Source: Promethearchaeati archaeon (GTDB taxonomy: Archaea; Asgardarchaeota; Heimdallarchaeia; JABLTI01). From it: 47,593 nt of DNA. Shown here piece after piece: positions 1 through 47,593 of the stretch; position 1 is the first letter of the stretch, and the number at the start of each line of letters is the position of its first letter. Where the stretch lies: contig JABLTI010000009.1 in NCBI GenBank assembly GCA_013166835.1, positions 1 to 47,593 on the forward strand, given 5' to 3'. The position numbers and the translations under genes were made by a program. Below the pieces are notes generated by a model. It had not been told where the DNA came from. It saw only the letters and a program-made list of their open reading frames with translations, and did no database searches.

Positions 1-1068
1 ATTGGAAACTTATCCTACAAAACTCTATATCGTGCTATCAATGAGATTGGTTCTCATAAAGTATTAAATCTCTTGCAAAACCTGCGTGGTCAAGAAGGAT
101 TGCATAATTTGGATTTGGAAGACAAAGACATACAAGATCTCAATAATTGTGGAAGACAATATTTACTAAAACGGTTCAATCAAGGCAGCAAAGAAATAAG
201 TGATTCAATTAAAGTGAGTGAATTTCTACATAATCACGATTTATGTTATTTAACATCTGATAAGAAATACACTTTATATCTAAAAGACCCACGAACAATT
301 CTTAATCCCATGAAACTAGCAAAACATCTCATACTATTATCCGGAACATTCAGACCACTGAAACATTTCGCGAGTTTTCTCGGAGTACCAAATGCAAAGA
401 AGATTTCTGTGTTATCTGAAAAAATCGGGAAAAACAGGATAATTTTGACTACAAATGATTCTCAATTAACAATGAGATATTCAGAACGATCAAGAGAACG
501 ATTTCTATATTATTGCGATACCATATCAGAGTTATTGAAAGTTATACCAGGACATATTCTAGTCTTTACACCAAACTATGAATTAACTTCTGTTTTTGCG
601 AACCTATTAAAGACAAGGTATGAGGAACGTCCAAACCAACCAATTACTAAACTAATAAATGAAGTGAAAAGCAGTAAAACAAAGGCAACAATTGTCGCAC
701 CTGCTCGAGGGAAAATTTCAGAGGGGATTGAAATTGTACAAAATGAAAAATCCCTAATTTCTGCTGTAATTATTGTTGGCTTACCGTACCCACCTCCATC
801 GAGATCGTTAAAGGAAATCATAAAAGAATACAGTAAGATTTGGGGAGAAGAACAAGCTACAAATTATATGAATTACTTACAAGCAGTCGTAACAATGAGA
901 CAATGTTTAGGGAGAATGATTCGTTCAGAAAATGATATTGGAGCATGGATTATTTTAGACAATCGAATTTCGTATATGAATGTCTTCCCAAGAGCAATAG
1001 AATGCAAGAATTCTGCAAAAATGGTTGATCGCTTAAGCTTTTTCTTTAAAGAACACAATCTGTTATAA
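1..1068 (+). CDS. XPD/Rad3/DinG-family SF2 helicase, C-terminal part (5'-truncated by window; frame open from base 1)
   Basis: Helicase_C_2-type motifs: LLSGTF (III), LVFTPNY (IV), RGKISEGIE (V), VIIVGLPYP, RQCLGRMIRSENDIG and ILDNR (VI). Confidence 0.9.
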   Translation: MGNLSYKTLYRAINEIGSHKVLNLLQNLRGQEGLHNLDLEDKDIQDLNNCGRQYLLKRFNQGSKEISDSIKVSEFLHNHDLCYLTSDKKYTLYLKDPRTILNPMKLAKHLILLSGTFRPLKHFASFLGVPNAKKISVLSEKIGKNRIILTTNDSQLTMRYSERSRERFLYYCDTISELLKVIPGHILVFTPNYELTSVFANLLKTRYEERPNQPITKLINEVKSSKTKATIVAPARGKISEGIEIVQNEKSLISAVIIVGLPYPPPSRSLKEIIKEYSKIWGEEQATNYMNYLQAVVTMRQCLGRMIRSENDIGAWIILDNRISYMNVFPRAIECKNSAKMVDRLSFFFKEHNLL

Positions 1069-1095
1069 TCATTTTTCCTCGTTGTGAATTATCCC

Positions 1096-1113
1096 CATTT
1101 AGAGCTTTTAAAA
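1096..1113 (+). promoter_or_regulatory. TATA box with upstream CATTTAG motif (shared regulon element, copy 1)
   Basis: CATTTAGAGCTTTTAAAA about 55 nt upstream of ATG 1167; similar motif at 12147, 15903 and 12105-12122 (minus). Confidence 0.6.
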
Positions 1114-1166
1114 CAAAATTCTCTGAGAATCAACTGAAAGCGAAATAGATTAGCTGAGGTTGTACA

Positions 1167-4100
1167 ATGAAAAAGAAAGCATTAGTAGTAATTGCATTAT
1201 ACTTTTCCTTAATGTTCATACATTTGATTAACTTCAACAACACTACAGAAGAAAGCGTTGAAGATATACAAGTAGTATTCCAAGACGGTAATTTTGAACA
1301 AACCATTGAAGTAATTAATACTATATCAAAAACTAAAGGAACTCAACCGATTAATCCAGTAATGCAACCTCTAGATTTAGTTTCTCCATCTTACACGAAT
1401 TTATCCATATCTGAAGGAGAACCAGTTTTAGAAGGAACCGAGATAACTCTCACAAGTTTAACCACATCATCAGGTCATGGAGTCTCCTCCGGAGAAGTTG
1501 ATTTCAAGGATTTAAAATTACTAGCAGTTGACAATGATACAACCACAAACACTATTTATTCAAACAAATTTGCTCTGAGAATTAATCTCCCTCAAACGAC
1601 GATAATCTATGGATTCCTCACAGATGTAACTCCTACAGTCAGAGAAGACATTAATTTTTACATAAGAAATACTTTAACAGGGTCTGACATACGAAATGGA
1701 GTTATCACAGGATATATTGCTAATAGTGCTCATGTAACAAATCAATTATTGCACGTTCCTTTCGAGTATTGTGGAGGAGGTGCACCCTTAACCTTAACTG
1801 AAAACACAGATTATTATTTCTTATTAGAGCCAACTATATCAACTTCTGATACTTTCTTTGAGTTAAGAGAATCTTCTGATGCACCTGATGACATGAAAAT
1901 CTATGAATGGTGGAGTGCGAGTTATGCAGAGATAATAACTGATGCTAATTTTTATTTAATTACCGATGTTAATATAATCTCAGAAGATAATTCTGTTGAC
2001 TTTAATGGTTATGCATCTGCAATATGGACAACAGTAGATCAAGGCAGCCACTCTTTTATCGCATGGTACAAAGGTTCAGTATTTAATGCTGAAAGTTTTG
2101 GTTCAGCTTTACGAACTATTATACCCTCAACGGAATTACTATTAGTGTCCATAGATTCCGTAGTAACTGAATATAATGATCCAACAATATTGCAATCAAC
2201 TGTTTTGATAGATGCTGGAACTCCAGCAGAAGGAAAAACTGTGACTTTCCTTGCAAGTCTTGATGGACAGAGCTGGATGACTATTGGATCTGCAGTGACG
2301 AATCTTTTTGGACAAGCAATATTAGTGCATCAATTTGTTTTGGACCCAGACTACTATATCTTACGGGCAAAAGTAAATGAATATTCGCTAGCAGATACAA
2401 CACTAGAAATTCAGGTAGAGGGTATTAGTTGGTTCAATATTGATTTTCTTGGTCAATATAGAAATAATCCCGGTGAACCCACATATACAAAACTAAGTGC
2501 AGTAATTCAAGTTAGAGATAATGATGATGATCCTGTATCCAGTTTGGATTTTGATTTATGGTACAAATTTGATGGTGTTTATGAAAGAATTCCTCATTAT
2601 TTCACAACAAATGGAACTGGGTTTGGAGTTCTAGACCAAGGAATAGAGGATTTGTTAGCTGGACACCATTTAGATACCCATTATTTTACACCTGCAGATT
2701 ATGAAAATGGATACATAGGTAATTCAGCTTATGGTGATTCCATAGTTGAGAAAGGAATTTTGGAAATAGAAATACTAGATTATTCTGTGAATTGGAATGA
2801 TGATGTGCCCCTTATTGCTAGGATTACTTCTTTGGATGAAGGATGGAATGGAATCATAGTTAGGTTTTCATATTTTGATAATTTGCAATGGGTACAAATA
2901 GGAGAAATAAATTCAAATACCACTGGGTATGCTCAATTCATTTGGAATCAAATACCATTAACTAATGGTAGTTATCTCCTCAAAGCAGAAGCTTTGGAAA
3001 GTTCTCAATTCAATTCTGTGGAAAAAACAGTTAATTTAGATGTTTCTAGAAGAAATCTTGTCATTTCTATTCTCTATGAGGGAGAACTCATTGGTAGTGG
3101 TGAAGAAATCGATTTAGAATACACAAGAACTATTAATTTGGTTTTTTATGTTGAGTTTGAAGATGGAACACCTGCTTCCGAAATTCTAATCGAAATAAAA
3201 GGAAGACAATTTGGTGATTTGTATTATGGTAATATTGGCTATACAACTACAAATGCCTCTGGTTATGCGTTATTCAATGATTATCATAATTTAACTTTGG
3301 TGGGTAAGCAATATCAATGTGTAGCAGAAATTGCCCAAACAAGTAGATATGAAGGATATGAGTTACACTTCAAAATAAATCTCATTAAATGTACACCAGT
3401 TATTTATTTTGAAAATCAACAAGGGGAAAAAGGCACTAACACAGAACTAATTGCAATGGTTAAGAATTTAGAAGGAAGACCATTGAGCTATGTTCATGTT
3501 CAATTCATAATTAATGGGGTTATATATGAAGGAATAAGTGATTGTTACGGATTTATTCGAGTAAATATTGCCCCCGAATTGTCTACAGGACAGTATGTAA
3601 TAAACTGTATAACTATCGAAGACGAAAGGTACAATTCTGTCCAAACGAGCGCGAACTTTTACTTATCAAAAGGATTACCATATTTCATCCTATTAGATGC
3701 TGCTGCAATACAAAATGGTTTCTTAACAATTAGAGCTCAAGCATTTGATTCATTAGGAAGACCCATTGCAAACCTCACTGTCAGGATATCATTTTACGGC
3801 TGGAGTGAATTACTTACAACAGATGCAAATGGGCTTATAGAATATACTTTTTCTGCTTTAGGATTCGATATTGGAAGTTATCTCTCAGTATTAGCTTTTG
3901 AAGGAAACGATGATTGGTATGATGTAACAACCACAGGGAATATATTGATCTACGAACAAGAATCAAATTTGGAGTTACTAACAACAGATATAGCAATTAC
4001 TTATGGAGAAGAAATTTACATCCAAGCTAAGCTTGAATCCTTACAAGGCCTACCTCTTGATAATAGAATTGTTAAATTCATCATTCTATTGGATGATGGC

Positions 4101-6275
4101 ACAATAATAGAACTTGGGCAAAATATTACCAATGTCTATGGACTAGTTACCTTCAGAACAACAATAATTCATGTTCCAGGTTCTTATGAAATCGGAGTTT
4201 CGTTTTCAGGAGCAGTTGACTTCGGACCTTCTGAACAATTCACATCATTTGTTATTCAGAAAGCACAAGTAGTAATAATTGGATCTGATTTTGATGCAAT
4301 TGTAAATTCAACTGCAACTTTTAGAATAATGCTATATGATATGTATGGTGCTCCCATTCAACAAGCAGAAATTTATCTGTTTATTTGGTATGGAAATAAT
4401 TGGGTAATTTTAGGAATATTTGCCACAAATCAATTAGGTTATGTTGATATTTCGATTGTTATTCCCTTCTCTTTAGGAGTACACACTCTTAAAGTAGAAT
4501 TCCAAGGGGATGATTTCTACAGCAGTGGTTTTCTTGGATTAGAAATGAATGTAATTGAAGCTCCTCCAAAGATACAACCAGACATTATTCTTAACTCAGA
4601 CGATCTAATTGTTGCTGATCATCAAGAAGTTTTCATAGAAATTACTGTGACAAATGCTGTAAGTGGTGCAGCTGTAACGATTTATGTTTTCATTAACAAC
4701 ATATACAATGATACAGTTACCATCATCAATGGTTACGGCTACTTTTCCTGGCAGCCAACAAAACTTGGGCAGTATAATATTACCTTCCTCTCAGTAGAGG
4801 ACACAGTCTACTTGATTTCATCTCAAGAAATAACAATACAAGTAGAGCAGAACATTCCTCCCGAATTAATTGGTTTTTCCTTAGATGATTATGTTTGTGA
4901 AGGAGAATCATTTGTAATAGAAGCTAATTTCTATGATGCATCTGGAATAAAATCAGTCTGGTTTATTGCAAATGGAACTCAATATGAGTTGGTTAAGGGT
5001 GAATCAATTTATACTACGACAATCTACATGCTTAGACAGGGAGTATACAATACTAGTCTAATTGCTGAAGATATGCAAGGATACCTTGCAATATATGATC
5101 TAGATCCATTGACAGTTTTTGAAAGAAAAACACAAGTTTTGAAATACCATTTCAGTAACGTTGTGTTAGAATTAGGACAAGAATTGAAATTTGAAGCCTT
5201 AATATATGCTGAAAATCCTCTAAGCCAAGTGTATTTCATAATTAATTCTACTGAGTATCAAATGAGCCTAAGTTACCAAATAGATGCTCATAGAAGTGTT
5301 TGGTTGATTAGTATTGATTCTTTAGATATTGGGAATTTTGAAATTAAGATAAAAATAGTCGAGGAATCGAGTAGTGTCTATTTTAAAACTATCTCAGAAA
5401 GATTATTAGTTATTCCAATAGCTCCTCAGCTATTAGCATATATTTGGCAAATAGAGAATGGGAAAAGTGATGATTTCATCTCCGGGAACATCACAATTGA
5501 TTCTTATTATCCATTAGCTCTTATTGAGGTTTGGATTGATGGGCAAAAATTCACAGTAACAATGATTGCTGATGGGGTTTACAATTTCTATGGATACGTC
5601 AGTCACACAAAAAGTCATGTTTTAACAATCAAAGTAACTGACATAATGGGAAGAATTCTTTCAGACGAAATCATGTTAGGTGGAGTATCTGGTTCTTCAG
5701 TTCTAACCATCTCTCTTGTAGTATCAGTGCTTGTTATTATTGGTTTAATTGCAGGAGCACTGTATTTGTCACTGCAACGCAAAAACCGAACTCAGAATAG
5801 TGTTTCCTCATCTGAGTTGGAGCTACCAGATATTAGCGATGAATTATTGGAAACATTCGATGATGAACCGCAATTACCTGATGAATCAGTGAATCAAACT
5901 AAGAAATCCAAATCACAAAACAAACGAAAAAAAGCAGTAATTCCTCCAATAACTTCTGTAGCAGATGATTTCCTAAATGAAACTTTAGAACCCGTTGCAA
6001 TTGAATCTACCCCTCAGCTAGAAGAAGTCAAAGAGTATATTGCGAAAGTAAAAAATGATGGTTTACTTCCGGATGAAAATGGTGAAATGAAGAAGACAAT
6101 CGATGATTTGTCAAGTTTATCTCCAGAAATCGACATTAGATTATTGCCAAAAGAAGAACAAATGAAGATTTTAGCTATAGAAGAGGAATCTGAATCGCTA
6201 AAGTCTACAGTAATAAGTCTTAAGGAAATCGCAGAGGAAATTGATCAAACGTTTAAACAGAAAGGCGGATGTTGA
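1167..6275 (+). CDS. Giant membrane-anchored surface protein with tandem Ig-like (Big-type) repeats
   Basis: N-terminal signal/anchor MKKKALVVIALYF; recurring T(N/D)xxG motifs (VTNLFGQA, TTNGTGFG, SNTTGYA, TTNASGYA, TTDANGLI, ITNVYGLV, ATNQLGYV); one C-terminal TM helix followed by a charged cytoplasmic tail. Confidence 0.75.
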   Translation: MKKKALVVIALYFSLMFIHLINFNNTTEESVEDIQVVFQDGNFEQTIEVINTISKTKGTQPINPVMQPLDLVSPSYTNLSISEGEPVLEGTEITLTSLTTSSGHGVSSGEVDFKDLKLLAVDNDTTTNTIYSNKFALRINLPQTTIIYGFLTDVTPTVREDINFYIRNTLTGSDIRNGVITGYIANSAHVTNQLLHVPFEYCGGGAPLTLTENTDYYFLLEPTISTSDTFFELRESSDAPDDMKIYEWWSASYAEIITDANFYLITDVNIISEDNSVDFNGYASAIWTTVDQGSHSFIAWYKGSVFNAESFGSALRTIIPSTELLLVSIDSVVTEYNDPTILQSTVLIDAGTPAEGKTVTFLASLDGQSWMTIGSAVTNLFGQAILVHQFVLDPDYYILRAKVNEYSLADTTLEIQVEGISWFNIDFLGQYRNNPGEPTYTKLSAVIQVRDNDDDPVSSLDFDLWYKFDGVYERIPHYFTTNGTGFGVLDQGIEDLLAGHHLDTHYFTPADYENGYIGNSAYGDSIVEKGILEIEILDYSVNWNDDVPLIARITSLDEGWNGIIVRFSYFDNLQWVQIGEINSNTTGYAQFIWNQIPLTNGSYLLKAEALESSQFNSVEKTVNLDVSRRNLVISILYEGELIGSGEEIDLEYTRTINLVFYVEFEDGTPASEILIEIKGRQFGDLYYGNIGYTTTNASGYALFNDYHNLTLVGKQYQCVAEIAQTSRYEGYELHFKINLIKCTPVIYFENQQGEKGTNTELIAMVKNLEGRPLSYVHVQFIINGVIYEGISDCYGFIRVNIAPELSTGQYVINCITIEDERYNSVQTSANFYLSKGLPYFILLDAAAIQNGFLTIRAQAFDSLGRPIANLTVRISFYGWSELLTTDANGLIEYTFSALGFDIGSYLSVLAFEGNDDWYDVTTTGNILIYEQESNLELLTTDIAITYGEEIYIQAKLESLQGLPLDNRIVKFIILLDDGTIIELGQNITNVYGLVTFRTTIIHVPGSYEIGVSFSGAVDFGPSEQFTSFVIQKAQVVIIGSDFDAIVNSTATFRIMLYDMYGAPIQQAEIYLFIWYGNNWVILGIFATNQLGYVDISIVIPFSLGVHTLKVEFQGDDFYSSGFLGLEMNVIEAPPKIQPDIILNSDDLIVADHQEVFIEITVTNAVSGAAVTIYVFINNIYNDTVTIINGYGYFSWQPTKLGQYNITFLSVEDTVYLISSQEITIQVEQNIPPELIGFSLDDYVCEGESFVIEANFYDASGIKSVWFIANGTQYELVKGESIYTTTIYMLRQGVYNTSLIAEDMQGYLAIYDLDPLTVFERKTQVLKYHFSNVVLELGQELKFEALIYAENPLSQVYFIINSTEYQMSLSYQIDAHRSVWLISIDSLDIGNFEIKIKIVEESSSVYFKTISERLLVIPIAPQLLAYIWQIENGKSDDFISGNITIDSYYPLALIEVWIDGQKFTVTMIADGVYNFYGYVSHTKSHVLTIKVTDIMGRILSDEIMLGGVSGSSVLTISLVVSVLVIIGLIAGALYLSLQRKNRTQNSVSSSELELPDISDELLETFDDEPQLPDESVNQTKKSKSQNKRKKAVIPPITSVADDFLNETLEPVAIESTPQLEEVKEYIAKVKNDGLLPDENGEMKKTIDDLSSLSPEIDIRLLPKEEQMKILAIEEESESLKSTVISLKEIAEEIDQTFKQKGGC

Positions 6276-6308
6276 AAAATTCCAGATAAAAGGAAAGAAG
6301 AAAAAAAC

Positions 6309-7499
6309 TTGGCTTTTCGCTTTCTTAAGAAATCATTTGGAATTGTATTCTTATTAATTATTACACTTAATTTGTTCTTTGTATTTAATACCTCTGCATT
6401 TACAAACCAAACAGAACAAAGTAATTTGCTAAGGAATAGTACTCTACAAGAGTATAGTTTTAATGACATTGGAATTTTTACGAATTCATTGGTTTGGAAT
6501 GGTATAGGGACATTTGAATTATCAATGAACAAAACATTTGATCTTAGTAACATTGGTCCAGCATTCCTAATTATAGAGTTTACATCAGAAGGTGATCAGC
6601 CAGAAAGCCCTGGATATACTTTTGCTGGAGAATTTAATCTCCAATCTTTTGAGTCAACACTGAGTCGTTCAATAATTCCTATAGATGATGCTGAAGAAAT
6701 TAGACAATTTGCCCTTCCACTACAATCCGAAGGTCGAATCTACAGTAATAATCTAATCTTAAATGTAAGCTGCATAAATGAGTTGTCTAGTAGTGATTCC
6801 GGTACATTAACAATAAAAGAGACTTCGCGAATATTAATAGGAAATGCTCTCCTGTTAGATGCTTTTGGTCATTATACCGCACAAGTTTATCCGGAAAAAC
6901 AAAACGGGATGTCTTCTTTAAGCGGATTAAAATTACGAAGCTATATACCAATAACAATTGAAAATAATACTTTACTCGAAAAAAGTACCTGCGATCTTGA
7001 AATTACTTTACAAATTAAAGGGGAAGTAAGTGTTTCACTTACCTTTTTCGATTCTAGTGATACAACACATCCATTTGAAAAAAACGAAACATCAGAAAAT
7101 ACCTTTGATGCTGAAACTCAATTCTCTCCTACAATTGGTTCGAATTTTTATTCGATAGAATTCGTAATTTATAGTAATAATTTGTGGGGTTCAGATTTCA
7201 ACGTAACAATAACCAGTTGTATCATTGATTTTTCTGAATCACAAAATAGATTTGGCTTTAGTGATTTAGAAATTCCTTTCTTCCAATGGCCATCCATTCC
7301 TATTGTGGGAGTAATTATCCTTTTTCTTTGGATAATGCCCTATTCTGTTTTGAAATATCGTGAATGGAAAAAACTTCCAGGAGAGGTTGATATCAATATT
7401 CTTGATGATGAAGATATTAACATTCTAGATCCAGAAGGTTTGACAGCGGGAGACGACGATGATGACATCGAAGAAACGTTTGATTTTGAGGATGATTAG
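6309..7499 (+). CDS. Membrane-anchored secreted protein of unknown function
   Basis: N-terminal signal, beta-rich extracellular region, C-terminal TM and very acidic tail; operonic with the upstream gene. Confidence 0.7.
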   Translation: MAFRFLKKSFGIVFLLIITLNLFFVFNTSAFTNQTEQSNLLRNSTLQEYSFNDIGIFTNSLVWNGIGTFELSMNKTFDLSNIGPAFLIIEFTSEGDQPESPGYTFAGEFNLQSFESTLSRSIIPIDDAEEIRQFALPLQSEGRIYSNNLILNVSCINELSSSDSGTLTIKETSRILIGNALLLDAFGHYTAQVYPEKQNGMSSLSGLKLRSYIPITIENNTLLEKSTCDLEITLQIKGEVSVSLTFFDSSDTTHPFEKNETSENTFDAETQFSPTIGSNFYSIEFVIYSNNLWGSDFNVTITSCIIDFSESQNRFGFSDLEIPFFQWPSIPIVGVIILFLWIMPYSVLKYREWKKLPGEVDINILDDEDINILDPEGLTAGDDDDDIEETFDFEDD

Positions 7500-7501
7500 A
7501 T

Positions 7502-8296
7502 ATGAGTAATGAACAAACAACTGTGATAGAAAACCCAAATCCTTCAACAGAAATTGGTAGTGGACTATCAAATAATAAATTAAAAGCTAAACTTGGAAAA
7601 GCAATTGCACTGTTAAAACCAACGATATTTAATTCCGTTATTACATTTATCGTATTTGTTATTGTATTAGCAATAACAAAGCTCCTTGGAACAACCATAG
7701 GTGTTACTCTTGGAACTTATATTCTTGCTTCATTATTATTGCAACCGATTTTTGAGGAAAGAGTAGGTAGGAAGTTAACTAGCTTCGGTTTCGGGAAAGC
7801 TAAAAATAAAACTTCACTAATTAGTAGCAATAATCAATCTATAATATTATTTACGAAGAAAAATCACCTTATTGGAATTTCTCTGCTAAGAGTAGAGTGG
7901 ATAACAAATTTTGTTAATCTCAGTTCGATTTGGGATTTCCTACAAGAAGAGGGAATACAAATACAGGATTGTCGTGAAGGATGCTTCTTTGTTATCCGAA
8001 AAATAACTGACGCAAAGAAATCAAGTGATTTACAAGAACAAGCTACGAAACTCGTTAAGGAAATTGAAAGAACAATCCTCTTAATGAAAAAGAAGTTCGA
8101 TATAGATTTTGAAAATCTGAATTTACATCTCGTGAAAGGTCAAGATAGAATCCTCTTGATATTGAACATTGGTTTAGAACCAGAGAGATTTGATACTTTT
8201 CCAGATATTTCCGAAGAAGAATTTGATTATATCAAAAACTCAACTTTGGAAAAACAAAAACAATCATTGGAGGAAAAACAGCTTCTTAGGGCTTAA
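7502..8296 (+). CDS. Two-TM membrane protein with cytoplasmic domain, unknown function
   Basis: 264-aa ORF with two hydrophobic helices near the N-terminus; 2 nt gap to the upstream stop. Confidence 0.7.
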   Translation: MSNEQTTVIENPNPSTEIGSGLSNNKLKAKLGKAIALLKPTIFNSVITFIVFVIVLAITKLLGTTIGVTLGTYILASLLLQPIFEERVGRKLTSFGFGKAKNKTSLISSNNQSIILFTKKNHLIGISLLRVEWITNFVNLSSIWDFLQEEGIQIQDCREGCFFVIRKITDAKKSSDLQEQATKLVKEIERTILLMKKKFDIDFENLNLHLVKGQDRILLILNIGLEPERFDTFPDISEEEFDYIKNSTLEKQKQSLEEKQLLRA

Positions 8297-8319
8297 TTTG
8301 AAACAAAAGGTGTTGAAAT

Positions 8320-8991
8320 ATGGTTGAAACATTTAATCTAGAAGTATTGTATAAATCAATAGAACTAATACTATTATTTTGGTTGCTTGGATTACTCTTT
8401 AAGTGGGTACTAACATTTATTTTCGGAGAGAAAGGTGCCCGAGTTATCGGTTTCCTTGGATACACAGTTAATTTCTACTTGAAGAAATTTGTCTTAACAA
8501 AGATCTTTAAGATCGAAGTTCATGAATGTGATCCGTTTAGATTAAAATTCACTCACGAAGAAACAAATCGTTGGGACATTTTGTTTACCTCATTAGTACT
8601 TGTTCCAATGGGAATTGGTTTACTGTTAGGATCACTAATAGGTGCTGTTGGATTAATACTAGAAAGTAACCTCGTTTTATTATCTTCTTTTCTCTACATC
8701 TTTGGCTTTTTGATTGCTGTTAATTCTGTTCCTTCCTTTCAGGATATAAAGGAATTAAGTGGTTGTTCTGTAAGATCAATTGTAATTTGGTTTGTAATTG
8801 CAACTGTTCTCTGTGCTATTCTTGCTTCAGTGCTAGTTCCTTTCTTAAATTCATTAGGAGTAATTATTGCAGTTTTAACAGGAATACTAACTACAACACT
8901 ACTCACATTTTTCATTCCAGGATTATCTGATAAAATGTCTTCCGAGAAAAGTGCTTCATTAATTGGTGGAACAGTGGATTTAGATGGATAA
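8320..8991 (+). CDS. Multi-TM protein resembling a degenerate archaeal membrane metalloprotease (M50B/DUF3267-like) without HExxH
   Basis: Several TM helices; NSVPSFQD resembles the family PSxxD motif; architecture parallels 15996..16823; stop overlaps next start. Confidence 0.5.
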   Translation: MVETFNLEVLYKSIELILLFWLLGLLFKWVLTFIFGEKGARVIGFLGYTVNFYLKKFVLTKIFKIEVHECDPFRLKFTHEETNRWDILFTSLVLVPMGIGLLLGSLIGAVGLILESNLVLLSSFLYIFGFLIAVNSVPSFQDIKELSGCSVRSIVIWFVIATVLCAILASVLVPFLNSLGVIIAVLTGILTTTLLTFFIPGLSDKMSSEKSASLIGGTVDLDG

Positions 8992-9670
8992 TGGAAATTT
9001 AATTTCTGTAAGAGAATCAAATACAGAATTTATTTGCAAAGGAAAAGTATTGCATCTATATGGTCCACCAAAAAGTGGAAAATCAACTCTTTCAGCAACT
9101 ATAGCTTTTGAACTAGCTAAGCATGACTTACAAGTGAGTATTATCTCAACAGAACGTCCCATTGAAATCAGAATGCAATCTATGATTGAAGCTAAAGGTG
9201 GATATACTCGAGAATTATTGGAAACAATATCAACAACTGATATCTTTACTTTTGATGATTTAATTCATACACTAATTCATGATTTACCTTCTATAGAGTT
9301 AGAAATGGATATGATTATTATTGATTCACTCACATCGGCTTATCGACCACATGCTGATCCCATAAATTTGACGTTACTAAGAAAAGCTCTCTCGACTCTA
9401 CAATCACTTGCTATTAACAGAAATATTGCTGTCATGTATACAAATCAGGTATCGTCAACTATGAAATCTAATAATGATTTTCGACCCGTAGCTTCTGCAT
9501 CAACAAGGAGTTATAGTGACATTACTATAAGACTCACTCGAAAAAGTAATGAAAGCACAGAAATTACCTTTGAAGATTTAAATGGAGAAGAATTGGAAGT
9601 TTTGGAACCCTTTACTATCACTGCATTAGGTATCGAAGAATTCGAACAATTATTTCAGGTTCTCGAGTAA
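8984..9670 (+). CDS. RadB/aRadC-like RecA-family ATPase
   Basis: Walker A GPPKSGKS, ISTE, Walker B IIIDSLTSAYR, YTNQV; lacks the RadA N-terminal domain and has no clear RadB KHR motif. Confidence 0.85.
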   Translation: MDNGNLISVRESNTEFICKGKVLHLYGPPKSGKSTLSATIAFELAKHDLQVSIISTERPIEIRMQSMIEAKGGYTRELLETISTTDIFTFDDLIHTLIHDLPSIELEMDMIIIDSLTSAYRPHADPINLTLLRKALSTLQSLAINRNIAVMYTNQVSSTMKSNNDFRPVASASTRSYSDITIRLTRKSNESTEITFEDLNGEELEVLEPFTITALGIEEFEQLFQVLE

Positions 9671-9676
9671 AATTAG

Positions 9677-12052
9677 TTATTGTTCATATTCTTTATTTGA
9701 AATATCCACGAGTTTTTGGCTTTTCTTTACTCCTAATCCCTCTATTTTTTTCAATTCATCTTCTGATGCATTAGCGATTTTGCGTATGGATCCTAGGTTT
9801 TCAAGTAAACGAGTTGCTAATGTTCTATTAATACCTGGATAGGAACTAATGACCTGTATGGCATTTTCATTAGGATTTCCCATTTTCATCGATTTCCTAA
9901 TGAGTGGTTTTCTTTTCTTGGTTTTCTGTTCTCTAATAGCAATTCTCTTAATAATTGCTGCAGATTCTTCCGAATTTTGTGTCTGAATTATTGAAACCCC
10001 AAAATCAATTACAAATGAAGAGAGAGCTCCGGCTATTGCTTCAGGATGAATTCCTCCTGAAGGAAACCCTTCGAGAAGTAAAATTGGGATCTGATAAGCA
10101 TTAGTTAAAGAACCGAGCTGCTCGAATAACCGACCATCTATAATTGATGAGAGAAGGTCCTCACCTTTCTTGTATTCTAATGCTACACGATCACTTAAGA
10201 TATAATCTCCACAATCTACTTGCTTAAACTCTAATTCGATACCTTCCTTCTTCAAATAAAATAAAATTTTACTATTCTTCTCTCGGCTATCCACAATAAT
10301 TCTAACATTGTCTTTAGAGTTGTTTTTACTTTCTTCTTTTTCGTTTTCTTGTTCTTCCCATCTCTTCACATCATCAAGAGCAAGTTTGAAAGAAGTCAAT
10401 TTCTCAGGCATTTCTGTTGGTTCCTCTTGTTCTGGTTTGTTGTCATCAGTTGCAGATTCAATTTCCTCATTCTTTTCCTCTTCTATTGGAGCAAAAGCTC
10501 TGGAATCAACAGCTGGTTCCTTTCCTAATTCTTCCTTTAACCAACCAATGTCTTGTAGTAATTTGTTCATGTTTCTCTCTCGAGCATTTGAAATAAAATG
10601 AGCTGCAGTATCAGCTGTGTGGTGTGTGGTTAGAATTACGACTTTCCCTTTCTTCTTTCTTCCAGTTCTACCTGATCTTTGGATTTTACGAATAGCACTA
10701 GGGGTTCCATCATAAAAAATAACTAAATTGCATTCTTCAACATCTAAACCTTCTTCTAAAACACTAGTTGAAACTAAAACTGGAAATTCATCTCGTCTAA
10801 AAGCACTAAGTAAAGCAATTTGCTTCTTCTGACTTAAACCATCCTTTTGCCCTCGACCTTGCCCCACAAAAGGTTTAGCTTTTATCCCTCGCTCATCTAA
10901 TGCTTTACTTATTGCATAACACGTTGCTCTTAAATTGCAAAATATGAGCACTCTAGAATTAATTAAATCAACTGTATCAAGTATCTCTAGTAAATAGAGA
11001 AGTTTAGGATGAATAACTCCTCGTTCTTTTAAAAGCTCAATTTTCTCAACCATTTCACTGAATTCTGAAACTTTGAATAATCCTTTGATGCTTTTACTGT
11101 TTTTTTCCCGCCAATTATTGATAAGAGAATTAACGCTTGGAATACCTTGACTCTCAAGGGTCTCTCGGAGAATTTGAATATAAACAAGACGATTACAAGC
11201 CATCATTTCAAGATAATTGGCTCTAAAATTTTTGGAAAGTTCCTTCTTTATTCTAAGCAACTCCCCTTTGTATAAGAATTGAAATTTCTTCTCCGTTAAT
11301 CCTTTCGTTCGTAAGAAACTGACTTCTCTTTCACCAAGCACATTTATTGTAAAAAGAATCTCTTCAAATTCTAAGGGAAGAGGAATTTCGATTCGTTCCA
11401 TGTCAACATTGTGGATGTATTTTCTCACTTCGGGATCATTTTTCGGTCGACTTTCTATAGCTTCAATGAATAAATTTTGACAGATTTCAAGGATATCTTC
11501 TTTATTTGTTCCCGGTGATGCAGTGAGGGCAATTATCCGAGTTTCTGGATTCTTATCATGAATAATGTCTGCAATATGTACGTAATCATACTCTCCTCTT
11601 GCACGATGAGCTTCATCGAAATAAACCAACTTGCATTTAGCAGGATCAAGATGTCCATGAATTATATCATTTCTCACAGTTTGTGGGGTAGCAATAATAA
11701 TTGTAGCATTTCGAATCATCAGTTTTCTATTTTGAGGAGTTATTGCTCCAGAAAGCTCTACGATTTTTTCAGCAGGAATATTGAGAAATGTTCTGAAGGA
11801 TTTAACGTGTTGATTAATGAGGGGTTTTGTAGGTGCCAATATTAGAATAAATTCTCCGTCACCAATGAAATATTGCTTCTGAAGAAGATAAGCAATATGG
11901 AGTATTGAAATAATTGTTTTTCCAGTTCCTGTGGGTAAAACAACAAGAGTATTCTTGGTAATGCATGTGTTTAGAATAGTTTGTTGAAAAAGTCTAGGTT
12001 CAATACCTTTTCGCAAATAAGGATGTTGTATAATCTCTTCTGCTGATGTCAC
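9677..12052 (-). CDS. hef: Hef helicase-associated endonuclease (FANCM-like SF2 helicase + ERCC4 nuclease + HhH)
   Basis: LPTGTGKT, DEAH, TASPG, QRSGRTGR; VDSRE, GDY, EYKxxxD nuclease motifs; C-terminal HhH IEGLGVKKS; GTG start. Confidence 0.95.
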   Translation of the reverse strand: MTSAEEIIQHPYLRKGIEPRLFQQTILNTCITKNTLVVLPTGTGKTIISILHIAYLLQKQYFIGDGEFILILAPTKPLINQHVKSFRTFLNIPAEKIVELSGAITPQNRKLMIRNATIIIATPQTVRNDIIHGHLDPAKCKLVYFDEAHRARGEYDYVHIADIIHDKNPETRIIALTASPGTNKEDILEICQNLFIEAIESRPKNDPEVRKYIHNVDMERIEIPLPLEFEEILFTINVLGEREVSFLRTKGLTEKKFQFLYKGELLRIKKELSKNFRANYLEMMACNRLVYIQILRETLESQGIPSVNSLINNWREKNSKSIKGLFKVSEFSEMVEKIELLKERGVIHPKLLYLLEILDTVDLINSRVLIFCNLRATCYAISKALDERGIKAKPFVGQGRGQKDGLSQKKQIALLSAFRRDEFPVLVSTSVLEEGLDVEECNLVIFYDGTPSAIRKIQRSGRTGRKKKGKVVILTTHHTADTAAHFISNARERNMNKLLQDIGWLKEELGKEPAVDSRAFAPIEEEKNEEIESATDDNKPEQEEPTEMPEKLTSFKLALDDVKRWEEQENEKEESKNNSKDNVRIIVDSREKNSKILFYLKKEGIELEFKQVDCGDYILSDRVALEYKKGEDLLSSIIDGRLFEQLGSLTNAYQIPILLLEGFPSGGIHPEAIAGALSSFVIDFGVSIIQTQNSEESAAIIKRIAIREQKTKKRKPLIRKSMKMGNPNENAIQVISSYPGINRTLATRLLENLGSIRKIANASEDELKKIEGLGVKKSQKLVDISNKEYEQ

Positions 12053-12104
12053 TTATTTCCTCTCAAGAAAGTCTTTCCTTACAATAAAATACTCTGTATT
12101 AATG

Positions 12105-12122
12105 TATTAAAACAGCTAAATT
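12105..12122 (-). promoter_or_regulatory. hef promoter with shared ATTTAGCT motif and TATA
   Basis: Minus strand reads AATTTAGCTGTTTTAATA about 53 nt upstream of the hef start. Confidence 0.55.
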
Positions 12123-12146
12123 TCAACTCGAGAGGATAATTTTTCA

Positions 12147-12164
12147 CATTTAGCTACTTTTAAA
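12147..12164 (+). promoter_or_regulatory. Promoter of the HerA-like gene with shared CATTTAG motif and TATA
   Basis: CATTTAGCTACTTTTAAA upstream of 12199. Confidence 0.6.
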
Positions 12165-12198
12165 CAATTTTTATTGAGAACTCATTGAGGCAGACTAC

Positions 12199-15100
12199 TT
12201 GATAGACCAGTCATCAACAAATAGTAGTGTAAATAGCATATTGGATTTTGAGATATATAAAAATAAAAAATCGAAAATGCATGAATCCATTCTAATTCAA
12301 CATTATCCGGATCAAGGTTTTTACATTGCACATATATATGCAATAATGATTGTTGATGAAAAGCAAGGAAATTACTCTACCCAAATAATTGATTTAAGAA
12401 GACGTTCTAAGAGAGAACAAAGAACTCCATTGAAAGTTATCGCAAATCAGAAAAGAGGAAGCCTTTCTGTCATAAGATTTTTTGTTAAAAATCCTGCTGA
12501 AAAAACGTATGAAGAGAAACTGAAGGAAAAATATCCTGGGAAAAAACTGCCAAGAAGAAGAAAGTATTTTCCTCCTTTGATTCTTCTTATAGCTCATTAT
12601 TGTGATAAATTCTATTATCCTCAGGGTCTTTCGGAGGACGAAAATCCTTTGATTGTCCAGGAGTCATTACTTCATTTCGATGATATCATTCAAGATGATA
12701 TCCATCAAACATTACGATCAATTGGTAAACCACTCTATCTGAAAGGAGAAGAAATCTTGGTTGATTTCCATCAGATTAGAGAAGTGCCAGAACCTATTCT
12801 TAAGAAACTTTTAGAAGAAAAAAGATTAGGATCAACAACAAAACAACAAGAATACTCTATGTTAGTACCCGTAGTTAAAAACATGAGAAAGGAAATCAGT
12901 GAACAACAACCATTATTCAGTTCTAAAACAGATCCTCAAGCAATAACCCATGTGTTATCAACTAAGAACAACTTTCTACCACTACACAATGAACGATTCC
13001 CTGTAATTGTTGTTGGCGAACCAGAAGCAAGAAGAAGTTTAATTCTAAATATTCTCAGAAATGCAAATGCTAAATACCTTGTTTTTGATCCAAAGGAGAA
13101 TTACGGACAATTAGCTATGGCTAATCCAAGAGTTCGGGGATACCTGTTGGGTACAAATTATATGTTGAATATTATAAGCACAGAAGGAGAGAAGATAAGA
13201 GAACAAGTTTATGCTTATTGGTTTGCGAAAATAATAGCAGCTGTTTCCGGAATACGAACCGATCTCTCAAAAACGATTGAAACATATCTATTAGGAGCGT
13301 ATAGGGATCCAAGTAATCAAACCAGATCAGTTTTTCAATTCAAGGATTTTGCAAATCAAGAATTAACTTCTGAAGTAACAAAAATGAGCCGAAATGAATC
13401 AGTAACGATTGCGAATGTTTTGTATCCTTTGGGTACCTATGAGGAAATTTCTCTTTTTACTCGCATTGGACGTTCCTTATCCTTTGAATCTTTATTAGAT
13501 ACAAAGGGTTCCATTATTCAATTTGCTAAAAATGATGATCAATTAACAAAAATCGCTTATTTATTCACATTATTAAAACTCAGAGCAATGATAAACGATG
13601 AACCAAAAATAATCGTTCTTGAAAACCTAGACGAAATTATAGGTCAAAATACGAGAAATTGGCAAGATAATAATCTCTCAGATTTAATACTTGGATTGTC
13701 GGAAGATTTCCATATAGTAATTGGTGCTCGATCTCCTTCAAAAATTCAAGAACTCTTCAAAAACACTCAAGCCAAATTTATCAATAGGCTACAAGTGATG
13801 GCTGATAAGCATCTCCTAACAAATGAATATAACATTCCCAAGAAAGACATACAAAATATCAACAAACTCTCTGTGAGAGAATATCTTACACTAGTACCTG
13901 AATTTTCCAGTCCGAACTACATCAAGGTGGACTTCGAACCAGAAACGAAAATGAAATTAGAAGTTGATGATCTAATAAAAGAAAGTAATGTAAGAATAAT
14001 CCAATCCAAAGATTACCTTCGAAATGAAGGAATCTCTCCCGAAGTAAGGAAAACAATATTTGAGTTAATTAGAATTCTTAAAGAAAAACCCCGGAAAATC
14101 TTGCCAGAGGAAGGCATTGAAAAACTACTACCTGATAGTACAGAGACAGATGTTTTACGAGCAAAAGAAATCGCAAGAAATGAATCATTCATAAAAGTCA
14201 TTGTGAACTCACCAGATGATTCGGAGGAAGCCATTAACCTACTAAAACTAACTGAAAGAGGAGAAGAATACTACAAGAGCTATCTAAATCTAAAGAAGGA
14301 AATCCCACTAATATCTATAAAATCATTATCTGTTGAAAAGAATTTTCAAAATGACATATTTGCAAAATTAGAGAAAATCGATAAAATGTTTGATGTAGGT
14401 GAAAGCATTGTTGCTATGGATCTTATGCTAGAAGTAGCAATTCGGTTGCTTGGTGCTCTCCCAGAAGAAGATCGTTTCATAAATGGTAAAATTGCTGCAA
14501 AGCTTCTCGATCAGTGGTCCTACCTGACCTCATTAAAGGAAGTAGGAAATATTAGCAAAACAAAACGAATTCATCAAGAATTTTCTCAACTCGTAGCAAA
14601 CGCCTTGAAGTCAATTAAACATCGTTTACTACAGGAAACTTCTCAAATTGAGAAAAAGCAATTAGGGAAAGTTAGAAAACGGAATAAAAGAGAAAAATCA
14701 ACTGATAAAACTAAAAGTGAAACCCCTGAAGAAGAATTTGAATTTAGCTTTGATTTGAAAAAGGAACAAGAAGTCGCAGAGCAAATTGATCCCTGGGAAG
14801 AACAAGTAGAGGTTTCACAAAAAGATGATGAAAATGATAGCTTGTTTTTAGCAGCAGCTGATGATTTAAAATCTGCAGGATTACAACATTTGGATTCAAA
14901 AGGATCACTTTTCTCGCCCAAGAAGGGTAATATTTTCGATGAAGATCTTCTTGAAACCGAGAAAGATGAAGAAACAAATGAAACCTACGATCCCTTTAAA
15001 CCTGTAGATAAGGAAACAAAAACTAAAAATCAAAAAAAACAAAAAAAAAGTCTCGATCACCTAAAGAAAAAACTCTTGCTTGAAATCGCTAAAAAACTCG

Positions 15101-15348
15101 ATGTTCCTTCTCTTGAAGATGAAGATTTCATCTGGCATGTTTTAACAACTCGGTTTATTGGTAAAACAGATGATGGATATAGCATTTCTGAAATCGTTAC
15201 AATTCTTAAACAGCTATATGGAGATTTGGAAAATGGTGGAGTTATTTCTGAAAATCTAATAAAGAAATTGGAGAAACTTTTAGCAAAACCAAAACTAATG
15301 TCTGGTGGTTTAGTGCTGGATTTAAAACAATACGTGAGGGACCAATAG
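12199..15348 (+). CDS. HerA/VirB4/FtsK-superfamily ATPase-like protein with degenerate Walker motifs, wHTH and acidic C-terminal region
   Basis: VIVVGEPEARRS (decayed Walker A), LVFDPKENY (HerA/VirB4 hhDPkgEY), IIVLENLDEI (decayed Walker B), IVIGARSPSKI (like the xQxP motif); LKLTERGEEY wing motif. Confidence 0.7.
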   Translation: MIDQSSTNSSVNSILDFEIYKNKKSKMHESILIQHYPDQGFYIAHIYAIMIVDEKQGNYSTQIIDLRRRSKREQRTPLKVIANQKRGSLSVIRFFVKNPAEKTYEEKLKEKYPGKKLPRRRKYFPPLILLIAHYCDKFYYPQGLSEDENPLIVQESLLHFDDIIQDDIHQTLRSIGKPLYLKGEEILVDFHQIREVPEPILKKLLEEKRLGSTTKQQEYSMLVPVVKNMRKEISEQQPLFSSKTDPQAITHVLSTKNNFLPLHNERFPVIVVGEPEARRSLILNILRNANAKYLVFDPKENYGQLAMANPRVRGYLLGTNYMLNIISTEGEKIREQVYAYWFAKIIAAVSGIRTDLSKTIETYLLGAYRDPSNQTRSVFQFKDFANQELTSEVTKMSRNESVTIANVLYPLGTYEEISLFTRIGRSLSFESLLDTKGSIIQFAKNDDQLTKIAYLFTLLKLRAMINDEPKIIVLENLDEIIGQNTRNWQDNNLSDLILGLSEDFHIVIGARSPSKIQELFKNTQAKFINRLQVMADKHLLTNEYNIPKKDIQNINKLSVREYLTLVPEFSSPNYIKVDFEPETKMKLEVDDLIKESNVRIIQSKDYLRNEGISPEVRKTIFELIRILKEKPRKILPEEGIEKLLPDSTETDVLRAKEIARNESFIKVIVNSPDDSEEAINLLKLTERGEEYYKSYLNLKKEIPLISIKSLSVEKNFQNDIFAKLEKIDKMFDVGESIVAMDLMLEVAIRLLGALPEEDRFINGKIAAKLLDQWSYLTSLKEVGNISKTKRIHQEFSQLVANALKSIKHRLLQETSQIEKKQLGKVRKRNKREKSTDKTKSETPEEEFEFSFDLKKEQEVAEQIDPWEEQVEVSQKDDENDSLFLAAADDLKSAGLQHLDSKGSLFSPKKGNIFDEDLLETEKDEETNETYDPFKPVDKETKTKNQKKQKKSLDHLKKKLLLEIAKKLDVPSLEDEDFIWHVLTTRFIGKTDDGYSISEIVTILKQLYGDLENGGVISENLIKKLEKLLAKPKLMSGGLVLDLKQYVRDQ

Positions 15349-15353
15349 GTAAT

Positions 15354-15839
15354 TCACGTTTCATCTTCTTCTACGATCTTACTTTTGAGTAAACTAATAA
15401 TTGGATTAGCTATTATTGGGGGAATATCATAATCAATTGGACTAAGAACGGGTATGATTGATCCCAGATTTGTTATTCTGATAATTCCAATTCCATATAC
15501 TTTTGCCATAGAAATTTGTTCGGAATCTGTTGGATTATCATCATCAAATGGACAGGCCAAAAAAACTCTATGAGCAAAATCTCTGTATATTAGTGGATGA
15601 GTCACCCAGAGACCGTTTTCCACCTCAATAAAAGTAATTTTTCCATCTTTGTAAGCTGCTACATCAATCCTTACTTTTGAGATATCCCTATTTGTTAAAG
15701 CTTTAATATCAAATAATGAATTATTTAGAACTAATTCTTTCACAACGATATAACCTAATCTCTTGAGATGAACTGTGAGTATCTCTGCTATCTTCCTTTC
15801 AGAGAGGATTTTATTCTCCTGTTCTTTGTTAACAGTCAT
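15354..15839 (-). CDS. PD-(D/E)xK-fold nuclease-like protein (MmcB-like)
   Basis: SERKIAEIL...GYIVVKE...RIDVAAY...FIEVE, YRDFAHRVFLACP, YGIGII. Confidence 0.65.
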   Translation of the reverse strand: MTVNKEQENKILSERKIAEILTVHLKRLGYIVVKELVLNNSLFDIKALTNRDISKVRIDVAAYKDGKITFIEVENGLWVTHPLIYRDFAHRVFLACPFDDDNPTDSEQISMAKVYGIGIIRITNLGSIIPVLSPIDYDIPPIIANPIISLLKSKIVEEDET

Positions 15840-15902
15840 ACTCGAAACTTTCCACTTTAGAAATCACTTGCTGAATTATCATTATAAAACTACAATTAAC
15901 AT

Positions 15903-15920
15903 CATTTAGCTCTTTTAAAA
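15903..15920 (+). promoter_or_regulatory. Promoter with shared CATTTAG motif and TATA
   Basis: CATTTAGCTCTTTTAAAA upstream of 15996. Confidence 0.6.
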
Positions 15921-15995
15921 GAAAAATTCTGAAGATACAATTGAGTTAATTCGCTAACTCTGACAGAAGAATAAACATTCCAAATAATCGGATAA

Positions 15996-16823
15996 ATGAT
16001 GATTATAATGATAAATATAGGAATAGAACTTGTTAGCAGTACCAATGCCATGGTTTTAGAAAATTATCTAGATTGGTTAAAAAATATTCTAAAATTAACT
16101 GGCATGTCTATTAGTTCCATATTTCTTTTCTGTTTTGTCTTTTGGCTTGTTATGAACTTGATAATAATATTTCTAGCTGAGATTTTCCCATTTGTCAAGG
16201 GAATTATTAGAATTCTTGAATTTGTTCTAATTCCTGGATCACTTATGCATAATGTTTGGCATGTAATTGCTGCTAAGAGATTAAATCTTCCAACAGAGAC
16301 TGTAGTTAGTTTTGGTTATGGTTGGAGTCGAGTTGGAATAAAACTTACTGGAAGATTAAAGAATTTGCGTCAAGGGATCATTTTTTTCTGGGCTCCAATA
16401 ATGAATGTTCTTGTAATCACAATTTGGATAATCCCTGGAATAATTCTATTCCAATGGCTTGATACAATGATAAATAACACAGTATTCTATTGGATTTGGT
16501 TATATGTTTTGTTTTCCCTTGTTATTTTTGGTTTACCAGATGCTGCAGATTTACTAAATCCATTTCATATAACTGTTTCAAAAACACCAGAATTCTACTT
16601 ATTCGTAGTTTTTTATGTACTTATTGCACCTATTACCTTAGTTTTATGGGGTTACGGAATAACAATTATTTTCTCATTGATTTATGCTATAATCGCTTTC
16701 TATGAAGTCAGAAAAATAGCAAAGAAAGAAGAGAAACGTTTGGCTTTGAAATTCGATAAAACATTCAAGCAAATTGAATACAAGTATGTTGTTGTTCCCG
16801 AAAGTGAGTACCAAGAGATGTAA
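15996..16823 (+). CDS. Multi-TM membrane metalloprotease-like protein (M50B/DUF3267-like), HExxH changed to HNxxH
   Basis: IPGSLMHNVWHVIAAK matches the family PGxxxHExxH pattern with Glu->Asn; FWAP and GLPDAAD downstream; exact start codon uncertain. Confidence 0.6.
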   Translation: MMIIMINIGIELVSSTNAMVLENYLDWLKNILKLTGMSISSIFLFCFVFWLVMNLIIIFLAEIFPFVKGIIRILEFVLIPGSLMHNVWHVIAAKRLNLPTETVVSFGYGWSRVGIKLTGRLKNLRQGIIFFWAPIMNVLVITIWIIPGIILFQWLDTMINNTVFYWIWLYVLFSLVIFGLPDAADLLNPFHITVSKTPEFYLFVVFYVLIAPITLVLWGYGITIIFSLIYAIIAFYEVRKIAKKEEKRLALKFDKTFKQIEYKYVVVPESEYQEM

Positions 16824-16830
16824 TTCATAT

Positions 16831-17568
16831 CTATTTATTCTGGAATTCTGTGAAATCATACAGACTAACAAGATCTTTCTGCAACCTTCTAAGGAGAATA
16901 ATCGGCGCAACACGATCATTAGCAATATCCCTTGCAAATGCTATCATTAGAATTTCCAACTGCTTTAAAACATAGTCAGAATATCGAGGAGTAACTTCCA
17001 ACTGTGGTTTACCAGCTATAAGGTGAATCGTTCCGGTGTATGTTTTATCACAAATAATCTTTGTGACTTCCCAGAAAAGCTCCTCGGTAATCGCTAATCC
17101 TTCATCTTTGAGACGAGCTAGAATAGCTTCTATGAGTGGTTTTGTATTCATGAGTTTGTGAATCTCACCGAGAATTTTTGGATCTTCTGGAATGGTTTTA
17201 AGTAAACGATAATTGTTAAGAGCAATATATTTCGCATAAACAGGGTGTTGGGTAGGGATTGTATCAATCTTAGTTTTCATAGAGGAACCCACATACTCGC
17301 CATCATAGCTAAGATCAATCAAATGAATAGGACCGTTAAGGTACAAGAGATTTTTTCGTAAGAACATATTGACTGGAGCATAAATTTCATTATCACTCCA
17401 AATCTGAACATATTGTTCTTTGTTATAGGGGTCAACTAAAACTAAACGTAAATAGGGTTTCTTATTTTTGGCAACTAAATCTAGAGCATCCTTAAGAGTA
17501 GCAAATATATTGATATTACCAGGTTCTTTTAATTCTCTAAAAAACAAGATGGGTTCTTCTTCAGTCAA
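16831..17568 (-). CDS. Hypothetical protein with putative N-terminal OB fold
   Basis: AKNKKPYLRLVLVD...VQIW resembles the YhaM/DnaE-type OB-fold signature; GGAG SD upstream of TTG. Confidence 0.5.
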   Translation of the reverse strand: MTEEEPILFFRELKEPGNINIFATLKDALDLVAKNKKPYLRLVLVDPYNKEQYVQIWSDNEIYAPVNMFLRKNLLYLNGPIHLIDLSYDGEYVGSSMKTKIDTIPTQHPVYAKYIALNNYRLLKTIPEDPKILGEIHKLMNTKPLIEAILARLKDEGLAITEELFWEVTKIICDKTYTGTIHLIAGKPQLEVTPRYSDYVLKQLEILMIAFARDIANDRVAPIILLRRLQKDLVSLYDFTEFQNK

Positions 17569-17776
17569 GTATAAACTCTCCTAGCAAGACTATAATTCCA
17601 TATTTCTTATGTTTTTTTTGCTTTTTAGGCATTTTGTAGAAAAGCACCCCACGGGAAACTGTGGACGAATCCCAACTTAAAACTTCATTTGTTCTAAAAC
17701 CACTCGTAAGCTTTAAATATCAGTACAAATCAGCAGAAAACCAGAAAATAAAAACTATTCTTGGTGAGAACACTAA

Positions 17777-19417
17777 ATGTCTCAACAAAACATTCCTGTT
17801 ATATTACTAAAAGAGGGCACATCAAGAACCAGGGGAAAAGAAGCCCAAAAGAATAACATGCGAGCAGCAATGGCTATTGCAGAAGCAGTACGCTCAACTC
17901 TCGGTCCAAAAGGATCAGACAAGATGCTCGTGGATTCCCTAGGTGATGTCGTTATCACTAACGATGGTGCCACAATATTAGATGAAATAGATGTTGAACA
18001 TCCTGCAGCAAAATTGATGACTCAAATTGCTAAAACACAGGATGATCAAGTCGGAGATGGTACAACCTCTGCTGTCATTCTTGCTGGAGAACTCCTCAAG
18101 AATGCTGATGCTTTAATTGAATTAGGTATTCATCCTTCCATTATTATTTCTGGTTATAAGAAAGCAACCGAGAAAGCAAAAGAAATTTTAGAAAAGATTT
18201 CTATTGACATAGACACAGATGATAAAAAGACATTAGCGAAAGTTGCACAGACTGCCTTAAATAGTAAGGTTGTTGCTTCAGAGAAGGAATTAATATCTAA
18301 AATCAGTGTAGATGCAGTTTTGCAGATTACTGAGGATCGTAATGGAAAGAAGATTGCAGATCTTGATTGGATTAAAGTAGTCCAAAAAACTGGAAAATCA
18401 TTAAAAGATACTGAGTTAATTAAAGGAGTCTTACTTGACAAAGAGGTAGTTCATCCAGGTATGCCAAAATCAATCACTGGCGCAAAAATTGCTCTCATTG
18501 ATGATAACATTGAAATCCAAAAAACAGAGTTCAGTGCTGAAATTAAGATTGAAGAAACAAGTCAGATGCAAGCATTTCTAGATCGCGAAGAACAAATGAT
18601 CGAAGAAATGGTTGAAACAATTACCAAATCTGGCGCTAATGTTCTCATTTGTCAAAAAGGTATTGATGACCTTGCTCAACACTTCTTAGCTAAGAAAGGT
18701 GTTTTAGCAATCCGACGAGTAAAGAAAAGCGATATGGAGAAAATGGCTCGAGCAACAGACGGCAAAATTGTATCAACTCTTCATGATTTGAAGAAAGGCG
18801 ATCTTGGTTCTGCTGGAAAAGTTGAGCAAATAAAAATCGGTGACGATGATAATGTTCTCATTTCAGAAGCAAAGAATCCTCGTTCTGTAACTATTCTAAT
18901 TCGTGGTGGTAGTAAATATATCACTGATGAAGCAGAAAGAGCTCTTAAAGATTCACTTAGTGTAGTTAGAAACGTAGTTGAAGATGGAAAAGTCATTGCT
19001 GGCGGTGGAGCTTCTGAAGTGGAAATTGCTTTGGCTCTCCGAAGTCTTGCTGAAAGCATAGGCGGACGTGAGCAATTAGCAATTGAACGATTTGCAAATT
19101 CACTTGAAATCATACCAAAAACTTTAGCAGAGAACGCTGGTCTTGATGCAATAGACATTGTAACTGAGATTAGAGCCAAACATACTGGAGGAACCAGCTT
19201 TAAATTTGGTTTAGATCTTTTCAAAGCAAAAGTTACTGATATGGAAAAGGCTGGAATTCTAGAACCACTCAGAGTCAAATCACAAGCAATCAGATCTGCT
19301 TCTGAAGCATCTGAAATGATCTTGAGAATTGATGATGTTATTGCAGCTAAAGCTAAACCTGGTGGAATGCCTGGTGGAATGCCCGGCGGAATGCCTGGCG
19401 GAATGCCCCCAATGTAA
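17777..19417 (+). CDS. ths: Thermosome (group II chaperonin) subunit
   Basis: [40 protein letters not shown]; GGMP tail. Confidence 0.98.
19358..19405 (+). repeat. 4 x 12-bp tandem repeat CCYGGYGGAATG encoding (PGGM)4 chaperonin tail
   Basis: cctggtggaatg cctggtggaatg cccggcggaatg cctggcggaatg. Confidence 0.95.
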
Positions 19418-19433
19418 AAGTAGTTTATTTTTC

Positions 19434-19470
19434 TGAGACCTTCTGGTCTCACTTCTTTGTTTTTTATTTT
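19434..19470 (+). terminator. Hairpin plus T-tract downstream of the thermosome gene
   Basis: TGAGACC-TTCT-GGTCTCA followed by a T-rich run. Confidence 0.5.
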
Positions 19471-19516
19471 CAAAATCAGCTAATTCTATTTATAAATGAA
19501 AGTAAAATAAAATGCA

Positions 19517-20098
19517 CTAAATAGAACTAATTGCTTGTAATTCTTTCCTTAAATCATCGATATCTGTATCAGTTAAATCAACAGCGTCAGCTTCTCCAAA
19601 ATCACTTTGAGATACTGTAACTTCTTTTGATTTAATTTCTCGTTCTCTTTGTTGTAGCAATCTCTTTTCTCGGGATTGAAGATCTGATTTTATGATTTCA
19701 AAAAATCCTATAAATTGTGTCATGTCATTTGGTGGGATAATCCAGAAGGCATCGATTTTGAAACTAAAAGATTCCATTCCAAGACCAAAAACACTTGAAC
19801 GTAATTTGATTAAATTGCTAAATTCTCCTATAAAAGTTACAATACAGATTGTGCCATCAGTTGTTACGGGTAACCAATCGATAGAATTACGATTTCGAAC
19901 TAAAGAAACAATTCTACGTAGTTTTTGCTCTTTTTCTCCCGCACAATTTTGAAAAACCCATAAAGCGCAGATATTGTCTCCTTTCTTAGGTATATCTTTA
20001 GAACTGTCTGTTGGGATTTTTATCTGATCTATAGAGATATTGCTTTTACCGGTTTTATTTGTTTGAGGACACATTTGAATCATGAAAAAAAAGACCAT
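19517..20098 (-). CDS. Hypothetical protein with coiled-coil/acidic C-terminus
   Basis: 193-aa ORF, no recognisable family; start uncertain. Confidence 0.55.
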   Translation of the reverse strand: MVFFFMIQMCPQTNKTGKSNISIDQIKIPTDSSKDIPKKGDNICALWVFQNCAGEKEQKLRRIVSLVRNRNSIDWLPVTTDGTICIVTFIGEFSNLIKLRSSVFGLGMESFSFKIDAFWIIPPNDMTQFIGFFEIIKSDLQSREKRLLQQREREIKSKEVTVSQSDFGEADAVDLTDTDIDDLRKELQAISSI

Positions 20099-20211
20099 TA
20101 TAGTATTTTACATTTTCTCATGTAACAAATTCTTGGAAATTTAATTGGAAACACTTCGGAACGGATATTTTATTAACTAAAAATGAAAATTGGATTACTG
20201 AGAGCAAACAT

Positions 20212-20976
20212 ATGACTTCACAGAATATTGTACCAGGAGCAAAACCATTTTTCTATAAAAAAGGCAAAGTTGGTTGTTTATTATGTCATGGTTATACAGG
20301 AACACCTGATGAAGTTCATAACATAGGTAAATATCTGGCAGACAAAGGAATAACTACCATTGCTCCTCTATTACCAGGACATGGTACTACAATAGAGGAG
20401 CTAATAACAAAAACAGCTAATGATTGGTATGCTGAATATTGTTATGCTTTTAATTGGTTGAAAGAACATTGTGAAGAGTTTTTTGTGTGTGGACATTCAA
20501 TGGGAGGTGCTTTGACATTACGCTTCGCTATAGAGCATCAAGTTAATGGGATTATTACTCTAGCAACACCAACTAAACTCCGATTTATTCATAGAACATT
20601 TTTAGCAATAGCAGGACCAATTTTCAAGAATGCTGTGTTTAAGAAAAGCAAAAACGAAAAACAAGATCAAGAAAAACACACTATTCTTTGTTATGATGGG
20701 TATCCAATAGGTCCAGCAAATTCTTTAAGAAAATTATTGAAAAGCAACCTGGAAAAATTAGAAGCAATTAGCAATCCTATACTTATACTACAAGGATCCT
20801 TGGATGATAAATGGATAAGGAAATCAGCTAAGACAATTTTTGAAAGTGTTTCATCGAAAGATAAAGAACTAGTATTTCTAGAAAATTCTTCTCATAGTTT
20901 AACACACGAATCTGAAAAGGAAAAGATTAATGAGTTAATATACGAGTTTATTAGAAAGCGATCAAAAATAGAATGA
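20212..20976 (+). CDS. Alpha/beta hydrolase (carboxylesterase/monoacylglycerol lipase-like)
   Basis: HGYTG, LPGHG, GHSMGG nucleophile elbow, QGSLD, SSH. Confidence 0.92.
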   Translation: MTSQNIVPGAKPFFYKKGKVGCLLCHGYTGTPDEVHNIGKYLADKGITTIAPLLPGHGTTIEELITKTANDWYAEYCYAFNWLKEHCEEFFVCGHSMGGALTLRFAIEHQVNGIITLATPTKLRFIHRTFLAIAGPIFKNAVFKKSKNEKQDQEKHTILCYDGYPIGPANSLRKLLKSNLEKLEAISNPILILQGSLDDKWIRKSAKTIFESVSSKDKELVFLENSSHSLTHESEKEKINELIYEFIRKRSKIE

Positions 20977-21007
20977 TTTTTTTTAATTTGTTAGGGGATT
21001 AATTGAT

Positions 21008-21907
21008 TTGAATAAAACAAAGCATGATTGGAGTAAACTTCAAGGAGTAGACGATATAACAGTTGGAAGATATTTTGAGTATGATGAGGATGCAAAGAAA
21101 TTATTTCAGAAATGGTTTGCTTTCCTGCAGAAACCGAATATAAACGTTCTTGAGATTGGTTCAGGGAGTGGTTTTTTCACAAATATTCTCCTGAATCTTT
21201 TTGATAACATCAAGCTCACATGTTTGGAACCAGATGAAACATTTGTAGAAACTTTGAAGAGTAGATTCAAGAATCGTATCAAAATTGTAAATGAACCCAT
21301 AGAAACTACAACTATTCCATCTGATACTTTTGATTGTACAATTTCCCATATCGTTGTACACAATTTAGTGGATCCAATTATAGCCTTGCAACAAATGTCT
21401 CGAGTAGTAAGATCCAAAGGTAAAATAATTTCAATAGATCCTTTGCCATCCAGTAGAAATTATTATCCATCTGATGAAATAACAAAAGCGTTTGATTTCC
21501 TGGAAAAAGCTGTAAGATACAAATGCATGGAAAGACAGAAAACAAAAGGTGATATACAACAAAGAAATCCTTGGACTTATTTCTATCCGAAATTCTTCGA
21601 AGAAGTTGGATTAAAGAATATTACAAGTCATGGTTGGACATCAATCTTCACTATTTCAGATGCTCGTTATGATTTTTCAGAAAAGAAGAAGTGGTTCAAA
21701 CTCAGATACGATTTAGCTAAAAAGAAGCAAGCCAATATGAAAGATCTTTTACTTAGGAATGATGAAAAGGAGACCGAAATCGATGATGCTTTTACAGTTG
21801 TTTTCGACTATTTTGAGAAATTATTGACTATAACTGAAAAAGACCTAAAACAAATGCATGAACAGAATATCGTTCATCGAGTTATAACAATAGGTGAAAA
21901 ACCATAA
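21008..21907 (+). CDS. Class I SAM-dependent methyltransferase
   Basis: VLEIGSGSG motif I; DTFDCTISHIVVHNLVDP; RVVRSKG. Confidence 0.88.
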   Translation: MNKTKHDWSKLQGVDDITVGRYFEYDEDAKKLFQKWFAFLQKPNINVLEIGSGSGFFTNILLNLFDNIKLTCLEPDETFVETLKSRFKNRIKIVNEPIETTTIPSDTFDCTISHIVVHNLVDPIIALQQMSRVVRSKGKIISIDPLPSSRNYYPSDEITKAFDFLEKAVRYKCMERQKTKGDIQQRNPWTYFYPKFFEEVGLKNITSHGWTSIFTISDARYDFSEKKKWFKLRYDLAKKKQANMKDLLLRNDEKETEIDDAFTVVFDYFEKLLTITEKDLKQMHEQNIVHRVITIGEKP

Positions 21908-21961
21908 TTCTGTATTTTAACCAAGAAACATTTAAATAACTCTAGTCAGACCTCTTACTGA

Positions 21962-22405
21962 TTGATTATGTGGATTCTCGATGTCGTTTCAGGAGTAGGA
22001 AAAACGAGCTCAATTCAAGTAGCAATTTTAATGGAGTTTGCAAAATCTAAAGAGACTCCAAAGAAAGTGACTGAAATAATAGAAGTTTTGAAGGATTCTT
22101 TCGCAGGATTTTGGGAGCCAAAGAAAGGAACAATTTATCCAACCGTACATAATTTGCATGTAAGGGGTTACTTGAAACTGCATGCAGTTAAACCATATGG
22201 TTATTCAATTTCAGAGAAAGGATTGGAAGCAATTGATAAAATATTCTCAAATATCAATCTTCAAATGGAAGCATATATGCAATATTACACATTTCTTCTT
22301 AACAATTATAGTCAAATAAATCAAAAGAAAGCAAAAGAGACAATTACACATATCTCGAAATCAATTAGTGAATATATCAAAGAAATGAACACAATAAATA
22401 ATTGA
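21962..22405 (+). CDS. PadR-family transcriptional regulator
   Basis: WEPKKGTIYPTVHNL...GYL...YSISEKG wHTH signature. Confidence 0.88.
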   Translation: MIMWILDVVSGVGKTSSIQVAILMEFAKSKETPKKVTEIIEVLKDSFAGFWEPKKGTIYPTVHNLHVRGYLKLHAVKPYGYSISEKGLEAIDKIFSNINLQMEAYMQYYTFLLNNYSQINQKKAKETITHISKSISEYIKEMNTINN

Positions 22406-22460
22406 GTAAATTCAGTTTAAGAATGAAAAAAATTAAAACTAACCATAACAGCAATTACAT

Positions 22461-23643
22461 ATGGTAAAAATTACGAATTTTTATGGAACCTCGTGGTGCT
22501 CTGATTGTAAACGATCAAAAACATTTCTTGGTGGACACCGAATTCCGTATAATTGGATAGACATAGATGAGAATGAAGAAGCAGCATTAATCGTTGAAAA
22601 AATTAATGACGGAAAACGACGTGTGCCAACTATTGAATTCGATGATGGTACATTTCTTGTGGTTCCACAAATGCTGAATTAGCACAAAAACTAAGCTTAC
22701 AAACAAAACCTAAACACAAATATCATGATATATTGATCATAGGCGGAGGTCCTGCAGGGTTAACATGTGCTCTCTATACTTCTCGAGAAGGTTATGATAC
22801 TGCTCTTGTAGAAAAAAGTGCCTTGGGAGGTCAGGTTGGAGTAACAGAGAGACTAGATAATTATCCGGGATTTCCTGAAGGAATATCCGGGAATGATTTA
22901 GCAGATAGAATAGCACGGCAAGTAGAAAAATTTGGCGTGGAATTCATTAAAGCAACAGAAATTGCTAGTATATCTGATATGGGTCATTGCTTAGTAGCAA
23001 AAACAACAACTGGAGAAGAAATAGATGCGAAAGCAATGGTTATTGCTACTGGTAGTGAATATAAAATGTTAGAAGTTCCCGGAGAGAGAAAATTACTTGG
23101 ATATAAAATCCACTTTTGCAGTACTTGTGATGGTCCTTTTTACAAAGGAAAAGAAGTAATGGTTATTGGTGGAGGAAATTCAGCTTTCGAGGAATCAGTC
23201 TTTCTAGCACGATTTGCATCAAAGGTCACCATTGTAGGAAGATCTGATGAATGGAAAGCATCAGCAGTTCTAAAACAGAAAATATCAGAAATACCAAACA
23301 TAAAATTAGTAAAAACAAAGTTGTTAAAGAATTCATAGTCGGTCCAAAGAAGACATTGAAGGGAGTAAAATTCTATGATAAAGACACCGAGAAAGATATT
23401 GTATTGCATCCCGATGGTGTTTTCATTTTCATTGGATTGAAACCAAATGTCGATATTGTCAAAGATTTAGTAGCTTGTGATGAGGGTGGATTCATAATAA
23501 CAAAAACCAACATGATGACAAGCACTCCTGGACTATTTGCTGCTGGTGATTGCCGATCAGGATCTACAAAACAAGCTGCAGCTGCAGCAGGTGAAGGTGC
23601 AGCAGTAGCATTAATGGTAAGAGATTATCTGAAAAAGAAATAA
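22461..23643 (+). pseudogene. trxB: NrdH-like glutaredoxin-thioredoxin reductase fusion split by two 1-nt frameshifts (about 22667 and 23311-23315)
   Basis: WCSDC/VPTI glutaredoxin domain; IIGGGPAG, CSTCDG, GGGNSA, GLFAAGD; adding one base at each site gives a continuous protein (..VVPxNAELAQKL.., ..KLVKNKVVKEF..). Confidence 0.85.
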
Positions 23644-23659
23644 TCACAATATCAGAAAA

Positions 23660-23770
23660 TGGAGCCGCTGGGGGGATGTGTTCGAGTAGAAGCCACAACT
23701 TCTACTTATTGAACCCCCGATTTTTCAGTTTACGAGACTGACGCCTTCTACCTAGCTTGGCCACAGCGAC
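23660..23770 (-). tRNA. tRNA-Thr (anticodon CGU), encoded CCA, 31-nt intron in the T loop at position 58/59
   Basis: Minus strand: GTCGCTG TG GCCA..AGGC G TCAGT CTCGTAA ACTGA AAAATC GGGGG TTCAA[intron 23708-23678]AT CCCCC CAGCGGC T CCA; U73 discriminator fits archaeal Thr. Confidence 0.95.
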
Positions 23771-23986
23771 TTAGTGTTCTCTGAGAATTAACTTTTTACT
23801 GTTCTTAATATTTTTTATCATCCCACCATAAAAAAATTACATTTTTGCTAAAATCCCTATTTTTTGAATATATTTCTGGGTAACATCTTCATCCCCAAAG
23901 CTTTTAAGTACTGGTTTAACAAAGATTCGTATTACCTATTGGTATATAATTTCCAATATTAAACGAAAAAGGTGTAAACTGTAACA

Positions 23987-24142
23987 ATGAATCTAATTTC
24001 AGTAAAAATTCCAGAGACATTTCTTGAAGGGTTAGATGATTTAGTGAGATTAGGTGTTTATCCGAGTAGGTCTGAGGCAATTCGTGTAGCTATTAGGGAT
24101 CTTTTAAGGAAAGAGTTGTGGGATAGTAAAAGACGAGGATAA
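23987..24142 (+). CDS. Small ribbon-helix-helix (CopG/Arc/MetJ; CdrS-like) regulator, absent from the ORF track
   Basis: Manual translation [51 protein letters not shown]; AGGTG SD upstream. Confidence 0.9.
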
Positions 24143-24221
24143 TTCTTCTTTTTCCTTTCTTTCCAAAAACCATAATAAGAATAGTTACTATTTTGTTAAG
24201 CAATACTGAGGGACTGAACAA

Positions 24222-24641
24222 ATGGTAGTGTACTCAACAGAAATTGATTTAGATACCGAAGGTGAAATCCAAATTTTTGATATCACTTTAAATGTCCGAA
24301 ATGCTATCAAAGATTCTGGAATAACAAAAGGCTTGGTAAATGTTTTTGTGCCTGGAGCAACAGGGGCAATTACAACCTTGGAATATGAACCTAGATTAGT
24401 TCAGGATACAATTAACATGCTGAAAAAGCTTGTGCCTATGGGTATTGGTTATCAACATGATTATCAAGATGATAACGCTCATAGTCATTTACGAGCAAGT
24501 TTGTTGTCTCCAGAGTTAACAATTCCAGTCATTGATGGGGCTCCTGTTCTTGGAACTTGGCAACAAGTTGTTTTTCTTGAATTAGATACTAGAGGTCGTG
24601 AACGAAAAATCATTGTTACAGTTATGGGTGATAAGAAATAA
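24222..24641 (+). CDS. yjbQ: YjbQ/UPF0047 family protein
   Basis: GATGAITTLEYE, NAHSHL, LGTWQQVVFLELD. Confidence 0.93.
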   Translation: MVVYSTEIDLDTEGEIQIFDITLNVRNAIKDSGITKGLVNVFVPGATGAITTLEYEPRLVQDTINMLKKLVPMGIGYQHDYQDDNAHSHLRASLLSPELTIPVIDGAPVLGTWQQVVFLELDTRGRERKIIVTVMGDKK

Positions 24642-24689
24642 GTTGGATTCTTAGTACTTCCATCAGCAGAGTCTCTATGAGGTTAACTA

Positions 24690-24890
24690 TTGTTGAATAA
24701 ACGGTTCATTGTTCTACGATGCCCACAATGTGGAAAATGGACATATGCAAGAAGTAAACAAAAAACTCGTTTTTGCAGCAGATGCGAGAAACGATTCAAA
24801 ATTGATCCAGTACAAGTGATTTATGCTGCAGATCATAGGCAAGCACATTATCTTGTCAAGATGAAAAATGAAGAAGAGATGAATAAATAG
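24690..24890 (+). CDS. Zinc-ribbon protein (DUF1922-like)
   Basis: CPQCG...CSRC pairs; GAGG SD. Confidence 0.75.
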   Translation: MLNKRFIVLRCPQCGKWTYARSKQKTRFCSRCEKRFKIDPVQVIYAADHRQAHYLVKMKNEEEMNK

Positions 24891-25023
24891 TTTTATTAAG
24901 AAAGTTTTTTCCTTGTTTTTAGTTAAATAGTATCCACAAACAAACGGAAAAATATTTTAAAGACAAATTTTCTACAAGCAGTAGTTCTGAAGAAATTCAA
25001 GACAGATAATCGTGGTGTAAAAC

Positions 25024-25224
25024 TTGAAACCAAGGTCATGGATGATCCTAATACTTGCCATAGGAGCGATATCCCTAGTCGTAGGAATTACGCTCATACT
25101 AAATATTGAAAATTATCCTAATTTTGCAGAATTTTTCAATATGGATCCAACAAAAATTGATGCATTTACAGATTTCATTTGGCAGTATGTAACTGGGATA
25201 CCGATACCAGACCCAATAACTTAG
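25024..25224 (+). CDS. Small single-TM protein
   Basis: Hydrophobic N-terminal helix; GGTG SD; directly upstream of the 4Fe-4S membrane protein. Confidence 0.6.
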   Translation: MKPRSWMILILAIGAISLVVGITLILNIENYPNFAEFFNMDPTKIDAFTDFIWQYVTGIPIPDPIT

Positions 25225-25241
25225 TAAACAACTAACGAACG

Positions 25242-26204
25242 GTGAATATCAAAATGGGAACAAGTTCCAAAGACTCAAAAGCAAAAACATTCGGGTTACG
25301 AATACTTGAAGGTATGAACTCCCGAAAGGTACGTCTACTAAGATGGTTAGTACAAATTACTTCATTTTTGGTAATTAATGGTGGTCTAATAGGTCTTGGT
25401 TGGACATATATCCCGTTACCAATTAATCAACCAAGCGGAGCACCTTTCACAACAATAATCGGTGCATTTGACGCATTCCAAGATGGGATTGCTGGTGGTT
25501 TCTTTCCATTTGTTATATTTGGTGTGTGCCTGATTATAGGTGCGATATTCGGAAGAACGTTGTGTGGATGGATTTGTCCCTTTGGTTTCTTCCAAGATTT
25601 GATGCGATTAGTACCCATTAAGAAACTAAAAATCTCGAAACCTTTGAATAAAGGATTAAGAGACATTCGTGCAGTTATCTTTTGGGCTGTAATTCTAGTT
25701 GCAGGTTTTGTTGGATACAAAGAAATAATCGATCAAAGTGTTGTTGAGAGCTTTAATGCTTTTGCTAATCAACCTTGGACTCCATTTAATCCAGCTGCAA
25801 CATTATTTGTAATGTTCTTCTATATGATTTTCTGGCAACAATATCCTGGCGGAGACCCAGATTTTGTAGCAGGTAACTGGAATTTCATGTTTTATTTCAG
25901 AATTATATTATTAGTTGCTGTAATCGGATTAAGTATCTTTATCCCAAGATTCTACTGTCGATACGTTTGTCCAATTGGTTATGCTATGGGTTTCCCAGCA
26001 AAATATAGCTTAATTGGAGTGGCAAGAAATCCAGCACGATGCACTCATTGCGGAAGCTGTGAGGAAATGTGTGAAAAATCTGCTATGCAAGTCCCAATAT
26101 TGGATTACTCTTACGAGCGAATCAGAGATGCGAATTGTAACAACTGTGGGTCTTGTTTAGATGCCTGTCCTCATGGAGCAATTTACTTCAAATTCAAAGG
26201 CTAA
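25242..26204 (+). CDS. NapH/MauN-like 4Fe-4S membrane protein
   Basis: GRTLCGWICPFG, RFYCRYVCPIG, CTHCGSCEEMC, CNNCGSCLDACP. Confidence 0.9.
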   Translation: MNIKMGTSSKDSKAKTFGLRILEGMNSRKVRLLRWLVQITSFLVINGGLIGLGWTYIPLPINQPSGAPFTTIIGAFDAFQDGIAGGFFPFVIFGVCLIIGAIFGRTLCGWICPFGFFQDLMRLVPIKKLKISKPLNKGLRDIRAVIFWAVILVAGFVGYKEIIDQSVVESFNAFANQPWTPFNPAATLFVMFFYMIFWQQYPGGDPDFVAGNWNFMFYFRIILLVAVIGLSIFIPRFYCRYVCPIGYAMGFPAKYSLIGVARNPARCTHCGSCEEMCEKSAMQVPILDYSYERIRDANCNNCGSCLDACPHGAIYFKFKG

Positions 26205-26291
26205 AATTAAGAAGTAAAACAGAATCCCCCTTGAGGGATTTACTCCTTTTTTTCCCAAAAATCATTTTAGAGATGATTTGATATAGTTTCT

Positions 26292-27050
26292 ATGAGAAAA
26301 ATGAAAGATGAAATTTCTTTAGCGGTGGAATTAGCGAACAGTCTTAAGAAAAAAGACAAGTTACATGCTTATGTTTTAACCGGTGCAGGAACATCAAGAG
26401 CTTCAAACATCCCTACTTTTCGCGGGGAAGATGGTCTCTGGGAGAAGTATAACTTTGAAGAGGTTGCTACTTTAAATGCATGGCTAAAGAATCCAGTTAA
26501 AATTTGGACATTTTATGTGGAAGGAATACAGCTTATTTTGGACTCAGAACCAAATCCTGCGCATATTGCTATTGCTGAATTAGAAGCAAAGAATTTTTGT
26601 CAATATGTAATAACACAAAATGCAGATGGTCTGCATCAAAAAGCTGGATCGAAAAATGTTCTTGAAATACATGGTAACCTAACAAGGGTTCGTTGTACTA
26701 AATGCAATAAAAAACAAGTATTTACTGAACCTCCTAAAGATATACCTCCAAAATGTGGGTGTGGGAGTATGTATCGTCCTGATGTTGTTTTGTTTAATGA
26801 ACAATTACCTTCGGATTTAATTACCAAATCATTTACCATAGCAAAAAAAGTTGACTTGGCTATTATTGTAGGAACAAGTGCAGAGGTAGTTCCAGCTGCA
26901 ACATTACCCTTTATTTCAAAAGAAAGTGGTGTGAAGGTTTTGGTTTTTAATAAAGAAAAAACTGATCATATACGCATTGCTGATGTTTTCATACAAGGTA
27001 AGTGTGAGGAAACTCTCCCAGCGTTCGTTGAACGACTTTCAAAGAATTAA
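26292..27050 (+). CDS. cobB: Sir2-family NAD-dependent protein deacylase
   Basis: TGAGTSRASNIPTFRG, ITQNADGLH, EIHG, CxxC..CxC zinc site, RPDVVLF, GTS. Confidence 0.95.
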   Translation: MRKMKDEISLAVELANSLKKKDKLHAYVLTGAGTSRASNIPTFRGEDGLWEKYNFEEVATLNAWLKNPVKIWTFYVEGIQLILDSEPNPAHIAIAELEAKNFCQYVITQNADGLHQKAGSKNVLEIHGNLTRVRCTKCNKKQVFTEPPKDIPPKCGCGSMYRPDVVLFNEQLPSDLITKSFTIAKKVDLAIIVGTSAEVVPAATLPFISKESGVKVLVFNKEKTDHIRIADVFIQGKCEETLPAFVERLSKN

Positions 27051-27156
27051 AAAAATTGATAAATTACTCGAAAAGAACAAATTTATTATCTTTCAATCGG
27101 AATATTTACATTTTAGAAGGAAAACAAAGTCTAATTGTAGTTTCGGAGTTAAGACA

Positions 27157-28380
27157 ATGAAAATTCATCTAACAGTAACACTTGTCGGACCCTTTGCTCT
27201 AGATGAGGAAGGGAATATTATTGACACAAGGAATTTTGAGTTGAAACCGCAAATTGTTTCTGAAAAATTAGCAAAACTCGATATGGGAGAATTACCAAAA
27301 GAATTAGAGGATATGTTAAAAGATCAAAAGAAAAATCAGATTGTAGTTAATAACTTAAATCTAAATCGAATTTTATCCGCCAAAAAATTCAACGTTGTTA
27401 TTGATTATGATGACCCTGTCATTGATACTTTCCATAAGAATTTTATCGATAATGTCCAGAATATGGGTTTGTTTAAGGCAAGAAAGGATTATATAAGATT
27501 TTTACGAGAAGCTATGATTCAATTAACAAGAGAAAGAGTCAGGCAATCAGCACAAAAAAGAGATGGCCTTATTGTTCATGCTATAGAAACCATAGATGAT
27601 TTAGATAAAACAATTAATCTTTTTTCAAGTCGACTCAGAGAATTTTATGGCATGCATTTTCCAGAGTTAGTGGATGCAATAGAGAATCATAACACCTTTG
27701 CTAAAGTTGTAAGTATAACAGGAAATAAATCTAATATTGATAAGAAATTACTAGTGGATGAAATTAGTTTACCAGAGAAAAAAGCAGAGAAACTACTTGC
27801 TTCTCGCAACAATTCTATGGGTTCACCCCTTCTCGATCAAGATATCCTAATCATACAGGATCAAGCCACGGTTATTGTTGAATTATTTAAACGACGACAA
27901 GCTCTTGAAAAATGGATGGAAGAAGCAATGACTGCAATAGCTCCTAATATGTGCGGGGTCGTGAATCCTTTACTTGGAGCAAGACTCATTTCATTAGCTG
28001 GAAGCTTAAAACAATTAGCATTAAGCCCCTCGAGTAAAATCCAGATATTAGGGGCTGAAAAAGCATTATATAGAACAATTAAAACAGGAGCACCTCCACC
28101 AAAACATGGTGTTATATTCCAAGATTCAAGATTGAACCAAGCGAAATGGTGGCAAAGAGGTAAGATTGCTCGAGTGATTTCTGGTCGTTTGTCAATTGCT
28201 GTTCGAATGGATTTCTTCAAAGCTGAAGACAAATCAGAAGTCTTAACAAAAGAAGTAACTGAAAAAATCGCAGAAGTTCTTGAAAAATATCCTGAACCGC
28301 CTGAAAGACCAATGAGACGAGAATTCAAGACATCAAGACCACCTCAGAGAAGAGGACCTCAAAAGAGAAAAAAGAGATGA
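27157..28380 (+). CDS. nop5: Box C/D sRNP protein Nop5 (Nop56/58)
   Basis: RLREFYGMHFPEL, IAPN, LGARLI, IQILGAEKAL, PPKHG; likely start ATG 27157 with GGAG SD. Confidence 0.96.
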   Translation: MKIHLTVTLVGPFALDEEGNIIDTRNFELKPQIVSEKLAKLDMGELPKELEDMLKDQKKNQIVVNNLNLNRILSAKKFNVVIDYDDPVIDTFHKNFIDNVQNMGLFKARKDYIRFLREAMIQLTRERVRQSAQKRDGLIVHAIETIDDLDKTINLFSSRLREFYGMHFPELVDAIENHNTFAKVVSITGNKSNIDKKLLVDEISLPEKKAEKLLASRNNSMGSPLLDQDILIIQDQATVIVELFKRRQALEKWMEEAMTAIAPNMCGVVNPLLGARLISLAGSLKQLALSPSSKIQILGAEKALYRTIKTGAPPPKHGVIFQDSRLNQAKWWQRGKIARVISGRLSIAVRMDFFKAEDKSEVLTKEVTEKIAEVLEKYPEPPERPMRREFKTSRPPQRRGPQKRKKR

Positions 28381-28386
28381 TAAAAA

Positions 28387-29073
28387 ATGGAAATTAAAAA
28401 TTATAAATCATTCAAAGGTATCTACAACATCTTCTTTCCAGATGGTAGTAAGAAAATTGCAACAAAAAATCTAAATCCGGGATTTAAGGTGTATGATGAA
28501 GATTTAATTCCATTTAAAAACGTAGAATACCGTTTATGGGATCCAACAAGATCAAAGTTTGCTGCGGCAATCATTAAAGGATTAAAATACATTCCAATAC
28601 AACCCGGAAGCAAAGTGCTGTACCTTGGAGCTGCTTCAGGTACAACACCATCACATGTCTCTGATATCATTGGTTTAGAAGGGTTACAATATTGTATTGA
28701 GTTTTCACCAAGATCCATACGTGATTTGGTTTTCCTCTGCGAAAAAAGAGAAAATATGCTACCAATTTTAGATGATGCAAGGTATCCAAGAAATTATGAT
28801 TACATCTTAGAAAAAGTAGATGTAGTTTATTGTGATATAGCACAACCTGATCAAGCGAAAATCATAGCAGATAATGCAAATGTGTTTCTAAAACCAAATG
28901 GATACATTATGCTTGCAATAAAAGCAAGAAGCATTAGTTCCACAAAGAATCCATCAGTTGTTTACAAACAACAAATGGAAATCCTAGAAGATGAGGGATT
29001 CGATATTTTAGAAGCAATTGATTTGCATCCTTTAGAAAAAGACCATGCAATGATCCTAGGAAAGAAGAGCTGA
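28387..29073 (+). CDS. flpA: Fibrillarin-like rRNA/tRNA 2'-O-methyltransferase
   Basis: YRLWDPTRSK, VLYLGAASGTTPSHVSD, DIAQPDQ, IKARSI, KDHA. Confidence 0.97.
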   Translation: MEIKNYKSFKGIYNIFFPDGSKKIATKNLNPGFKVYDEDLIPFKNVEYRLWDPTRSKFAAAIIKGLKYIPIQPGSKVLYLGAASGTTPSHVSDIIGLEGLQYCIEFSPRSIRDLVFLCEKRENMLPILDDARYPRNYDYILEKVDVVYCDIAQPDQAKIIADNANVFLKPNGYIMLAIKARSISSTKNPSVVYKQQMEILEDEGFDILEAIDLHPLEKDHAMILGKKS

Positions 29074-29151
29074 TACTGAATATTCACAAACCAAAGAAAT
29101 AATAAACTGAAAGGTAATCAATAAGTATTAATTCCTTGTTTAAAGGATAAT

Positions 29152-30048
29152 TTGCAGTTAAAACAATCGGGGTATAAGATCTTGAAACTACAAAGAAAGT
29201 TGTTTAGGAAACTATTCAAAGACAAAACCGCAGTTTCTCAAGTTCTTGCTGCAGTAATGATGATTTTTCTATTTATCTCAGCTATAGCAGTAGTTTTTGC
29301 TTGGCTATATCCCACATACAATAATTTCCAGACATCTAATACTATAAACAGTGTAACAACATACATGCTAGATATAGATGAAACTATTTTTGATTTATTC
29401 AGTGAAGGCACTGGTTCAACAAAGGCAGTAAGAACTGATCCAAGTTTCGGACGATTTGACTACGAAGCAGGTAAAAATGTAAGTTTCATTTTTAGTAATA
29501 CTGCTGGAAGCTACAATGAGTCATATACTTTTACTGATTTAGGGAAATTTTCATATCTTCTTGAAAACAGAAGAGGAGTTCTAGTGGCTGTTGGTGATCA
29601 CACATATCTCAAAGGACCGAGCACACAAACAGTTTTCTTCGTGAATGGTTCTACTGATGGCCTAACCTATCAAGGATTAACAAATCTCACATTAATGCGA
29701 CCAGATGACAAAGTTATGAAAATGGAATTAGATTATCGCGTAAAGGTTTATTCTTGGTTTGATTCTGTTAGTAATATCCTCTCAATCTCGATTCAAATCA
29801 TTCAAATCGATATCAAGACAACATCTTTTGGTTACCATAGTTACCAAACACTAAAAATATTCTATAATCAATCAAGTGTAGTCTATTCTGAAAGCACAAA
29901 TGTAGATGATGATTTCTTTGTTTTTGGGTCAATAGCTCAAGGATTTAATCCATCAGAACGAGCATTTACGTTCATTAAACCTTTAGCAGTTGCTAATTAC
30001 GATGTAAATATAGAGATTGTAAGTTCGCAATTCTTGTTTTACTTGTGA
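29152..30048 (+). CDS. Archaeal type IV pilin-like protein (class III signal peptide)
   Basis: Basic leader ...KLFKDKTA|VSQVLAAVMMIFLFISAIAVVFAW, then a beta-rich domain; start codon uncertain. Confidence 0.75.
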   Translation: MQLKQSGYKILKLQRKLFRKLFKDKTAVSQVLAAVMMIFLFISAIAVVFAWLYPTYNNFQTSNTINSVTTYMLDIDETIFDLFSEGTGSTKAVRTDPSFGRFDYEAGKNVSFIFSNTAGSYNESYTFTDLGKFSYLLENRRGVLVAVGDHTYLKGPSTQTVFFVNGSTDGLTYQGLTNLTLMRPDDKVMKMELDYRVKVYSWFDSVSNILSISIQIIQIDIKTTSFGYHSYQTLKIFYNQSSVVYSESTNVDDDFFVFGSIAQGFNPSERAFTFIKPLAVANYDVNIEIVSSQFLFYL

Positions 30049-30148
30049 AACAAGAGCAAATTTCTTATACCTTTTTCATGCTAACTTTTAAATACAAGCT
30101 TATGGTGCCAAATCAGTATTATTATCAAAGAGCTGGAGACTGAATACA

Positions 30149-30457
30149 ATGGTAAAAATTCCTGCAAAAATGCGCACTTACTGCCGAAAATGCAAGAAAC
30201 ATACTGTACAAACTGTTCGACAAGAAAAAGGTGGTCGAAGAGGCAGTGGACTTGTAAAAGGCACAAGAAGAGCAAATAGGCACAAGAAAGGTTCAGGAAA
30301 CAAAGGCAGATATTCCAAGAAAGCAGCTTCTCAGCTAAAGATGGCTTCTAAAACTTCACAAAAAGTAGATCTAAGATTAACTTGCGATGAATGCAAGGCA
30401 ACTTGGGTACGAACCTATCCAAGAGCAAGATCTGTTGAAATTGTAAAGGTCGAATAA
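30149..30457 (+). CDS. rpl44e: 50S ribosomal protein L44e (eL42)
   Basis: MRTYCRKCKKHT...KTSQKVDLRLTCDEC. Confidence 0.95.
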   Translation: MVKIPAKMRTYCRKCKKHTVQTVRQEKGGRRGSGLVKGTRRANRHKKGSGNKGRYSKKAASQLKMASKTSQKVDLRLTCDECKATWVRTYPRARSVEIVKVE

Positions 30458-30579
30458 TCCTATCCCTTTTATTTGCCCTCATTTTCTCTTAATAGAAGAA
30501 ATTATTTTGAGTATTTCTTTATGAAAGTTAGTCATTTTATTAAAGCAATGTATAATATATACATAAAATAACTAACCGT

Positions 30580-31377
30580 GTGTTTAGAATGAGTGGTAAG
30601 GATTACAAAACAATTACAAAAATAATTAATGATTTTAATTTAAAAGATGGAGTACTTGTCCAATGCTTCCCAGGACAAGGTCTTGTAGGTCGTATTGCAG
30701 GTATGCAATTAATTGAGTATTTTAATGCTAAAAAGGCAGCTAAAATTTATTCTTGTTATTTTCCACATTTAGTGATTTTCAATGGTGAACTTGGAAAATT
30801 AGTTCACGCTGAAATTTGGGCAGTTGAGAAAAATAAACCACCCATTGTTATTCTGACTGGGGAAAGTCAACCTCAAGAAGGACCGGATGGTATGTTTGAG
30901 GTAATAAATAATGTTCTAGATCTTGCGGAAAAATGGGGAATAAAAACCGTAGTTGCCATCGGTGGATTTAGACCAGCTGATCTGGAAAAAACACCAGAAG
31001 TTACCGGATTTGCTTACACAGAGAAAGATGCAACCACTCTTAAAGATCATGGAATCAAATTATTTACAGAGGGACGGGTAAGTGGAGCAGTAGGTGTTCT
31101 AACAGCTCTTGCTTCAGAAAGAGGATTGATATCCTATGGTTTAATGGGAAAAGTTAGACCACAAGAAGGTCCTGCTATGGTTTTTGGGGTTGATCCTGTT
31201 GCATCAAAAAATGTTCTTAAAACACTCTCCGAATTACTTGGATTTGAAATGGATCTAACAAAGATGGATCAAATGATCAATGAGATTCAACAAACAGAAG
31301 CAAATGCTATGAGAGTTATTGATGATTTAAACAAAGCACGAATAGATAAAACTGATAGAAAAACCTACTATATATAA
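30580..31377 (+). CDS. PAC2-family proteasome assembly chaperone
   Basis: FPGQGLVGRIA, LTGESQP, IGGF, GRVSGAVG, VDPVAS, C-terminal YYI (HbYX-like). Confidence 0.88.
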   Translation: MFRMSGKDYKTITKIINDFNLKDGVLVQCFPGQGLVGRIAGMQLIEYFNAKKAAKIYSCYFPHLVIFNGELGKLVHAEIWAVEKNKPPIVILTGESQPQEGPDGMFEVINNVLDLAEKWGIKTVVAIGGFRPADLEKTPEVTGFAYTEKDATTLKDHGIKLFTEGRVSGAVGVLTALASERGLISYGLMGKVRPQEGPAMVFGVDPVASKNVLKTLSELLGFEMDLTKMDQMINEIQQTEANAMRVIDDLNKARIDKTDRKTYYI

Positions 31378-31435
31378 AAAAAAGGAAATTTGAGAAGTAT
31401 ATTCTCTAAATTTCTTCATTTATTTTTTCAAAAGC

Positions 31436-32275
31436 CTACTTTTCGATTTCAGCTAGGATATTGTCAACAACAACTTCAAATATTTTCTGGGCATCATTTT
31501 TTGAAGCGACAAATGGTTTTCCAGAATCGGCGAGTGGTACGATTTTTGGATCTAAAGGAATAGCTCCTAAGAAAGGAATGTTCAATTCTTTAGCGGCATT
31601 TTTTCCTCCATCTTTACTGAAAATATTGATTTCCTCATCGCAATGTGGGCATTTGAAACCACTCATATTCTCAACAATTCCTAATACCTTCATACCAACT
31701 TTCTTGACAAAGCTGATTGATTTCTTCACATCTAGTAAAGCAACTTCTTGAGGAGTTGTTACAATTATCACTCCATCTGCTCTAGGAATCATTTGTGCTA
31801 CACTTAAAGGTTCATCACTAGTGCCAGGTGGAAGATCAATAACCAAATAATCAAGGGAACCCCATTTTACATCTCCAAGAAACTGGTTAATCGCACTCAT
31901 CTTTAAGGGACCTCTCCAAATTACTGCATCAGTTTTGTTTTCTAAAAGAAGTTCCATAGAGATAACTTTAACGCCATCAACTGATTCAATTGGGATAATC
32001 TTTTTCTGTTCTTCATCAAATTCTGGTCTAATATCTTCTAATCCAACCATTTTAGGAACATTTGGACCCGTTATATCTGCATCCAGAATACCAACAGATA
32101 ATCCTCTCTTTGCCAATGATGTAGCTAAATTAATAGCTACTGTAGTTTTTCCAACTCCACCTTTCCCACTAGCAACCACTAAAACATGCTTAATATCTTT
32201 TAAGGCGGCCATAATTTTCGCTTTCATAGGATCAATTGCCGGCATACTCGGAGCTTGAATTTTCTTCTCTGCCAT
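31436..32275 (-). CDS. mrp: Mrp/NBP35 (ApbC) Fe-S cluster carrier ATPase
   Basis: [41 protein letters not shown]. Confidence 0.95.
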
Positions 32276-32409
32276 GTTTTTACCTTCAAAATTATTACTC
32301 GTAGTAATGATTCGCAGTTTTTCTTTTAAAATTGACTCTTTATTTGAGAAAGAAGAAAAGAAGAGTAGACTGAGTTTCTAAAGTAGAAACAGTCTATTAA
32401 ATTTGAAAA

Positions 32410-32739
32410 TCAACACCAAGTGATAACTTTCTCATACTTGTCCATTATGACAGTAATAGCTTCATCATAATTTACTTGCTTGATTTTAGGATTAACTTTG
32501 TCACCGATAATTCCACGAGCCTCTAAATCCTCTTTTATGGCATAGATTTCAATACCGTGACTTGTGGCATCAGCAATAATGTTTTCTGCCCCATTCCAAC
32601 AAGCAAGAGTGCTATCTTGAATTAAGAGTATAGCTACATCATCACCATGCTCTTTTTGAGCTGCAGTTATGTCTAAAAGAGTCCCTTGAGCTGCACAAGT
32701 GTAGATGCTCTTTGATGTAATATAAAGTAATTTTGTCAT
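32410..32739 (-). CDS. tusB: DsrH/TusB-like sulfur relay subunit
   Basis: LLIQD, YAIKEDLEARG, C-terminal ITW; third gene of the E-F-H operon. Confidence 0.85.
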   Translation of the reverse strand: MTKLLYITSKSIYTCAAQGTLLDITAAQKEHGDDVAILLIQDSTLACWNGAENIIADATSHGIEIYAIKEDLEARGIIGDKVNPKIKQVNYDEAITVIMDKYEKVITWC

Positions 32740-32750
32740 TTTGTTTTCTC

Positions 32751-33110
32751 CTAAAGTGCAATTGTTGCTTCAGCTTCTTTTATTAACTCGCTGAGATCGT
32801 CAATGGTAATGATCTTCACTTCCAATTTTGGATCAAGATCTTCTGGTTTAATCCCTCTTTGTTTAAGAGAAGATTCAATTGCAAAAATAGGGATATCATA
32901 GCGATGCATTGCTTCGAGTGCACCCATAACGGAGTGATGACCAATACCATCAGGATTTTGATTCTTGATGAGATTAAAAACTCCATCATCAATGAAAACA
33001 GCATCATTCTCGACATCCAACACTAATAATCCTTGAGCAATTCTAACGCCTTCAAGACTATTGATGTGACCGTAAGGACCTTTCCTAAAAATGATTAGAA
33101 CTTTTTCCAA
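32751..33110 (-). CDS. tusC: DsrF/TusC-like sulfur relay subunit
   Basis: RKGPYG, EGVR, FIDDGV, SLKQRG. Confidence 0.85.
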   Translation of the reverse strand: MEKVLIIFRKGPYGHINSLEGVRIAQGLLVLDVENDAVFIDDGVFNLIKNQNPDGIGHHSVMGALEAMHRYDIPIFAIESSLKQRGIKPEDLDPKLEVKIITIDDLSELIKEAEATIAL

Positions 33111-33122
33111 ACTCTTCTCCTC

Positions 33123-33497
33123 CTAGGATGTGAAAATAAGTATTCTATCAGAGTCTTCGACGAACTCACTTAGAGCTCCAAGACCATCAAAACCTGCGCC
33201 TTCAATCAGCAAGTTTTCGTCATGTGTTCCTCGGTATTCAGCACATATCGGACAAGATGCAACTGTAATACCTTCATCAGTTAATTCCTTGAACAATTCA
33301 GCAACATTCCTATCTCGTTCATCTGATGGTTTTATAGTATTTACAGCATTGTAAACACCATCTGTATAGAGATAAATACCTGTGACCTCATGCCCTGCTT
33401 TGACAGCAGCCTTAGCCAGTTTTATCACAGTATCTGAATTCTGAAATGTGTATGGGGAAGTCATTAGTAAAAATGCAATTTTACCCATAATTTTCAC
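33123..33497 (-). CDS. tusD: DsrE/TusD-like sulfurtransferase subunit
   Basis: SPY, GHEV, YLYTDGV, CPICAEYRG (active-site Cys), GLGALSE..SDR; start may be ATG 33488. Confidence 0.88.
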   Translation of the reverse strand: MKIMGKIAFLLMTSPYTFQNSDTVIKLAKAAVKAGHEVTGIYLYTDGVYNAVNTIKPSDERDRNVAELFKELTDEGITVASCPICAEYRGTHDENLLIEGAGFDGLGALSEFVEDSDRILIFTS

Positions 33498-33597
33498 CGT
33501 AATTTTCCTATGAATTGGAAATCTAGTTAATGTATAAGTGAAGCGGTTTAAAAAATAAACTCTCTTGAGACTTTAGAAAATATCTGCTCATCTTTAT

Positions 33598-33756
33598 TTA
33601 AATACCAAAGATAACGATTTTCACCAATTCCTTGTATTTCTTCCTAGTCCGTAACCGGTCAAATTCTTTGTGCTTCTCAGCTCGCTCTAAGTTACTCGGG
33701 TTCGCGAAGACTGCGTCCTGTAAGTTATCGAGTGCGAAACCATCATCTAAGCCCAT
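33598..33756 (-). pseudogene. Orphan fragment resembling the C-terminal cap of a TPR protein
   Basis: Manual translation MGLDDGFALDNLQDAVFANPSNLERAEKHKEFDRLRTRKKYKELVK; pattern ALxxLxxAxxxNPxxxExAxxxxEFDxLR; locally higher GC. Confidence 0.4.
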
Positions 33757-34348
33757 GAAGGGAACTTTGCTTATACAGGTGGTATATCAAGTGTTTTTGT
33801 CTATGAATAATATCAACTAGATTTTGCAACTATTACTGATGATTTTGATTTCACTCTTACTTTGGATTGGAATTTCTACTCCAATTACAACCATTATTCT
33901 TTCTATCTGGATTTTGGTAATTATAATAGCACTTCCGGTGATTTCACCTACAATTCAAGAGTTGGTATTTAGGATCCCCGGGATAATTATAGTGGTAAAT
34001 TCTGGACAAATCATAATGCATCCAATGGTGTTTGGTATGGTGATTATAATATTGTTCAGATAACTTGAGATGATGTAACATTTAGGAATAGAAGAGTTGA
34101 TGGTGATTTAATTTCAACTGTTATAGATGGTGGAGCATTATTAGTAAATCAAACCTATGAAAATACTGGTGGTTTAATTAATAGTATGCAATTGAATTTC
34201 TTACACAATCCAAGCTATATCACCGGTAGTAGTCAAGTTTTTTGCACTGGTTTTTCAGGAAGATTCCTGGTTCAAATTCCCTTGATCTATTATCAAATGA
34301 CACCGATTTAGATGGTTTAAACAATAGTGATGAAATTAATACTAATTA
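33757..34348 (+). pseudogene. Decayed secreted/surface protein fragment ending in a DTDxDGL Ca-binding-type repeat
   Basis: Protein-like frame (FATITDDFDFTLTLDWNFY...) broken by TAA 33808, TAG 33970 and TGA 34066; after a frameshift reads SNDTDLDGLNNSDE. Confidence 0.55.
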
Positions 34349-34439
34349 AATAAAAAACTGAACAAGCTCAAAAGTAGAGGTTTTTCAAGACTAAATTCAA
34401 CATTTAAATTTCCTTTACTAATTAAAGATATGAGCTGCC

Positions 34440-35927
34440 TTGAATTCTTTTGAAAAAACAAAACCTGAAAATCCCTTAATTTCCTCTAACAAGGAAGATT
34501 TTAAATTAGAGAGAAAAATCTCTAAAAAAGATTTCCTGAAGGATATCAACTTTTACGTCACTAAAGTATTGGAAGTGCATCCAGAACCTTTTAGAATAAT
34601 TACTAAAGATCAGTTTGTTAATCAAATAGCGAAGATTAAGGAAGAAATTATTGCCTCTGAGAATGAAGAATTTGATATATTTGAGTGTTATTTTTATATG
34701 CTTGAAATTGCAGCATTAATTCAAGATGGACATACAAGGGTAGTAAATCCACTATCTCAATTCTATGATTATTTAATAAGGAACCGAAGCTTTTTTCCAT
34801 TTGATATTATTATATGTCAAAATCATTTCTTTCTAAGAGAAAATTGGAATGATTCAGGTATACCATTAGGTTCTGAAATTCTATCAATAAATGGATTAAA
34901 ATTAGAAGCAATGTTTAAAGAAACAATCAAATTTTCATCAGGAACTTTTGATGAATATAAAAAAGTATACTGGTGTGAGCTTTTCACAGGAATCCTAGAA
35001 TTTTATTATAAAATTAGTGCCCCTTGGACTATTGAGTATAGAGATAAACTCGGTATAAAAACAATTACCATTGATGTAATAGAATGGACAGAAGAATTGA
35101 AGAATAAAATCTATGAAAAAAGATATCTCTATTCTCATTACACAGTACGAGTAAAGAATGAAGAAGTACCTGTTTTAGTTTTACCAAGTTTGAATTTCAG
35201 TTTTGAATCACCATTCAAAACGGATCTTGATTATTTCTTTGCCAAATACAAAGAAAATAACTATCTTATAATCGATATGAGAAGGAATCTTGGAGGTAAT
35301 GGAATTCTTGGACATTATATCTTAAATCATCTAATAAAAGGTGATACTACTCTGGAAACACATACTTGTTTTGATTTTAAAGCTAGTAAACTCCTCAAGG
35401 AATATATTTCTTTTAGGATTAATTCCTATTTGTATAACGAAAAGATGCCTGTTGACCAACGCAATATTCAAACATATAAACAACTTACAAATGATAGTTC
35501 AAATGCTAGGTTTAACATTAGTGTTCTAGAAGCTAAAGAAAATGATTTTGTTTCAAAAGAGCTTATGAGTCTCGAGCCGATTGAGAGTAAAGCAAAGTTC
35601 AAAGGAAAGGTCTTCTACCTTATTTCAGCTGAAACTTTTTCTGCCGGGGTGGTAACTGCAGCAGCATTTAAACATAACAAATTAGGAGTAGTATTGGGCA
35701 GAGAAACAGGTGGAAGAATTGGATTCTTTAGTGACCCATTAGTTCTTAGTTTACCTAATTCAAACCTTGCAGTAACCCTTCCAGTAGCCATTATGGATCT
35801 TGTTGGAGAAAAGTTAGAAAGAGGGGTTATTCCTGATAACAAGGTTGAATATACTCAAGCTGATTACCTTAATCAATTAGATAAAGACCTAGTTAAAGTT
35901 AAGAAGCTCATTAGGAACGATTTATAG
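34440..35927 (+). CDS. S41-family peptidase
   Basis: QDGHT, GSEILSING (PDZ-like), LIIDMRRNLGGN, TFSAG, GRETGG, GVIPD. Confidence 0.9.
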   Translation: MNSFEKTKPENPLISSNKEDFKLERKISKKDFLKDINFYVTKVLEVHPEPFRIITKDQFVNQIAKIKEEIIASENEEFDIFECYFYMLEIAALIQDGHTRVVNPLSQFYDYLIRNRSFFPFDIIICQNHFFLRENWNDSGIPLGSEILSINGLKLEAMFKETIKFSSGTFDEYKKVYWCELFTGILEFYYKISAPWTIEYRDKLGIKTITIDVIEWTEELKNKIYEKRYLYSHYTVRVKNEEVPVLVLPSLNFSFESPFKTDLDYFFAKYKENNYLIIDMRRNLGGNGILGHYILNHLIKGDTTLETHTCFDFKASKLLKEYISFRINSYLYNEKMPVDQRNIQTYKQLTNDSSNARFNISVLEAKENDFVSKELMSLEPIESKAKFKGKVFYLISAETFSAGVVTAAAFKHNKLGVVLGRETGGRIGFFSDPLVLSLPNSNLAVTLPVAIMDLVGEKLERGVIPDNKVEYTQADYLNQLDKDLVKVKKLIRNDL

Positions 35928-36222
35928 TATTTTGATTTTTTTCCCTTTTTTCTTTTTTTACCAGAGCTATTGAAAATCCTTCGATTAAGAATATCTAAAT
36001 AGTTGTTAGAATAGTTATTTTTTAACTGGGTGTTATTAATTGAAAGATAATAGGTGGCTATTTATTTCCAGTCATTTTATTTTTTCCTAAGAATTTCATA
36101 CAGTTTTTTTAGAACTATTTTTTTATTTTACTTAAGAAAATATATCATCACTTTTATTTATACTAGAAATTACCTTGAAAACAACTTAAAGCTAAAATAA
36201 ACCTATAGGTTTTTGATTAAAT

Positions 36223-36642
36223 ATGGCAGATACAAAAAAAATGGCTATTGTTGTACATTCAGGTACACTTGATTTAGCCTATCCACCATTAATGCTCGCT
36301 GCAGCAGCAGGAGCCAGTGACATGGAAGTTGATATCTTCTTCACTTTCTGGGGTTTAAACCTCTTAAAGAAGAAAGGTCTTAAACGAGCAAAGTTACCTG
36401 GTGCGTGGCGAATGGGTACAGGCATGATGAAAATGATGATCAAGCGAACTGGCATGGCAACCTTACCAGATCTTTTAGAAGGTATCCTTGAGACAGGCAA
36501 AGTAAGACTTTGGGCTTGTACTGCAACTATGGATATTATGATGGTTAAAAAGGAACAATTAATCTCAGAAGTAACAGGTTACATGGGAGCAGCAGGATTT
36601 TTAGATATTGCTGCAGATTGTGACATACAATTATTCATATAA
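36223..36642 (+). CDS. DsrE2-like (DsrE/DsrF/DrsH-like family) protein
   Basis: SGTLDLAYPPLMLA, FFTFWGL, WACTATMD, GAAGFL. Confidence 0.9.
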   Translation: MADTKKMAIVVHSGTLDLAYPPLMLAAAAGASDMEVDIFFTFWGLNLLKKKGLKRAKLPGAWRMGTGMMKMMIKRTGMATLPDLLEGILETGKVRLWACTATMDIMMVKKEQLISEVTGYMGAAGFLDIAADCDIQLFI

Positions 36643-36653
36643 GGTGATTTTAA

Positions 36654-36893
36654 ATGACAGATATGCCAACTGCGGATAAAACAATTGATTGTCGCGACAT
36701 GCAATGTCCTATGCCAATCCTAAAAGCTAAGAAAGAGATACAAAAAATCGAAGTAGGCCAAACATTAGAAGTTCTTTCAAATGATCCTGGTTCTAAAGAA
36801 GATTTTCCACGGTGGGCTAAGCGAACTGGCAACGAATTTCTTGGCGTCTTTGACGACGGTGACACTCATTACTTTATAAAAAGAAAGGTATAA
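36654..36893 (+). CDS. tusA: TusA-family sulfurtransferase
   Basis: DCRDMQCPMPILK, VLSNDPGS, W..RTG; AGGTGA SD. Confidence 0.93.
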   Translation: MTDMPTADKTIDCRDMQCPMPILKAKKEIQKIEVGQTLEVLSNDPGSKEDFPRWAKRTGNEFLGVFDDGDTHYFIKRKV

Positions 36894-36966
36894 CTTATTC
36901 TCTTTTATTTTTTCTTTTTGAATTTTTTTTATTATATTTCGATAGTTATCTGATATACCATAAAAA

Positions 36967-36982
36967 CGGTAAACTTTAAAAG
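36967..36982 (+). promoter_or_regulatory. Putative BRE/TATA promoter for the 5S precursor
   Basis: CGGTAAAC-TTTAAAAG about 25 nt upstream of where the pairing leader (about 37001) begins. Confidence 0.55.
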
Positions 36983-37025
36983 CAAAAGATGAAACGAAAG
37001 AATACGCAGAAACTCATCACCGGAA

Positions 37026-37145
37026 GTTAAGCCTTCAAACGTAGTGGTAATTACTGATCTGAGCGATCGTTCGGGAACATCATTAAGCTGCGTTGCGACG
37101 CGGTCAAAGCTGGAGGGTAACACCCGGACTCGTCCGATCCCGGAA
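37026..37145 (+). rRNA. rrf: 5S rRNA, circularly permuted gene (3' part 37026-37093, linker 37094-37097, 5' part 37098-37145) inside a BHB-like processing stem (37009-37157)
   Basis: 5S 3' motifs GTTAAGCC..TACTG..GGGAA come before 5S 5' motifs CGGTCAAAGC..AACACCCGG..CCGATCCCGGAA; helices I (ACGCGGT/GCTGCGT), II (TGGAGG/CCTTCA), III (CCGG/CCGG with AA bulge) and V (TAGTGGT/ATCATTA) all pair; length 120 nt. Confidence 0.9.
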
Positions 37146-37355
37146 ATGGTGGGTTTCGTTGCTTATTTATCCCATAAATCGTCATTTCTCTTTCTCCTTT
37201 GTAATAACGATTACCACTATCTCATTTACTCCACGAAACCCCTCATTACAAGCAGTTTTTCTAATTTCTTCCTTTTCCACCTGTCTCCAAGCAATCTCAC
37301 CCACTTTTCTTGAGTTGTTTACTGATTAAGGAAATGGATAATTTTATTCTAATCA

Positions 37356-37971
37356 CTATTTTGTCAAAGTGACCTTCATTCCAGCAATCACATTGCAATG
37401 GAATTATGCTTTTTTGAACAATTTTTTAGGATTATTACCAAATTTTTTTATGGCATTCCTGTCAAAAATGTAATCTATATTTAAATTACTAAATGCAAAA
37501 TCTGTGAAATATGGTCTCCGCTCACCTGTGAAAAATTTGAAAGTTCCTTCAGTAATAAAGTGTTTATGTGTTGGATCAGAGTAAGCATTTTTATGATTCC
37601 AATAGGTAATCCTGATTTTCAATTGCCCACCAAGTTTTAGTAATATATAGCATTCACCAACAACTGCCATCATATCGTCTAAGTGTTCTAAAATATCATT
37701 CATTATTATTAAATCAAATGAACCATCCTCGAAACCTCTCTAATGATAAGAGTTTAAATCTTGTATGATGTCAACATTATCCAAAGCAACAATATCAATG
37801 CCTATTGCACCTGGAGTTTTTGCTGTTCCACAACCTACATCTAATATTTTTTATTTGGATCTGGTTCTATGAAAGGTTTTTGAATTGCTTTTGTTTTTAA
37901 ACCAAAAATCTTTCTGAGTTTTCTCGTAATTCTAAAGCTGAGTTTATGCTTGAATTGAACTTTTCAACCAT
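37356..37971 (-). pseudogene. Class I SAM-dependent methyltransferase pseudogene (glycan-locus type)
   Basis: LDVGCG..K..GAIGID..DIIQDLN, FDLIIMNDILEHL, AYSDPTH; broken by frameshifts and in-frame stops (SYH*RG; KKA*FHCNV). Confidence 0.8.
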
Positions 37972-37972
37972 T

Positions 37973-38920
37973 CTATTTTCTCCTATATTTTCCCAGTATC
38001 TTTTTCAAAGATGAACGTAACGTCATTTTAGCCCATATATATTCAATCCATTCTACATTAGTTTCCTTGACCCAAGATTTTGCTTCTTCGTCATTAAAAG
38101 CATCAATTTTTCTAAGAGCTTCGATTGCTCCAAGAACGATTTTTAAAAGATAGTCTTTTCCTGGATTGCAATACTTCACAATGCCTTTCCACTGCATATC
38201 ATAAATCCGTCTTTCCCATTTTACATCTCTTACTCTTTTAACTTGAGGAATAATTTGCAAATCTGGTTCTTTTTCTCCTTTCTTTGCTTGCATTTGATGG
38301 TAATGAAAAGTGTCTAAAAATTTCATATAATTATCCATGCCAACTAATTCTGCAATAATTATATCCTCATTCCGTTGCAAATAATCATCTTCAACTACAG
38401 CAATTGCTTCTTGCATTCTTTTAGTGTTACCGAATTGACTACCACTATAAGCTCTTTCTCTTTCAGTTTGCTTAATATCATCCCATAATACTAAAGAAAT
38501 CTTTTTTCTAGCACATTCAAACCAGGATTTCTCTTCTCTATGCCCCCACATTGCATCAAACCAACTTTCAGGTAGAAAAACGTCACTGTGTAGATATATC
38601 ATATATTCTGTTTCACTAGCCTCGATTAATTTCTTTATACTAAAACCTTGACTTTTGAAATCATGTTGGTCAAAAACTACTACTCTTGGAAATTTTTTAA
38701 GAATTTCAAGACTATTGTCTGTAGAACCACCGTCACCTATTAGTAAACGTTTTATCGGTATCCTCTTATAAAAATTAAGTAAACTCTTTTCAAAATATTG
38801 ATTTGAATTAAGCAGAGGAATGATAACATCAACAGCACGTTCTTTATCTGTTTCATATCTATCTACAAAATCATTATCAAATAAAATTTCAAACAATTCA
38901 TCATAACTCACATTCTCCAT
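37973..38920 (-). CDS. Glycosyltransferase family 2 protein
   Basis: VDVIIPLLN, IGDGGSTDNS, YLHSDV, RNED; GGAGTG SD. Confidence 0.88.
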   Translation of the reverse strand: MENVSYDELFEILFDNDFVDRYETDKERAVDVIIPLLNSNQYFEKSLLNFYKRIPIKRLLIGDGGSTDNSLEILKKFPRVVVFDQHDFKSQGFSIKKLIEASETEYMIYLHSDVFLPESWFDAMWGHREEKSWFECARKKISLVLWDDIKQTERERAYSGSQFGNTKRMQEAIAVVEDDYLQRNEDIIIAELVGMDNYMKFLDTFHYHQMQAKKGEKEPDLQIIPQVKRVRDVKWERRIYDMQWKGIVKYCNPGKDYLLKIVLGAIEALRKIDAFNDEEAKSWVKETNVEWIEYIWAKMTLRSSLKKILGKYRRK

Positions 38921-39250
38921 TTTTAATCACTCCTAATTTGTGTAATTCTTCTTCGCTTATTTCTCTTTCGCTTTCTTTTATCACCAATTAATCAACATAT
39001 ACAATAAATCATAACACAAAAAAATAAAGAACATACAATATAAACCAAACATTCCCACCACATCATTTTTGCTCTTTCTCCTTTTTTTCAATTGGAAAAT
39101 CAAAATCATGTAGGGGAGCCGCAGTAATTTTCGGTTACTTGAAAAAGTTTGAAAGAAACTATCAATTCTATGTGTATCCACATGAAAAACGGTTTCTGGG
39201 ACGATTTGCCCTAGAAATGGTGGGTTTCGTACCTCTCGATTCCTTTTTTA

Positions 39251-39607
39251 TTAGAATTCATCTTCCACATCGAAAGCTAATTTGCCAGCCTCTTTTGTGA
39301 GTAAACTAAAATCAATTTTGTGTTTCCCAGGTTCAATATTACCTTCTATTCTAAAAGTAAAAGTATCTCCTTTGGTTAACTTGAAGGGATTTTCTTTATT
39401 GACATCCACTAATTTAACAACTACATCATCATTAATCAAGACTTTTATTTTGTCAACATCAAAATCTTGCTCATCTATCTTTATTGGATCTAAACCAATA
39501 ATTGTTGCTGGATAGATATTGTTCTGCAATTGAAAGGTAATTTCATTTGCATCTTGCTTCAAACTACCATTTAGATAGAGTTTTCTTAACATTACTTTAG
39601 GTATCAT
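39251..39607 (-). CDS. Conserved hypothetical beta-sandwich protein
   Basis: IPKVMLRKLYLNGSLK...GKHKI; AGGAG SD; function not assignable. Confidence 0.7.
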   Translation of the reverse strand: MIPKVMLRKLYLNGSLKQDANEITFQLQNNIYPATIIGLDPIKIDEQDFDVDKIKVLINDDVVVKLVDVNKENPFKLTKGDTFTFRIEGNIEPGKHKIDFSLLTKEAGKLAFDVEDEF

Positions 39608-39666
39608 AGAACTATACTCCTGCTATTTTATACAAATATCTTAGTGGTTTTTTAAATTTTGTTAAT

Positions 39667-40959
39667 TTATGGAAAGGCTGATTTTAGAAATTCGAAAATG
39701 TGTTTCTTAGATATTTTTGATTCACCTCTTACTCGAGGATTAAACACATAACCTACTCTTCCAACCTTTGTTTCTTTCTTGCGTGAGTGTTTCAATAATT
39801 CAAACATCACTTTGTAACCCTTTGGTCGGAAACCTTTCGGATGTTTTTCTATCACCATTTTGGAATATTCAGTTTCTCCACCGAAGAATCCACTCATAAC
39901 ATCTCCACAACTCGCAGAGCGATGAATCCAATGTGAAAATTTTCCTATAACGCTTGCACCCCAAGATATTACCCTCCTTGAGAAAGGCCAATCGGGGATT
40001 TCATCTCTTTCACCAATGACGAAATTAAATCCTTCTCGGAGTCTAATAGCAATCTCTCCTACTTTCTCTGGTGGATGTTGAAAATCACAATCCATAACAA
40101 TGAAATATTTTGTTTCAGTCATCTTGATGGCATCAAGTACACTGATAGTTAATCCATGAATCTCTTCAGTTTCCCTATCTAGTAAAAGGAAATCAGGATT
40201 CGTTTCACTAAATTCGCGGACTTGTTCTCTTGTACCATCTTTTGATCCATCATCAGCAACAATGAGCTTAATACCTTTGTAATTTTCATTCATGTGTTCC
40301 ATTAATGGTCCAATGTTTTCATTTTCATTGAAAGTAGGTGTGATTAATGTAATATCGCTAAAATCCATATCTGGAGGAACTATTATTGGTTCTTCGGGGA
40401 CTTTCTCTATCACATCAAATGTCCAAACTTCATTCCACATGTAATTCCACAGGACTGTAATAACAAATGCAAAGGCACTTGCAGCAAGAGTAGCATTATC
40501 TATATTCGGAACAACTTTATGGAATTGTTTTGTAAAGGTAGTTGTTAAAAGATATTTAAGAACCGCGCCAGAAGCTCCTACAATTGCATATTTGATGAAT
40601 TGAGTTCCAACCCTTTCGTCTCTCGAACCACTAAAAGTCCATAACTTGTTCAAAATATAATTAGAAGTCGTAGCTGCTGCAATACCCATAGCAATAGCAA
40701 TTAAACCTTTAATTGTAAATTTAAAAATCCAGTAAGTGTATTCTGTATCAAGAATAGTTGTTATACTTCCAATAACAAATTCTGTTAGAGCTAAAGCTCC
40801 TAAATTAATCCCTAAACCAACTAAAGAAACAACGGTAAATTTGAGAAGTCGTTGCTTAAAACCAGCACCTAATCGTTTGAAGCGATCCTTGACACTGGTT
40901 TTTAGGGGTTTTTCTTTAATTTCCTTTTCGTTTTTTAGCTCTATTTGCTCATCCGGCAT
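39667..40959 (-). CDS. GtrA-like membrane domain fused N-terminally to a polyprenol-phosphate-mannose synthase-like GT2 domain
   Basis: KFTVVSLVGLGIN..NYILNKLWTF (GtrA); ITPTFNE, ADDGSKDGT, MDCDFQHPPE, DVMSGFF, RVRGESK (DPM1-like); likely ATG 40959 with AGGAG SD. Confidence 0.88.
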   Translation of the reverse strand: MPDEQIELKNEKEIKEKPLKTSVKDRFKRLGAGFKQRLLKFTVVSLVGLGINLGALALTEFVIGSITTILDTEYTYWIFKFTIKGLIAIAMGIAAATTSNYILNKLWTFSGSRDERVGTQFIKYAIVGASGAVLKYLLTTTFTKQFHKVVPNIDNATLAASAFAFVITVLWNYMWNEVWTFDVIEKVPEEPIIVPPDMDFSDITLITPTFNENENIGPLMEHMNENYKGIKLIVADDGSKDGTREQVREFSETNPDFLLLDRETEEIHGLTISVLDAIKMTETKYFIVMDCDFQHPPEKVGEIAIRLREGFNFVIGERDEIPDWPFSRRVISWGASVIGKFSHWIHRSASCGDVMSGFFGGETEYSKMVIEKHPKGFRPKGYKVMFELLKHSRKKETKVGRVGYVFNPRVRGESKISKKHIFEFLKSAFP

Positions 40960-41154
40960 GTTGTGGTTTCTCCTAACGTAGTCAAAATCCATCAAGCTAT
41001 TAGGTAATAAGGTATGACAAAATTCATTATTAAAACTATTCAATAAAATCAAAACATGCACATCAAGATTGGTTCATCCTTTCTCCCCCCCTCCAAAAAT
41101 TTCGAGGGTATAAATTATTAAAATAAAAGAACTAATCTTGATATGATGAATTAA

Positions 41155-41889
41155 ATGTCGGATTCAGCAGTTACATTAACAAACCTAACAAAGGAATTTG
41201 GGAAATTAACAGCTGTTGACACCTTAAATCTGGAAATAGCTGAAGGAGAGATTTTTGCCTTAGTTGGTCCAAATGGCGCTGGGAAAACTACAACTATCAA
41301 GATGATTTTAGGCATTCTTGTTCCAACAATGGGCGAAATCCAGGTATTGGGATGGAACATTCCTAAAGAGAGAAAGCAAATAAAACGAGATATTGGTTAT
41401 TTAGCACAACAGCGAGCTTTGTATGAATCACTAACTACTCGAGAGAATATCGAATTCTTTGCAGGCATAAAAGGCATGCCAAATGATGAAATTAAAGAAA
41501 AAACAGACGAATTGATTCAAGTATTAGATCTTGTAGAATATGAAAAGGTTAGAGCTGTTAATCTATCAGGTGGAACACAGCAAAGATGTGCATTAGCATG
41601 TGCTTGTGTTAACAATCCGAGATTATTACTTCTTGATGAAGCAACGGTTGGTTTAGATCCAGTCTTACGAAAAGAAGTATGGAAATATTTGCGAGATTTC
41701 AACAAAAAAGTGAAAGGTGCAATAATAATTACTACTCATTTTCTTGATGAAGCGGATTATGCTGACAGAGTAGGTTTTATGCGAGGAGCGAAATTGATTG
41801 CATTAGAAGCACCTGACGTTCTCAAGAAACAAACTTCTTCGGTTACTATGGAAGAAGTATTTTTGAAACTAGCTAAGGAGGAGACCTAA
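41155..41889 (+). CDS. ABC transporter ATP-binding protein (ABC-2 exporter type)
   Basis: GPNGAGKTT, LSGG, LLLDEAT, TTH. Confidence 0.95.
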   Translation: MSDSAVTLTNLTKEFGKLTAVDTLNLEIAEGEIFALVGPNGAGKTTTIKMILGILVPTMGEIQVLGWNIPKERKQIKRDIGYLAQQRALYESLTTRENIEFFAGIKGMPNDEIKEKTDELIQVLDLVEYEKVRAVNLSGGTQQRCALACACVNNPRLLLLDEATVGLDPVLRKEVWKYLRDFNKKVKGAIIITTHFLDEADYADRVGFMRGAKLIALEAPDVLKKQTSSVTMEEVFLKLAKEET

Positions 41890-41891
41890 GA

Positions 41892-43025
41892 ATGCGAATG
41901 ACTTGGTTAGTTGCAAAACGAGTTTCAAAATTCATTCTCAGAGATTTTCGTTTAATTGCTTTAATGTTAGTTGTCCCAATAGTAATGTCTCTTATAATTG
42001 GTTATGGTTTCAGTGGAGAGATAAAAAATGTCGAAGTAGTGATTGTTAATCTAGATAATCCAACTCTAGTTCCACTTTCCGCAACAAATAATCTTACCAA
42101 TTATCTGAAAACAAAGACAGATCTCGTTGCTGTTACCGAAATAAGTTTTCCAACACTAGAAGATTGGAATGAAAGCAAACAAGCAGTTTTGGATGGAGAT
42201 TACAAGGGTGCTATTTTGTTTCCAGAGAATTTTACGGATACATTATTCGGTAGGCTCCTGAATATAAGCTCAGGAGAAACCTCAATTGAAGTTTATCTTG
42301 ATAATTCAAATCCTCAGATCAGCAGTAGCGTAATAAAAGCTTTGAGTGAAGGGTTTCAATTCGCATTTGGATCTAATATGGGCTTATCCATTGTAACTGA
42401 GTTTGCTTTTGATGAAGGATTAAGTCAACTACAATATATGATGCCATCCATTCTTCCTTTTGCTGTCTTCTTTATGTCGTTTATATTATCAATTATCTCG
42501 TTAATAAGTGAACGAAAAGCTGGAACGTTAGACTTGCTTCTTCTCTCACCATACAGAAAAGTCAACATTATGCTGGGGTATCTAATTCCCTTATCTGTTG
42601 TCTCCATTATCCAAGCATCAATCCTTATAATCCTGACGATTTTTGCATTCAATGTTCCTGTTCTTGGTGGTGCTGGGGCATATTTTGCCATCTACTTCAT
42701 GTTACTATTACAAGGAATGTGTGGCATGGTCCTAGGATTTCTCCTATCAACATTTGCGAAAACGGAATTACAAGCCATCCAATTTATTCCCATGGTAACG
42801 TTTACAATGTTACTACTATCAGGTATTCTAGTGCCCTTGGAAACATTACCAAAATGGCTGCTTCCAATTTCCTATATGCTACCATTAACGTATGGAGCAG
42901 AGTACATGAGAACGGTAATGATTGAAGGCACAGGATTTCTGTGGCATTGGCACATCGCTCCAGTCATTGGTTTCATAATTTTACTACTCCTATTTTCATC
43001 TCTGACTTTAAGAGAAAGTAAATAA
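41892..43025 (+). CDS. ABC-2 type transporter permease
   Basis: RDFR..LMLVVP, SERKAGTLD, LLSG..P...LPKWL..ISY.LPLTY. Confidence 0.93.
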   Translation: MRMTWLVAKRVSKFILRDFRLIALMLVVPIVMSLIIGYGFSGEIKNVEVVIVNLDNPTLVPLSATNNLTNYLKTKTDLVAVTEISFPTLEDWNESKQAVLDGDYKGAILFPENFTDTLFGRLLNISSGETSIEVYLDNSNPQISSSVIKALSEGFQFAFGSNMGLSIVTEFAFDEGLSQLQYMMPSILPFAVFFMSFILSIISLISERKAGTLDLLLLSPYRKVNIMLGYLIPLSVVSIIQASILIILTIFAFNVPVLGGAGAYFAIYFMLLLQGMCGMVLGFLLSTFAKTELQAIQFIPMVTFTMLLLSGILVPLETLPKWLLPISYMLPLTYGAEYMRTVMIEGTGFLWHWHIAPVIGFIILLLLFSSLTLRESK

Positions 43026-43093
43026 TAACTAAATCATAGTGCTTTTACAGAAAAAAAAGAGATAAATGAGGTTGGCTTAAACAACCTCTAATC

Positions 43094-44494
43094 CTACCTA
43101 TCGACAAGGCCAGCAATTGATCTTTCTTTGTTGCTTGATAGTCTTGCGTCCTTGAGTTCTCCTCTGAGATCCTTGGGCATTCTTGTTGGTAAACTGAATC
43201 TGGTTTCTTCATCCTGTGCATATGCAAAAACAAAGGTCAAGTAAGCAGTTTTCATAGGTCTAAAGATGAAGAATGTAGGAATAAACGCGAAGATTATTGT
43301 TGAGAGAATAGCTAGTGGATAAGCTAATGCAGGATCAAGTCCATAAACGAAATGAAGTACCATACCTAAAATTGCACCAATAACACCGTAAAGAAAGAAC
43401 GCGATAAATTGCAAGATACCAAAAGCTCTGCTAACACCAGTTTCTCTTATTAAAACATCCATGTAGTATTTCTTGAGTAAATTGAAGCTTCTTTTGACAC
43501 CATCTTTAAATCCATGCCCTTCAATAACAATTGCGGGTAAAGTAAAGTATGTGAGGTATTTGAAAATGATTCCCATCACTGCTGCCAACATTCGAGCAAG
43601 TACCGCTAAAACAATGCCAGCAACATTACCTTTCTGTTGTGACCGTGATGCTGCATTTCTCAACATACTTTGTATCCACTGAACAAGCGCAGTTACTATC
43701 CCAAATGTAAGGATTGGTCCAAATTTACCTGCAACATTTTTTCTGCAGAATTTGAAATCGGGGTCTCTTTTTCGGTACCATTCATAGGCATAAGTGGTAT
43801 TAATTGCTTCAGCAGCGTAGAATATTCCATAGTAGATTATGAGTTGTACTAATGTAATTACTGTACCAATGAGATAGCCTAGCCAAGGCATCGCTCCTAT
43901 TGCTACAACACTGAAATAGCCGTAAATAGATGCGATTGTTAAGAAATTCATAACAGATACAAATGAAACAAAAAGTGGGGCAACCATCATACCTTTCTCG
44001 GCCATAACTACTTGCCCAGTGAATTTCATAAATTCACCTGCTCTTCTTATTTTATTAAAACTAAAAATCATTGTAAGTAATAGTAGCCCTCCCGGAATCA
44101 AACCAGGTAAAGCAAATAAAATTCCTCCACCAAGCAAGAATCCAGCTAATAGGCCACCTACAACACTTCCTATTATGAAGAATATACTTCCAGCGATTAC
44201 TAGAATATCTCCAAATTTCGAAGTTAAAAATAATAGTAACCATCCTACTAGAAAACCTACAACAACTAATCCAACGAAGATAACTACAAGAATCCACCAG
44301 TATTGAACAAATGTACTTCCTAAACCAAATATTAACACAATAAAGGCATCTAAATAAGGTTGTACAGTCGAGTTCATCAACAGCAAAACTAAGAATGTTA
44401 CACCAGTTCCGAAGAATAACAATGTAAAAATAGTGAAGAACAGAATTGCTTTTGTATTGGGTGGTTGAATCTTGATCTTTCCTTTTGTAGACAT
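43094..44494 (-). CDS. Polytopic membrane protein, choline-transporter-like (CTL/SLC44/Pns1; DUF6159-related)
   Basis: About 10 TMs; KIRRAGEFMK..., FGPILTFGIVTALVQ, YLTYFTLPAIVIEGHGFKDGVKRSFNLL and TFVFAYAQD resemble CTL-family segments. Confidence 0.6.
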   Translation of the reverse strand: MSTKGKIKIQPPNTKAILFFTIFTLLFFGTGVTFLVLLLMNSTVQPYLDAFIVLIFGLGSTFVQYWWILVVIFVGLVVVGFLVGWLLLFLTSKFGDILVIAGSIFFIIGSVVGGLLAGFLLGGGILFALPGLIPGGLLLLTMIFSFNKIRRAGEFMKFTGQVVMAEKGMMVAPLFVSFVSVMNFLTIASIYGYFSVVAIGAMPWLGYLIGTVITLVQLIIYYGIFYAAEAINTTYAYEWYRKRDPDFKFCRKNVAGKFGPILTFGIVTALVQWIQSMLRNAASRSQQKGNVAGIVLAVLARMLAAVMGIIFKYLTYFTLPAIVIEGHGFKDGVKRSFNLLKKYYMDVLIRETGVSRAFGILQFIAFFLYGVIGAILGMVLHFVYGLDPALAYPLAILSTIIFAFIPTFFIFRPMKTAYLTFVFAYAQDEETRFSLPTRMPKDLRGELKDARLSSNKERSIAGLVDR

Positions 44495-44714
44495 TTTTAA
44501 TAACCTGTATTATTTTTCAATTTCTACAAGAGATTACATAATATTAGTATATCAATATTCTGTGTTTTAATTTTGATAATATAACTTGGATATCGAAAAT
44601 CTTGGCAATACTTGCAAGAATCCTTTTAAAAGAGATTGGAGGTTGGGAAATAAGAAGCTAAATGAAGAATTTAATGGATAATATTCGTTGAATTACTTTA
44701 GTGGTGAATAATAA

Positions 44715-46160
44715 ATGACTTTAGTTGTTCGAAACAGCCTTACAAGAAAAATGGAAGAGTTCAAACCATTAGTTGATGGTAAGGTTTACATGTACACTTG
44801 TGGACCTACTGTATATAGCACTCCTCACATTGGAAACTATAGAACATTTTTCATGGCTGACATGATGCGCCGATATTTTGAATTCAAAGGTTACAAAGTT
44901 TTCCATTTGATGAATATTACTGATATTGATGACAAAACAATCCGTGATTCAGCAGTAGAAGGCTTAACACTCCAAGAATTTACAGAGAAATATACTGATG
45001 TTTTCTTTGAAGGCATTGACTGGCTAAATATGAAACGAGCCCATGTCTATCCAAGAGCAACAGACCATATCAAGGAAATGATTGATCTCATCAAGAAACT
45101 TGAAGAAAAAGGCTATGCCTACGAAACAGAAGATGGGGTCTACTTTAAAATCAAGAAATTCAAAGATTACGGTAAAATTGCGAATGTTGATCTCGAAACA
45201 CTACAAGTAGGTGTTCGAGCAAAAGCTGATACATATGAAAAAGGCAATGTTCAGGATTTCGCTCTATGGAAGAAAAGCACAGAAGAAGAAATCAAAAGAA
45301 AGATTTTCTTTGAAAGTCCTTGGGGGAAAGGGCGTCCTGGTTGGCACATAGAATGTTCGGCTATGTCAATGAAATACCTCGGTGAAACATTCGATATACA
45401 CACTGGTGCTGTTGATCTTAAATTCCCACATCATACAAATGAAATAGCGCAATCAGAAGGAGCAACCGGAAAACCTTTCGTAAGATATTGGATCTATGGG
45501 GAATTCCTTAATCTTAGTGAAGAGAAAATGTCGAAATCTTTGGGAAATGTTACTACTCTACATGAATTGATGGATAAATTCGATGCAGATACTATAAGAT
45601 ACTTTTTCCTTTCAACAAGATATGGAGCAATCCTTGAATTCTCAGAAGAAAAACTCATAGGCTCAAAAAATAGCATAGAACGTCTTCGTACAACTTTCGA
45701 AAATGTGCATAGTCATATGCGTTCCCTCACCCAAAAATCTCCAATGACTAAACGAGAAGAAGATTTACTCAAAGAAGTCAAAAAAGTACGAAAAGACTTC
45801 GAGAAAGGAATGGATAAGAATTTCGATACTCCAAAGGGTTTGAAAGCAATACATGAACTCGCAAAGGCTCTCAATAAATACATCGAAGGCGAGATAAACC
45901 ACGGAACACTACAAGAAGCATTTGAAATGTACAAACTACTATTGGATACATTTGGTCTTTTAGTTAAAAGCTCAGAGGTATCACTTGGTGCTGATGATAA
46001 AACACTAGATGAACTATTGAATCTTATAATTGAACTCAGAAACGAAGCAAGAAAAAACAAAGATTACAAAACAAGCGATAAAATCAGAGATAAATTAGCT
46101 GAAGTGAATATCGTTCTCGAGGATTCATCAAAAGGAACCATTTGGAAAATTAAGCAATAG
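44715..46160 (+). CDS. cysS: Cysteine--tRNA ligase
   Basis: CGPTVY, HIGN, DFALWK, GRPGWHIECSAM, FPHHTNE, KMSKS. Confidence 0.98.
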   Translation: MTLVVRNSLTRKMEEFKPLVDGKVYMYTCGPTVYSTPHIGNYRTFFMADMMRRYFEFKGYKVFHLMNITDIDDKTIRDSAVEGLTLQEFTEKYTDVFFEGIDWLNMKRAHVYPRATDHIKEMIDLIKKLEEKGYAYETEDGVYFKIKKFKDYGKIANVDLETLQVGVRAKADTYEKGNVQDFALWKKSTEEEIKRKIFFESPWGKGRPGWHIECSAMSMKYLGETFDIHTGAVDLKFPHHTNEIAQSEGATGKPFVRYWIYGEFLNLSEEKMSKSLGNVTTLHELMDKFDADTIRYFFLSTRYGAILEFSEEKLIGSKNSIERLRTTFENVHSHMRSLTQKSPMTKREEDLLKEVKKVRKDFEKGMDKNFDTPKGLKAIHELAKALNKYIEGEINHGTLQEAFEMYKLLLDTFGLLVKSSEVSLGADDKTLDELLNLIIELRNEARKNKDYKTSDKIRDKLAEVNIVLEDSSKGTIWKIKQ

Positions 46161-46243
46161 ACTTTCTGAGAAAGTCAATTACCTTTTTTTATTTGAACAA
46201 CTTATTAAAGTAATTAGATTAATAAGAAATTGTTATTTTCAAG

Positions 46244-46510
46244 GTGATTAAAATGTTTAGAAAATATATTTCTCGAATCATGGAGATGGAATATCCTTTT
46301 GAATTTGGACGGAAAATGATGTGTCCTCATTGCCGCGAAGAAATTTCATGGGTTAAAGGCTATATGGGTAAAGCAGAAGGTCCTAAAGTACCATTTTTTG
46401 GTGCTTCCTCATATTTGTATTCAATGGTATTTGTTTGTCCAAGATGTGAAACTATAATGAATATCCAGCAAGTTGGATCAGGTACTAACATTTTTGGTAT
46501 GGGTGATTAA
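46244..46510 (+). CDS. Small zinc-ribbon protein
   Basis: CPHC...CPRC; start probably ATG 46253 with AGGTGA SD. Confidence 0.65.
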   Translation: MIKMFRKYISRIMEMEYPFEFGRKMMCPHCREEISWVKGYMGKAEGPKVPFFGASSYLYSMVFVCPRCETIMNIQQVGSGTNIFGMGD

Positions 46511-46702
46511 ATCATAACTCATCTCCTTTTTTTTATTTTCTTCTATTTTTATGTAACAAGATGATTCTTTTTAAAAGTAAAATCTTAATATTAATTCGAA
46601 TATAATCGAAAGACTTGAAAACTATCCCTATTTGCCCCTAGATTATAATTAAAAAGCAGTATTCAATCTAAAAACATAGATTCATTTGGAAATGTGACCT
46701 AT

Positions 46703-47593
46703 ATGCCAACAAAACCAAATATTACCTTAAAAGTTGCTGAAGCAAGACAGAGAGATATTGGAAGACAAAAAGTTCGAATTGATGGTCTTTCCATGAGACA
46801 AATCAATGTTACTACTGGTGATGTTGTAGAGATAAATGGAAAGAAATCAACTTCTGCAATTGCTTGGCCTGCCTATCCAGAAGACCAAAATGCTGGATTA
46901 ATACGAATGGATAAACTTCTAAGAAATAATGCTGATGTTGGCTTGTCAGAAAAAGTAACTGTTTCCAAAGCAAATGCGAAAAACGCAAAGACAGTAACTT
47001 TGGCCCCTTTCCAAACACCTGTTGCTATAGATTATAGTTTCGAGAATTTTGTGAAAAGAAAATTATTAGGTTATCCTTTAACAGAGGAAGATACTGTTTT
47101 AATTCCAATTTTAGGTAAATCTTTGCCTTTTACAGTTACATCTACGACTCCTAAAGGAATCATTAGAATCACTGAAGATACTGAACTAAAAGTCATCGAC
47201 AAACCCGTACAAGTATCCGAAGAAGCTCTACCTCGAACATCATATGAAGACATAGGTGGCCTTGGTGACCAAATTCGTCGTATCCGTGAAATGGTCGAGC
47301 TACCAATGAGGCACCCAGAGCTCTTCCTGAAACTGGGAATTGATCCACCAAAAGGGGTTCTTTTACATGGTCCACCTGGTTGTGGAAAAACCCTTATCGC
47401 AAAAGCTGTTGCCAATGAAAGTGCTTCAAATTTTGTGACAATAAATGGCCCTGAAATCATGTCAAAATTTTATGGTGAATCTGAGCAAAGACTTCGACAA
47501 ATTTTCAAAGATGCTTCAGCAAAAGCTCCTACAATAGTTTTTATTGATGAGCTTGATGCAATTGCAAGTAAAAGAGCTGATGTTACAGGGGAA
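46703..47593 (+). CDS. cdc48: Cdc48/VCP AAA+ ATPase, 3'-truncated by window, absent from the ORF track
   Basis: Manual translation MPTKPNITLKVAEARQRDIGRQKVRID...YEDIGGL...GVLLHGPPGCGKT...INGPEIMSKFYGESE...FIDELDAI. Confidence 0.97.
   Translation, partial: MPTKPNITLKVAEARQRDIGRQKVRIDGLSMRQINVTTGDVVEINGKKSTSAIAWPAYPEDQNAGLIRMDKLLRNNADVGLSEKVTVSKANAKNAKTVTLAPFQTPVAIDYSFENFVKRKLLGYPLTEEDTVLIPILGKSLPFTVTSTTPKGIIRITEDTELKVIDKPVQVSEEALPRTSYEDIGGLGDQIRRIREMVELPMRHPELFLKLGIDPPKGVLLHGPPGCGKTLIAKAVANESASNFVTINGPEIMSKFYGESEQRLRQIFKDASAKAPTIVFIDELDAIASKRADVTGE

Follow-up and report, generated by a model that had tools for sequence, protein, structure and literature searches.

A circularly permuted 5S rRNA gene of Asgard archaea, very probably spliced into a 120-nt circular 5S rRNA

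Introduction

One published study describes a failure to predict 5S genes in genomes of Heimdallarchaeum. A contig of a Promethearchaeati archaeon holds a locus at which the two parts of a 5S rRNA lie in swapped order. This raises the question of whether such an arrangement is the genome's working 5S gene, and by which route an RNA of normal connectivity would be made from it. We analysed the locus, its relatives across the Asgard phylum and the assembled RNA contigs that match it. We hold it very probable that the locus serves as the only functional 5S gene of the genome, permuted and spliced at a bulge-helix-bulge (BHB) motif by EndA and RtcB to a 120-nt circular 5S rRNA.

Results

The 5S rRNA parts are encoded in swapped order

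At the locus the 3' part of the 5S rRNA is encoded upstream of the 5' part, on the same strand and in one transcription unit. Coordinates refer to the window, the whole stretch of 47,593 nt that was analysed, and every position claimed in the initial annotation of this DNA holds in the sequence:

36971-36982, + strand: TATA-like element AAACTTTAAAAG, a putative promoter that precedes the leader helix by about 27-38 nt
37009-37019, + strand: leader strand of the outer BHB helix (h), GAAACTCATCA, pairing with 37147-37157
37020-37023, + strand: 5' strand, CCGG, of the central 4-bp BHB helix (H), pairing with 37140-37143
37024-37026, + strand: 5' three-nucleotide bulge AAG, with a cut predicted between 37025 and 37026 from the geometry of the sequence
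37026-37093, + strand: 5S rRNA 3' part, from G52 onward (helix II 3' strand, helices V and IV with loop E, helix I 3' strand)
37087-37093, + strand: GCTGCGT, end of the 5S 3' part
37094-37097, + strand: UGCG tetraloop (TGCG) closing helix I, in the place of the normal 5S ends
37098-37104, + strand: ACGCGGT, start of the 5S 5' part
37098-37145, + strand: 5S rRNA 5' part, up to the AA bulge (helix I 5' strand, loop A, helix II 5' strand, helix III with loop C)
37140-37143, + strand: helix III 3' strand, CCGG, in the precursor also the 3' strand of the central BHB helix
37144-37146, + strand: 3' three-nucleotide bulge AAA, with a cut predicted between 37145 and 37146
37147-37157, + strand: trailer strand of the outer BHB helix, TGGTGGGTTTC
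37163-37169, + strand: T-rich stretch TTATTTA, a weak candidate for an archaeal termination signal

The old 5S ends are linked by four nucleotides only, with no spacer, and helix I, 7 bp long, forms a hairpin closed by the tetraloop. The upstream element may act as a promoter: the motif AAACTTTAAA stands at a constant distance in nine of ten loci of the window's family, the remaining locus having AACTTTTTAAG. T-rich runs likewise occur downstream in the flanks of most relatives. A tRNA scan of the window returned none.

We measured how 5S models see this arrangement. At the gathering score of the Rfam 5S model RF00001 (38 bits) the window gives no match, and a score below this threshold on the genomic sequence is what a permuted gene predicts. 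A permissive search finds the two partial matches in reversed order that had been foreseen: model positions ~49-120 align to 37020-37096 (16.4 bits) and positions 27-51 to 37122-37145 (13.8 bits). An HMM built from 12 colinear Asgard 5S genes also matches the native locus in two pieces of swapped order. When 37098-37145 is placed before 37026-37093, the same HMM aligns end to end (positions 4-115, 66.2 bits, E 5.6e-22); the single full match expected after rearrangement thus came from the Asgard HMM and not from the Rfam model. R1, a covariance model that describes the permuted gene together with both flanks, scores 153 bits at the locus (E 1.6e-39). Given this score and compensatory changes that lie far above those of shuffled and slid controls (see below), the match at the locus is not due to chance.

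The permuted locus is the 5S gene found in its class and in most Asgard families

In the 3.56-Mb genome, RF00001 at E<=10 matched only the permuted locus, with no second 5S-like locus, and R1 gave one match. The search for a colinear copy proposed in the initial annotation therefore yields none in the assembled genome, which is 84.75% complete. That figure leaves room for the idea that the locus is a dead rearranged remnant while the true 5S is too divergent to detect or falls within the 15% missing from the assembly. We regard this as barely credible: the rearranged sequence is an end-to-end match to colinear Asgard 5S, all helices covary, the locus is expressed and processed as judged from RNA contigs, and genomes of the class that are 90-96% complete carry just the permuted form.

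The permuted locus is present in 31 of the 31 genomes of its own class that were searched, 28 of them identified by earlier locus searches and three (G014, G018, G022) by R1, and none of the 31 gives an RF00001 match above cut-off. Weak RF00001 matches at two places (L027, L030) were dismissed as chance, with no permuted gene there and the true loci elsewhere in those genomes. Five single-contig genomes (G016, G026, G031, G041, G064) hold the permuted locus.

We extended the search to a phylum sample of 151 Asgard genomes from 27 families. The permuted form occurs in 20 of the 27 (f1-f9, f11-f13, f17, f18 and f20-f25), with R1 scores of 39.9-153 bits and nearly all matches full-length. Colinear 5S genes above the RF00001 cut-off occur in six families (f10, f14, f16, f19, f26, f27), and no family has both forms. 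One RF00001 match in a permuted family (G128 of f6, 38.4 bits) was rejected as spurious, its alignment covering the 5' half only. A scan of contigs with an IUPAC pattern returned at least 120 stretches, among which nhmmer recognised five full-length permuted loci, one partial locus (L150, later confirmed) and five weaker partial matches, the remainder having no match at E <= 1e-3. The pattern scan also recovered the same locus in named Heimdallarchaeota records. Outside Asgard, R1 found no permuted form of this breakpoint in four named archaea and 151 genomes of the phylum to which a Methanosuratincola record belongs: scores there reach at most 32.7 bits, and the four best matches are ordinary 5S genes (RF00001 62-95 bits). 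The initial annotation had not foreseen a phylum-wide trait instead of a single-genome oddity.

Covariation in the relaxed BHB motif and in the 5S helices

The bulges AAG (37024-37026) and AAA (37144-37146) sit on opposite strands, four base pairs apart, and the outer helix beyond them has 11 bp, two of which are G-U. The strict hBHBh' form has an inner helix (h'), whereas here the sequence from 37027 onward has no partner before 37140 and the 5' bulge opens into the multi-branch fold of the 5S. By its sequence, the motif reads as a relaxed BHB (hBH, or bulge-helix-loop) with an outer and no inner helix, in line with its first description. Some types of EndA do not cleave sites with a multi-branch loop at the bulge.

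To measure the pairing across lineages we used a MAFFT alignment of 23 sequences (A1). The results show that 89.6% of cells are paired, compared with 68.6% in shuffled alignments (none of 500 reached the observed value) and 38-46% when partners were slid. All 11 pairs of the outer helix changed on both sides, as did 7/8 pairs of helix II, 7/7 of helix V and both inner pairs of helix IV; helix I has three of seven pairs changed on both sides and three more that vary on one side. Helix III enters A1 solely through its 3' strand in the BHB helix, and its own pairing is visible in the RF00001 alignment and the fold. The flanking stem was expected to covary in relatives with the same permutation, and A1 and R1 bear this out.

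The central helix has 87% of its cells paired across lineages, in at least seven fully paired combinations plus two read by eye (CCGA/TCGG and CCAG/CTGG). Those of relatives include CGTG/CACG, CAGG/CCTG, CGGG/CCTG, CCGC/GCGG and CTGG/CCAG, while some lineages have 3 bp and a mismatch (CCGA/CCGG, CCGG/ACGG). These combinations come from a regex extraction in which spurious rows were ignored, the f20 loci L168 and L199 were mis-delimited and L212 and L213 were missed; the helices of f20 and f4 were read by eye. Nearly every tabulated locus has AAG/AAA or AAA/GAA as its bulges. Outer helices of relatives span 5-16 bp and their sequences are all different. Family f2 carries a hairpin of about 30 nt on the leader side between the outer and central helices, so the motif is not uniform.

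CCGG occurs three times at the locus, and judged from this sequence alone the 5' copy could pair with 37125-37128 instead. The minimum free energy fold (-51.3 kcal/mol) uses that partner, and the fold in which the BHB is enforced lies 1.1 kcal/mol higher (-50.2). We discarded this alternative pairing, which is impossible in lineages with non-palindromic helices.

RNA contigs cross the joint between the two ends

We then asked what RNA the locus yields. Each of three RNA runs from three studies (X2, X6, X13) contains one 150-nt contig, and the contigs are at least 99% alike. At k=31 this length equals 120 + 30 nt (120 + k-1), which indicates a cycle of 120 nt. The contigs cover 37020-37145 only, the leader and trailer strands being absent. 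At the joint they step back by 120, from 37139 to 37020, and the six letters that fit either side make this the same as 37145 joined to 37026. They include the UGCG tetraloop and close on themselves, showing neither branches nor ends. X2, X6 and X13 have depths of 41.6, 16.9 and 3.2, respectively; the contigs of X2 and X6 have at least 31 letters on both sides of the joint, and that of X13 extends 25 letters past it, below the 31-letter bridging rule. This evidence consists of assembled contigs rather than raw reads, and contigs are blind to ends, to depth along the RNA and to the circular fraction.

The share of sampled words present is 0.53-0.58 in RNA runs and 0.74-0.79 in DNA-like runs. 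Two runs labelled 'RNA? probably DNA' (X1, X9), with a word share like that of RNA runs, were left out of the RNA evidence. In the DNA-like run X15 a 646-nt contig follows the window colinearly over 36954-37159, and no contig crosses the joint. X15 comes from a different study, and the divergence of its contig at 37159 marks it as a related strain and not the matched DNA of the RNA runs.

The locus is expressed and processed, and its two ends are ligated in RNA. RNA across the junction CCCGGAA/GTTAAG and through the TGCG linker, as had been predicted, is found in contigs from three libraries of three studies. The prediction that exactly 37026-37145 is excised stands as regards the 120-nt unit and the fitting joint; the positions of the cuts within CCGGAA are ones that we infer.

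These contigs bear on two alternatives. In the first, trimming of the flanks would leave a linear, permuted (nicked) 5S as the mature RNA, with its two ends at the AA bulge left unligated, as in brown-algal mitochondria. Permuted linear 5S is known from those organelles, as described in PMC4267664, and a nick at the AA bulge would be bridged by the continuous opposite strand. The crossing of the junction by RNA contigs of three studies contradicts a nicked form, the joined sequence has no DNA template in the genome, and the conserved 3-4-3 geometry of the BHB would be purposeless if the ends stayed unjoined; we therefore consider this alternative very unlikely.

In the second, the locus is an assembly artefact or a collapsed tandem: the real gene is a colinear 5S or a 120-nt array, the contig was mis-joined at CCGGAA and the cyclic RNA contigs reflect a DNA repeat. 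The 6-nt CCGGAA repeat does stand at both boundaries of the 120-nt piece, and a 120-nt tandem array would by this reasoning equally yield a 150-nt cycle at k=31. Against this, the arrangement as a single unit with differing, covarying flanks recurs in 31/31 genomes of the class, including the single-contig genomes, and X15 runs through the locus as one unbranched contig. The leader element of relatives is complementary to the 3' boundary (CGTG against CACG, CAGG against CCTG), hence there is no repeat in them; for the same reason we rejected the CCGGAA repeat as a duplication scar, in which the two would be identical. The concern about an artefact, raised in the initial annotation, is thus opposed by the genomes of the class and by X15, and we judge such an origin highly improbable.

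The proposed pathway ends in a closed 5S rRNA

The genome encodes RtcB (571 bits) and an EndA whose 197-aa ORF contains both the N and the C domain (97.6 bits); another EndA-like ORF is truncated by a contig end. EndA most likely releases the 120-nt piece and RtcB closes it into the circular 5S rRNA, the enzymes being assigned by inference. A short transcript would probably start just past the TATA-like box and end at the T-rich run. Its leader and trailer would pair over 11 bp, and the leader CCGG would pair with the 3' strand of helix III to complete the BHB. EndA would cut both bulges, freeing 37026-37145, and RtcB would join the ends of the 120-nt piece. The new A51-G52 bond at the AA bulge of helix III would return the 5S to its normal connectivity, the UNCG tetraloop would keep the former helix I ends together, and the covalently closed 120-nt 5S would refold after ligation with helix III formed.

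The ring would on this pathway be the mature ribosomal form. Instead, the circle may be a processing intermediate, reopened in or near the helix I loop to give a linear 5S with normal ends, like the permuted tRNAs of Cyanidioschyzon. Permuted tRNA precursors are cleaved and their pieces ligated in the correct order, according to Valach et al. (PMC4267664); a circle stage is given in the title of Soma et al. 2007, as cited there, and archaeal 16S circles are viewed as intermediates in the account of PMC12918454. The contigs, moreover, would look alike whether the circle is a minor intermediate or the main end product. At the locus, however, there is no spacer to remove, the link between the old ends being four nucleotides long, and the RNA contigs hold the loop in cycles without branch or end. 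In relatives, helix I is 7-13 bp long and covaries, and its loop is UNCG in 23/41 extracted hairpins (an approximate tally, since 7 of 48 loci failed or were mis-delimited and some f3 hairpins were mis-cut), which looks like selection for a permanent capped hairpin. We consider reopening unlikely, and favour the closed ring as the end product.

Discussion

Our literature searches turned up no published description of a circularly permuted 5S gene or of a circular 5S rRNA. Within the scope of those searches, these would be the first of either kind. In the cultures studied in PMC12918454, excision and circularisation are stated to apply to 16S and 23S 'but not 5S rRNAs', and a 2026 paper still lists 5S as a non-circularised rRNA.

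The permutation accounts for the apparent absence of 5S genes from these archaea, which are close relatives of eukaryotes. Of the 27 Asgard families sampled, 20 have a 5S gene that will escape standard annotation and any genome-quality rule requiring one. In these organisms the endonuclease and the ligase of tRNA splicing would become indispensable for the large ribosomal subunit, since 5S connectivity is not restored without ligation. The clean split by family between permuted and colinear genes provides a discrete character for a disputed phylogeny that bears on the origin of eukaryotes.

A wider reading, which we put forward tentatively, is that most Asgard archaea may have ribosomes with a covalently closed 5S rRNA, made by the tRNA-splicing machinery from a permuted gene; these would include all sampled members of the class to which the closest known relatives of eukaryotes belong. 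The trait may be old and vertically inherited, derived from a BHB intron at 51/52, and the breakpoint may have shifted on one or more occasions to a second site, in loop C. If this is true, the permutation is a rare genomic change able to polarise the Asgard phylogeny, and the eukaryotic stem either branched off earlier than the permutation or reverted to a colinear 5S gene.

The closest known system is the SRP RNA of Thermoproteus tenax and T. uzoniensis. As Plagens et al. (2015, eLife, PMC4731332) describe it, this is also an essential structured RNA with swapped halves and a BHB at the termini; RNA-seq shows the termini ligated into a circle, and the canonical gene 'could not be found' before the permutation was recognised. 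The permuted SRP RNA is circularised at the BHB by a heterotetrameric EndA, with RtcB the proposed ligase, in the same account. In the present case the RNA is a component of the ribosome, 5S rRNA, and its permuted gene is spread over most of a phylum, compared with a few species within a single genus for the SRP RNA. The 5S is broken at the helix III AA bulge and its old ends are capped by UNCG, as judged from sequence and RNA contigs.

The permuted tRNA genes of Cyanidioschyzon merolae share the placement of the 3' half upstream of the 5' half (Soma et al. 2007, as cited in PMC4267664). Those genes are eukaryotic and nuclear, and at the Asgard locus a 4-nt loop alone joins the old ends. In C. 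merolae the tRNA circle is reportedly an intermediate that is reopened by end-processing enzymes, with removal of an intervening spacer.

Archaeal pre-16S and pre-23S circles resemble the present case in having a BHB in a leader-trailer stem, with EndA cleavage and ligation circularising the rRNA, as set out in PMC12918454. Their genes are colinear, however, so circularisation is not needed for connectivity. Circular or permuted 23S can persist in archaeal ribosomes, according to PMC7758197 and bioRxiv 10.64898/2026.03.23.713588.

The mitochondrial 5S of brown algae (Rfam mtPerm-5S) likewise has a non-standard domain order. In the account of Valach et al. (2014, PMC4267664) it is no true circular permutation, helix I being replaced by a 5' hairpin with the ends at the three-way junction, and the product, made without a BHB or ligation, is described as linear and still permuted.

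After splicing, the RNA would match the standard archaeal 5S (RF00001) in helices I-V, in loops A and C and the loop E region, and in its length of 120 nt. The standard gene differs in its unswapped order and in an open helix I of 9 bp, compared with the closed 7-bp hairpin and tetraloop found here.

Permuted order of the 5S rRNA gene

We read the sequence over 36800-37400 and found the coordinates of the initial annotation to be exact throughout.

Features of the permuted 5S locus, read from the sequence
37009-37019, +: leader strand GAAACTCATCA
37020-37023, +: CCGG, leader element of the central helix
37024-37026, +: AAG bulge
ending at 37093, +: stretch up to GCTGCGT
37094-37097, +: TGCG linker
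37098-37104, +: ACGCGGT, continuing to the CCGG at 37140-37143
37140-37143, +: CCGG
37144-37146, +: AAA bulge
37147-37157, +: trailer strand TGGTGGGTTTC

Across the whole 47.6-kb window, Rfam gives no match at gathering thresholds and a tRNA scan finds no tRNA. At a permissive threshold, the two weak matches in reversed order that had been anticipated for the Rfam 5S model RF00001 do appear, both below its 38-bit cut-off: the 3' two-thirds of the model aligns to 37020-37096 (16.4 bits) and model positions 27-51 to 37122-37145 (13.8 bits). An HMM trained on 12 ordinary 5S genes, all colinear and taken from other Asgard genomes, matches the native locus as two swapped pieces. Once 37098-37145 and 37026-37093 are joined in this order by script, the predicted single match is obtained (HMM positions 4-115, 66.2 bits, E 5.6e-22), and the surroundings of the new joint are identical to the consensus of the 12 genes. 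The permuted 5S order is confirmed, and its interpretation as a permuted, circularised 5S is supported.

The window corresponds to contig C173 in an assembly of 3.56 Mb and 84.75% completeness. No colinear 5S is present elsewhere in this assembly, since RF00001 at E<=10 matches this locus only; a covariance model of the permuted gene (R1, built from the alignment A1 described below) also matches once.

A relaxed bulge-helix-bulge motif that covaries

We used MAFFT to align 23 permuted loci, drawn from seven coded families and from one named record whose family is unknown (A1), and counted pairs in the proposed precursor structure. Standard pairs occupy 89.6% of cells, as opposed to 68.6% in column shuffles (0/500 attain 89.6%) and 38-46% with partners displaced by 1-3 columns. 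The leader-trailer helix covaries as had been proposed, with both sides changed at all 11 of its pairs; the same holds for 7/8 pairs of helix II, 7/7 of helix V and 3/7 of helix I. The flanks are not a scar but form a splicing motif.

The central 4-bp helix consists of the leader element paired with the 3' strand of 5S helix III. Its combinations in the per-locus table are CCGG/CCGG, CTGG/CCGG, CTGG/CCAG, CGGG/CCTG, CAGG/CCTG, CGTG/CACG and CCGC/GCGG; CCGA/TCGG and CCAG/CTGG come from inspection by eye, and three-pair helices (CCGA/CCGG, CCGG/ACGG, CTGG/ACGG) are also present. Leader element and 3' boundary are thus complementary in relatives, not identical, which rules out the CCGGAA repeat as a duplication remnant; the apparent microhomology of the window is a consequence of its palindromic helix. 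The minimum free energy fold of the window (-51.3 kcal/mol, compared to -50.2 with the bulge-helix-bulge (BHB) enforced) uses an alternative CCGG pairing, which is likewise ruled out by the complementary leader element of the relatives.

The bulges are AAG/AAA or AAA/GAA nearly everywhere among the tabulated loci. The splicing endonuclease cuts after the second bulge nucleotide, and cutting by this rule always yields the canonical ...GGAA-GUUAAG... junction. No inner helix follows the 5' bulge, so the motif has the relaxed form initially assigned to it.

RNA evidence for ligation

The stretch is present in 17 public runs from 7 studies, 11 of them recorded as RNA. RNA runs contain 0.53-0.58 of the sampled words, about the share of the 120-nt core in the 191-nt query, and three runs of unknown type contain 0.74-0.79. 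We placed on 36900-37300 the assembled contigs of three RNA runs, from three studies, and of one unknown-type run.

Each RNA run yields one contig of 150 nt, at least 99% alike and limited to 37020-37145, with a joint that goes back 120 nt, from 37139 to 37020. Six letters are compatible with both sides of this joint, which can therefore also be placed at 37145|37026. The length equals 120 + 30, as expected of a closed 120-nt cycle at word length 31. RNA spanning both the junction and the TGCG linker, as sought, is found within each of these assembled contigs; at least 31 letters lie on both sides of the joint in two and 25 in the third, and depths are 41.6, 16.9 and 3.2. None of the three covers leader or trailer. 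The fourth run (X15, from a different study and a related strain) behaves as DNA: its single 646-nt contig is colinear over 36954-37159, continues into the other strain's flank and contains no such joint. The ligated RNA exists; the contigs reveal neither RNA ends nor relative amounts and would look alike for a ring that is the end product and one that is an intermediate.

On this last point the helix I cap is informative. At the site of the normal 5S ends, helix I forms a hairpin of 7-13 bp whose loop is UNCG in 23 of 41 extracted hairpins (UUCG 12, UGCG 9, UACG 2) and CUCG or CGCG in 4 more; extraction failed in 7/48 loci, and some f3 loci were mis-cut. Judged from these loops, a stable cap appears to be under selection, which argues that the hairpin is permanent and hence favours a mature circle over re-opening at the helix I loop.

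Proposed mechanism and origin

The primary transcript would adopt the BHB conformer, the tRNA-splicing endonuclease EndA would cleave in both bulges and excise the 120-mer, and the RNA ligase RtcB would join its ends. The RNA would then refold to form helix III, giving a circle, a 5S with standard connectivity and a capped helix I.

RtcB is encoded in the genome, as is an EndA of 197 aa that has the two Pfam domains. A second EndA-like frame runs off the end of its contig (L176, G000:C96, 1474-1686, minus strand); its 70 visible residues have no histidine at the conserved His position of the 197-aa paralogue, so a non-catalytic structural subunit would fit. We infer that a two-subunit EndA of relaxed specificity may be present.

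A TATA-like AAACTTTAAA motif lies 27-38 nt upstream of the leader helix in 9/10 loci of the window's family, and T-rich runs lie downstream of the trailer. The 5S gene is solitary, outside any rRNA operon; a DsrE-like gene lies on one side and small unannotated frames on the other. Its neighbours over 34440-41061 are unrelated to ribosome biogenesis: S41 peptidase-like and DsrE/DsrF-like genes, two small frames without Pfam match, two family-2 glycosyltransferases, of which one carries a fused GtrA-like domain, and a protein with an HMG-CoA reductase N-terminal domain.

The arrangement could plausibly have arisen from a colinear 5S carrying a BHB intron at position 51/52. If that gene was duplicated in tandem and the outer halves were then lost, what had been the inner helix of the intron would now be the leader-trailer helix; BHB-intron-like insertions do occur in some permuted 5S genes.

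A full-text literature search, with subscription journals and supplements outside its reach, found no description of an archaeal permuted or circular 5S. The sole 'permuted 5S' found is that of brown-algal mitochondria, where a hairpin replaces helix I and the RNA remains linear (PMC4267664); according to a 2026 paper, archaeal 16S and 23S undergo excision and circularisation 'but not 5S rRNAs' (PMC12918454); 5S genes were not predictable in circularised Heimdallarchaeum genomes (PMC8813620); and the closest precedent is found in Thermoproteus, whose SRP RNA is permuted and circularised (PMC4731332).

Distribution in Asgard archaea

The conservation expected in related genomes is borne out: all 31 class genomes searched carry the same permuted arrangement, located by nhmmer, alignment or inspection in 28 and by R1 in G014, G018 and G022, and RF00001 reaches its cut-off in none of the 31. 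Two of the 31 loci first taken from this set as weak RF00001 matches (L027, L030) are chance matches and were dropped. In one class genome, G128, contigs C77, C90, C106 and C132 each start or stop within a permuted 5S gene, and the downstream flanks of C90 (L171) and C132 (L172) differ, which suggests that two or more copies interrupted the assembly.

We ran R1 on 151 genomes sampled from the phylum; strong matches score 39.9-153 bits and are nearly all full-length.

Genomes with an R1 match, by coded family
f1: 1/1
f2: 13/13
f3: 7/7
f4: 4/4
f5: 1/1
f6: 1/1
f7: 4/4
f8: 1/2
f9: 1/1
f11: 5/5
f12: 1/1
f13: 20/25 (2 of the 20 partial, <30 bits: G140, G146)
f17: 3/3
f18: 2/4
f20: 5/5
f21: 1/1
f22: 5/6
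f23: 6/7
f24: 2/3
f25: 1/1

RF00001 exceeds its cut-off in 49 of the same 151 genomes. Colinear 5S genes above it occur in f10 (25/26), f16 (17/19), f19 (3/5), f14, f26 and f27, where R1 gives cross-matches of at most 34 bits on normal 5S genes. An RF00001 match in f6 (38.4 bits) is spurious, the 5' half alone being aligned. No family of this sample has both states, and neither was found in the single f15 genome. Outside the phylum, R1 stays at or below 32.7 bits in a sample of 151 genomes from the phylum of a Methanosuratincola record, the four best matches being ordinary 5S genes, and at or below 31.6 bits in four named non-Asgard archaea including that record. The data support an RNA gene that is permuted, repaired by the tRNA-splicing machinery and widespread in Asgard archaea.

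Structural variants

The f2 loci have a covarying outer helix, and a conserved hairpin of ~30 nt lies between outer and central helix on the leader side. This detour (L003-L005, L016-L019, L040, L066, L103, L105, L173) combines a conserved CAGAAAG-like linker with a hairpin of 8 bp whose loop is of the ATGCGT type, so that a three-way junction lies opposite the 3' bulge. The second copy in single-contig genomes (L031, L198, L203) has a 5-bp abutting helix without the detour. The f3 loci L007-L015 show extra long-range leader-trailer complementarity outside the BHB helix, e.g. GTTTGTAATCTCA ... TGAGATACAAAC, and TATA-like boxes ~85-95 nt upstream, so their precursors are longer than those of f1.

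A second kind of permuted 5S is seen in one f13 genome (L166, G146:C87:2522-3040, ~190-375), where the break seems from the sequence to lie in loop C instead of the AA bulge. The 5' strand of helix III is paired there with a CTGG-AA element of the leader, and the two bulges read AAC and ACA. A GCG/CGC helix of 3 bp and a 13-bp long-range helix of leader and trailer (ATAACCACATAAA / TTTATGTGGTTAT) flank it, and the leader contains an additional hairpin. A similar arrangement may exist in L214 (G103).

Loop C insertions of ~29-30 nt occur in the permuted 5S of L013/L194 (G015, f3), L212 (G047, f13) and L213 (G037, f13), with R1 matches of 185-187 nt as opposed to the usual ~156. CCGA...TCGG and ACCA...TGGT, separated by AAA, border the L213 insertion, which resembles a second BHB intron within the permuted gene. 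In the 26th f10 genome, a 53-nt insertion interrupts the helix IV/V arm of a colinear 5S (L170, G148:C2:29256-29407; 32.4 bits, just below cut-off) and may be a 5S intron. In a 1.4-Mb genome, a tRNA gene ~75 nt downstream of the permuted 5S (L164, G031:C1, 14-178, minus strand; Rfam tRNA, 41.3 bits) carries a 66-nt anticodon-arm insertion and a ~30-nt insertion before the T arm.

Follow-up and report, generated by a model that had tools for sequence, protein, structure and literature searches.

A lineage-specific 2-kb islet between 17-bp direct repeats at the 3' processing arm of a permuted 5S rRNA gene in a Heimdall-group archaeon

In an archaeon of the Heimdall group, a true, lineage-specific insertion that is defined to the base follows the permuted 5S rRNA gene: 2054 bp of DNA, encoding an intact family-2 glycosyltransferase (GT2) and a decayed methyltransferase, lie between two identical 17-bp repeats, the proximal of which carries the 3' strand of the 5S processing stem. 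This arrangement probably goes back to a single crossover between a circular DNA molecule and the chromosome at the 17-mer, a topology to which we assign a probability of about 0.75. The islet is a small orphan, and there is no evidence that a dedicated integration enzyme placed it. The window referred to below is the whole stretch of DNA that was analysed, i.e., 47,593 nucleotides of contig JABLTI010000009.1; the genome to which it belongs (G000) is a metagenome bin of 3.56 Mb in 260 contigs, 84.75% complete and with 6.79% estimated contamination.

The permuted 5S rRNA gene and its processing stem

The 5S locus consists of the following elements.

36970..36982, + strand: candidate archaeal promoter element of the 5S gene, conserved A/T-rich box TAAACTTTAAAAG
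37009..37019, + strand: outer processing stem, 5' strand GAAACTCATCA, pairing with 37147-37157, also in the minimum-energy fold
37020..37145, + strand: permuted 5S rRNA body, recognized by locus conservation, helix pairing and rearranged alignment
37020-37023, + strand: head of the body, CCGG
37026-37093, + strand: 3' half of 5S
37094-37097, + strand: TGCG loop, which caps helix I
37095-37145, + strand: 5' half of 5S, terminating in CCGGAA

The permuted locus is kept in all congeners (10/10) and in the one sister genus. Helices I and II are 100% paired, with compensatory changes present, and in alignments to canonical 5S sequences the rearranged halves score far better than the gene order does (7.5 vs -1.5, and 6.5 vs -5.0); the unrearranged DNA scores just 16.4 bits in Rfam. 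A block AAACTTTAAAA is nearly invariant among the 12 family sequences of alignment A1, and the A/T-rich box is, by its position, likely to be the 5S promoter element.

Leader and trailer form a conserved helix that adjoins the junction of the halves. In this outer stem of 11 bp, 9 of the 11 pairs have changed on both sides across 15 sequences, and 94.6% of the cells are paired, as against 84% in shuffles and 35-47% when the strands are slid. Perfect stems of other sequence, 9-13 bp long, are found at the permuted-5S loci of G083, G087, G048, G077 and G042. The AAA bulge on the 3' side, the 4-bp CCGG/CCGG helix and the outer stem are clear; opposite them, in the 5' strand, AAG is a candidate for the second bulge of a bulge-helix-bulge (BHB) motif. 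Inspection by eye revealed no inner helix of a canonical BHB between the two strands, where the predicted fold places 5S helix III. The permuted layout, with a helix beside 3-nt bulges, should allow cutting and end-joining of the 5S halves, with CCGGAA|GUUAAG as the candidate join. None of the RNA runs contains the stretch. Our literature search found no report of a permuted 5S gene in Asgard archaea, nor of a 5S gene serving as an attachment site, and in PMC11529989 a search on repeats, att sites and rRNA turned up nothing relevant.

The 17-bp direct repeat

37143..37159, + strand: proximal copy of the 17-bp direct repeat, GAAATGGTGGGTTTCGT, exact match
39214..39230, + strand: distal copy of the 17-bp direct repeat, GAAATGGTGGGTTTCGT, exact match
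37233..37249, - strand: inverted near-copy of the 17-mer (14/17), islet-internal, at a distance of 73 nt from the proximal copy

The preliminary description of this DNA had reported the repeat as perfect and as covering the 3' bulge and the outer stem strand, and both statements agree with the sequence at every base. The copies are identical at 17/17 positions and start 2071 bp apart; G37143 is the last base of the central CCGG helix, positions 37144-37146 are the AAA bulge, 37147-37157 are the stem strand, and GT follows, with the whole 11-nt 3' strand of the outer stem contained in the proximal copy. Beyond the 17-mer, the two contexts share no similarity on either side. These are the only two matches in the window at up to two mismatches (0.00 expected from 100 shuffles) and the only two copies in G000, so the 17-mer is not a dispersed repeat. 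Among 83 genomes of the class, it occurs in exact form only at the 5S arms of two congeners (G002 and G007) and twice in G000.

The inverted near-copy is the sole further match in the window at up to three mismatches, with 0.08 expected. In the centroid fold of the predicted read-through transcript it competes with the processing stem; a possible BHB formed by the near-copy and the distal repeat was looked for by eye, and there is no such motif.

The preliminary description regarded the choice of target as independent evidence that the 5S flank is functional. This argument is weak, because any crossover within the 17-mer restores the copies at both junctions regardless of function; it is the covariation of the predicted stem that argues for a functional flank.

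Empty sites, displaced trailer and support for the junctions

An empty site in related genomes, proposed as a check on the insertion, is indeed present in three close congeners (G002, G007 and G003), each of which has one 17-mer followed by the sequence found in the window from 39231 onwards. On the left, the flanks of these sites match the window at 94-95% identity, and on the right at about 89.5%. In all, the islet is absent from its slot in 8 of 11 family relatives, namely the three closest and five further ones, in which 5S is followed by the same neighbour gene; it is thus not the case that relatives all carry GT2 genes here. Three features mark what the insertion probably displaced and what may have taken its place:

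37256..37260, + strand: T5 run, the first downstream of 5S in the present context
39244-39249, + strand: T6 tract, 13 nt after the distal 17-mer copy
39251..39607, - strand: gene that originally came next downstream, encoding 118 aa with an HMG-CoA_red_N domain (PF25653, E 8.5e-19)

The neighbour's stop codon lies 29-110 nt past the 5S arm in 8 of the 11 family relatives. A T6-T7 tract follows the single 17-mer at the matching place in all three empty sites, which lends weight to the earlier suggestion that the distal tract (T7 in the contigs of runs X1 and X5) looks like the original terminator; it is probably the 5S terminator, displaced. The T5 run at 37256..37260 may possibly act as its substitute.

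The junctions are also found in other assemblies. Run X5, from an independent study of 2019, includes a contig of 321 nt that crosses the proximal junction and another of 2395 nt that extends from the islet interior over the distal junction into the flank. A contig of run X8, from a third study, crosses the proximal junction, and a single contig of run X1, which may be the source data, covers the whole stretch. The X8 contigs cover 36902-37359 and 39066-39226 and leave out 37382-39030, and none joins across; different cargo between identical ends was considered for this run, for which the uncovered part is no evidence. No empty-site or circular joint is seen in the contigs of runs X1, X5, X6 and X8, a form of data from which rare forms are dropped.

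Two readings would do away with the insertion itself. Given that G000 is a metagenome bin with some estimated contamination, the islet might be a chimeric join made at a short repeat during assembly or binning; this is so improbable as to be negligible, as both junctions are bridged in X5 and the proximal one in X8, the whole stretch is spanned in X1, and the exact GT2 protein is recorded on 11 contigs. The other reading would make the islet ancestral and have the relatives lose it by precise deletion between the 17-mers. Deletions between direct repeats are frequent, but all eight relatives that keep the neighbour gene, close and distant, are islet-free, so that several independent precise deletions would be required; moreover, neither the islet DNA nor the GT2 has a relative in the genus or class, and the source of the second 17-mer would be left unexplained. 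We consider an ancestral islet very improbable.

Gene content and origin of the islet

37160..39213, no strand: islet proper, 2054 bp from repeat to repeat, lacking in relatives and delimited by the empty sites
37170..37188, + strand: weak inverted repeat, left subterminal arm, with its partner at 39184-39201
39184..39201, + strand: weak inverted repeat, right subterminal arm, from local alignment
37356..37971, - strand: methyltransferase pseudogene, from tblastn with P0072
37973..38920, - strand: intact GT2 gene, 315 aa (PF00535, E 4.6e-10)

The islet is present in a single copy in its own genome and has no DNA homolog in 60 relatives; two short DNA matches, to another contig of the same genome (C208) and to G014, fall into unrelated coding sequence. 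The lack of a close relative of either the islet DNA or the GT2 in the genus or class argues that the islet is foreign. The closest relatives of the GT2 are unnamed proteins that are 93% (P0001, on a 5.4-kb contig), 80% (P0002, on an 11.2-kb contig) and 75% identical, followed by proteins of Hodarchaeota (60%) and Heimdallarchaeota LC_2 (55%). A scan of GTDB contigs with the single protein found no relatives, and an alignment-based scan of the same contigs found 39 bacterial and Asgard loci with identities of 33-49%, in no case with a 5S motif nearby. One viral contig matched the GT2, at 33% identity.

As the preliminary description had it, the islet contains a GT2 gene and a broken methyltransferase gene; the damage to the latter amounts to one frame change and three stops, rather than several frameshifts. 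The pseudogene has its ATG at 37969-37971, the frame change near 37920-37930, and in-frame stops at 37851-37853 (TAA), 37740-37742 (TAG) and 37404-37406 (TAA). Alignment by tblastn with P0072, a fused GT2-methyltransferase, runs in a single frame from 37919 to 37359, with 58% identity over 187 aa. Recoding of a stop codon was considered and rejected: both TAA and TAG are present, opposite K, W and N/Y, and each stop is one base change away from a sense codon.

True terminal inverted repeats are absent, and the only similarity between the ends is a weak 19-nt subterminal match, located 10-12 nt inside both ends, with a local alignment score of 10 that is reached by 1 of 300 shuffles of the outer 40 nt. 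Over wider end regions (80, 150 and 250 nt), inverted repeats do not rise above shuffles. Both the subterminal repeat and the inverted near-copy of the 17-mer were found post hoc.

Search for an integrase and a parent element

Pfam searches of the islet ends and of the 39 open reading frames in the window detected no recombinase, transposase or remnant of either, and the eight reading frames in the islet end regions have no recombinase match at E values up to 1. Neither Cas1 nor a polB or other polymerase gene is found in the islet or window. The genome itself (85% complete) encodes one tyrosine recombinase only, which is XerA-like and lies on contig C61.

The preliminary description had suggested a search for larger elements with a tyrosine integrase next to the 17-mer. 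None appeared, and no attP-like copy either, beside the exact 17-mer at three viral loci and 80 of at least 120 metagenome loci, the contexts of which are unrelated and without 5S or islet. The 20-mers from both islet ends have 0 matches in viral contigs, and a parent element was detected neither in these contigs, nor in 400 genomes of the phylum, nor at 80 of the at least 120 metagenome loci. The site does not appear to be reused: all 11 of the 11 family relatives have a single 5S arm, with no second duplicated one, and none of 13 other permuted-5S loci, a small sample, has an arm repeat of at least 14 nt at 0.5-19 kb downstream.

The islet interior has 12 other exact matches of at least 17 nt to the rest of G000 (nine of 17, two of 18 and one of 19 nt). 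An identity of 17 nt is not special in itself, and therefore it needs no dedicated att site.

How the islet may have been inserted

In the mechanism that we propose, a foreign DNA circle of ~2.05 kb, bearing one copy of the 17-mer, would have integrated by one crossover between this copy and its identical 17-bp counterpart in the 3' processing arm of the permuted 5S gene, a Campbell-type insertion that would leave a 17-mer at each junction. The proximal copy would preserve the whole 5S processing stem, and the original trailer with its T-tract would be shifted by 2 kb. The crossover would be the work of a site-specific recombinase that is not encoded by the islet and was supplied in trans or lost through decay, and what we see would be an att-flanked remnant without recombinase that bears comparison with the cis-mobilizable elements of bacteria. 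The GT2 would have been kept intact, presumably for use in surface glycans, while its partner methyltransferase decayed.

We give the involvement of such a recombinase, whether supplied in trans or lost in the meantime, slightly less than even odds. In its favour, the insertion lies in the 3' flank of a gene for a small structured RNA, a classical kind of integrase target, and the 17-bp repeat is exact at both junctions and similarity ends with it. The insertion is base-defined by three empty sites, five further relatives have the same neighbour gene right behind 5S, and independent contigs bridge the junctions. The exact 17-mer is restricted, in the 83 class genomes, to 5S arms and the two copies here; the islet DNA and the GT2 appear foreign; and both the inverted near-copy 73 nt inside the islet (0.08 expected per window) and the weak inverted repeat inside both ends (1/300 shuffles) might be signals, though both are post hoc features. 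Against it stand the failure of Pfam to detect any recombinase, transposase or residue of one in the 39 window reading frames and at the islet ends, the single, XerA-like tyrosine recombinase of the genome, the absence of an attP-like or larger element from the viral loci and 80 of at least 120 metagenome loci and of the islet-end 20-mers from viral contigs, the lack of reuse in 11 family relatives and at 13 other permuted-5S loci, and the 12 other exact matches of 17-19 nt. The preliminary description had proposed that an element used the 5S arm as attB while keeping the BHB intact. What stands of this is a true insertion, with the repeat exactly at both junctions and a proximal copy that leaves the 5S processing stem intact; an attB of the integrase type is not borne out, as neither the islet nor the window yielded a recombinase, an attP-like copy did not turn up among the loci scanned, and a second use of the 5S arm is not seen in 11 family relatives or at 13 other permuted-5S loci. 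As an unlikely extension, we also entertain that small cargo cassettes of Asgard archaea, forming a family not yet described, have the 17-mer as their true attachment site. Recombined by an enzyme encoded elsewhere, they would be targeted to the splice-like arm at which the permuted 5S gene is processed; the inverted core copy and the inverted repeat near the ends would be their recombination signals, and the arm would be regenerated so that the essential RNA still matures.

The same single-crossover topology would result if the host's own homologous or short-homology recombination had acted at a chance identity of 17 nt, with the 5S arm as a site that was hit by coincidence and tolerated the insertion. 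Very short homologies suffice for recombination in some archaea, and the 12 other exact matches of 17-19 nt mean that recombination at such a chance match explains the same structure; the absence of a recombinase nearby, the lack of further use of the 5S-arm site and the survival of the insertion at an intergenic site behind a gene point in the same direction. This reading, however, requires a non-replicating 2-kb circle and recombination on a mere 17 bp in an Asgard archaeon, and it predicts neither the inverted near-copy of the 17-mer nor the subterminal inverted repeat; we regard it as quite possible, if less than probable. A different topology would follow if the repeat were a target-site duplication, made with a 17-nt stagger by a transposase-like enzyme such as a casposase-like integrase. 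The direct repeat of target sequence exactly at both ends and the weak subterminal inverted repeat would fit, as would the habit of casposons to produce 14-15-bp duplications next to tRNA or EF-2 genes. But there is no transposase, Cas1 or polymerase gene, true terminal inverted repeats are absent, the islet is single-copy in its genome and absent in relatives, and 17 bp exceeds the duplications of such elements, of which we know none as long as this. We consider a target-site duplication improbable.

Significance

The islet is a clean, base-resolved case of recent gene gain in the Heimdall group, the closest group to eukaryotes. It is also a natural experiment on the permuted 5S gene, in which 17 nt of bulge and stem strand stayed on the gene and the remainder, including the old T-tract, moved 2 kb away. 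The islet-bearing lineage persists in several samples, and this suggests that the arm is the part of the trailer that is needed in cis. Should the arm prove to be a genuine attachment site, the few RNA-gene targets of integration would be extended by a 5S processing signal.

Comparison with known systems

As in permuted RNA genes processed at a BHB (e.g., permuted tRNA genes), the halves of this 5S gene are swapped, and a covarying helix of leader and trailer lies next to 3-nt bulges; unlike in those genes, the RNA is 5S, and, in contrast to the canonical BHB, an inner helix is not evident.

Casposons are Cas1-dependent transposons that make a long direct target duplication beside an RNA or translation gene. 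The islet likewise has a long direct duplication of target sequence beside an RNA gene, yet it differs in being single-copy and in having no cas1, polB or terminal inverted repeats.

The cis-mobilizable elements (CIMEs) of the streptococcal ICE/IME families are described, in the part of the source available, as flanked by attL and attR and devoid of integration or transfer genes (PMC5704250). The islet resembles them, as there described, in being foreign DNA between attL- and attR-like direct repeats with recombination and transfer genes absent; it is unlike them in having no known parent element, cognate integrase or accretion partner, in its repeat of just 17 bp and Asgard host, and in its target, which is the trailer of 5S, as opposed to the 3' end of a protein or tRNA gene.

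The mobile elements of Heimdallarchaeum (HeimV1 and aloposons; Wu et al. 2022), as far as the accessible part of the report describes them, integrate at tRNA genes, are 8-44 kb long and encode integrases or giant proteins (PMC8813620). Unlike these, the islet is 2 kb long, lacks a recombinase gene and adjoins the processing arm of a 5S gene; what it shares with them, on that description, is the host group, an adjoining gene for a small structured RNA, and foreign cargo.

The 17-bp repeat and the permuted 5S gene

The 17-mer GAAATGGTGGGTTTCGT is found at 37143-37159 and 39214-39230, as an exact direct repeat, just as the preliminary description had it; the window contains only these two matches at up to 2 mismatches (0.00 expected, 100 shuffles). 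The genome of origin (3.56 Mb in 260 contigs, completeness 84.75%) has the same two copies and no others, and they flank an islet of 2054 bp (37160-39213). Local alignment of the two repeat contexts returns precisely 17 bases, and the 60 nt on either side are no more alike than shuffles. Among 83 genomes of the class, the exact 17-mer occurs, besides its two copies here, solely in the 5S arms of relatives G002 and G007; at 1-2 mismatches its frequency is the same as that of the reversed control.

The host is an Asgard archaeon of the Heimdall group: its CysRS clusters, at 90% identity or more, with proteins named Candidatus Heimdallarchaeota. The proximal copy lies at the end of a permuted 5S rRNA gene, which an Rfam search of the window and the genome did not find. 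Rfam 5S matches exceed the cut-off in only 4 of the 83 class genomes and in none of the 12 of the family, and a passage of Wu et al. (2022, PMC8813620) reports that prediction of 5S genes failed in the complete Heimdallarchaeum genomes. The gene consists of the following parts:

37026-37093, 3' half of 5S rRNA
between the halves, TGCG loop capping helix I
37095-37145, 5' half of 5S rRNA

When the halves are rejoined in canonical order, their alignment to canonical 5S beats both the gene order and 200 shuffles. The leader GAAACTCATCA (37009-37019) pairs with TGGTGGGTTTC (37147-37157) to form an outer processing stem, in which 9 of 11 pairs are changed on both sides across 15 sequences. Taking all of the structure together, these sequences have 94.6% of cells paired, versus 84% in shuffles and 35-47% with the partner slid, for a structure that was itself drawn from the window sequence. 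Other lineages have perfect stems of 9-13 bp at the equivalent place, quite different in sequence. The head CCGG (37020-37023) is able to pair with the tail CCGG (37140-37143), leaving AAA (37144-37146) as a 3-nt bulge, and cutting after AA on both sides would join CCGGAA to GUUAAG, which is the canonical loop-C sequence. The 17-mer therefore comprises one helix base, the bulge, the entire 3' stem strand and GT, in agreement with the coverage of bulge and outer strand originally proposed.

An A/T-rich box, AAACTTTAAAA (36970-36982), stands some 27 nt before the leader strand; it hardly varies across the family and is likely a 5S promoter element. In the class, both genomes that consist of a single contig carry two permuted 5S copies each (G016, C1:2238519-2238617 and 2590559-2590657; G026, C1:2471162-2471260 and 2829783-2829881), with leader/trailer stems that differ between copies; the second copy scores 31 bits in Rfam, below threshold. 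The permuted gene is more remarkable than the islet behind it.

Insertion of the islet in one lineage

Contigs of public sequencing runs were placed on 36800-39700. A single contig of run X1, which may be the source, covers the whole interval. Run X5, from a separate study (2019), bridges both junctions, with a 321-nt contig equal to 36888-37208 and a 2395-nt contig equal to 37240-39633, and run X8, from a third study, bridges the proximal one (36902-37224). No empty-site or circular joint is listed among the public-run contigs over this interval, and 11 contigs on record encode the exact glycosyltransferase (GT2) protein of the islet. The islet is not an artefact; with independent contigs crossing its junctions, misassembly is practically out of the question. 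The T-tract behind the distal repeat (39243-39249) is T6 in the window versus T7 in the X1 and X5 contigs. Record 5 of X5, compared with 37071-37146, shows that this sample has another 5S locus as well, slightly different, with a trailer that diverges from the window after 37146; it indicates a co-occurring relative.

The 181 bp round the proximal copy are kept in 10 of 10 genus genomes and in the single sister-genus genome. The empty site that was to be sought in relatives is present in the three closest, G002, G007 and G003: a single 17-mer (1 base different in G003) is followed at once by GCCT(T/C)TTGAT...T6-7...CAGAATTCGTCTTC, the homolog of the window from 39231 on. On the left of the arm, 600 nt share 94-95% identity with the window as far as 37159; on the right, 600 nt are about 89.5% identical to it from 39231 onwards. 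Neither flank aligns with the islet. Of the 11 family relatives, 8 have the same 118-aa neighbour gene, ending 29-110 nt past the arm; the slot of G011 is interrupted by a contig end. In G009 and G006 (loci L225, 346-3190, and L226), the space that separates the 5S gene from the GtrA-GT2 gene is filled instead by a three-gene metal-ABC-transporter operon, with neither the 118-aa gene nor the arm repeat, so the slot is variable within the genus without arm repeats. Since the three closest relatives and five more distant ones all lack the islet, its gain in the lineage of the present genome is the parsimonious reading of these comparisons; an ancestral islet deleted later in each of them is very improbable.

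The old T6-7 tract, which to the preliminary description looked like the original terminator, now stands behind the distal copy (39244-39249), in keeping with its position in the empty sites, and the first T5 behind the proximal copy is 97 nt away. In the centroid fold of a read-through transcript, the processing stem, which on its own folds as expected, meets competition from an inverted near-copy of the 17-mer. The arm seems sufficient in cis for the 5S gene, because the islet-bearing lineage is present in several samples.

Islet content

The G+C content of the islet (0.29-0.33) matches its surroundings. It holds a GT2 gene and a multiply broken methyltransferase, as first described:

GT2 gene, 315 aa, own ribosome-binding site
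methyltransferase gene, broken, directly behind the GT2 stop

Aligned to a fused GT2-methyltransferase (P0072), the methyltransferase keeps a single frame between 37919 and 37359, with 58% identity, and its in-frame stops TAA, TAG and TAA stand opposite the homolog residues K, W and N/Y. The opening ~17 codons, beginning with the ATG at 37969-37971, use another reading frame. The GT2 protein has no relatives above 30% identity in 60 related genomes, and 400 genomes of the phylum yield just six, which are 44-50% identical and confined to one other family. Its best matches in a large protein collection are unnamed proteins (93, 80 and 75%), followed by Hodarchaeota (60%) and Heimdallarchaeota LC_2 (55%); the family is common in bacteria at 33-49%. 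On this evidence, the islet is foreign, accessory DNA. The 118-aa protein (39251-39607) is a stand-alone HMG-CoA reductase N-terminal domain (PF25653), and 8 of the 11 relatives from the family conserve it beside their 5S gene. The next gene downstream (39667-41061) is a GtrA-domain/GT2 fusion resembling dolichyl-phosphate sugar synthase, so that the foreign GT2 came to lie close to a glycosylation gene already resident there.

Mechanism of insertion

The structure is best explained (probability about 0.75) by a single reciprocal crossover, in which circular DNA carrying the 17-mer would have recombined with the chromosomal arm. That the repeat stands at both junctions does reflect the mechanism. 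Duplication of the target by a transposase-like enzyme is an improbable alternative: Pfam detects no recombinase or transposase among 39 window ORFs, which belong to a stretch of core chromosome (thermosome, Nop5, fibrillarin, Hef, CysRS), or in eight frames read from the non-coding ends of the islet.

The crossover may have been the work of host recombination on chance identity, a version only slightly less probable than the site-specific one. At 12 further places, the islet interior matches the rest of this A+T-rich genome exactly over 17-19 nt; a 17-nt identity between 2 kb of DNA and the genome is thus expected by chance, and is not by itself a sign of a dedicated attachment site. It also speaks for this version that no recombinase was found and that 5S arms show no repeated use. 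The only tyrosine recombinase of the genome best fits archaeal XerA, at 117 bits versus a model cut-off of 220. Each of 11 family relatives has its own arm once, and no arm repeat of at least 14 nt is seen at 13 further permuted-5S loci (0.5-19 kb of downstream DNA). A larger element with an integrase next to the 17-mer did not turn up among the 83 viral and metagenome matches listed, none of which has a 5S or islet context. The proposal that an integrase used the arm as attB thus has partial support: the insertion and the repeat at both junctions stand, and neither a recombinase nor reuse of the site was found.

The kind of target and the features of the islet ends tentatively favour site-specific recombination, by an enzyme that was supplied in trans or has since been lost. 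At 37233-37249 stands an inverted near-copy of the 17-mer (14 of 17 bases; 0.08 expected per whole window), followed by a T5 run (37256-37260). The ends also contain an imperfect inverted repeat of 19 nt, set inwards by 10 and 12 nt, with a score that is reached by 1 of 300 shuffles of the outer 40 nt and is not significant over longer windows. Both were found post hoc and might resemble a structured attachment region; a donor-side hairpin would explain the near-copy as well. Under site-specific recombination, the islet, att-like-flanked and recombinase-less at the flank of an RNA gene, could be a remnant comparable to the CIMEs (cis-mobilizable elements), att-flanked DNA without integration or transfer genes.

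A pyridine-nucleotide-disulphide oxidoreductase elsewhere in the window (22733-23643) is split into two overlapping frames, 22733-23338 and 23251-23643; either a frameshift or an error in sequencing could be the cause.
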